From positions 1 to 32,000 of the forward strand of contig NZ_OMOH01000010.1 of NCBI RefSeq assembly GCF_900289195.1: 32,000 nucleotides of DNA, read 5' to 3'. The DNA comes from Propionibacterium ruminifibrarum (lineage in GTDB: Bacteria > Actinomycetota > Actinomycetes > Propionibacteriales > Propionibacteriaceae). Below, in pieces: positions 1-32,000 of this stretch. Both the position numbers and the translations under genes were made by a program. The notes under the pieces were generated by a model, which saw nothing but the letters and a program-made list of their open reading frames with translations, was not told where the DNA came from and did no database searches. Positions within the stretch are counted from its first letter, which is position 1. Each line of letters starts with the position of its first letter.

Positions 1-130
1 CAAAAAGATTGGCACCCAATCAAAACAAAAAACTAGAAGCACGCTGTTGAGTTATCAAGAAACAACCACACACCACAACACCAGCACAAAACCAGCACCA
101 CGGCGGCAGCAGGTTCAGACGGTCACCGGA
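1..130 (-). other. 5' leader of an rRNA operon (pre-16S leader); the 16S gene itself lies just beyond the left edge
   Basis: The minus strand reads ...GGTTGTTTCTTGATAACTCAACAGCGTGCTTCTAGTTTTTTGTTTTGATTGGGTGCCAATCTTTTTG. The AACTCAACAGCGTGC block followed by T-rich runs matches the conserved actinobacterial rrn leader motif that precedes mature 16S. The stretch is AT-richer than its surroundings and has no ORF of coding character. Confidence 0.55.
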
Positions 131-196
131 GACACTCAGTCGAACTGGGTGAGACCAAGGTCAACCATCTGTCGCCACCTTGCGGCAGCTCGATCA

Positions 197-225
197 ACTC
201 TAGTGAGCTGATCGGTGGAAGTCAA
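197..225 (-). promoter_or_regulatory. Candidate rRNA-operon promoter (-35 TTGACT, 17-nt spacer, -10 TAGAGT) reading leftward
   Basis: The minus strand reads TTGACT (225..220), tccaccgatcagctcac (17 nt), TAGAGT (202..197). This is a near-consensus sigma-A type promoter about 70-200 nt upstream of the rrn leader motif. Confidence 0.55.
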
Positions 226-411
226 ATCGACTTCCCATCCTCTCGGCTGGGATCCGTCGTGGCGACGGGCACCCCTTCGATCAGATGACCCCGGTCTCAC
301 CGGCCCCTTTCGGAGCCGCCTCGTCCGGAGGCGAGAAAGAACAATACCCCCGGACCGGCCACCGCGCAAGCCCGGGGGTCCTGACCGTCCGCAGAAGGAC
401 GTCCAGGCTTG

Positions 412-1677
412 TCAGGGGAGGATCACGCCGCCGACGGTGCGCTTGCCCCGACGTACCAGGGCGTAGCGGCCGGCGAGGAGGTCATCCTCGTCCAAGCGGG
501 CTTCGGTGTCGGTGACCTTCTGGTTGTTCAGGTATGCGCCGCCCTCGGCGATGGCGCGACGGGCCGCGGACTTCGACGGCACGGCCCCGCTGGCGACGAG
601 CGCATCGACGACGAGCGGGAGTCGACCGTCGTCCCTGGGCAGTTCGGCCGCGCCGACCTCGGTCATGACCGCGGTGAGCGTCCGCTCGTCCAGGGCACGC
701 AGATCGCCCCGGCCGAACAGTGCCGCAGCGGCGTCCTCGGCGCTCCTGCGCGCCTCGACGCCGTGGACGAGATCGGTGACGTCGTTGGCCAGGGCCCGCT
801 GGGCCGCCCTCTTGGCCGGCGCCTCGCGGGTCTGGGCCGCGAGATCGTCGATCTCGTCCCGGGTACGGTCGGAGAAGATCTTGAGGTAGTCGATCACCTT
901 GGCGTCCTCGGCGTTCAACCAGAACTGGTGGAAGGCGTAGGGCGAGGTGCGTTCGGGGTCGATCCAGACGGCGCCGCCCTCGGTCTTCCCGAACTTCGTG
1001 CCGTCGGTCTTGGTCAGCAGGGGCGTCACCAGGCCGTGGACGACGTCCCCGGTGGTCCGGCGGATGTAGTCGATGCCTGCGGTGATGTTGCCCCACTGGT
1101 CCTGGGCGCCGGTCTGGAGGGTGCAGCCGTAGCGCTCGTGCAGAGCCGCGTAGTCGAGGGACTGGAGCAGGACGTAGCTGAACTCGGTGTAGCTGATGCC
1201 CTCGTTCAGGCGCCTGGCGACGACGTCGCGGGCCAGCATCCTGTTGACGCTGAAGTGCTTGCCGATGTCGCGCAGGAAGTCGAGGGCCGACAGTGAGGCC
1301 GTCCAGTCGAGGTTGTTGACGACCTGGGAGGCGTTCTCGCCCTCGAAGCTCACGAACCGGCTCACCTGGGCCCGCAGCGACTCGACCCAGGCGGCCACGG
1401 TCTCCTTGGTGTTCATGACGCGTTCGCCGGTCATCTTGGGGTCGCCGATGAGACCCGTGGCGCCCCCCACGAGCAGGAGCGGCCGGTGACCGGCCTGCTG
1501 GAGACGCCGGGCCAGGATGAGCTGCATGAGATGCCCGATGTGAAGGCTCGGGGCCGTGGGGTCGAAGCCCACATAGCTCGTGACCATGCCCTCGTCGAGG
1601 TGGGCGGCGAGTGCCGCTTGGTCGGTGGTCGTCGAGATGAAACCACGCCATGTCAGGTCATCGAGCAGTGCATTCAT
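412..1677 (-). CDS. tyrS: Tyrosyl-tRNA synthetase
   Basis: 421-aa ORF with the class-I HIGH motif (APSLHIGHL), a KMSKS-type motif (KFGKT), and a C-terminal S4-like RNA-binding tail. Start is ATG at 1677 and stop is TGA at 412-414. Confidence 0.95.
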   Translation of the reverse strand: MNALLDDLTWRGFISTTTDQAALAAHLDEGMVTSYVGFDPTAPSLHIGHLMQLILARRLQQAGHRPLLLVGGATGLIGDPKMTGERVMNTKETVAAWVESLRAQVSRFVSFEGENASQVVNNLDWTASLSALDFLRDIGKHFSVNRMLARDVVARRLNEGISYTEFSYVLLQSLDYAALHERYGCTLQTGAQDQWGNITAGIDYIRRTTGDVVHGLVTPLLTKTDGTKFGKTEGGAVWIDPERTSPYAFHQFWLNAEDAKVIDYLKIFSDRTRDEIDDLAAQTREAPAKRAAQRALANDVTDLVHGVEARRSAEDAAAALFGRGDLRALDERTLTAVMTEVGAAELPRDDGRLPLVVDALVASGAVPSKSAARRAIAEGGAYLNNQKVTDTEARLDEDDLLAGRYALVRRGKRTVGGVILP

Positions 1678-1683
1678 CCGGCC

Positions 1684-1689
1684 AGTGTA
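1684..1689 (-). promoter_or_regulatory. Candidate -10 element (TACACT) placed for a leaderless tyrS mRNA
   Basis: The minus strand reads TACACT-GGCCGG-ATG, so the -10 hexamer (TANNNT type) ends 6 nt before the start codon. There is no Shine-Dalgarno sequence. Confidence 0.35.
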
Positions 1690-1869
1690 AGGCAGCCGCC
1701 GGTAGCGGGCGTGCGGGGAACACGGGGCGAGAGATCCGGCCGGATACCGGGCCCCGCCCCGGAACGCCTCGCGGGTGCCGTGCCCGCCTGAGGTTCGGGT
1801 GCCACGGCCCCGACCGCATCGCCGGCGGCCGGGCGCCGGCCGCCTCCCGGCCTGCCCGATGAGCAGGGA

Positions 1870-3903
<2,034 letters not shown>

Positions 3904-3907
<4 letters not shown>

Positions 3908-5115
3908 GCCCGCCCCTGAGCGGCATCCAGCAGCCCGGGCAGTGCGCGCACGAAGTCGTCGAGCTGCCCGGCGGCGATGATGAGCGGGGGCGCGATGCGC
4001 AGCACCTGCGGGCGTGGCGCGTTGATGATCCAGCCCGCGTCGAGGGCCGCGTCGGCCACCCCGGCGGCGATCGGCCGGTTCAGGACGATGCCGCGCAGCA
4101 GGCCCTGGCCGCGGACCGTGTCGACGCGGGGATCGTCGAGGGCTGTGACGGCATCGGCCAGGTGGGCGCCCAGCTCGGTCGAACGCTGCGCGAGCCCCTC
4201 GTCCTCCATCACCCGGAGCACGGCGCAGCCGGCGGCGCAGGCGATCGGGTTGCCGCCGAATGTCGTGCCGTGCTGGCCCGGCCCGAACAGGTCGGCCGCC
4301 TCGCCGAGGGCGAGGCACGCCCCGATCGGGTAGCCGTTGGCCAGCCCCTTGGCGACGGTGATGATGTCGGGCGTGATGCCGCTGCGCTGGTGGGCGAACC
4401 ATGCGCCGCAGCGGCACAGGCCGGTCTGCACCTCGTCGACCCACAGCAGGGCGCCGTGCTCGGCGGTGATGCGTCGCGCCGCCGGCAGGAAGTCGGCGTC
4501 GGGCTCGACGACTCCGTTCTCGCCCTGGATGGGCTCGAGGACGACGGCGGCGACCGTCTCGTCGACGGCCCGGGAGAGCGCCTCGATGTCGCCGTAGGGC
4601 ACCCAGACGATCTCACCGGGCAGCGGCTCGAAGGGGGCGCGGTAGTGCTCGTTGTGGGTGATCGCCAGGGCACCCATCGTGCGGCCGTGGAAGGAGCCCT
4701 CCATGGCGACGATCCTGCGGCGCCCGGTCAGACGGGTCAGTTTGAAGGCGGCCTCGTTGGCCTCGGTGCCCGAGTTCGTGAAGAAGACACGGGCCGCGGT
4801 ACCGGGCGCATCGAGCGTCGCCAGGGCGACGAGTCGTTCGCCGAGCATGATCTGGGGCGGTGAGGCGAAGAAGTTCGAGATGTGCCCGAGGGTGCCGGCC
4901 TGCTCGCTGATCGCCTCGATGACGGCCGGATGGGCGTGGCCGAGGGCGTGCACGGCGAGGCCGGCGAGCAGATCGGTGTAGTGGTTGCCGTCGGCGTCCC
5001 AGACGTCGGCGCCGCGCCCGCGTACCAGGACGCGCTTGGGGTGCCCGAAGGTGTTCATCAGGGTCGCGTCGTAGCGTTCGCCCCAGGTCTTCTGGTCGAT
5101 CAGCTGATCGCTCAC
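3904..5115 (-). CDS. argD: Acetylornithine aminotransferase
   Basis: 403 aa, class-III PLP aminotransferase, with the PLP-lysine context [14 protein letters not shown]. The GTG start at 5115 forms a GTGA overlap with the argB stop. Confidence 0.92.
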
Positions 5116-6017
5116 AGTTCGTCCTCCTCGGCCCGGACCAGTGTGCCGAAGCCCTCGTTCGTGAAGATCTCAAGCAGCAGCGAGTGCTCGACCCGGCCGT
5201 CGATGACGGTGGCGCGGCTCACCCCGCCCTGCACGGCCCGCAGGCAGGCCTCCATCTTGGGTCGCATGCCCGAGACCAGCCCGGGCAGCATGTCCTGCAG
5301 CTCGCGCGCGCTGATCTGGGTGATGACGTCCTCGCTGTTGGGCCAGTCCGAGTACAGGCCGGCCACGTCGGTCAGCATGACGAGACGTTCGGCGCCCAGC
5401 GCGACGGCCAGCGCCGCGGCCGCGGTGTCCGCGTTGACGTTGAAGACCTCCTCGTGCTCGCCGGGGGCGACCGTGGCGACGACGGGGATGCGGCCGGCGT
5501 CCATGAGGTCCTGGACGGCCTGGGGCTGCACGGCGGTGACCTCGCCGACCTGGCCGAGCTCCATCGGGGTGCCGTCGACCATGACCTTCTTCGGCACGGC
5601 GGTGAACAGCCGGGCGTCCTCGCCCGACAGGCCCACCGCGTAGGGGCCGTGGTCGTTGATCATGTTGACGAGTTCACGCCCGACCTTGCCGACCAGCACC
5701 ATGCGGACGACGTCCATGGCCTCGGGCGTGGTGACGCGCAGTCCCCCGCGGAACTCGCTGTGGATGTCGAGGCGTTTGAGCATGCGACTGATCTGGGGGC
5801 CGCCACCGTGGACGACCACGGGCTTGATCCCGCAGCGGCGCATGAAGACGATGTCCTGGGCGAAGGCGCGTTTGAGGTCGTCGTCGATCATGGCGTTGCC
5901 GCCGTACTTGATGACGACGATCCTGCCCGCGTACTGCTCGAGCCAGGGCAGGGCCTCGATGAGGGTACTGGCCTTGCTGATGGCCGCATCACGGTCGAGA
6001 CTGCGCACCCGGCTCAT
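5112..6017 (-). CDS. argB: Acetylglutamate kinase
   Basis: I trimmed the ORF to the ATG at 6017 ([16 protein letters not shown]...). The amino-acid-kinase motifs VIKYGGNAM and [10 protein letters not shown] are present. The start forms an ATGA overlap with the argJ stop. Confidence 0.92.
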
Positions 6018-7165
6018 GAGGAGTACTCCGCGTTCTCCTTGACGTAGTCGTACGTCAGGTCGTTGGTCCAGATCGTGGCCTGCTCGCCCCCGGCGTGCAG
6101 ATCGACGACGACGCTCACCTCGCGCGGGTGCAGGTCGACCAGGGAACGATCCTCGCCGATCGCCCCGCCCCGGCACACCATGACGCCGTTGAACGAGACG
6201 TCGAGCTCGTCGGGGTCGAAGACGGCACTCGTCGTACCGACCGTGGACAGCACGCGCCCCCAGTTGGGGTCGTTGCCGAAGATGGCGCACTTGAACAGGT
6301 TCGAGCGGGCGATCGCGCGTCCCACCTCGAGGGCGTCGGCCTCGCTGGCGGCTCCCCTGACGAGGATCGCTATGTCGTGGGAACTGCCCTCGGCGTCGCC
6401 GAGCAGCTGGGAGCCGAGGTCGAGGCAGACGGTGGTGAGTGCCGCCGCGAACGTCCTGGTGTCGAGCTCGACCCCGGAGGCCCCCGAGCTCAGCAGCAGG
6501 ACGGTGTCGTTCGTCGACTGGCAGCCGTCGGAGTCGAGCCGGTTGAGGGAGACCTCGGTGGCCGCACGCAGCGCGGTGTCCGCCTGCTCGGGCGTGATGA
6601 CGGCGTCCGTCGTGACGACGACGAGCATCGTTGCCAGGGCCGGGGCCAGCATGCCGGCGCCCTTGGCCATGGCGCCGATCGACCAGCCCCCGCCGTTGAA
6701 GACGGCGGTCTTGGGACGCGTGTCGGTGGTCATGATGGCGCGCGCGGCGTCGGCGTCGCCGTGAGCGGACAGGCCTGCGACGGCGCTGTCGACGCCGGCG
6801 AGGAGCGGCTCCATGGGCAGGCGCTCACCGATCAGGCCGGTGGAGCAGACGGCGACGTCGTGGCAGGCGACGCCGAGCAGATCGGCCAGCCTGTCGGCCG
6901 TGGTGGCCGTGTCGGCCATCCCCTCCTCACCAGTGCAGGCATTGGCGCCTCCCGAGTTGAGGACGACGGCTCTCAGCGCGCCGTCGGCCACGGCCTCACG
7001 AGACCAGATGACAGGTGCCGCGCAGACCCGGTTCGAGGTGAAGACGCCGGCGGCGACATCGGCCGGGCCATCGTTGACGACGACCGCCAGGTCGAGACTG
7101 CCGCCGTCCTTGATGCCGGCGGCGACCCCGGCGGCGCGGAAGCCCTTGGGTGCGGTGACGCTCAC
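6014..7165 (-). CDS. argJ: Bifunctional ornithine acetyltransferase / N-acetylglutamate synthase
   Basis: I trimmed the 581-aa track ORF to the GTG at 7165 ([19 protein letters not shown]...), which forms a GTGA overlap with the argC stop. The autoprocessing site context [14 protein letters not shown] is present. Confidence 0.88.
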
Positions 7166-8193
7166 GGTGCGACTCCAATCGTGGACAGGCCGATCGTCTC
7201 GTCCAGGCCCAGCGCGAGATTCATGGACTGCACGGCGCTGCCGGCAGTGCCCTTGGTGAGGTTGTCGAGGACGGCCACGGCGACGAGCCGCCCGGCCGCC
7301 CGGTCGACGGTCGCGTTGACGACGACCGCGTTCGAGCCGAGCACCGACTGGCTGGCCGGCCACACGCCCTCGGGAAGCACGTGGACGAAGGGTTCGTCCG
7401 CATAGGCCGCCAGGTAGGCCTGCCGCACTCGTTCCGGCGGGATCGCCGGGTCGATCGGAGCGGTGATGACGGCCAGGATGCCGCGCTGCATCGGGGCGAG
7501 CAGCGGGGTGAAACTGATCGACGGGGACTCGGCGCCCAGTGCCTCGAGGTTCTGCAGGATCTCGGGGACGTGCCGGTGCGTGCCGCCCACCCCGTAGGCG
7601 CTGACCGAGCCGGCCGTCTCGGAGCCGAGCAGGTTCGGTTTGGGGCTGCGCCCGCCACCACTGGTGCCGGAGGCCGCGGTGATGGTGATGTCGTGACCAT
7701 CGATGAGCCCGCCGGTGATCGCCGGCAGCAGGCCGAGTGTGCTGGTGGCGACGTAGCACCCGCAGACGGCGACGCGTTTCGTGCTGCGCAACCGTTCACG
7801 CTGCCCCGGCATCTCGGGCAGCCCGTAGGGCCAGGACCCGGCATAGGGGGTTCCGTAGAAGGCGTCCCACCGTTCGGCGCTCGTGAGGCGGTGGTCGGCG
7901 CCGCAGTCGATGACGAGGGTGTCGGGGGGCAGCTGGGCGGCGATGGCCGTCGAGGCGCCGTGCGGCAGGGCCAGGAAGACGACGTCATGGCCCGCCAGGT
8001 TCTCCGCGGTGGTCTCGACCACTCGCCGGTCGTACAGGCTGATCAGGTTGGGGTGGTGCTCGCCCAGGACGGTTCCCGCACTGGAACCGGCGGTGAGCGC
8101 GCCGATCTCGATCCGCGGGTGCCCGGCCAGGAGCCGAAGGATCTCGCCTCCTGCGTAACCGGTGCACCCGGCGACTGCTGCTGTGTACGACAT
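7162..8193 (-). CDS. argC: N-acetyl-gamma-glutamyl-phosphate reductase
   Basis: The N-terminus [22 protein letters not shown] carries the NAD-binding fold, and the catalytic Cys context is [11 protein letters not shown] prefer the ATG at 8193. An in-frame ATG at 8199 is the alternative start. Confidence 0.9.
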
Positions 8194-8230
8194 GAGCATA
8201 AGTATGCCATGGAGAAAATAAATATGTTAT
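8193..8230. promoter_or_regulatory. Two tandem ARG-box-like operators (ArgR sites) in the argC / aminotransferase divergent region
   Basis: Box 1 is 8193-8210, TGAGCATAAGTATGCCAT, with palindromic core GCATAAGTATGC. Box 2 is 8213-8230, AGAAAATAAATATGTTAT, separated from box 1 by 2 bp. Both resemble the 18-bp ARG-box pattern TNTGMATWWWWATKCANW. Box 1 overlaps the argC start codon and a putative -10. Confidence 0.5.
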
Positions 8231-8294
8231 TTGCTCGCATTCGAGCGGGCTAGTGTTGTGCACGATGCGTGATGACTATTCGAGAGGTGCTCCG

Positions 8295-9509
8295 ATGACA
8301 AGCTACACACAGTCCTCCAGGCTGCGGGGCGTGCGTTACGACGTGCGAGGCAAGAACATGGTCGAGGCCCAGCGCATGGAGGCGGCGGGGCAGCGCATCC
8401 TCAAGCTCAACATCGGCAACCTCGCCCCGTTCGGTTTCGAGACACCGGACTCGGTGGTCCGCTCCATGGTCGCCCACCTCCCCGAGTCCGAGGGCTACTC
8501 CGACGCCCACGGCGTCTACTCGGCGCGGACCGCCGTGGCGAACTACTACCAGTCCAAGGGCCTGGACGTCGACGTCGACCAGGTGATGCTCGGCAACGGC
8601 GTCAGCGAGTTGATCTCGATCGTCCTGCAATCCCTGCTGAACGCCGACGACGAGGTGCTCATCCCCAGCCCCGACTACCCGCTGTGGACTGCCCAGACGA
8701 CCCTGTGCGGCGGCCGCGCCGTGCACTATCTCGCCGACGAGAGCAACGGCTGGAACCCGGACCTGGAGGACATCGCCTCGCGGATCACGCCCAGGACCAA
8801 GGCGATCGTCATCATCAACCCGAACAACCCGACCGGCGCCGTGTACAGCGCCGAGATCATTCGCGGCATCATCGACCTGGCCCGCGAGCACGGGCTCATC
8901 GTCCTGGCGGACGAGATCTACGAGAAGATCATCTACTCAGGCAACCACGTCTACGCGGCGAACCTGGCCGGCGATGACGTGCTGTGCCTCACCTTCTCCG
9001 GCCTGTCGAAGGCCTACCGGGCCTGCGGGTTCCGGGCCGGCTGGCTGGTCATCACCGGCCCGCTGGCAGCTGCCGAGGACCTGCGTGAGGGACTCGATCT
9101 GCTCGCCAACATGCGCATGTGCGCGAACGTGCCGGGCCAGCACGCCATCCAGACCTGCCTCGGCGGTCACCAGTCGATCGACGAGCTGGTGACCCCCGGG
9201 GGCCGGTTCCACGACCAGATCATGTTGTCGTCCCGGCTGCTCAACGAGATCGAGGGAGTCAGCTGCGTGCCGGCGAGCGGCGCGCTGTACCTGTTCCCGC
9301 GCCTCGACCCGGAGCGCTTCCCCATCGAGGACGACGAGGAGTGGGCGCTCGGCCTGCTGCGGCACAAGAAGATCCTGGTCAGCCACGGGCGCGGCTTCAA
9401 CTGGCCGAACCCCGACCACTTCCGCCTTGTCGCCCTGCCCGAGGAGAAGGTGCTGCGCGAGGCCCTCGCCCGCCTGGCCGAGTACTGCGAGGAGACGCGC
9501 CGGGACTGA
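8295..9509 (+). CDS. Class-I PLP-dependent aminotransferase (AlaA/AspC-like)
   Basis: The ATG at 8295 is preceded by GAGAGG. The N-terminus MTSYTQSSRLRGVRYDVRG...ILKLNIGNLAPFGF aligns with AlaA-type enzymes. The PLP-lysine motif is SGLSKAYRACGFRAGW. Confidence 0.9.
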   Translation: MTSYTQSSRLRGVRYDVRGKNMVEAQRMEAAGQRILKLNIGNLAPFGFETPDSVVRSMVAHLPESEGYSDAHGVYSARTAVANYYQSKGLDVDVDQVMLGNGVSELISIVLQSLLNADDEVLIPSPDYPLWTAQTTLCGGRAVHYLADESNGWNPDLEDIASRITPRTKAIVIINPNNPTGAVYSAEIIRGIIDLAREHGLIVLADEIYEKIIYSGNHVYAANLAGDDVLCLTFSGLSKAYRACGFRAGWLVITGPLAAAEDLREGLDLLANMRMCANVPGQHAIQTCLGGHQSIDELVTPGGRFHDQIMLSSRLLNEIEGVSCVPASGALYLFPRLDPERFPIEDDEEWALGLLRHKKILVSHGRGFNWPNPDHFRLVALPEEKVLREALARLAEYCEETRRD

Positions 9510-9521
9510 CCGCCCTCGATC

Positions 9522-10904
9522 TCAGTCCCGCGGCTCGCCCCACAGCACGGCCCTGCGGATCAGCAGATAGGCGAGCAGCAGCGCATTGGTCACCACCCAC
9601 GACAGGGGGTACAGCATCGCCACGCGGGTGACGGCCCCGAAGACCTGCGGCAGCGCCGCAAGGAGTACCACGCGCAGGCCGCACAGGGCGCTGACGATGA
9701 TGATCATCGGGGGCAGGGCGTGGCCCGCACCGCGGATCGAGGACGAGAGGACCTCCATCAGGGCGAAGAGCAGGTAGCAGGGACCGATGATGCGCGCGAT
9801 GCTCGTGGTCAGCGCGATGACCTGTGGGTCGGCGGTGAACATGCCGAGGATCGGGCCCGAGGCCACGAGCAGGGCGACGGCCAGGACCGACGTGACGGCC
9901 ACGCCGATGAGGCAGCAGACGCGGACGGCTCGGCGGGTTCGCGCCCGGTCCTCGGCGCCGAGGTTCTGGGCCACACTGGTCGAGGCGGCCTGGCCGAGGG
10001 CCATGACCGGCATGTACAGGAAGTTCTCGACCCGGAACCACACGGTGAAGGCCGCGATGTCGGGGATACCCAGCCCGTTGATGCGGTACTGGACCGCCAC
10101 ATTGCTCAGCGTGATGACGAGGGCCTGGACGCCGGCCGGCAGGCCGATGGCGAGGATCTCGCGGAGGGTGACCCGGTGCAGGTGGAAGCGCGTCAGACGC
10201 AGCCGGTAGCGCTCGTCGAGGCGGCGCAGGGCGAGCAGCACCAGCACCGCGCAGAGCGTCTGCGAGGTGAGGGTCGCCGCCGCCGCGCCGACGATCCCCC
10301 ACCGGAAGACGACGATGAACAGCGCGTCGACCAGGACGTTCACCACCCCGCCCAGCAGCTGGCAGAGCATCGGCGTGAGCGAGTCGCCCACCGCGCGCAG
10401 GACCCCGGCCCCCATGTTGAACAGGACGACGCTCACCAGCCCGAGCAGGTAGATGCGCACGTAGACGACGGCCATGGCCAGGATCTCGTCCGGGGTGTTG
10501 AGCCAGGCGAGCAGGGTGGGGGCGATGAGGATCATCGCGGGGATGAGCAGCGTTCCACCGGCCAGTCCGAAGGCGAGGGCGGTGTGCATGACCCGATCGA
10601 CCTGACTGTGCCGCCCGGCCCCGAAATGTCGGGCGACGAGCACGCCGGTGCCGGTACCGAGCCCGGTGAACATGCCGATGAGGCAGGTGACGATGAGTCC
10701 GCTGGCACCGACCGCGGCGGCCGCCTCGGTGCCCAGGGCGTGGCCGACGAACATGAGGTCGACCGTGCTGTAGAGCAGCTGGACGAGGGCGGCCCCGAGC
10801 AGCGGCAGGGCGAAGACGATGATCCCGCGGCCCAGGGGGCCGGTGGTCAGGTCGGTGGTACGGCTGCGTCCGCGGCGTGCGGCGGTGCCCGGGGCGGCTG
10901 TCAT
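9522..10904 (-). CDS. MATE family efflux transporter
   Basis: 460 aa and highly hydrophobic, with about 12 predicted helices. The N-terminus ...GPLGRGIIVFALPLLGAALVQLLYSTVDLMFVGH is typical of MATE (NorM/DinF). The ATG at 10904 shares its A with the upstream ATPase stop, giving TGATG on the minus strand. Confidence 0.85.
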   Translation of the reverse strand: MTAAPGTAARRGRSRTTDLTTGPLGRGIIVFALPLLGAALVQLLYSTVDLMFVGHALGTEAAAAVGASGLIVTCLIGMFTGLGTGTGVLVARHFGAGRHSQVDRVMHTALAFGLAGGTLLIPAMILIAPTLLAWLNTPDEILAMAVVYVRIYLLGLVSVVLFNMGAGVLRAVGDSLTPMLCQLLGGVVNVLVDALFIVVFRWGIVGAAAATLTSQTLCAVLVLLALRRLDERYRLRLTRFHLHRVTLREILAIGLPAGVQALVITLSNVAVQYRINGLGIPDIAAFTVWFRVENFLYMPVMALGQAASTSVAQNLGAEDRARTRRAVRVCCLIGVAVTSVLAVALLVASGPILGMFTADPQVIALTTSIARIIGPCYLLFALMEVLSSSIRGAGHALPPMIIIVSALCGLRVVLLAALPQVFGAVTRVAMLYPLSWVVTNALLLAYLLIRRAVLWGEPRD

Positions 10905-11833
10905 CAGCTCACCTTGGCGCCCTGTTCCACACCGGCCCGGGCCACGAGATGTCCCGGGGAGAGTTCGACGAGCGGGGCCGTCTCGTCCTCACCGGCCCAG
11001 CCGCCGTCCTGGAGACCGGCGGCCCCGGCAGGAGCCGGCCGGTCGAGCCTGCCGTCCCGGTTGCGGGGGTCGAGTACGGAGTCCAGCAGCATCCGGGTGT
11101 AGGGGTGCCGGGCCTGCGCGACGAGTTCGTCGGCGGGCAGCTGCTCGACGACCCGCCCGTGGTACATGACGACGATCGTCTGCGCGAAGTGCGTGACCAG
11201 CGCCAGGTCGTGGCAGACGAATCCGATGGTGATGCCGCGTTCGGCCTGCAGGCGGGCGAGCAGGGCGATGATCTCGGCCTGGGCGCTGACGTCCAGGGCG
11301 CTGGTTGCCTCGTCGCACAGGAGCACCTGCGGGTCGAGGGTGAGTGCCCGGGCGATGGCGCAGCGCTGGAGCTGGCCGCCGGACAGCTGGTGGGGGTAGC
11401 GCACCACGAAGTGACCGGGCAGTCCGACCATGCGGAGCATCTCGCGGGCCCGGGGGATCACCTCGTCGCGTCCGATGAGCCCGTAGCCGATGAGCGGCGC
11501 GCAGATCGCCTCGGCCATGCGCATGCGTGGGGCGAAGGAGCCCAGCGGGTCCTGGAAGACCATCTGCACCTGACGCCGTACCTCGCGCAGGCGCGCGCCC
11601 CTGAGCCCCTGGATCGGCCGGTCGCCGAGGAGCACCCGCCCGCTGGTCGGCTCCTCGAGGCCGATGAGCATGCGCAGCAGGGTGCTCTTGCCCGAACCGG
11701 ACTCGCCGACGACGGCGACCGTCTGTCCCCTGGGCAGGGTGACGGTGACGTTGCTGCACGCCGTCAATCGACTGCCGTCGGGCAGCCGGAAGATCTTGGT
11801 GAGCCCCTCGGCCCTCATCACCGGTTCGGTCAT
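10904..11833 (-). CDS. ABC transporter ATP-binding protein (OppF/DppF/NikE type)
   Basis: I trimmed the ORF to the ATG at 11833, preceded by GAGGAG. Walker A is GESGSGKST, the signature is LSGGQLQRCAIARAL, and Walker B is LLCDEATSALD. Confidence 0.9.
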   Translation of the reverse strand: MTEPVMRAEGLTKIFRLPDGSRLTACSNVTVTLPRGQTVAVVGESGSGKSTLLRMLIGLEEPTSGRVLLGDRPIQGLRGARLREVRRQVQMVFQDPLGSFAPRMRMAEAICAPLIGYGLIGRDEVIPRAREMLRMVGLPGHFVVRYPHQLSGGQLQRCAIARALTLDPQVLLCDEATSALDVSAQAEIIALLARLQAERGITIGFVCHDLALVTHFAQTIVVMYHGRVVEQLPADELVAQARHPYTRMLLDSVLDPRNRDGRLDRPAPAGAAGLQDGGWAGEDETAPLVELSPGHLVARAGVEQGAKVS

Positions 11834-11843
11834 GTTCGGCTCC

Positions 11844-12674
11844 TCACAGCGAAGGCATGCTGGCCAGCAGCGATGCCGTGTACTCGTGGGTCGGGTGGTC
11901 GATGATCTGGTCGGTGGGGCCGAGTTCGAGGACGTGTCCTGCGCGCATGACCATGATCGTGTCGGCCATGTGGGCCGCCACACCGAGGTTGTGGGTGACG
12001 ATCATGATCGCCGTGCCCTCCTGGCGGCGCAGCGCGAGCATCTGGCGAACGATCTGGGCCTGCATGGTCACGTCCAGGGCGCTGGTCGGCTCATCGGCGA
12101 GCAGCAGGGCCGGTTGGAAGGTCATCGCCATGGCGATGCCGACTCTCTGACGCATGCCGCCCGACAGTTCGAAGGCGTAGGAGTCCATGACGCGGCGCGG
12201 ATCCGGCAGCGCCATGCGTTCGAGCATGGCCTCGGCTCGTTCGCGGGCCTGTGCCCTGGTGACGTCCGGTTCGGCGGTGCGGATGTATTCGACGAACTGG
12301 GCGCCGATGCGCCGCACGGGGTTGAGCATGGCGCCGGTGTCCTGGAAGACCATCGACATGCGGTGGCGGCGCAGGTCGAGCCATTGCGCCTGGTCCAGGT
12401 CGAGCAGCGAACGCCCCTCGTAGCGGATGTCGCCGCTGCTGACCTGCCCGCTCGACGGCAGCAGACCGAGGACGGCGCGGATCACCGTGGTCTTACCCGA
12501 ACCGGACTCCCCCACGATCGCCACGATCTCGCCCGGGGTCACGTCCAGGCTGACGTCGCTGACGGCGGGGGTGCCGTCGTAGCTGACGGTCATCCGCTGG
12601 ACGCTGAGCAGGGGCGTGCCGTCCACCTGGTTCTTCTCAGGGGGGTCCTCCCGCCCCGGTCTGCTGCCCGTCAT
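11844..12674 (-). CDS. ABC transporter ATP-binding protein (OppD/DppD/NikD type)
   Basis: I trimmed the ORF to the ATG at 12674, preceded by GAGGACGAGG. Walker A is GESGSGKTT, the signature is LSGGMRQRVGIAMA, and Walker B is LLLADEPTSALD. Confidence 0.9.
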   Translation of the reverse strand: MTGSRPGREDPPEKNQVDGTPLLSVQRMTVSYDGTPAVSDVSLDVTPGEIVAIVGESGSGKTTVIRAVLGLLPSSGQVSSGDIRYEGRSLLDLDQAQWLDLRRHRMSMVFQDTGAMLNPVRRIGAQFVEYIRTAEPDVTRAQARERAEAMLERMALPDPRRVMDSYAFELSGGMRQRVGIAMAMTFQPALLLADEPTSALDVTMQAQIVRQMLALRRQEGTAIMIVTHNLGVAAHMADTIMVMRAGHVLELGPTDQIIDHPTHEYTASLLASMPSL

Positions 12675-12687
12675 CCTCGTCCTCAGT

Positions 12688-14292
12688 TCACTGCACCGGC
12701 TTGAAGGCGTTCGTGATCCAGTAGTAGTCCGCGGTGGCAACGGTTGCGCCGCTCACGGTCTTCGCATTGGAGCACATGTTGCTGTTGTAGTAACCATGGA
12801 CGAGGACCGCCGCGTCGTCGATGAGGATCTGCTGCAGGCGGACGAAGATCTTCTTGCGCTCCTCGGTGTCCAGTTCCGTCTCCAACTGCTCGTAGAGGGA
12901 GTCGTACTCGTCATTCCTGTAACCGCAGTAGTTGGCGTCGCTCTTGGAGTACCAGTTGGCGAGGTAGCTGTAGGGGTCGCCCTCCTGGGCGGTCATCCAG
13001 TTGCTGGAGTTCATGTCGTACTCGCCGGCCACGAGCCGGTCCCACTCGGTGTCGGCGTCGAGCTTGGTGACCGTCGCCTGGATGCCGATCTCGGCGAGCT
13101 GGGTGGACACGGCCTCGGCCATGACCGACAGGTTCCGCGAGTCGTAGGTGACGTAGTCCAGGTCGATCTTCGTGCCGTCCAGCTCACGGAAGCCGTCGCC
13201 GTCGGAATCGACGATGCCGGCGTCGTCGAGGATCTTCTTGGCCCTCTCCACGTCGTGGGGGGTGGCGTCGGTCAGCTGGTCGTAGCCGAAGTCGAGCGAG
13301 GAGGGCACGACCGAGCAGCCCTCGCTGTAGAGGCCGCCGGTCGTGGTCCCGGTGATCGTGGCGTCGTCGACCGCCATGCAGATGGCGGTGCGCAGGTCCT
13401 TGTTCGCCAGCGGGCGGCCCTCGGCGGCATTGAGGTAGGAGAAGCCCGTGCGCATGCTGATGGTCTGCGAGACCGAGTAGTCCGGATCGTCCTTGAGCTT
13501 CTCGAGGTCGGACATGGCCGTGATGTTCTCGGTGACGTCGACGTCGCCGGACTGCAGGGCCATGGACTTGGTCAGGCTCGAGGCGTCGTCGATGAAGATG
13601 ACGTCCACACTCTCGTAGGGCACCTCGCCGTTCCAGTAGTGCTCGTTGCGGGTGAGTTTGACGTCCTGGCCGCTGTTGAACTCGCTCACCGCGTAGGGGC
13701 CGGTGCCGATCGGCTTCTCGGCGAGGTTCTCGCTGCCGGCGATGTCGAGGATCTCGAACAGCGGGTTGGCCAGGACGGCCGGCAGGTCGGCGTAAGGGGT
13801 CTGGGTCACGATCGTGACGGTGCGGGCCTCATCGTCGGGCGTGATCGAGGCCGGTTTCATGAAGTTCGACGGTGAGGACGACCCCTCGACGCCCTCCTTG
13901 TCGTACATGTGCTGGAGGGACTCGGCGACCTTGGTGGCGGTGACCTCGGTGCCGGTGGAGAACATCAGGCCCTCCCTGATGTGGAACTGCCAGTTCGTGT
14001 GCTCGTCGTCGACCGTGTAGGTGTCGGACAGTTGGGGCTGAGCGACCATGTGTTCGTCGAACTTGAACAACGACTCGCCCACCCCGTAACGCATGCAGGC
14101 CCAGGCCGCGTTCGGCTGGTTCGACGGGTCGAGGGACTCCTTGGAGAAGTTCGTGCAACCGAACTTCAGCTCCGTGCTGGAACCGCCCGAGCCCGAGCCC
14201 GAGGAACAGCCGGCCAGGCCGAGGCCGGCGACAGCGGCACCGGCGGCGGAGGCGGTCAGCAGACCGCGGCGGGTGACGATGATTCCCTGCAT
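12688..14292 (-). CDS. ABC substrate-binding lipoprotein, family 5 (peptide/nickel type), Tat-exported
   Basis: 534 aa. The N-terminus MQGIIVTRRGLLTASAAGAAVAGLGLAGCSSGSG combines a twin-arginine motif with an LAGC lipobox. The overall composition fits an Opp/Dpp/Nik-type binding protein. Confidence 0.88.
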   Translation of the reverse strand: MQGIIVTRRGLLTASAAGAAVAGLGLAGCSSGSGSGGSSTELKFGCTNFSKESLDPSNQPNAAWACMRYGVGESLFKFDEHMVAQPQLSDTYTVDDEHTNWQFHIREGLMFSTGTEVTATKVAESLQHMYDKEGVEGSSSPSNFMKPASITPDDEARTVTIVTQTPYADLPAVLANPLFEILDIAGSENLAEKPIGTGPYAVSEFNSGQDVKLTRNEHYWNGEVPYESVDVIFIDDASSLTKSMALQSGDVDVTENITAMSDLEKLKDDPDYSVSQTISMRTGFSYLNAAEGRPLANKDLRTAICMAVDDATITGTTTGGLYSEGCSVVPSSLDFGYDQLTDATPHDVERAKKILDDAGIVDSDGDGFRELDGTKIDLDYVTYDSRNLSVMAEAVSTQLAEIGIQATVTKLDADTEWDRLVAGEYDMNSSNWMTAQEGDPYSYLANWYSKSDANYCGYRNDEYDSLYEQLETELDTEERKKIFVRLQQILIDDAAVLVHGYYNSNMCSNAKTVSGATVATADYYWITNAFKPVQ

Positions 14293-14341
14293 TGTTGTTA
14301 CTCGCTTTCCTCGTGGTTGGAGTGCGTGGGATGGGAGGGGT

Positions 14342-15235
14342 TCAGGACAGCGGGGCCGGGACGAGCTCGACGACGTCCTCGTCCTGGCCGGCGTGGCGGG
14401 GGTCGAGGATGTCGCGCAGGGCGTCGCCCAGCAGATTGAAGACGATGACGGTGACGCTGATCGCCGCGCCGGGGAAGATCATGAGCCACGGCGAGTCGAG
14501 CAGGTAGGCGCGGCCCTCGTTGAGCATGAGGCCCCACTCGGCCTGCGGCGGCTGGGCGCCGAAGCCGAGGAAGGACAGGCCGGCAAGTTCGAGCATCATC
14601 GTGCCGATGTCGGTGGCTGCCGTGATGACCAGTGTCGGAAGGGCGCTCGGCAGCAGGTAGCGGCGCATGAGACGGCCGGGCCGGGTGCCGCTGAGTTCGG
14701 CGGCCGTCACGAAGTCCGAGTGCCGGATCTTGAGCACCAGGCTGCGCGCCAGGCGGGCGTACTTCGTCCAGCTGACGACGGCCAGGGCGATGATCGCGTT
14801 GCGAATGCTCGCCCCGAGCAGACCGGCCACGGCGATGGCCAGGACGATGCCGGGAAAGGAGATCATCATGTCACTGATGCGCATGATGACCGCGTCGACG
14901 AGCCCGCCGAAGTGTCCGGCGATGACACCCAGGAACGAGCCGACGACGGAGATCGTGAGGACGAGGATGATCGCCGAGGTGAGCGAGATGCGGGTGCCGT
15001 AGACGATCCGCGAGGCGATGTCGCGGCCGAGCTTGTCGGTACCGAACCAGTGCTCGGCGCTCGGCGGCTGGAAGGCGTCCGAAAGGTTCGCCGCATAGGG
15101 GTCCATCGGCGCGATCTGCTTGGCGAAGACCGCGACGAGGATGATCACGACGACCAGCGCCACGTAGACGCCGAAGATCCTGCGCCCGCCGATGGCGCGG
15201 CGGGTGTTCCTCCAGATGCTGCGCAGTGCGCTCAT
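14342..15235 (-). CDS. ABC transporter permease (DppC/OppC/NikC type)
   Basis: I trimmed the 675-aa track ORF to the ATG at 15235 (MSALRSIWRNTRR...), which forms an ATGA overlap with the upstream permease stop. It contains FGTDKLGRDIASR and the permease loop region AAELSGTRPGRLMRRYLLPSALP. Confidence 0.9.
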   Translation of the reverse strand: MSALRSIWRNTRRAIGGRRIFGVYVALVVVIILVAVFAKQIAPMDPYAANLSDAFQPPSAEHWFGTDKLGRDIASRIVYGTRISLTSAIILVLTISVVGSFLGVIAGHFGGLVDAVIMRISDMMISFPGIVLAIAVAGLLGASIRNAIIALAVVSWTKYARLARSLVLKIRHSDFVTAAELSGTRPGRLMRRYLLPSALPTLVITAATDIGTMMLELAGLSFLGFGAQPPQAEWGLMLNEGRAYLLDSPWLMIFPGAAISVTVIVFNLLGDALRDILDPRHAGQDEDVVELVPAPLS

Positions 15236-16200
15236 GAGCGGGCTCCTCGTCGTACGCGCGGGTCGAGCCGGGCGTAGGAGATGTCGACCAGCAGGTTGAT
15301 GACCATGTAGATGAGTGCGATCCACAGCACGTAGGTCTGCACCAGCGGGTAGTCGTACGAGGTGACCGCCGAGACAGCCATGTTGCCCAGACCCGGGTAG
15401 GAGAAGACGACCTCGACGACGGCCGTGCCGCCCAGCAGCGAGCCGAGGGACAGGCCGAGCAGGGTGAGCAGGGGGAGCTGCGCGTTCGGCAGGACGTGCC
15501 GCCACAAGATGGTGCGCTCCGACATGCCGCGGGCCCGGGCACCGATGACGTAGTCCTGGTTGAGTTCCTCGAGGACGGCGGTGCGGACCTGGCGGGTGTA
15601 CCTGCCGATCATGGCGAAGGCCAGCGTGACGGCCGGCATGATGAGCTGGTCGAGGCCCTTCCCCGTCGAGACCACCGGCAGCAGCCCGAGCTTGAGGGCG
15701 ACGGCCCAGATGAGCAGCAGACCGAACCAGAAGTTCGGCATTGAGACGCCGAGGAAGCTGAAGCCGCGTGCGAGGTGGTCGATGACGCTGCCCTGGCGCA
15801 CCGCGGCCGCCATGCCCAGGGGGACGGCGACGAGGAGCATGAGGACCAGGGACGCCAGCGCGAGCTTGATGGTCGGCCACAGGCGGGCCAGCATCAGGTC
15901 TGTGACGGGCTTGTTCAGGGAATAGGACGTGCCGAAGTTCCCGTGCAGGCAGTTGCCGAGCCAGGTGACGTACTGGGTGAGGAAGGGCTTGTCGAGGCCG
16001 AGCCGGGCGCGCATCTCCTCGACCATCTCGGGTGTCGGCGTGATGCCCTGGCTGGTGTACATGGCCTGCGCCGGGTCGCCCGGGGCGAGCCAGACGAGCA
16101 CGAAGGTGATGAAGCTGATGCCCACCAGCACGACAAGAATCTGACCCAGCCTCCGGGCCAGCCATCGAGCGTCCACGAGCCGCAACCACCTCACGATCAT
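15232..16200 (-). CDS. ABC transporter permease (DppB/OppB/NikB type)
   Basis: 322 aa. The N-terminus ...LARRLGQILVVLVGISFITFVLVWLAPGDP and the loop ARARGMSERTILWRHVLPNA are typical of this type. The start is uncertain: ATG at 16200, or an in-frame GTG at 16176 preceded by GAGGTGG. Confidence 0.88.
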   Translation of the reverse strand: MIVRWLRLVDARWLARRLGQILVVLVGISFITFVLVWLAPGDPAQAMYTSQGITPTPEMVEEMRARLGLDKPFLTQYVTWLGNCLHGNFGTSYSLNKPVTDLMLARLWPTIKLALASLVLMLLVAVPLGMAAAVRQGSVIDHLARGFSFLGVSMPNFWFGLLLIWAVALKLGLLPVVSTGKGLDQLIMPAVTLAFAMIGRYTRQVRTAVLEELNQDYVIGARARGMSERTILWRHVLPNAQLPLLTLLGLSLGSLLGGTAVVEVVFSYPGLGNMAVSAVTSYDYPLVQTYVLWIALIYMVINLLVDISYARLDPRVRRGARS

Positions 16201-16279
16201 GACGGATGTCGTTCGTCACAACCGGATTCTTGCGACTCTCCGCTCGGGCCCCGTGATCACCAAGTACCGCAGTGACGAG

Positions 16280-16455
16280 GAGGTTCCCAGGCAGGTCTTC
16301 TGACTCGCGTCCCGGGGCGGTTGCCCCGACGGACCCTCTGCCTTCCCGGTTGCCCAGTGGCCGGCTCACGCCGATGAGGGTCCGGGACGCTCACAGCGGC
16401 GGTCCCGTCCGCGATTCGCACGCGGTTCCCTGTTGCTCCGACCAGCCCGACGGGG
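16280..16455 (-). promoter_or_regulatory. Cobalamin (AdoCbl/B12) riboswitch
   Basis: The minus strand contains, in the canonical order, AACAGGGAACCGCGTGCGAATCGCGGACGGGACCGCCGCTGTGAGC, then GAGCCGGCCACTGGGCAACCGGGAAGGC, then the B12 box AGTCAGAAGACCTGCC (16305..16290). It ends about 90 nt upstream of the first permease gene. Confidence 0.85.
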
Positions 16456-16672
16456 TTGATCGGACACCTGGGGATGCTGCGCGCTCAGCACGCGCAGCGC
16501 CCTTGCTTCGCTGGGAGCATAGCAGTACCTAACTGATGCGACGCAATCTCATCTGGCAACTTACGCAGCAAAGGCTCGCCTTCTTGCGTTTCCGTCGGCC
16601 GGTGGGCCGGCACGGCAGCGCCGCGGCCCCGAGAGACCGCGGCGCAGACCGGTCGCGTCGGATGCTGGTTGT

Positions 16673-19201
16673 TCAGGCCTCGCGCCAGACTGCGTCGAAC
16701 CGCTCAACGACGAGGCCAATTGCGTTGTCACGGGCGACCGCGACATCGGAGTGGGTGAGTGTGCGACCATCGCCGCGGAACCTCAGGTTGTAGGCGAGCG
16801 ACTTGCGGCCCTCGCCGATCTGCGGACCGCGGAAGACGTCGAACAACGCGATCGACTCGAGCAGCTCGCCGGCCCCCTCGACCAGGGCGGCCTCGACATC
16901 GGATGCCGCGACCTTCTCACTGACGATGAGGGCGACGTCCTCCTTGGCGAGGGGGAAGCCGCTCAACGCCGCGATCTGCCCGCCGTCGGGGGCGCAGGAC
17001 ACGAGCCGGTCGAGGTTGATCTCGACGGCGCAAGTGCGGGCCGGCAGACCATAGGTCCTGATGACGTCCGGGTGCAGCTCGCCGGCGGCACCGATGACGA
17101 CCGGCTCGCCGGCGGCGTCGCGTACCGCCAGCTCGGCGCAGCGGCCGGGATGCCATGGCGCGATCGCCGCGGCGCGACGCTCCAGGCGAAGACCGAGCGC
17201 GTGCGCCGCGGTCTGGGCGAAGTGCACGGCATGGGTCCAGTCGGCCTGGACGGCGGCCCGGTTCCAGGTGGCGGGCAGCCACTGGCCGGTGAGGACGGCG
17301 GCGATCATACGGGGCTGTGCGGGCAGGGACTCCTCGATCGCGGCGATCTCGGCGTCGCTGGGACGATGGGTGACCTCGGGCATCGGGGCGGTGGCGTCCG
17401 AGCCGGCCCAGAAGACCGAGCCGGCCTCGAAGAGGGCCAGGTCGTCGTGTCCGCGCGACGTGTTGCGCACGACGGCCGAGAACAGGCCGGGCAGCAGCCC
17501 GGTGCGCAGATTCGGGGCGGTGTCGGCCAGTGGGTTGGCGAGCCGCACCAGACGGCGCTGGTCGCTGTCGGCGGGCAGTCCGAGCCGGTCGGGCTCGTCG
17601 TCGGCGACGAACGGCAGCGTGATGACCTCGACGAAACCGGCCTGGGCCACCGCGGCGTTGACCGCACGGCGGGCGCGCTGGGCCGGGCTGAGGCCGCGGC
17701 CGGCGGCGGCGCGCGGCACCCTGGGTTCGATGATGTCCAGACCGAGCTTGCGGCCGATCTCCTCGACGTAGTCGTAGGGGTCGCGCAGATCCGTGCGCCA
17801 CGTGGGCGGGGTCAGTTCCAGCATCTCGTTCTTCTTGCGCCTGACCGTGATGCCGGCCTTCTCGAAGACCTCGACGACGCGGTCCGGGTCGATGCGGGCG
17901 CCCAGGATGCGGGCGGGCAGGTTGACGTCGATCGTCTGGGTCGGCGTGGCCGGCACCTGCCCGGCCACGGTGGTGCCCTCGGCGATCGTGCCGCCGGCGA
18001 GTTCGGCGAACAGACGGGCCGCCATGCGGGCCGCGGCGCAGGCCACACCGGGGTCCACTGTGCGCTCGAAGCGCCTGGAGGCCTCCGAGGGCAGCTTGTG
18101 GAGGCGGTAGGTGCGTCCGATCGTGCCCGGCGAGAAGTGAGCCGCCTCGATGACCACATTCGTCGTCGTGTCGCTCAGCTCGGTGGTCTGTCCTCCCATG
18201 ACGCCGGCCAGGCCGATGGGGCCCGAGTCGTCGGTGATGAGCAGGTCGTCGGTGGACAGGGCGCGCTCGACGTCGTCGAGGGTCGTGAGCCTCTCACCGT
18301 CATGGGCCTTGCGCACGACGATCGGGCCGAGCAGGGCGTCGGCGTCGTATCCGTGCAGCGGCTGACCGGACTCGAGCATCACGTAGTTGGTGATGTCGAC
18401 CGGCAGGCTGATCGACCGCATGCCGCTGGCCTCCAGCCGGTGCCGCATCCACATCGGGGTGGGGGCGTGGGAGTCGATGCCGTTGACGCACAGGGTGACG
18501 AACAGCTGGCAGTCCTGCGAGTCGATGCGCACCGGGTAGGCGCCCTGGGCCTGCTCCGGAACACGGCGCGAGTACAGGTCGTTGTAGGGCACGTCGAAGG
18601 CCTGCGCGGCCTCACGGGCCAGGCCGCGCATCGACAGGGCGTAACCGAGGTCGGGGGTCACGTCGATGTCGAGGACGTCGTCGGGCAGCCCGAGCAGCGG
18701 CAGCGCATCCGAGCCGAGACCGGCCCTGGCGGCCTCGGCGGGCGGCAGCACGATGATGCCGGCGTGGTCCTCCCCCGTGCCGAGTTCATCGGCGGCGCAG
18801 ATCATGCCGTCACTCATGTGACCGTAGGTCTTTCGGGCGCTGATCGTGAAGCCGCCCGCCAGCACGGCGCCGGGCAGGGAGACCACCACGTAGTCGCCCT
18901 TGGCGAAGTTCAGGGCGCCGCAGACGATGCCGCGCGCGCCGGTGATCTCGGGATTGGCGTCGGACTCGTTCAGCGGGCCCACGTCGACGCGGCACCAGCG
19001 GATGGTCTTGCCGTTCTTCTGGGGCTCCTCGACGAAGTCCAGGACCCGGCCGATGACGATCGGGCCGGCGAGGTCGACGCCGACGGTCTCGACGTGCTCG
19101 ACCTGCAGGCCCAGGCGCGTGAAGACATCCGCCACCTGGGACGTGGTCACGCCGTGCGGGAACTCCACGAGGTCGCGGAGCCAGCTCATCGGCACCCTCA
19201 T
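16673..19201 (-). CDS. pheT: Phenylalanyl-tRNA synthetase beta subunit
   Basis: I trimmed the 1078-aa track ORF to the ATG at 19201 (MRVPMSWLRDLVEF...), which forms an ATGA overlap with the pheS stop. The result is 842 aa with a PheT-type domain order throughout. Confidence 0.94.
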   Translation of the reverse strand: MRVPMSWLRDLVEFPHGVTTSQVADVFTRLGLQVEHVETVGVDLAGPIVIGRVLDFVEEPQKNGKTIRWCRVDVGPLNESDANPEITGARGIVCGALNFAKGDYVVVSLPGAVLAGGFTISARKTYGHMSDGMICAADELGTGEDHAGIIVLPPAEAARAGLGSDALPLLGLPDDVLDIDVTPDLGYALSMRGLAREAAQAFDVPYNDLYSRRVPEQAQGAYPVRIDSQDCQLFVTLCVNGIDSHAPTPMWMRHRLEASGMRSISLPVDITNYVMLESGQPLHGYDADALLGPIVVRKAHDGERLTTLDDVERALSTDDLLITDDSGPIGLAGVMGGQTTELSDTTTNVVIEAAHFSPGTIGRTYRLHKLPSEASRRFERTVDPGVACAAARMAARLFAELAGGTIAEGTTVAGQVPATPTQTIDVNLPARILGARIDPDRVVEVFEKAGITVRRKKNEMLELTPPTWRTDLRDPYDYVEEIGRKLGLDIIEPRVPRAAAGRGLSPAQRARRAVNAAVAQAGFVEVITLPFVADDEPDRLGLPADSDQRRLVRLANPLADTAPNLRTGLLPGLFSAVVRNTSRGHDDLALFEAGSVFWAGSDATAPMPEVTHRPSDAEIAAIEESLPAQPRMIAAVLTGQWLPATWNRAAVQADWTHAVHFAQTAAHALGLRLERRAAAIAPWHPGRCAELAVRDAAGEPVVIGAAGELHPDVIRTYGLPARTCAVEINLDRLVSCAPDGGQIAALSGFPLAKEDVALIVSEKVAASDVEAALVEGAGELLESIALFDVFRGPQIGEGRKSLAYNLRFRGDGRTLTHSDVAVARDNAIGLVVERFDAVWREA

Positions 19202-20292
19202 CGTGCACCTCCCAGCAGCGAACGGCTGAATCTGACGTCGCCCTCGACGAAGTCGCGAAGATCGGGGGCGTTGTTGCGGAACATGACGGTACGGTCGACG
19301 CCTATCCCGAAGGCGAAGCCGGAGTAGACGTTCGTATTGATGCCGGCGGCCGCCAGCACGCGCGGGTTGACGACGCCGCAGCCGACCCATTCGATCCAGC
19401 CCTCGCTGCGGCAGGTCCGGCAGGGGCGGTCGGGGTTGCCGACCGAGTCGCCGTGGCAGACGTAGCACTCCAGGTCGACCTCGGCGCTGGGTTCGGTGAA
19501 TGGGAAGTAGTGGGGGCGCAGCCGAGTCCGGGTGTCGCCGAACATGGCCTTGGCGAGGTGGTCGAGGGTGCCCTTGAGATCGCCCATCGTGAGGCCCTTG
19601 TCGACGGCCAGGCCCTCCAACTGGTGGAAGACCGGCAGGTGGGTCGCGTCGTACTCGTCGGCGCGGAAGACCTTGCCCGGGCTGACGACGTAGACCGGCA
19701 ACTCGCGTTCGAGCAGGGCCCGTACCTGGACCGGCGAGGTCTGGGTGCGCAGGATCTTGTGGGCGGACGGCGGGTCGACGAAGAGGGTGTCGCTCTGGAA
19801 CCGTGCCGGGTGGTCGGGGGTGAAGTTCAGCGCGTCGAAGTTGAGCCACTCGGCCTCGAGCTCGGGTCCTTCGGCCACCTCCCAGCCCATGGCGACGAAG
19901 ACATCGCACATGCGGTTGATGAGGGCGGTCAGCGGGTGCTCGGCACCCACCGGGTGCTCCGCCACCGGGAGGGTCACGTCGACGCGCTCGGCCTCGAGAC
20001 GCGCGGCGAGTTCGGCGGCCTCGAGTTCGGCCGCGCGGGCGGCGAGGGCCTGGTTGACACGGCCTCGGGCCTGGCCGATGAGTTTCCCGGCGTCCCTGCG
20101 CTGGTCCTTCGGCATGGTGCCGATGCGGCGGTTGGCGAGCGCCAGCGGCGACTTGTCCGCGGCGTGCGCCAGGCGCACCGTTTTGAGTTCGGCCGAATCG
20201 GCTGCGGCGGCGATGGCCTCGAGGGCATCGCTCACCATCTGCTCGACCTGGCTCTGGTCCAGCGGCTCACTGGCGCTGTCTGGCCCTGACAT
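19198..20292 (-). CDS. pheS: Phenylalanyl-tRNA synthetase alpha subunit
   Basis: The ATG at 20292 is preceded by AAAGAGGGGAAG. The class-II core includes FRADEYDATHLPVFHQLEGL and GFAFGIGVDR. A candidate -10 TAGACT lies at 20352..20347. Confidence 0.93.
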   Translation of the reverse strand: MSGPDSASEPLDQSQVEQMVSDALEAIAAAADSAELKTVRLAHAADKSPLALANRRIGTMPKDQRRDAGKLIGQARGRVNQALAARAAELEAAELAARLEAERVDVTLPVAEHPVGAEHPLTALINRMCDVFVAMGWEVAEGPELEAEWLNFDALNFTPDHPARFQSDTLFVDPPSAHKILRTQTSPVQVRALLERELPVYVVSPGKVFRADEYDATHLPVFHQLEGLAVDKGLTMGDLKGTLDHLAKAMFGDTRTRLRPHYFPFTEPSAEVDLECYVCHGDSVGNPDRPCRTCRSEGWIEWVGCGVVNPRVLAAAGINTNVYSGFAFGIGVDRTVMFRNNAPDLRDFVEGDVRFSRSLLGGAR

Positions 20293-20370
20293 GGACTTCC
20301 CCTCTTTCACTCTGCGGGGTCGGCCCGCGGCCGGCCTCACCCGACAAGTCTAGGGGCCGGTCGGCCCGTC

Positions 20371-20394
20371 CCCGCCCTCACGTCAGAGGGCGGG
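20371..20394 (-). terminator. GC-rich hairpin (9-bp perfect stem, 6-nt loop) downstream of trmH and the small ORF, upstream of the pheS promoter
   Basis: The sequence is CCCGCCCTC-acgtca-GAGGGCGGG. There is no U-tract, which is common in actinobacteria. It sits immediately upstream of the TAGACT -10 candidate for pheS. Confidence 0.4.
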
Positions 20395-20431
20395 ACTCGG
20401 CCGACGGGCCTGGCCCGGCCCTTCGCGGACG

Positions 20432-20554
20432 TCACGTCCCGTCGCCGCCCCGGCCTCGATGCGACTGCCGGCGCCCGAGCCAGAACAGTCCTCCCGCTGC
20501 GACGGCAGCGGCACTCATGAGAACGATCATGAGCACGTCGACGAGGGTGGTCAC
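20432..20554 (-). CDS. Possible 40-aa single-pass membrane peptide translationally coupled to trmH
   Basis: The peptide is VTTLVDVLMIVLMSAAAVAAGGLFWLGRRQSHRGRGGDGT. Its GTG at 20554 forms a GTGA overlap with the trmH stop, and GGAGGGAG lies 7-8 nt upstream. Most third codon positions are G or C. The pattern is one hydrophobic helix followed by a basic tail. Confidence 0.35.
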   Translation of the reverse strand: MTTLVDVLMIVLMSAAAVAAGGLFWLGRRQSHRGRGGDGT

Positions 20555-21363
20555 CGGGACGGCTCCCTCCGCTGGGCGCTGGCCGTGGCGTACAGGCAGA
20601 TCGCCGCCGCGGTCGACACGTTGAGGCTCTCGGCCTGGCCCCACATCGGCACGGCCGCCACCTGGTCGGCGACGGCGAGCTGCTCATCGGGCAGCCCCCA
20701 GGCCTCGTTCCCCATCAGCCACGCGACCGGACGGGCCAGGTCGCCCCGGGCGTCGAGCTCGTCGAGGGCGGTCCCGCCGCCGTCGGCGGCCAGCACCGTC
20801 ATGGCCTGGGCATGGGCCCATTCGATCGTCTCGCCGAGGTCCGCGTCGGTGATGACGGGCAGGTGGAAGAGGCTGCCGACCGAGGCGCGCACCGTCTTGG
20901 GGTTGGTGACGTCGACCGACCCGCGGGTGCAGATCACGGCGTCCGCGCCGAAGGCGTCGGCGCACCGCACGATGGTGCCGGCGTTACCGGGATCACGCAC
21001 TTGGGCGCAGATGACGACGAGGCGGGGGCGCTGCACCTGCTCCAGGCGCGCCCGGGGCCAGCGGCAGACCGCCACGACGCCCTGCGGCGTGACCGTGTCG
21101 CACAGGGTGCGCAGATCCTCGGGGGCTGCGCGCACCACCTCGACGCCGCCGGCCATCTGGATGAGTTCACCGTGATGCTCCGGGTCGTCGACGACGAGCG
21201 TGACGACCACGCCGGGGCGCTTCAGCGCCTCACGCACGACCTGGGCGCCCTCGGCGAGGAACAGGCCCGTCTCGGCGCGGGTCTTCCGTCGCAGCAGACG
21301 ACGAGCCGAACCCAGCGCCCTTCTCGAGATGAGGGGGACGTCCGGGTCCGACTCGACCTTCAT
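20551..21363 (-). CDS. TrmH/SpoU-family RNA 2'-O-methyltransferase (TsnR-like)
   Basis: 270 aa with the SpoU motifs VRDPGNAGTIVRCADAFG, LMGNEAWGL and ESLNVSTAAAICLY. It occupies the conserved position between rplT and pheS. Confidence 0.88.
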   Translation of the reverse strand: MKVESDPDVPLISRRALGSARRLLRRKTRAETGLFLAEGAQVVREALKRPGVVVTLVVDDPEHHGELIQMAGGVEVVRAAPEDLRTLCDTVTPQGVVAVCRWPRARLEQVQRPRLVVICAQVRDPGNAGTIVRCADAFGADAVICTRGSVDVTNPKTVRASVGSLFHLPVITDADLGETIEWAHAQAMTVLAADGGGTALDELDARGDLARPVAWLMGNEAWGLPDEQLAVADQVAAVPMWGQAESLNVSTAAAICLYATASAQRREPSR

Positions 21364-21382
21364 GGTTTCGTCCGCAGCCGGA

Positions 21383-21754
21383 TCAGGCTGCGCCGGCGGC
21401 GGGCTGGTTCTCCTTGGCGACCTTCACCAGGGCCGAGAACGCGTTCGGATCACTGACGGCGAGATCGGCCAGGATCTTGCGGTCGACCTCGACCCCGGCG
21501 TTCTTCAGACCGTTGATGAAACGGTTGTAGGTCATGCCCTCGGCCCGTGACGCGGCGTTGATGCGCTGGATCCACAGCGAACGGAAATCGCCCTTCCTGG
21601 CCTTGCGGTCACGGAACGAGTAGGTGCCAGAGTGAAGCACCTGCTCCTTGGCCTTGCGGTAGAGGCGGGACCGCTGGCCGCGGTATCCCGATGCCTGCTC
21701 AAGGATCTCGCGGCGCTTCTTCTTCGCATTCACTGCGCGCTTGACGCGTGCCAT
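21383..21754 (-). CDS. rplT: 50S ribosomal protein L20
   Basis: The N-terminus is [26 protein letters not shown].... AAGGAG lies upstream. Confidence 0.96.
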
Positions 21755-21799
21755 GGTTGTACTCCTTGGATTGAACGAACGGTGAGGGAGCCCGTCGGC

Positions 21800-21994
21800 T
21801 CAGATGCCGAGCATCCTGCGGGCCTTCTTGGCGTCGGCCTTGCCGAGCGGTGCGTCCACCGAGAGACGCCGGGTGCGCCTGGTGGGCTTGTGCTCGTTCA
21901 GGTGGGCCTTGCCGGCGCGGGCGTGCATGAGCTTGCCGCTACCGGTCACCTTGAAACGCTTCTTGGCACCGGAGTGCGTCTTCATCTTGGGCAT
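21800..21994 (-). CDS. rpmI: 50S ribosomal protein L35
   Basis: The N-terminus is [24 protein letters not shown].... I trimmed the ORF to the ATG at 21994, which is preceded by GGAGCGACAG. Confidence 0.95.
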
Positions 21995-22066
21995 CTGTCG
22001 CTCCATTCACTATCGTCCGACGTCCACCGACGTCAGCTGGTTTTCGAGGTCTCGGCGATCTGCGGG

Positions 22067-22753
22067 TCACAGATCGACATCGGGGTCCATGTTGTCGGCC
22101 GGGCCCCGCTTCTTCTTCTTGGGCTGCTTCCTGGCCTCGGCGCGCAGCCGGGCCTCCTCGGCCTTCTCGGCGGCCGCCTCGTCGGCGCGCCGGGCCTGTT
22201 TGCGGGCCTTCTCCGCCTCCTGCTCGGTACGGGCCTCGCTCTTCTTGCGCGTGGGGGTCAGCACCATGTGCATGTTGCGCCCCTCCTGCCTCGGGCTCTG
22301 CTCGACGACACCGTCCTCGACGACGTCATCGGCCAGGCGCTTGAGCAGGGTGAGACCGAGTTCTGGGCGCGACTGCTCGCGGCCCCTGAACATGATGGTG
22401 ATCTTGACCTTGTCGCCGCCGCGGAGGAAGCGGACGACGTGGCCCTTCTTGGTCTCGTAGTCGTGCTCGTCGATCTTGGGACGGAGCTTCATCTCCTTGA
22501 CGACGGTGTTGGACTGGTTGCGGCGGGACTCGCGGGCCTTCTGAGCGTTCTCGTACTTGAACTTGCCGTAGTCCATGAGTTTGCAGACGGGCGGGCGCGC
22601 ATTCGCCGCGACCTCCACGAGGTCGAGGTCCTGTTCGCGGGCAAGCTGCATCGCCTGCTCGACGCGGACGATGCCGATCTGCTCGCCATTGGGTCCGACG
22701 AGGCGAACCTCGGGAACACGGATGCGCTCGTTGATGCGCAGTTCGTTGCTGAT
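22067..22753 (-). CDS. infC: Translation initiation factor IF-3 (non-AUG start)
   Basis: The IF-3 core is ...[22 protein letters not shown]...[15 protein letters not shown]...ITIMFRGRE.... There is no in-frame ATG or GTG near the N-terminus. GGAGGAC is followed by ATA (22756) and ATC (22753), and I prefer ATC because of its spacing. The C-terminus is a Lys/Ala/Glu-rich tail. Confidence 0.9.
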
Positions 22754-22796
22754 TATGTCCTCCAATGATGTGACCGTCGTGACCGGTGGACGAAGA

Positions 22797-22822
22797 AGGC
22801 CTTCACCCGCGGGTGAAGGCCT
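22797..22822 (-). terminator. Terminator-like perfect 26-nt palindrome inside the infC leader (candidate attenuator)
   Basis: The sequence is AGGCCTTCACCCG|CGGGTGAAGGCCT. On the minus strand it is followed by TTCTTCGTCC, and it ends about 40 nt before the infC SD and start. Confidence 0.45.
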
Positions 22823-23076
22823 GGACGTGTCCGGACCGGACGCCGTCGGGGGAAGGGCCCCGGCCGGGCTGCTCGGGCAGCCGCGCGTCCTGCACTGGAA
22901 CTGACCCGCCACGCACCGCGCGGCAAGGTGGGAGATCAGGCCTCCACTTGCGTACTGATGGTGTCCTCGGACACCGGTCAACTCCTCAAGTCTAGATGAC
23001 ACCGACCCGGGAACGAAATCGACCGGCCACCGCACGGGCTCGGGCCACGGGAACGTTCGTGTGACAGTCTTGAGTC

Positions 23077-23559
23077 ATGAATGCCCAGACCCTTGCTCTC
23101 GTCGTCTCGGCCGCGCTGGTCGTCCTCGGCCTGTTGTACGCCGTCCTCGGATGGCGGAGCCGCCGCAGCGGCCGTGCCCTGCTGCGCGGTCTCGCCGTCT
23201 CGGTCTTCTTCGTCGGCGCCTGGCTGACCGGCGTGATGGAACTCCTGGCCGATGCCGCCCGCGGCCTCGTGGACTGGGCGCGCGGACAGGACCTGGACAC
23301 CATGATGTGGGCCGGCATCATCTGCGCAGGCCTGGGTGTGCTCCTCTACGTCATCGCCTCGTTCATGAGCGGCGTCAGCCGCGCCGAGGGAAAACGACGC
23401 CGTGAGGCCGCCATGCAGAAGCGCCTGGGTGTCACCACGGGCGCTTCGGCCACGACCCCCGCCGTCCCGTCGGGCTCGACCCCGGGCAGTGAGCCGGCTC
23501 CGAGCGACCTGGACGAGGACGAGATCACCACGATCCTGGAGCGCCGCGGCATCACGTGA
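23077..23559 (+). CDS. Hypothetical membrane protein (3-4 TM helices, disordered acidic C-terminal tail)
   Basis: 160 aa. The hydrophobic segments include LALVVSAALVVLGLLYAVLGW, LAVSVFFVGAWLTGVMELLA and MMWAGIICAGLGVLLYVIASF. The tail is ...PSDLDEDEITTILERRGIT. Third codon positions are strongly G/C. Confidence 0.7.
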   Translation: MNAQTLALVVSAALVVLGLLYAVLGWRSRRSGRALLRGLAVSVFFVGAWLTGVMELLADAARGLVDWARGQDLDTMMWAGIICAGLGVLLYVIASFMSGVSRAEGKRRREAAMQKRLGVTTGASATTPAVPSGSTPGSEPAPSDLDEDEITTILERRGIT

Positions 23560-23602
23560 GGGCGGTCCCGTCCTCGATCGACCCGTCCGGGTTCGACCGC
23601 CC
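23560..23602. terminator. Hairpin between convergent genes (membrane protein / hisG)
   Basis: GGGCGGTC (23560-23567) pairs with GACCGCCC (23595-23602), with further internal pairing. It fills the 45-nt convergent gap. Confidence 0.4.
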
Positions 23603-23604
23603 AT

Positions 23605-24450
23605 TCAGAGCCGGCAGGCCCCGAGTTCGGTCACGAGGATCGCGCGGGCGCCGAGGTCCCACAGCTCGTCCATGAGCCGCTGAGCATCACCGCGGCGCAC
23701 CATGGCACGCACCGCGACCCAATGGGGGCGCGCCAGTTCGGTGATGGTCGGGGCGGCGTAGCCGGGTGTCAGTTCGGTGGCCCTGTCGAGCACCCCGGTC
23801 GGGCAGTCATAATCCATGAGGACGTAGTCACGGGCCACGAGGACGCTCGACAGCCGACGGGTGAAGTGGTCGAGGGCCGTGGCGTCGATCTCACCGGAGT
23901 TGCGGCGGATGAGGATGCCCTCGCTCTTGAGGATCGGTTCGCCGAAGAGTTCCAGCCCCGCCTTGCGCAGCGTCGTGCCCGTCTCGACGACGTCGGCGAT
24001 CGCGTCGGCGACGCCGAGCGCGATGCTCGACTCGACCGCACCATCCAGGTGGACGAGACGGGCCTCGATGCCGTGCTCGGCGAGGTAGCGGCTGAGCAGA
24101 CCCGGGTAGCTGGTGGCGATGCGTTTGCCCTGCAGATCGGTCAGCCGGTAGCCGGCCTCCTTCGGGGCGGCGAAGCGGAAACGGCTGACACCGAAACCGA
24201 GCGAGAGGATCTCGCTGGCGGCGGCCCCGGAGTCGACGAGCATGTCACGGCCGGTGATGCCCAGGTCGAGGGTGCCCTCCCCCACGTAGACGGCGATGTC
24301 GCGCGGGCGCAGGTAGTAGAACTCGACGCCGTTCTCCTCATCGGCCAGGACGAGTTCCTTGGAGTCGCTGCGCTGCACGTACCCGGCCTCGTGGAGCATC
24401 TGCGCCGCAGCGGCTGCCAGGGCGCCCTTGTTGGGCACGGCGATGCGCAT
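23605..24450 (-). CDS. hisG: ATP phosphoribosyltransferase (long-form HisG)
   Basis: The sequence MRIAVPNKGALAAAAAQMLHEAGY...RPRDIAVYVGEGTLDLGITGRD... matches HisG, and a C-terminal regulatory domain is present. I chose the ATG at 24450 by analogy with HisG N-termini. An in-frame ATG at 24483 is the alternative. Confidence 0.9.
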   Translation of the reverse strand: MRIAVPNKGALAAAAAQMLHEAGYVQRSDSKELVLADEENGVEFYYLRPRDIAVYVGEGTLDLGITGRDMLVDSGAAASEILSLGFGVSRFRFAAPKEAGYRLTDLQGKRIATSYPGLLSRYLAEHGIEARLVHLDGAVESSIALGVADAIADVVETGTTLRKAGLELFGEPILKSEGILIRRNSGEIDATALDHFTRRLSSVLVARDYVLMDYDCPTGVLDRATELTPGYAAPTITELARPHWVAVRAMVRRGDAQRLMDELWDLGARAILVTELGACRL

Positions 24451-24532
24451 CAGTGTGTCTTCACTCACAACGGGATCCTTCATCGGTGGTCGCGGCCCCG
24501 CGGCCGCGGGGAGAGGTCTTCGAGCAGGCCTG

Positions 24533-24799
24533 TCACAGGTAACGGTAGACGTCGTCCAGGGCGAGTCCCTTGTCGATCATCATGACCTGCGCCCAGTACA
24601 GGAGCTGGCTGATCTCCTCGGCCAGCTGCTCACGTGACTGGTACTCGGCGGCCATCCAGACCTCGGACGCCTCCTCGACCACCTTCTTGCCGATGGCGTG
24701 GGTGCCCTCGTCCAGCTTGGCGACGGTACCGGAGCCCGCCGGGCGCTGGGCAGCCGTCCGTGTCAGTTCGGCGAACAGCTGATCAAAACTCTTGCTCAC
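24533..24799 (-). CDS. hisE: Phosphoribosyl-ATP pyrophosphatase
   Basis: 88 aa: [46 protein letters not shown].... The GTG start at 24799 is preceded by TAGGCT-GGCGCG, which is leaderless geometry. Confidence 0.9.
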
Positions 24800-24912
24800 C
24801 GCGCCAGCCTAGCCCAGCCCCAGACGAGGCCCGGACGAGGCCGCTGTGCGGCGGCGACGGGATTTTGTCGGCCGACGCACCTACTATCGATATGCATTGA
24901 CAGGAGGTGTTC

Positions 24913-27078
24913 ATGGCACGAGAGTCGTCGCCCTCCCCTGAACGCGTGGGCCGAGGCGGGCAGAACGGTCTGTCCGCTCAGGATCCTCCGCGCGACAAGG
25001 ACACGTCCCGGAAGAAATGGCGGAGCGAGGCGCCTTCCGGCCCCCCGCCGCTCGACTCGCCCAAGCCGTGGCACACCGAGGGTCTGCCCGGCGATGACGG
25101 TGAGCGGCCCAAGCGACCGCTGTGGGTCCGCATCGCGCCGTGGCTCGTGCTGCTCGCCATCATGCTGGCCGCCGTCAGCTGGTACAACGAGTCGCGCAAG
25201 CCGCCGCAGATCAGCTACAACGAGTTCGTCACCCAGGTCAAAGAGGGCAACGTCGAGATCGTCCACGCCACCGGTGACACGATCGACGGCAAGCTGAAGG
25301 AGTCCCGCACCGTTCCGGAGGACTCCGAGGCCAAGGCCGGCCAGCAGTACACGCAGTTCACCACCGAACGCCCGACCTGGGCCGAGGACAACCTGCTCGC
25401 CCTGCTCAACGCGTACGGAGTCACCGTCTCGGCGAGTTCCACGGTCGAGAGCATGAGCCCACTGGCGAGCATCCTCATGGCCTTCGGCCCATGGCTACTG
25501 CTCATCGGCATCTACCTGTGGTTCATGAATCGCATGTCCAAGGGCGGTGGCCTGGGCGGGCTCGGCGGCATGGGCCGTGACGTGAAGCCGGTCCGCAAGG
25601 ACGTCGTCAGGGTGAACTTCTCCGACGTCGCAGGCATCGACGAGGTCCAGGAAGAGGTCAGCCAGATCGTCGACTTCCTGCGCAATCCCGAGAAGTACCG
25701 CCGGGTCGGTGCCCGGGCCCCCAAGGGCGTCCTGCTCGAGGGCGAGCCGGGCACGGGCAAGACGCTGCTGGCCCGCGCCACCGCCGGTGAGGCCGATGTG
25801 CCCTTCTACTCGGCCTCGGCCTCGGAGTTCATCGAGATGATCGTCGGCGTGGGCGCCCAGCGCGTGCGGCAGTTGTTCGACGAGGCGCGCAAGACGGCGC
25901 CCTCGATCATCTTCATCGACGAGATCGATGCGATCGGCCGGTCGCGCGCCTCCAACCGCGCGATGGGCGGTAACGACGAACGCGAGCAGACGCTGAACCA
26001 GATCCTCACCGAGATGGACGGCTTCGACGGCACCGAGGGCGTCATCGTCATGGGGGCGACCAACCGCGCCGACGTGCTCGATCCCGCGCTCACCCGTCCG
26101 GGCCGCTTCGACCGTGTCATCACGGTCAGCGCCCCCGACCAGAAGGGCCGCGAGTCGATCCTCAAGGTGCACACTCGCGAGATCCCGATGGCCCCCGACG
26201 TCGACCTGTCACGGATCGCCGCCTCGACACCCGGCATGACCGGCGCAGACCTGGCCAACCTCGCCAACGAGGCCGCCCTCCAGGCCGCTCGCCGCTCGGA
26301 CCAGGCCGTCTACCAGCGCGACTTCACCAATGCGCTCGAGCAGATCCAGCTCGGCGTCGCCCGTTCGGTGGTCATCCCCGATGACGAGAAGCGCCGGACG
26401 GCCTACCACGAGGGCGGGCACGCCCTGCTCGGCATGCTCCAGAAGGGCGCGGACCCGGTGCGCAAGGTCTCGATCATCCCGCGCGGCCAGGCCCTCGGCG
26501 TCACGCTGTCGACGCCCGACACCGACAAGTACGGCTACGACGAGGAGTACCTGCGCGGCCGCATCGTCGGCGCGCTGGGCGGCATGGCGGCCGAGGACGC
26601 GGTCTTCGGCGTCACCACCACCGGAGCCGAGTCCGACCTCACCCAGGCCACCAACATCGCCCGGCAGATGGTCGGTCGCTGGGGTATGAGCGAGAAGGTC
26701 GGCCCGGTGACGGTGCTCCCGCAGGACGCCGACCCGCACCAGCTCGGCATCTCCGATGCGACACTCGCGACGGTCGACGAGGAGGTTCGTCGCATCATCG
26801 AGGAGTGCCACGAGCAGGCCGTCACGCTTCTGCGTGAGCACCGCTCGCAGCTCGACGCGATCGCCGGCCAGCTGCTCCTGAGGGAGACCCTTGACGAGGC
26901 CGAGGTCTACGCGGCCGCCGGTATCGAGCACCCGACCAAGGACGCACCGGCGGACAAGGCGGCCGCTCGTCCCAGCGACGATGAGCTGGCCACGCTGCCC
27001 CCGCCGCAGCCGTCGGACGGACCGTCCGGGTTCGGCGGCGATGACTCCGGCCGGGGTCCGCTACCGCCGATCGGTTGA
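24913..27078 (+). CDS. ftsH: ATP-dependent zinc metalloprotease FtsH (possibly a paralog)
   Basis: The ATG at 24913 lies 5 nt after AGGAGG. The protein has two TM helices, Walker A GEPGTGKT, Walker B IIFIDEID, the SRH region [19 protein letters not shown], and the zinc motif HEGGHAL. Both termini are long and disordered. Confidence 0.92.
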
Positions 27079-27099
27079 CGCACGCGCCCCGACCCATGA

Positions 27100-27129
27100 G
27101 TGGGCCCGGCCCTTCTGGGCCGGGCCCAC
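27100..27129. terminator. Strong bidirectional terminator hairpin between ftsH and mshC
   Basis: The sequence is GTGGGCCCGGCCC-ttct-GGGCCGGGCCCAC, a 13-bp perfect stem with a 4-nt loop. It lies in the convergent gap and is followed by TTCGG on the plus strand. Confidence 0.65.
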
Positions 27130-27202
27130 TTCGGCAAGTGCCCCGGTGTCGCACCGGCCCGGCGGGCACCCACCGCGGTGGGTTCGCCAGGCGGTCGGCC
27201 TG

Positions 27203-28465
27203 TCAGCGGATCAGTTCCACGCCCAGCAGGGCATCGACGGCCGCCGCCACCTGACCGGGGGCCTCCTCGTCCTGCCCGTCACCGGCGAGCACCGCCGAGC
27301 TCCACTCATCGATGACCGCCAGGGCGGTCGGGGTGTCCAGGTCATTGCGCAGCGAACGGCGCAGGTCGGCGATGACCGGCACGGCGCTCGTGCCGCGATC
27401 GGCCCGGACCGCAGCGCGCCAGGCGTCCAGGCGGCGCTGGGCAGCGCCGAGCTGCTCGGCGGTCCATTCCCAGTCGCCACGGTAGTGATGGCTGAGCAGC
27501 GCCAACCGGATGGCCATCGGATCGGCGCCGCCGGCCGTCAGGCGGCTGACGAGCTCAAGATTGCCGAGCGACTTGCTCATCTTCTCGCCATCCATGCCGA
27601 CCATTCCGACGTGGGCATAGGCCTCGGCGAATGGTTTCCCGGTGGCGGCGATGGCTTCGGCCGCGCACATCTCATGGTGCGGGAAGGCCAGGTCGCGACC
27701 GCCACCCTGGACGGCGAAGGCCGCGCCGAGCCGGTTCAGCGCGATGGCCGTGCACTCGATGTGCCAGCCGGGACGGCCGCGGCCCAGGGAGGAGTCCCAC
27801 GCCGGTTCCCCGGGTCGCTCGAGCCGCCAGACGAGGCAGTCGAGGGCGTCCTTCTTGCCCGGCCGCTCGGGGTCGCCGCCGTGCTCGGCGAACTCGGTGA
27901 GCATGGCGGCGCGTCCGAGATGGCTCTCGGTGCCGAACCCGGGAGCCTCGGCGGTACGGAAGTACCAGTCGGGGTGCTCGGGGTCATCGACCTGGTAGAT
28001 GAGCCCGGATTCGGCGAGCCTGTCCACCAGGGTGGTGACCTCCTCGATGATGGAGGTGGCGGGCACGTACCAGTCGGGGGGCAGGACTCGCAGCGCGGTC
28101 ATGTCGGAGCGGAACAGGTCGATCTGGTCGACTGCCAGTTCACGCCAGTCGACGCCGGTCGCGGCGGCGCGTTCCAGCAGTGGGTCGTCCACATCGGTGA
28201 CGTTCTGGGCGTACCGGACCGTGAGCCCGGCATCGCGCCACGCACGGTTCAGCACGTCGAACATGACATAGGTGAACGCGTGCCCGAGGTGGGTCGCGTC
28301 ATACGGGGTGATGCCGCACACGTACAGGCCGGCGACACCATGCTCGGGACCGACCGGGGTCAGCGCCCTGTCATTCGTGGTGACCAGACTCACCCGCTCC
28401 GGCACCCGGTAACTGCTCGGAGTGTCAGGGATCGTGGGGACCTCAACGGTTGGCCATGCGTACAT
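27203..28465 (-). CDS. mshC: L-cysteine:1D-myo-inositol 2-amino-2-deoxy-alpha-D-glucopyranoside ligase (mycothiol ligase MshC)
   Basis: This is a CysRS-like class-I fold ([21 protein letters not shown]) with the MshC-type length. It is closely co-linear with mycobacterial MshC ([12 protein letters not shown]..., GRPGWHIEC, GGGxDLxFPHHE). The ATG at 28465 is preceded by TATTTT-GAGGGC, which is leaderless geometry. A longer ORF start at 28522 is possible. Confidence 0.88.
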
Positions 28466-28551
28466 GCCCTCAAAATACCTGTGCCCACTAGGCTGTCGCC
28501 TGGAGGCACACATGACGGGCATCAGCCAGGCCCGTGGGGCAGGAGATTTCG

Positions 28552-29532
28552 GTGAAGACGCGCACGGTGGGGGCCTCGGGGCTGGTGGTCAGCAGGCTGG
28601 GGCTCGGCACCATGACCTGGGGCGCCGACACCGACCTGCACACGGCCGAGAGCCTCGTCGAACGCTTCGTCGAGGCCGGTGGCACCCTCATCGACACGGC
28701 ACCGGCCTACGGCGGCGGAGCGGCCGAGAAGATGCTCGGCCGGATCGTCCGGACCCGCGTGCGACGGGACGACCTGGTCATCGCGACCAAGGCCGGTTTC
28801 GGTTTCCGTGACGGCCGCCAGCTGGTCGACACCTCGCGCAAGGCGATGCTCGATGACCTGGCCGGTTCCCTGCGTCGTCTCCGCACCGATCACGTCGACC
28901 TGTGGCAGGTGCACGCGTGGGGGCAGACCCCGTACGAGGAGACACTGACCGCGCTCGACACCGCCGTGAGTTCTGGCATGGCGCGCTATGTCGGTGTCTG
29001 CAACTACATCGGCTGGCAGGTGGGCACAGCGGCCGCATGGCAGAAGGCCGTGCCCGGGCGCGCCCCTCTCGTGAGCGGCCAGGTCGAGTACTCGCTCCTG
29101 GCCCGGCGGGCCGAGGTCGAGGTGGTCCCGGCGCTCGTCGCACACGACATGGGCCTCTTCGCATGGTCCCCCATCGGCCGGGGCGTGCTCACGGGCAAGT
29201 ACCGCAGGAGCGTTCCGCGCGACTCCCGTGGGGCCAAGGACCACTTCAGCTGGTTCGTCGAGCCCTACCTCGAGTCACGCAGCCGCATCGTCGTCGACGC
29301 AGTGGCCCGGGCCGCGGATGGCCTGGGGCTCACCCCCGCCCAGACCGCGTTGCTGTGGGTGCGCGACGCCCCAGGCGTCACCGCGCCCCTGCTCGGTGCG
29401 CGCACCGTCGACCAGCTCGAGCCGTATCTCGACCTTGAATCCGTCACCCTGCCCGAACCGATCGTCTCCGCTCTCGATGACGTGACGGGCGGACCCAATC
29501 AGGCCCGGACCCGCCAGGGGGCGGGCGACTGA
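28552..29532 (+). CDS. Aldo/keto reductase family oxidoreductase
   Basis: The GTG at 28552 lies 6 nt after AGGAG. The sequence [24 protein letters not shown]...[10 protein letters not shown]...DLWQVHAW... is typical of AKRs. Confidence 0.85.
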
Positions 29533-29588
29533 ACCTACCCGTCCCGTCGGCGCCCGCCGAGCCGAGGAAGCAGGCCGCCCCGGCTGGT

Positions 29589-29837
29589 TCACACGAAAAC
29601 GGTGAGGCGGGCGCGGATGATCTTTCGTCGCAGCCAGACCTCGCGTGAACCGTCCCGGTAGCGGCGCAGCCGCCACAGCTCCCAGCCGTTGTGCTGGGCC
29701 TGCTCGGTGAGGATGCGTCGCGTCTGGTTCCGGGTCACCCAACGGGCGAGCCTGATCTGCTGCACCTCGTACTCGACCCCGCCGCGCATCTGCCGGGTCA
29801 GCTTCACCGAGGTGATGTGGTCCGTACCGCCGTCCAC
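29589..29837 (-). CDS. Small basic conserved hypothetical protein (resembles actinobacterial DUF5703-type proteins)
   Basis: 82 aa with strong G/C at third codon positions. The GTG at 29837 is preceded by ACAGGGGGT. The core EYEVQQIRLARWVTRNQTRRILTEQAQHNGWELWRLRRYRDGSREVWLRRKIIR resembles that family as I recall it. I could not verify the family assignment. Confidence 0.6.
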   Translation of the reverse strand: MDGGTDHITSVKLTRQMRGGVEYEVQQIRLARWVTRNQTRRILTEQAQHNGWELWRLRRYRDGSREVWLRRKIIRARLTVFV

Positions 29838-30001
29838 GAAGACCCCCTGTCCGTTCTCGAACCACGATGCTCTGATCGTATTCAGCTGGTCAACGCCCGC
29901 CGATCATGGCCGGCGTGGAGCGCAAACCCACGGACCCCTGATTCGCGTTCAACCCCGAGACTCTGGTAACATTCATTTTCGTTGCGGTCAGCCGCGACGA
30001 T

Positions 30002-30088
30002 GTCCGGGTGGCGGAATTGGTAGACGCGCTAGCTTGAGGTGCTAGTGGCCGCTTTTAGGCCATGGAGGTTCAAGTCCTCTCTCGGACA
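30002..30088 (+). tRNA. tRNA-Leu (anticodon GAG), class II with long variable arm; CCA not encoded
   Basis: The acceptor stem is GTCCGGG/CTCGGAC, including one G-T pair. The anticodon stem is CTAGC/GCTAG with loop TTGAGGT. The variable arm is GGCC-gctttta-GGCC. The T arm is GGAGG-TTCAAGT-CCTCT. The discriminator is A. Confidence 0.93.
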
Positions 30089-30098
30089 CTCGCTGGGA

Positions 30099-30130
30099 CC
30101 CCTAGTCAGACCCAATCGACTAGGGGTTTT
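30099..30130 (+). terminator. Intrinsic terminator of tRNA-Leu
   Basis: The sequence is CCCCTAGTC-(10-nt loop)-GACTAGGGG followed by TTTT. Confidence 0.7.
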
Positions 30131-30960
30131 ACTGTTCTCGGTGTACTGCCGGACCATGTCGAATCGAGCCACATCGCGCCATGTTCGACGCATGGTCGGT
30201 GCACGCCGCAGCCCACAGCCCGGCCTCACGAGTCCACACCGATCCAGACCTGAGTCACCCACACCACACCGGAGCGACAGAACCGATCATGCGGGACACC
30301 CCGGAGCGTCGCGATCACGTCGCCGGCGGACGCCCCGGCTTGCGGGTGATCCGGTCCGTCATCGTGTCGATGCCATCCATCGGGAGGATCCGGTCGAGCC
30401 GTGCCTTCACTCGCTCACGCCACTACGCCGGGGCATCATGCTGCCCTCCCTCTCCACTCGGTCCTCCGCCGAGCAGCCCTGCCAGCCCAGGACACATGCT
30501 CGTCGCCGTCCCCGATCTGCGACTGCAGTGGCGCATGCTCTCTCCCGAGAACCGCCGCCGGCCGATCCGGCCGATGCGACCTTGGCACCAACGATGCGCC
30601 GCCGGCCGCGCTGCCAGGGACACCCGCAGCCAGGGCACACCAGCCGGCCGTCACGGACCTCACCGAACACCCGCCCCGTGACGCCTTCCCGCGCCAGACC
30701 CCGGCAAAGCTGTGAAGGTACTCACAGCATTCCCCTACTGGATCACCCTGTCCCCAAGGCTGCTCACAGAAAATTTATCACGAATAATTTCGGCCTAACC
30801 CCCTTGACGCCGAATATTTTTTTGATCCAATTGGGGAACAACCCTGATTCTCGAGAGATTTACCCTTATTGAACCCTAGGACTTGCAGGATCGACTGGTT
30901 TTCACTCAGAGGATCGTCTACACTGTTTTCTGTGGTTTTCGTTAGAAAGCCGCAACCTGA

Positions 30961-31174
30961 AGCTGTGAACGGTGCTTGGCATTGTGCCACCCACCCCCAT
31001 ATCCGCCGCGCATGGGTCTGAGAGGAACCGGCGCCCGGCAGATCGTCGCAGTGCTGGTCGGTGACACCCCCGCCGTCAGCACCACCCCTCGGCGAGAGGT
31101 CGGGATCCTCCAGAGGCCCACCCCCAGCGGCGGATTGGCCAGGCCCACCCCCATGCCGAGCACTGTTCACAGCT
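30961..31174 (+). ncRNA. Candidate structured RNA: 214-nt rod-like inverted-repeat element with C-rich internal loops (alternative interpretation: MITE)
   Basis: A 22-bp closing stem pairs 30961-30982 with 31153-31174 (20 Watson-Crick pairs plus 2 G-U, valid only on the plus strand). Next comes an 18 x 17-nt internal loop, then a 9-bp stem pairing 31001-31009 with 31127-31135, then further helices. The motif CCCACCCCCA occurs three times. Confidence 0.35.
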
Positions 31175-31317
31175 GGGCCTCCCCGCGCACCCCCAGGCGG
31201 GTTGAGGACGTCCGGCCCGGGTCGCGCACATGGTGCGGGCCCGGGCCGACTGGCTCCAGCGGCTAGGCTGGGACGGCGCCCGGCCAGCTCCATGGCACCC
31301 CGATCGCAAAGGAATCC

Positions 31318-32000
31318 ATGAACCTTCTTCACGCAATCCTTCTCGGCATCGTCGAGGGCATCACCGAGTTCCTGCCCGTATCCAGCACCGGTCACCTTCG
31401 CATCGTGGAGAAGCTGCTCGGCTATGACATCCAAGGTGTCGGCATCACCGCCTTCACCGCCATCATCCAGGTCGGTGCGATCCTCGCGGCGATCATCTAC
31501 TTCTGGAAGGACATCGTCCGCATCATCGCCGCGTGGTTCCGTGGTCTCACCCACAAGGAGAGTCGCGAGGATCCCGATTACACGCTCGGCTGGGGCATCA
31601 TCATCGGCTCCATCCCCGTCGCCGTCGTCGGGCTGCTGTTCAAGGACTTCATCGAGGGGGCCCTGAGCTCGCTGTGGGTCATCGCGGCGGCTCTGCTGCT
31701 GTGGAGCATCGCCATGGCCGCGGCCGACCGGCGCAAGGACCTGACCCGCGAGATGAAGGACGTCGGCATCAAGGATGCTCTCGTCATCGGCCTGTTCCAG
31801 GCCCTCGCACCCCTGTTCCCCGGCATCTCCCGTTCGGGGGCGACGATCTCCGCGGGCCTCTTCCGCGGATACACCCGCGAGACGGCCACCCGCCTGTCGT
31901 TCTACATGGGCATCCCGGCTCTCGTGGCCGCCGGCATCTACGAAGCCATCACCGCGGCCTCCGACATCACGACGGCCAGCCCAGGCGGCACGGCCATCGG
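31318..32000 (+). CDS. uppP: Undecaprenyl-diphosphate phosphatase (UppP/BacA), 5' partial; continues beyond the right edge
   Basis: I translated this by hand from the ATG at 31318, which is preceded by AAAGGAA. The product is MNLLHAILLGIVEGITEFLPVSSTGHLRIVEKLLGY...PGISRSGATISAGL.... It is absent from the ORF track because there is no stop codon inside the window. Confidence 0.9.
   Translation, partial: MNLLHAILLGIVEGITEFLPVSSTGHLRIVEKLLGYDIQGVGITAFTAIIQVGAILAAIIYFWKDIVRIIAAWFRGLTHKESREDPDYTLGWGIIIGSIPVAVVGLLFKDFIEGALSSLWVIAAALLLWSIAMAAADRRKDLTREMKDVGIKDALVIGLFQALAPLFPGISRSGATISAGLFRGYTRETATRLSFYMGIPALVAAGIYEAITAASDITTASPGGTAI

Follow-up and report, generated by a model that had tools for sequence, protein, structure and literature searches.

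A locus of the actinobacterium Propionibacterium ruminifibrarum places a cobalamin riboswitch directly ahead of an ABC importer of the peptide/nickel family, raising the questions of which substrate is imported, how the riboswitch controls the operon and where the operon came from. The sequence studied is positions 1 to 32,000 of contig NZ_OMOH01000010.1 (assembly GCF_900289195.1), the whole of which is here called the window. The answer that we consider probable, with considerable room for doubt, is a B12-riboswitch-controlled six-gene operon for a Nik-type cobalt (or cobalt-chelate) importer, which uses a Shine-Dalgarno (SD)-sequestering platform and lies on a module gained by horizontal gene transfer (HGT).

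Rfam RF00174 has a single match in the whole window (cmscan), at 16487..16273 on the minus strand; it scores 72.8 bits (E 2.5e-16; gathering score, 31.5 bits) and covers model positions 1-189 of 189. The original prediction, which placed a cobalamin riboswitch on this strand and named an RF00174 search as the way to check it, is thus borne out by a significant match along the full model. All three sequence blocks that it quoted are present, at 16434..16389, 16367..16340 (including the GCCACTG core) and 16305..16290, the last of which reads directly as the B12 box, AGTCAGAAGACCTGCC. The riboswitch core is nearly invariant in the orthologous leaders, except for one change in GCCACUG in locus L018 and one in the B12 box in locus L019. 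All four Propionibacterium leaders share an unchanged AGAAGACCTGCC within the box, whose first four bases show a single difference (U to C, L019). This element is a genuine cobalamin riboswitch of class-I type, for which a response to the ligand is predicted.

Directly 5' of aptamer stem P1, MFE and centroid folds contain a GC-rich hairpin (16476..16498, minus strand), the stem of which is preserved despite base changes in L018 and L019 (alignment A1) and which probably marks the 5' end of the leader. The whole leader folds with z = -3.6. At its other end, the aptamer stops 96 nt before the conserved nikB GTG codon at 16176 on the same strand (72 nt before a non-conserved ATG at 16200), in agreement with the predicted distance of about 90 nt to the first ABC gene.

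Leaders were compared for four Propionibacterium sequences (the window, L017, L018 and L019); covariation support is thin because these are four close relatives. The RNAalifold consensus of the four orthologues includes a long conserved hairpin (16185..16236, minus strand), a P13-like candidate sequestor which buries the nikB SD sequence GAGGTG (16187..16192, minus strand), itself invariant in the four orthologues and located 10 nt 5' of the start codon. The hairpin contains the invariant block AGAAUCCGGUUGUGACGA, and in its stem GUC[G/A]C is paired with GGUG[G/A], such that one-sided changes preserve the pairs. Freeing the SD by forced folding costs 3.3-6.6 kcal/mol in 4/4 leaders. Another hairpin lies between the aptamer and this regulatory hairpin (16256..16276, minus strand; RNAalifold columns 39-59 of alignment A2), in which two pairs are altered on both sides yet pairing is retained. 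In the window, the aptamer and the start codon have no terminator-like site between them, and intrinsic terminators are present in the Clostridia loci L022, L023 and L036. These sequence comparisons suggest that a translational, SD-burying hairpin is the candidate platform in the window, replacing the terminator platform of Clostridia and putatively coupled to the aptamer.

As for how such coupling could arise, the SD hairpin is predicted by folding with or without aptamer formation, and constrained folding of the four leaders brought out no conserved anti-sequestor or SD-free alternative fold involving the aptamer. Loop L5 (GACCG) could plausibly kiss the leader sequence CGGUU; both partners are invariant in the four leaders, and the other riboswitches of the genome have diverged too far for a rapid check of covariation. 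The original prediction had instead assigned an anti-SD role to a CCTCCTC run just after the B12 box. This run lies at 16283..16277, a shift of about 4 nt relative to the predicted position, and can pair with the window SD region (one U-U mismatch), yet it does not appear in the consensus fold, is missing from L017, L018 and L019, and lies outside the conserved SD-burying hairpin; the proposed role was not upheld. An anti-sequestor pairing of aptamer CAACCGG (about 16352-16346) with leader CCGGUUG was also rejected, its 7-nt complementarity being broken in L018. Likewise, a CGUGAG/CUCGUG hairpin over the SD and start codon is unsupported, as two L019 changes produce a C-A mismatch.

On the riboswitch strand, six minus-strand cistrons follow in the order nikB-nikC-nikA-nikD-nikE-matE; they overlap or sit 10-49 nt apart, and a GAGG-type SD precedes each. 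The five downstream ABC genes had been predicted correctly as two permeases, a Tat-lipoprotein family-5 binding protein and two ATPases, but the operon counts six genes, the additional one encoding a MATE-family transporter. The nikB-like permease gene (15232..16176; BPD_transp_1) starts at the GTG at 16176, which is conserved by comparison and is ATG in L019. The ATG at 16200 was rejected as its start: the frame stops after four codons in L017, and indels break it in L017 and L018. The only nearby minus-strand terminator-like match, at 16161..16141, falls within the nikB coding sequence. The ATG of the nikC-like permease gene (14342..15235) overlaps the nikB stop codon (ATGA). Both permeases exceed NCBIfam cut-offs for nickel permeases, Opp2B for the nikB product (380.7 bits; cut-off 350) and Opp2C for the nikC product (328.5 bits; cut-off 300), and both fall under the cut-offs when scored with the nikB and nikC models of E. 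coli type.

The third cistron (12688..14292) encodes a nikA-like family-5 substrate-binding lipoprotein (SBP_bac_5, E 1e-69) with the twin-arginine motif TRRGLL and the lipobox LAGC. This mid-operon position of the binding-protein gene had been regarded as atypical; instead, every Propionibacterium locus has it, as do roughly half of those from Clostridia. The nikD-like and nikE-like ATPases (both ABC_tran plus oligo_HPY) are encoded at 11844..12674, with ATG 12674 after GAGGACGAGG, and at 10904..11833, with ATG 11833 after GAGGAG; the top NCBIfam model for the former is nickel_nikD, with a score under its cut-off, and NikE, DppF and OppF models give about equal scores for the latter. The matE gene (9522..10904; MatE, E 2.5e-51) overlaps nikE by TGATG, and its product passes the TIGR00797 cut-off.

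By Pfam, all five Nik-type components (the binding protein, two permeases and two ATPases) are present. Homology alone had been expected to label the system an oligopeptide or dipeptide transporter, and this holds at the Pfam level only: the NCBIfam equivalogs name both permeases nickel permeases, and DppA, OppA and peptide-permease models score well under the nickel models. For the binding protein, the HMM comparison that had been suggested and a fold search give NikA-type proteins as the best matches in sequence and in fold, but with scores under every NikA equivalog cut-off: with Opp5A_nikA, the best NCBIfam model, the score is 242.2 bits (cut-off, 600), and with TIGR02294 it is 147.7 (cut-off, 393). 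The protein is therefore NikA-like and not a NikA equivalog.

For the AF2 model of the binding protein (pLDDT 88.3), the top Foldseek match is a structure of S. aureus NikA bound to Ni-(L-His). This structure leads the matches together with AapF, E. coli NikA and B. halodurans Ni-SBP (E about 1e-40 to 1e-38); the peptide binders DppA, OppA and MppA come next (1e-35 to 1e-33), the scores forming a continuum with those of the NikA type. Other near structures are Brucella NikA and CntA with Ni/Co-staphylopine, and heme-binding HbpA and glutathione-binding GbpA are also among the matches. The E. coli NikA residues Arg97, Arg137, Tyr402 and His416 are not kept in an alignment at 22% identity, in which positions are approximate; the window protein has V, L, E and D in their place, and these positions are variable across the clade. 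Two cysteines, C46 and C456 (the latter in an NYC motif), are conserved among the binding proteins of the riboswitch-linked clade. Within the peptide/nickel ABC family, the system as a whole is placed in the Nik-type (nickel/cobalt) branch, an assignment that reaches the equivalog level for the permeases.

The association of riboswitch and importer is conserved. A same-strand riboswitch lies upstream in 23/23 orthologous operons scanned for RF00174 (3 from Propionibacterium and 20 from Clostridia), which answers affirmatively the earlier question of whether B12 elements accompany these operons in other genomes. The riboswitch-linked binding proteins form one clade (support 100/99), and no riboswitch was found at the distant homologues L041 and L042 (29-34% identity). 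CbiD is encoded in 22/23 carrier genomes, and a strong CbiM match occurs in the host and in 19/23 carriers. MatE homologues (39-50% identity) lie directly 3' of nikE in six Clostridia loci, and within the family a matE orthologue occurs solely where the nik operon occurs. An AstE/AspA-type deacylase is added to some Clostridia operons. No experimental report of transport, binding or expression was found in the literature on clade members.

The distribution of the operon bears on its origin. Orthologues are present in 4/8 genomes of the genus Propionibacterium and in none of the remaining genomes among 151 sampled from the family, where the next best match has 31% identity; identity to the Clostridia orthologues is 45-57%, and the Propionibacterium copies nest inside Bacillota in the tree. 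In one Propionibacterium subclade the 7.1-kb module sits between pheT and an aminotransferase gene. Genome G072 has an empty site, in which the aminotransferase gene adjoins pheT with no module. On its right, the inserted module ends in an 8-bp inverted repeat, GGGACTGA ... TCAGTCCC (9502..9529, read directly), which spans two convergent stop codons. These data indicate that the whole module, including the MATE gene, reached one Propionibacterium subclade by transfer from a Bacillota-like (Clostridia-like) donor. The locus is a natural example of a riboswitch-controlled module moving from low-GC Firmicutes to a high-GC actinobacterium, in which the sensor was retained and SD sequestration would have taken over the read-out from the transcription terminator.

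The host has a de novo B12 pathway via CbiX, with CbiG, CbiL, CbiB and CobQ loci too, and its other riboswitches precede cbiL-to-CbiX, cbiB/cobQ, BtuF-like/FecCD and mutAB-meaB genes. It also carries cbiMNQO, with a weak AdoCbl-type match upstream. Among nickel users and regulators, urease, NiFe-hydrogenase and NikR were not found in the host genome, and a degree of nickel use is hinted at by one candidate gene of the LarA family (Ni-pincer cofactor). B12-repressed uptake of cobalt or a cobalt chelate is the best reading because of the riboswitch, the Nik family, the 23/23 conservation and the presence of CbiD in 22/23 carriers. The earlier proposal of cobalt or corrinoid import is thereby retained as to a B12-related role, with cobalt the most likely substrate in view of the riboswitch in 23/23 orthologues, the CbiX-type host and CbiD in 22/23 carriers.

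The following scheme would account for these features. The riboswitch would lead a single transcript, nikB-nikC-nikA-nikD-nikE-matE. With an ample supply of coenzyme B12, the ligand-bound aptamer would favor the hairpin burying the nikB SD, such that translation of the operon drops, and message stability or Rho-dependent read-through would probably drop too; when B12 is scarce, the operon would be expressed. The Nik-type importer would then supply cobalt to the CbiX-dependent B12 pathway, beside CbiMNQO. The module, with its MATE gene, would have entered by HGT and would use a translational platform in the new host instead of the Clostridial intrinsic terminator. The ligand response and its direction, the aptamer-hairpin coupling and the substrate are predicted elements of this scheme.

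Against this scheme stand the sub-cut-off NikA scores of the binding protein, its lack of the E. coli NikA residues, and the strong CbiM matches in the host and in 19/23 carriers, beside which a simple importer of Co(II) seems superfluous. The imported form of cobalt would probably be a small chelate, e.g., a Co-histidine-type complex. In an extension of this idea that we regard as speculative and rather unlikely, importer and MATE protein would act as a pair under B12 control: MATE would export a small chelator ('cobaltophore') at low B12, the Nik-type system would recapture the cobalt complex, and in some Clostridia the AstE/AspA-type deacylase would free the metal within the cell. The putative cobaltophore might be some common metabolite or resemble histidine. 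If true, the MATE/Nik pair would be a dedicated chelator-based route of cobalt acquisition, separate from CbiMNQO and gated by the end product B12. The fixed MATE partner across phyla is the one element without a place in current cobalt-uptake models.

Sequence does not reveal cobalt versus nickel selectivity; alternative substrates are weighed by probability. Corrinoid uptake is commonly under B12 riboswitch control, and what the system imports could be, in place of the metal, a corrinoid or some building block of B12 (cobinamide, cobyric acid or a lower-ligand precursor), for salvage that is switched off when B12 is sufficient. Co-occurrence with CbiMNQO in most carriers, which makes metal uptake look redundant, would fit this possibility, as would the ability of family-5 binders to accommodate large ligands, exemplified by the HbpA and GbpA matches. 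Cysteine serves as an axial ligand to cobalamin in BtuM, and the conserved C46 and C456 could be read in the same sense; the deacylase in some Clostridia operons would suggest that an organic substrate is processed after import. We nevertheless consider corrinoid import unlikely: a BtuF-like/FecCD system already stands behind another riboswitch of the host, both permeases reach the equivalog cut-offs for nickel permeases, the structures nearest to the binding protein are metal-chelate binders, and the corrin ring is made de novo in 22/23 carriers, and salvage is therefore not required.

A nickel or mixed Ni/Co importer like S. aureus NikBCDE/NikA, in which the riboswitch reflects shared Ni/Co traffic, is a further alternative. 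It would agree with the equivalog-level match of the permeases, with S. aureus NikA bound to Ni-(L-His) as the best fold match, with the LarA-family candidate, and with the ability of related systems such as CntA to carry both metals. Nickel systems are typically controlled by NikR or located beside Ni enzymes (PMC2667541), whereas the host is without NikR, urease and NiFe-hydrogenase, and the B12 sensor is kept in 23/23 orthologues, which is sensible for cobalt but not for nickel; this reading appears quite unlikely. An ordinary di- or oligopeptide transporter, with a riboswitch that is a leftover or acts elsewhere, would suit the Pfam-level names OppC_N, oligo_HPY and SBP_bac_5 and the lower-ranked peptide binders among the fold matches, but is very improbable given that riboswitch position and strand are conserved across two phyla, that the leader is conserved as far as the SD, and that the DppA, OppA and peptide-permease models fall far under the nickel models.

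Cobalt import by such a system is an idea already known. NikABCDE-family operons preceded by B12 riboswitches in Clostridium tetani as well as in Desulfitobacterium hafniense were predicted to be cobalt transporters (Rodionov et al., 2006, as summarized in Zhang et al., 2009; PMC2667541), and with such predictions dating from 2006 and 2009 the window operon is largely an ordinary example. As far as that summary describes them, these operons share with the window a riboswitch directly upstream of a five-component peptide/nickel ABC importer in a B12 producer. The nearest relatives of the window operon are in Clostridia. Unlike them, the window host is an actinobacterium (Table 2 of Zhang et al., 2009, has no such case among 40 Actinobacteria; PMC2667541), the module was gained by HGT at a defined site, the platform would be translational and not a terminator as in Clostridial systems, and the MATE gene is a fixed sixth cistron. 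The window operon is notable mainly for its transfer into an actinobacterium from Clostridia-like bacteria.

Other known systems resemble the window operon in part. Sinorhizobium meliloti CbtJKL is a canonical ABC cobalt importer whose control lies with an adenosylcobalamin riboswitch (PMC7689651); as an analogue in both function and control, it is alone in having been tested by experiment. The two are not homologous because CbtJ is BtuF-like and the window system has a family-5 binder with DppBC-type permeases; the CbtJKL traits (a BtuF-like Peripla_BP_2 binder and a FecCD-type permease) are absent, and SBP_bac_5 and BPD_transp_1 are found in their place. Propionibacterium freudenreichii CbiMNQO, from the same bacterial family, mediates B12-repressed cobalt uptake through a cbiM cobalamin riboswitch, with control reported at transcription (PMC11494915); the host genome has cbiMNQO too, but CbiMNQO differs from the window importer in being ECF-type, with no binding protein.

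The S. aureus system is similar in that the window permeases pass Opp2B and Opp2C (NikBCDE is Opp2) and that the best binding-protein model and fold are Opp5A_nikA and NikA. The window binding protein is, however, about 20% identical to S. aureus NikA (242 bits; cut-off 600), and its operon stands under a B12 riboswitch with nikA in mid-operon, whereas the nikA gene of S. aureus lies apart from nikBCDE. The staphylopine Cnt system (CntABCDF plus CntE) also combines a family-5 Ni/Co importer and an exporter gene in one cluster, and the fold matches of the window binding protein include CntA bound to Co-staphylopine. The window proteins score far under the NCBIfam cut-offs for CntA, CntC, CntD and CntF, no opine-synthesis genes (cntKLM-like) were found in the six-gene operon by Pfam and NCBIfam, and the exporter is MATE, whereas CntE is an MFS exporter.

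Cobalt supply limits B12 output in propionibacteria, which produce B12 in industry and in food and also belong to the flora of mouth and skin. If true, a second, B12-gated cobalt route beside CbiMNQO would offer strain engineering a practical target. Annotation would gain as well, since the routine label for such operons is 'peptide' or 'nickel' transporter. A smaller correction concerns the flank of the module, where 'orf213' (8250-8891, minus strand) was rejected as a gene and is a shadow frame because of its GC3 of 0.61; the real gene at this site is the plus-strand aminotransferase gene at 8253-9509.

A genuine cobalamin riboswitch precedes the operon on the minus strand, as the original prediction had claimed. 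The single riboswitch match in an Rfam scan of the whole window is a significant RF00174 (Cobalamin) hit at 16487..16273 (72.8 bits against a gathering score of 31.5; E 2.5e-16), which spans 189/189 model positions and includes all three blocks first cited for it (16434..16389, 16367..16340 and 16305..16290, the third being the B12 box). The 341-nt leader folds much more stably than shuffled sequences (z = -3.6). A GC-rich minus-strand hairpin directly 5' of the aptamer (16476-16498) has compensating base changes in orthologues; the outer P1 pairs of the cmscan assignment, which include two mismatches, overlap this conserved hairpin and so are probably wrong.

No terminator-like site lies between aptamer and start codon in the window, the only nearby match being inside the nikB coding sequence; in three clostridial loci (L022, L023 and L036), a hairpin with a T-run follows about 35-55 nt past the aptamer. 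In four Propionibacterium leaders (that of the window and three orthologous ones), the Shine-Dalgarno sequence (SD) GAGGTG (16192..16187) and the block AGAATCCGGTTGTGACGA are invariant. In the RNAalifold consensus of these leaders, the SD is buried in a long hairpin (16236..16185), where GUC[G/A]C is paired with GGUG[G/A] and the pairs withstand one-sided changes; a separate minus-strand hairpin (16276..16256) has two compensated pairs. Opening the SD is predicted to cost 3.3-6.6 kcal/mol in every one of the four orthologues. The GGUG core is paired at a probability above 0.85 in three of the four leaders; in the leader of the window, this core lies in an internal loop between two helices. From these folds we infer translational repression through the SD-burying hairpin. 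Translational repression is the usual mode in high-GC bacteria. A conserved alternative pairing that couples aptamer occupancy to the SD hairpin was not found in the four leaders; a kissing contact of L5 (GACCG) with the invariant leader sequence CGGUU is possible. The CCTCCTC run earlier suggested as an anti-SD is not conserved and has no role in the consensus fold.

Six cistrons, nikB-nikC-nikA-nikD-nikE-matE, follow on the same strand, their starts refined through orthologue comparison and SD placement. The permease gene nikB (16176..15232) has a GTG start 96 nt past the aptamer and shares an ATGA overlap with the second permease gene, nikC (15235..14342); nikA, encoding the binding protein (14292..12688), follows after a 49-nt gap, the ATPase genes nikD (12674..11844) and nikE (11833..10904) after gaps of 13 and 10 nt, and the MATE transporter gene matE (10904..9522) through a TGATG overlap. 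The binding protein's mid-operon position had been considered atypical, a view that the orthologues contradict: the riboswitch is followed by B-C-A-D-E in Propionibacterium, Peptostreptococcaceae, Clostridium and some Oscillospiraceae, and by A-B-C-D-E in a Lachnospiraceae clade, so a central nikA is normal for this group. A MATE gene (39-50% identity to matE of the window) directly follows nikE in six Clostridia loci and is nearby in four more. Some clostridial operons have, between riboswitch and nikB and so under riboswitch control, a gene for a LysR regulator and/or one for an AstE/AspA-family (PF24827) deacylase (L020:2295-4174, L022:3188-4168, L024:740-1657); neither occurs in the operon of the window.

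A search using one genome per species gave 26 loci with relatives of the binding protein: three in Propionibacterium at 84-90% identity and the remainder in Clostridia at 44-57%, save two distant ones at 29-34%. A same-strand RF00174 element precedes the operon in 23/23 loci of sufficient length; none was found upstream in the two distant homologues, one of which (L041) has none even at E 0.1 or less. In a maximum-likelihood tree, the riboswitch-linked binding proteins form one clade (100/99 support) that leaves outside the distant homologues, family paralogues, the host's second family-5 protein and E. coli NikA. Of the 23 carrier genomes, 22 encode CbiD, which marks de novo corrin synthesis; the exception is a MAG. 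Taken as a whole, the comparison best supports a function related to B12, for which the supply of cobalt would be the simplest form; that the putative substrate is cobalt or a cobalt chelate is rather likely. Since CbiM is strong in 19/23 carriers (weak in one and absent in three, among them Romboutsia timonensis), the Nik-type system is usually a second route and no replacement for CbiMNQO.

According to Zhang et al. (2009; PMC2667541, citing Rodionov, 2006), NikABCDE-family members of Clostridium tetani and Desulfitobacterium hafniense have upstream B12 riboswitches, and that paper regards them as cobalt-specific exceptions within an otherwise nickel family; its table has no such case in 40 Actinobacteria. 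The operon of the window encodes a Nik-type importer and belongs to this kind of system, which was predicted some twenty years ago. Our literature search found no experimental study of any riboswitch-preceded Nik-family system. An ABC importer of cobalt that has been tested and is likewise under riboswitch control, CbtJKL of S. meliloti (PMC7689651), is not homologous: its binding protein is BtuF-like, whereas that of the window belongs to family 5. The operon is of modest interest for a defined cross-phylum transfer, an exchanged expression platform and a MATE partner that is unexplained yet faithful.

Other Propionibacteriaceae genera have a second, distant B-C-A-D-E lineage, whose binding protein is about 30% identical to that of the window. 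Weak RF00174 matches, probably to divergent B12 riboswitches, lie upstream of its nikB in the same position and orientation (L044:8746-8877, minus strand, 33.3 bits; L045:3978-4175, 26.3 bits; L043:4074-4129, 24.3 bits). In Actinobacteria, the riboswitch link thus probably extends beyond the transferred module.

The host genome (2.78 Mb, 68.9% G+C; nearest named relatives Propionibacterium australiense and P. acidifaciens) has eight RF00174 matches. Assignable targets are mutA-mutB-meaB, two BtuF-like binding proteins with a FecCD permease, cbiB-cobQ-cbiA, and cbiL through cbiG to the CbiX chelatase. The host is thus a B12 producer using the early-cobalt-insertion route and, for corrinoid uptake, has a separate candidate system under riboswitch control. 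Import of a corrinoid or precursor by the Nik-type system, which would also suit riboswitch control, is accordingly improbable. The host genome also encodes cbiM-cbiN-cbiQ-cbiO, preceded only by a weak AdoCbl-variant match (RF01482, 30 bits against a cut-off of 50; L016:1363-1448, about 159.9 kb on G000:C31) just before cbiM, consistent with the cbiM riboswitch known from P. freudenreichii (PMC11494915). The long ORF L016:1240-2220 probably over-extends cbiM across this match. The riboswitch before mutA-mutB-meaB (87.4 bits; G000:C21:304114-304324; genes at L009:473-5845), a target absent from those given for P. freudenreichii (PMC11494915), is counter-intuitive, as an OFF switch would control a B12-using enzyme, methylmalonyl-CoA mutase. 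Another (86.8 bits; G000:C29:92301-92511, minus strand; L010:7802-8012) has on its 3' side only an apparent ABC ATPase C-terminal remnant (...VITHSPPLAKRL..., about L010:7665-7800), then the rpoB upstream region and rpoB, and looks like an orphan remaining after a deletion.

The NikB and NikC products exceed NCBIfam equivalog cut-offs for nickel permeases of the S. aureus type (Opp2B, 380.7 vs 350; Opp2C, 328.5 vs 300). Import of nickel, or of nickel and cobalt together, is slightly less probable than that of a corrinoid. The host genome has no detected NiCoT, urease, NiFe-hydrogenase or NikR, a LarA-family (Lar_N) gene (G000:C19:163990-164496) being the sole candidate nickel-dependent enzyme found. 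The binding protein, with a twin-arginine motif (TRRGLL) and lipobox (LAGC) at its N-terminus, has Opp5A_nikA as its top NCBIfam model (242 bits, under the cut-off of 600), and the residues reported to bind the nickel chelate in E. coli NikA, Arg97, Arg137, Tyr402 and His416 (PMC2667541), are not conserved in it, in an alignment of 22% identity that places them approximately. It thus resembles NikA in fold and family without being an equivalog of any characterised member. C46, C456 (NYC motif), H104 and H499 are conserved across the riboswitch-linked clade. Its top sequence matches among solved structures are family-5 proteins of B. anthracis and B. halodurans ('nickel ABC transporter'), AapF and S. 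aureus NikA. The nearest fold neighbour of an AlphaFold model (alignment of 23 orthologues; pLDDT 88.3, pTM 0.86) is S. aureus NikA with Ni-(L-His), followed by AapF and E. coli and Brucella NikA, with CntA bound to Ni- or Co-staphylopine farther down. Peptide binders come lower among these fold matches, on scores that form a continuum. A peptide substrate, with which the generic Pfam names of the ABC genes (BPD_transp_1, SBP_bac_5, ABC_tran with oligo_HPY) would be compatible, is very improbable.

Among 151 Propionibacteriaceae genomes of 40 genera, binding-protein orthologues (at least 84% identity) are confined to three further congeners (4/8 genus genomes sampled, host included), the next-best match being 31%; matE has a single orthologue (88%), in a nik-bearing congener, the others reaching 35% or less in 61 family genomes sampled. 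The four Propionibacterium binding proteins (100/100) are nested inside Bacillota sequences (92/96). In the congener G072, which lacks the module, pheT has a convergent aminotransferase gene as its immediate downstream neighbour, with argC beyond it; in the window, exactly this junction of pheT and the aminotransferase gene is occupied by the 7.1-kb module (riboswitch to matE). The module ends at an 8-bp inverted repeat (9502-9529) that holds the stop codons of matE and of the convergent aminotransferase gene and may be a bidirectional terminator. As the module's codon GC3 (0.87-0.94) is the same as that of the host, the transfer is old or came via an unsampled high-GC intermediate. Module carriers share more similar pheT (81-89% vs about 70%), which fits one acquisition within a subclade.

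The aminotransferase gene (plus strand, 8253-9509, 418 aa) is conserved beside argC in all congeners examined; a minus-strand 213-aa ORF at 8250-8891 is its shadow frame (GC3 0.61). The congener G017, also without the nik module, has other unrelated genes in the pheT-aminotransferase-argC interval (L050:600-4300 and 5900-8100), and this site may be an insertion hotspot.

What the first reader, a model, noticed from the sequence alone, without database searches (positions are those of the whole stretch)
30961..31174. 214-nt rod-like inverted-repeat element with C-rich bubbles upstream of uppP: candidate novel structured RNA
Seen in the sequence:
- The arms AGCTGTGAACGGTGCTTGGCAT (30961-30982) and ATGCCGAGCACTGTTCACAGCT (31153-31174) form 22 consecutive pairs.
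- The only two DNA-level mismatches between the arms become G-U wobbles on the plus-strand transcript. On the minus strand they would be C-A mismatches. That argues for selection on a plus-strand RNA fold rather than a simple DNA palindrome.
- Inside the stem is a large, nearly symmetric internal loop: TGTGCCACCCACCCCCAT on one side and TGGCCAGGCCCACCCCC on the other.
- Next comes a perfect 9-bp helix (ATCCGCCGC/GCGGCGGAT), then shorter helices TGGG/CCCA, TCTG/CAGA and GAGGA/TCCTC, and a branched tip.
- The decamer CCCACCCCCA occurs three times (30990, 31117, 31144). AGGCCCACCCCCA is a perfect 13-nt direct repeat (31114 and 31141).
- The element follows an AT-rich, promoter-like island. A GC hairpin (31213-31248) and then uppP follow it on the same strand.

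Inference: a closing stem plus a big bubble plus an internal stem recalls 6S-type RNAs. Unpaired C-runs recall the C-rich-loop sRNAs of actinobacteria (6C type). It could also be a cis-acting leader of uppP, or a MITE.
Basis: partly seen in the sequence, partly recalled or inferred. Interest (0 to 1): 0.7.

Follow-up and report, generated by a model that had tools for sequence, protein, structure and literature searches.

The report
New C-rich rod-shaped small RNA gene
The inverted repeat upstream of uppP is the core of a previously undescribed, roughly 320-nt structured small RNA gene found only in a few close Propionibacterium relatives. Its best-conserved parts are unpaired runs of cytosines, which probably bind G-rich partners.

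Summary
Window 30961-31174 folds into an unbranched 214-nt rod: + strand RNA -114.9 kcal/mol, z = -7.4; - strand z = -3.2.

The rod is the core of a larger unit at about 30931-31250. That unit has a conserved -10-like TACACT, a 10-bp 5' hairpin, the rod, a small 3' hairpin, and a GC hairpin without a U tail.

Homologues exist at the same site (tRNA-Leu, then element, then uppP) in P. australiense, one MAG and one metagenome scaffold. They keep 87% of pair cells, against 34-41% when partners are slid. Nine pairs changed on both sides. G-U pairs fit only the + strand.

The element occurs once per genome and is absent from that interval in P. freudenreichii and another Propionibacterium. It is therefore not a MITE. 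It matches no Rfam family (6S, 6C and Ms1 included) and shows no similarity to M. smegmatis Ms1. uppP keeps its own -10 box in species without the element, so a uppP leader is unlikely.

Four unpaired C-runs (consensus CACCCCC) are 85-100% invariant, against 18% for neutral spacer.

Best reading: a lineage-restricted trans-acting sRNA that displays several C-rich seeds for G-rich targets. Expression and partners are untested.

The parts
30708..30729 (.). Small palindrome AGCTGTGA-AGGTAC-TCACAGCA. It contains a perfect CRP/GlxR-type TGTGA-N6-TCACA and shares its octamer with the base of the rod. It may be a regulator site. Whether it belongs to the RNA unit is uncertain.
   Evidence: (D5, I4). 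Conserved about 220 nt upstream of the RNA start in all four species, but with an N5 spacer in L028. Model R1 scores its counterparts in L028 and L019 as a rod with the interior deleted.
30857..30877 (+). Conserved upstream box GATTTACCCTTATTGAACCCT, a candidate regulator or UP-type site.
   Evidence: Four-way identity 0.57, against 0.18 for the spacer just upstream.
30919..30924 (+). Candidate -10 hexamer TACACT. The inferred transcription start is about 30931-30932.
   Evidence: TACACT in the window, P. australiense and L028, and TAAGGT in L001. All four fit TANNNT, the -10 consensus reported for P. acnes (PMC3848588, supplement legend). Position relative to the 5' hairpin is conserved. Not found by the sigma-70 consensus scan. 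Inferred.
30931..30954 (+). 5'-terminal hairpin UGUGGUUUUC-GUUA-GAAAGCCGCA (10 bp).
   Evidence: All 40 pair cells are paired in four species. Eight cells are G-U and would be A-C mismatches on the - strand. Four-way identity 0.79.
30961..30982 (+). 5' arm of the 22-bp closing stem (H1).
   Evidence: (helix 1: 96.6% of cells paired, 2 pairs changed on both sides).
30983..31000 (+). 5' side of the internal loop, carrying CCCACCCCC (C-motif a).
   Evidence: Motif 8/9 invariant in four species. Unpaired probability 0.56-0.73 against a mean of 0.29.
31001..31009 (+). 5' strand of helix H2 (AUCCGCCGC).
   Evidence: Three of nine pairs changed on both sides across species. The helix is extended to 11 bp in L001 and L028.
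31010..31126 (+). Inner rod (helices H3-H7). It carries the apical loop CACCCCC (31065-31071, motif b), the interior-loop CCCC of CCCCUCGG (31085-31092, motif c) and the bulge CCCACCCCCAGCG (31117-31129, motif d).
   Evidence: helices 3-7: 80-92% of cells paired, 6 pairs changed on both sides. Motifs b and c are 100% invariant and motif d is 85% invariant, while the inner rod overall is 0.46. The motifs are predicted unpaired.
31127..31135 (+). 3' strand of helix H2 (GCGGCGGAU).
31136..31152 (+). 3' side of the internal loop. With the first base of the 3' arm it carries the same 11-mer CCCACCCCCAT (31144-31154) as the 5' side (C-motif e).
   Evidence: D4. C-rich in all four species but only 4/9 invariant. 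Unpaired probability 0.72-0.86 where scored (window, P. australiense, L001; no C-run scored in L028).
31153..31174 (+). 3' arm of the closing stem (H1).
31178..31207 (+). Small 3' hairpin with a C-rich loop GCACCCCCAG (C-motif f).
   Evidence: 2 pairs changed on both sides. The loop is C-rich in three species and lost in L028.
31210..31250 (+). GC-rich hairpin without a U tail. It is the presumed 3' end of the RNA, acting as a terminator or a protective hairpin.
   Evidence: 15 pairs, 2 changed on both sides. No U tract in any species. Not called by the terminator scan.
31264..31269 (+). TAGGCT, the candidate -10 of uppP's own promoter. It is not part of the RNA and marks the boundary of the unit. 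The uppP ATG is at 31318.
   Evidence: CTAG(G/C)CT lies about 50 nt upstream of the uppP ATG in all Propionibacterium loci, including L024 and P. freudenreichii L021, which lack the element.

Best explanation
The inverted repeat is the core of an independently transcribed, plus-strand, non-coding RNA gene of about 320 nt (about 30931-31250).

Transcription is inferred to start about 7 nt after a conserved TANNNT box. The RNA opens with a protective 10-bp 5' hairpin. It continues as a 214-nt unbranched rod: a 22-bp closing stem, a symmetric C-rich internal loop, a 9-11-bp GC helix, and further helices up to a C-rich apical loop. It ends with a small hairpin and a GC hairpin.

The rod acts as a rigid scaffold that holds five to six short cytosine runs (consensus CACCCCC) single-stranded. 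These runs are the working parts. They base-pair with G-rich single-stranded stretches, typically ribosome-binding regions, of target mRNAs. High-GC Gram-positive bacteria lack Hfq, and in them G-C-rich loop contacts suffice without a chaperone, as was shown for 6C RNA. Having several seeds on one RNA would allow several targets, or avid binding of one.

The gene is an accessory element. It lies in an island between tRNA-Leu(GAG) and uppP that exists only in the P. australiense-like branch of Propionibacterium.

Shown here: the structure, the strand, conservation, single-copy status, lack of coding potential, and conservation and accessibility of the C-runs.
Inferred: the transcript ends, independence from uppP, and base-pairing with G-rich targets.
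For: Structure:
- z = -7.4 for the rod and -6.4 to -9.0 for the full unit in four species.
- 87.4% of pair cells are paired, against 34-41% when partners are slid.
- Nine pairs changed on both sides, against 2-5 slid. Covariation score 0.212 against <=0.099 slid. Only 4 of 500 shuffles reach the observed score.
- Curated H2 has 3 of 9 pairs changed on both sides, and H1 has 2 of 22.

Strand:
- G-U cells outnumber A-C cells 9 to 1 in H1 and 8 to 0 in the 5' hairpin.
- RNA z-score is -7.4 on the + strand and -3.2 on the - strand.

Not coding:
- There is no GC3 signal.
- Overlapping ORFs have no Pfam hit.
- Indels of 1-2 nt separate the species.

Single copy and orthologous position.

Own promoter and 3' hairpin are conserved, and uppP keeps its own -10 box even where the element is absent.

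C-runs:
- Four-way identity is 0.85-1.0 for motifs a-d. The comparison values are 0.46 for the inner rod, 0.55 for uppP third codon positions and 0.18 for neutral spacer.
- Unpaired probability is 0.5-1.0 against a mean of 0.29 in all four homologues.
- Four of the seven near-matches to the decamer in 32 kb lie inside the element.

Precedent: the C-rich loops of 6C bind G-rich ribosome-binding sites without a chaperone, and 9 of 25 verified M. tuberculosis sRNAs carry unpaired C-stretches (PMC6486639).
Against: - No expression data exist. The promoter has no recognisable -35, and consensus scans found neither a promoter nor a terminator.
- No target has been identified, and only 32 kb of this genome is available.
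- A 320-nt RNA of about -180 kcal/mol with a perfect 22-bp stem is atypical for base-pairing sRNAs. It looks more like a scaffold, sponge or RNA-polymerase-binding RNA.
- Motifs e and f are less conserved, and f is lost in L028.
- Only four related sequences are available, so the covariation statistics are modest and are computed on a model-fitted alignment.
- The GC hairpin lacks a U tail, so read-through into uppP is possible.
Confidence: 0.42

Rival explanations
1. It is an RNA-polymerase-binding RNA of the 6S / Ms1 / CoRP kind. The rod with its internal bubble would mimic open promoter DNA and sequester RNA polymerase holoenzyme or core, for example in stationary phase.
For: - The architecture resembles Ms1 as described in PMC9130861: a 5' hairpin, a long rod with a bubble and a 3' hairpin, about 300 nt in total.
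- No 6S or Ms1 is known for Propionibacterium or Cutibacterium. Ms1 was predicted in the family only for Auraticoccus, Friedmanniella and Microlunatus.
- PMC11077062 proposes that each species has one abundant, possibly unrecognised, polymerase-binding RNA.
- Tree-edit distance to the Ms1 fold is 176-204, below that of most random genomic 322-mers (mean 249, 5th percentile 210).
Against: - No Rfam hit to 6S or any other family at E<=10.
- No sequence similarity to M. smegmatis Ms1.
- The distance of 176-204 exceeds the published Ms1-likeness cut-off of 135.
- Ms1 synteny (HAD-IB hydrolase flank) is absent.
- The bubble sits near the base of the rod rather than its centre. The closing stem is a perfect 22-bp duplex without the regular bulges typical of 6S (own knowledge).
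- The element is missing from the same interval in P. freudenreichii and another Propionibacterium. That is odd for a housekeeping regulator.
Confidence: 0.12
2. It is a decoy or sponge. The repeated unpaired C-runs on a rigid scaffold would titrate a C-binding protein (for example Rho or a KH-domain protein) or a G-rich small RNA. This would be analogous to CsrB/RsmZ with its GGA motifs.
For: - Five to six copies of one short motif sit in unpaired positions of a large stable RNA.
- The identical 11-mer on both sides of the internal loop suggests a dimeric partner (D4).
- The size and stability are typical of sponge RNAs (own knowledge).
Against: - No candidate protein partner is encoded nearby.
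- No precedent for a C-motif protein sponge in Actinobacteria was found in the papers read.
- Rho utilisation sites are long unstructured C-rich tracts rather than 5-9-nt loops (own knowledge).
Confidence: 0.15
3. It is a cis-acting 5' leader of uppP. Transcription from the upstream promoter would read through the tail-less GC hairpin, and the rod would control uppP mRNA stability, processing (for example RNase III cutting of the 22-bp stem) or termination.
For: - The element has the same orientation as uppP and lies immediately upstream of it in all four species.
- The GC hairpin has no U tract.
- A perfect 22-bp duplex is an RNase III-type substrate (own knowledge).
Against: - uppP has a conserved -10-like CTAG(G/C)CT box about 50 nt upstream of its ATG, both in species with the element and in species without it.
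- The spacer between hairpin and uppP varies from 67 to about 125 nt and is poorly conserved.
- Nothing in the fold sequesters the uppP ribosome-binding site.
- uppP in other Propionibacteriaceae has unrelated upstream regions.
Confidence: 0.1
4. It is a DNA-level element with no RNA function: a MITE, a decaying remnant of a mobile element integrated at tRNA-Leu, a cruciform, or a single-strand-origin-type hairpin.
For: - It lies in a variable island directly downstream of a tRNA gene. That tRNA carries an integrase in one relative and a transposase nearby in P. freudenreichii.
- Its neighbourhood is AT-rich.
- It has a long terminal inverted repeat.
- The + strand also folds well with DNA parameters (z = -6.6).
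Against: - There is one copy per genome in the two Propionibacterium genomes hit among 185,579 scanned. All other hits are single-arm chance matches.
- There are no flanking direct repeats.
- There is no match in phage or plasmid collections.
- Compensatory substitutions and high conservation relative to neighbouring spacer show ongoing selection on the fold.
Confidence: 0.04

Closest known systems
6C RNA (Rfam RF01066; B11 / ncRv13660c of M. tuberculosis, scr3558 of S. coelicolor)
   Same: It is an actinobacterial non-coding RNA whose conserved, unpaired cytosine runs in loops are the functional sites. These pair with G-rich ribosome-binding regions without Hfq or ProQ (PMC6486639). The 3' hairpin here (CCCGC-GCACCCCCAG-GCGGG) looks like a single 6C-type stem-loop.
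   Different: [quoted passage not shown] It is restricted to four close lineages. It gives no 6C hit even at E<=10.
Ms1 RNA (MTS2823; binds RNA polymerase core)
   Same: It is actinobacterial, about 300 nt, and has a 5' hairpin, a long hairpin with an internal bubble, and a 3' hairpin (PMC4191392, PMC9130861).
   Different: There is no sequence similarity and the synteny differs. Structural distance is above the published cut-off. The bubble is symmetric, C-rich and near the base of the rod, whereas the M. smegmatis Ms1 bubble is asymmetric and central. Distribution within the genus is patchy.
6S RNA (Rfam RF00013)
   Same: It has a closing stem, a large internal loop and an internal stem, and the rod is about 200 nt.
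   Different: There is no covariance-model match. The closing stem is a perfect 22-bp duplex. The loop has no -10-like conserved sequence, and its sides are identical C-rich 11-mers.
Staphylococcus aureus RNAIII and Rsa RNAs with UCCC motifs (own knowledge)
   Same: It is a long, highly structured regulatory RNA that exposes several C-rich loops, which pair with Shine-Dalgarno regions of several mRNAs.
   Different: The phylum is unrelated and there is no homology. RNAIII also encodes a peptide, whereas no conserved ORF is present here.
MITEs and REP/ERIC-type palindromic repeats
   Same: It is an imperfect palindrome of about 200 bp with long terminal inverted repeats in an intergenic region.
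   Different: It is single-copy with no target-site duplication. It sits at an orthologous position in four species and shows compensatory, strand-specific substitutions.

Membership tests
6S RNA (RF00013) | Match to the family covariance model (sequence plus structure) | tested here: not met
   cmscan reported no 6S hit at E<=10 on 30500-31400 or at E<=5 on the three homologous loci. No hit at gathering score on the whole window.
6S RNA (RF00013) | Closing stem, large central bubble and internal stem in a roughly 180-200-nt RNA | tested here: inconclusive
   The rod has a closing stem, an 18/17-nt loop and an inner stem. However, the loop is near the base, is partly closable, and the stem lacks bulges.
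6S RNA (RF00013) | Binds sigma-A/sigma-70 holoenzyme and templates product RNA | not testable with these tools
   Requires RIP-seq, gel shift or product-RNA sequencing.
6C RNA (RF01066) | Match to the family covariance model | tested here: not met
   No hit at E<=10 or E<=5.
6C RNA (RF01066) | Conserved C-rich loops of stem-loops | tested here: met
   The apical loop CACCCCC is invariant. The 3' hairpin loop is C-rich in three of four species. Other C-runs lie in internal loops. This is a resemblance in mode of action only, not homology.
Ms1 RNA | Sequence similarity to known Ms1 (the BLAST criterion of PMC4191392) | tested here: not met
   nhmmer with --max found no hit. The best blastn match is 11 nt at E = 1.7 against M. 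smegmatis Ms1. Only the M. smegmatis sequence was available.
Ms1 RNA | Conserved synteny: HAD-IB hydrolase / phosphoserine phosphatase on one flank and an oxidoreductase or similar on the other (PMC9130861) | tested here: not met
   The flanks are tRNA-Leu, DUF5703 and an aldo/keto reductase on one side and uppP on the other. No HAD hydrolase is called in the loci.
Ms1 RNA | Structural similarity to the M. smegmatis Ms1 fold (RNAdistance cut-off 135 in PMC9130861) | tested here: not met
   Tree-edit distances are 176-204. Random genomic 322-mers give 249 +/- 26. The test is approximate: it compares MFE with MFE, not the authors' curated template or suboptimal folds.
Ms1 RNA | Binds RNA polymerase core and is abundant in stationary phase | not testable with these tools
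   Requires RIP-seq, glycerol gradients or Northern blots.
MITE / dispersed palindromic repeat | Many dispersed near-identical copies per genome | tested here: not met
   There is one copy in the 32-kb window. The arm pattern hit one locus in each of two Propionibacterium genomes among 185,579 species genomes. The other hits are single-arm matches without the element.
MITE / dispersed palindromic repeat | Target-site duplications flanking terminal inverted repeats | tested here: not met
   The flanks are CCTGA|...|GGGCC in the window and CTTGA|...|GAAGA in L001. No direct repeat is present.
Riboswitch or cis-leader of uppP | Conserved coupling between the structured element and the expression signals of the downstream gene | tested here: not met
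   The spacer is variable, 67 to about 125 nt. uppP has its own conserved -10-like box, which is also present where the element is absent. uppP elsewhere in the family has unrelated upstream regions.

The most novel reading that the evidence does not exclude
This RNA is the missing RNA-polymerase-associated RNA of the P. australiense group. It would be a fourth class beside 6S, Ms1 and CoRP, with a symmetric C-rich bubble on a rigid rod serving as the polymerase-binding module. That would show that such RNAs can be gained as small islands next to tRNA genes and can differ even within a genus.
Probability: 0.12. Interest if true: 0.75.

Novelty: new variant of a known kind. Interest (0 to 1): 0.45.

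Why it matters
Regulatory RNAs of propionibacteria are almost unexplored, and Actinobacteria lack Hfq and CsrA. This locus offers a compact, well-supported example of a large scaffold RNA that displays several identical C-rich sites. That extends the C-rich-loop / G-rich-target principle, shown so far for the short 6C RNA, to a multivalent architecture.

The element is present in P. australiense and absent from P. freudenreichii at the same site. It can therefore be tested by simple gain and loss experiments.

It is also a candidate for the still unidentified RNA-polymerase-binding RNA of this group. Its narrow distribution limits its general importance.

Tried and rejected
- Rfam at gathering score and at permissive E-values, on the window and on the homologues: only tRNA-Leu and a distant cobalamin riboswitch.
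- blastn against plasmid and phage collections: no match.
- Viral-contig scan with the arm pattern: one chance single-arm hit without the element.
- Metagenome scan with the invariant 5'-hairpin pattern: two chance hits in low-GC DNA.
- uppP-anchored loci from Acidipropionibacterium and Cutibacterium: uppP sits in a different context and there is no element.
- MshC-anchored loci from P. freudenreichii and two other Propionibacterium lineages: synteny is kept, but the element is absent from the tRNA-Leu to uppP interval where that interval is held (L020/L021, L024/L025). The L022/L023 contigs end before uppP.
- Exact-protein look-up with the aldo/keto reductase: not on record. Locus L029 ends at the tRNA.
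- Coding hypothesis: no Pfam hits for the three ORFs over the element, and frame-breaking indels between species.
- Ms1 comparison by sequence and by tree-edit distance: negative.
- RNAalifold on the MAFFT alignment of four sequences mispaired H2, because a 2-nt insertion shifts the register in L001 and L028. The covariance-model alignment has the same weakness. H2 was therefore re-read by hand.
- A possible kissing contact between the apical loop CCCGCC and GGCGGG of the 3' hairpin was considered. It was dropped because L028 does not keep it.
- A search for G-rich complements in the 32-kb window gave only three one-mismatch sites, too few to test.
Full report

- Window 30961-30982 and 31153-31174 form 22 consecutive pairs. 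The only two non-Watson-Crick positions are G-U on the + strand.
- The 214 nt fold as + strand RNA into a single unbranched rod of -114.9 kcal/mol. The z-score is -7.36, and 0 of 200 dinucleotide shuffles fold as well. The - strand gives z = -3.15.
- The 18/17-nt internal loop and the 9-bp helix ATCCGCCGC/GCGGCGGAT are present.
- The three exact copies of CCCACCCCCA and the 13-nt repeat are all present.
- A fourth, one-mismatch copy of the decamer sits in a downstream hairpin loop. Only three one-mismatch matches occur in the remaining ~31.8 kb.
- The 'branched tip' is not supported by the RNA fold.
- Consensus scans find neither a sigma-70 promoter nor a U-tailed terminator.

**Context.**

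- The window comes from a Propionibacterium. The best UppP hit is 90% identical ('uncultured Propionibacterium sp.'), and the MshC sequence has an identical entry in public assemblies.
- The gene order is ftsH, mshC, an aldo/keto reductase, DUF5703 and tRNA-Leu(GAG) at 30002-30089, then about 1.2 kb without coding signal, then uppP with its ATG at 31318.
- The tRNA has its own terminator at 30098-30131 (I7).
- ORFs overlapping the element have no GC3 signal and no Pfam match. Indels of 1-2 nt between species break their frames.

**Homologues.** The element was found at the same position (tRNA-Leu, then element, then uppP, same strand) in three other lineages:

- a MAG, loci L001/L002/L016;
- Propionibacterium australiense NML98A072, locus L019;
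- a metagenome scaffold, locus L028.

uppP third codon positions differ at 25-32% of sites between these lineages, so they are well separated.

The element is absent from several related contexts:

- In Propionibacterium sp. L024/L025, uppP follows tRNA-Leu after only 225 nt.
- In P. freudenreichii L020/L021, the tRNA-Leu to uppP interval holds no match.
- Upstream of uppP in Acidipropionibacterium and Cutibacterium, uppP lies in a different neighbourhood altogether.

The element is therefore an accessory feature of one branch of the genus. It sits in a variable island next to a tRNA gene that carries an integrase in one relative.

**Not a repeat family.** A scan of one genome from each of 185,579 species used a pattern that matches both arms. 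It found only the MAG (both arms, one locus) and P. australiense (one locus). Eight single-arm hits in Bradyrhizobium-like genomes and one in a viral contig contain no element. There is no second copy in the window, no flanking direct repeat, and no match in plasmid or phage collections.

**The unit is larger than the finding.** Alignment of the four loci and folding reveal these parts:

- a conserved box at 30857-30877;
- a -10-like hexamer at 30919-30924: TACACT in three species and TAAGGT in the fourth, all fitting the TANNNT consensus reported for P. acnes in PMC3848588;
- a 10-bp hairpin at 30931-30954, directly at the inferred start;
- the rod at 30961-31174;
- a small hairpin at 31178-31207;
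- a GC hairpin at 31210-31250 with no U tail in any species.

The full unit of about 320 nt has z-scores of -6.4, -8.3, -8.3 and -9.0 in the four species.

**Evidence for a selected + strand RNA fold.** A covariance model was used to align the four rods.

| Measure | Observed | Control |
|---|---|---|
| Pair cells forming standard pairs | 87.4% | 34-41% with 3' partners slid 1-3 columns |
| Pairs changed on both sides | 9 | 2-5 slid |
| Covariation score | 0.212 | <=0.099 slid |
| Shuffles reaching the observed score | 4 of 500 | |

- The alignment is fitted to the model and only four sequences exist, so this is solid but not overwhelming.
- Hand reading of unambiguous helices strengthens it. 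In H2, ATCCGCCGC/GCGGCGGAT becomes AUCUGUCGC/GCGACAGAC, AUCUGUCGC/GCGAUGGAU and GUCCGUCGC/GCGGCGGGC, so three of nine pairs changed on both sides. H1 has C-G to U-A at pair 10 and A-U / G-C / G-U at pair 21.
- Strand: H1 has nine G-U cells against one A-C cell. The 5' hairpin has eight G-U cells and no mismatch. All of these would be mismatches in a - strand transcript.

**What is most conserved.** Four-way identity by region:

| Region | Four-way identity |
|---|---|
| Spacer upstream of the promoter region | 0.18 |
| uppP third codon positions | 0.55 |
| Inner rod overall | 0.46 |
| 5' hairpin | 0.79 |
| H1 arms | 0.77-0.82 |
| CCCACCCCC (5' side of the loop) | 0.89 |
| CACCCCC (apical loop) | 1.0 |
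| CCCCUCGG (its C-run in an interior loop) | 1.0 |
| CCCACCCCCAGCG (bulge) | 0.85 |

The C-runs are predicted unpaired in all four species, with probability 0.5-1.0 against a mean of 0.29. The two sides of the internal loop carry the identical 11-mer CCCACCCCCAT. Conserved, accessible, repeated C-motifs on a variable-sequence but conserved-structure scaffold point to the C-runs as the functional sites.

**Independence from uppP.** A CTAG(G/C)CT box lies about 50 nt upstream of the uppP ATG in every Propionibacterium locus, including those without the element. The spacer between the GC hairpin and uppP varies from 67 to about 125 nt and is poorly conserved. Nothing in the fold touches the uppP ribosome-binding site. 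I infer a separate transcription unit. Read-through cannot be excluded, because the hairpin has no U tail.

**Comparison with known RNAs.**

- No Rfam family matches the window region at E<=10 or the homologues at E<=5. Membership of 6S and 6C is therefore not supported.
- The unit resembles Ms1 in outline: a 5' hairpin, a long rod with a bubble and a 3' hairpin, about 300 nt (PMC4191392, PMC9130861).
- It shows no similarity to the M. smegmatis Ms1 sequence, taken from that paper's supplement.
- It lacks the HAD-IB hydrolase synteny.
- Its tree-edit distance of 176-204 to the Ms1 fold is better than that of most random segments (249 +/- 26) but above the published cut-off of 135.
- Functionally, the closest precedent is 6C RNA. 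Its C-rich loops bind G-rich ribosome-binding sites without a chaperone, and unpaired C-stretches are reported in 9 of 25 verified M. tuberculosis sRNAs (PMC6486639).

**Conclusion.** With high confidence (about 0.85) this is a real, selected, + strand structured RNA gene that is new to the databases searched.

The mechanism is inferred. I favour a multivalent C-rich-seed regulatory RNA acting on G-rich targets (about 0.4). The rivals are a C-motif sponge (0.15), an RNA-polymerase-binding RNA (0.12), a uppP leader (0.10) and a DNA-level or mobile remnant (0.04).

**Unexplained.**

- The octamer AGCTGTGA/TCACAGCT is shared by the rod base and a small palindrome 250 nt upstream. That palindrome is also a perfect CRP-type site in three species.
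- The two sides of the internal loop carry identical C-rich sequences.
- The perfect 22-bp stem suggests RNase III processing.

**Limits.** Only four homologues are available. There are no expression data. Only 32 kb of this genome is available, and distribution was tested by exact patterns and synteny only.

Noticed in passing
window 30711-30726 (palindrome 30708-30729): A perfect CRP/GlxR-type site TGTGA-N6-TCACA lies about 220 nt upstream of the RNA start. It is conserved in P. australiense and L001, but the spacer is N5 in L028. Its outer octamers AGCTGTGA/TCACAGCT are the same as those at the base of the rod, and model R1 scores its counterparts in L028 and L019 as an 'empty rod'.
   Followed up: partly
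window 30135-30700: About 570 nt of GC-rich sequence lies between the tRNA-Leu terminator and the palindrome, with no coding signal and no Pfam hit. It is absent from L001 and L028, where the tRNA is followed by the palindrome after about 60-80 nt. It may be a remnant of an insertion at the tRNA.
   Followed up: partly
window 30098-30131: A hairpin ACCCCTAGTC...GACTAGGGGT followed by TTTT lies directly after tRNA-Leu(GAG) (30002-30089). It is probably the tRNA's own terminator, although the terminator scan did not call it.
   Followed up: no
window 16273-16487 (-): A cobalamin riboswitch (RF00174, 72.8 bits) lies upstream, on the minus strand, of the gene at 15232-16200.
   Followed up: no
L022 399-1598; L020 1394-2647: A phage-type integrase sits beside the same tRNA-Leu in one Propionibacterium MAG. 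A Transposase_mut gene lies between tRNA-Leu and uppP in one P. freudenreichii strain. The tRNA-Leu to uppP interval is therefore a hot spot for insertions in the genus.
   Followed up: no
L003-L009 compared with window 31318-32000: uppP follows tRNA-Leu only in the genus Propionibacterium. In Acidipropionibacterium and Cutibacterium it lies downstream of rpsR-rplI, with ferritin or other small genes in between in some loci. The gene has therefore moved within the family.
   Followed up: partly
window 31264-31269 and the equivalent sites in L001, L019, L021, L024, L028: A CTAG(G/C)CT box lies about 50 nt upstream of the uppP start in all Propionibacterium loci. It is the likely -10 of uppP's own promoter.
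   Followed up: partly
window 24813-24822 (-): The G-rich sequence TGGGGCTGGG lies 14-23 nt upstream of the start of the PRA-PH (hisE-like) ORF at 24533-24799. It is complementary, with one mismatch, to the CCCACCCCCA motif. This is only an anecdotal candidate target.
   Followed up: no
L010-L015, L017, L018: The 22-nt arm pattern matches once in each of eight stretches from seven Bradyrhizobium-like alphaproteobacterial genomes, more than the roughly four chance hits expected. No second arm and no element is present. It is probably a conserved sequence shared by those relatives.
   Followed up: partly
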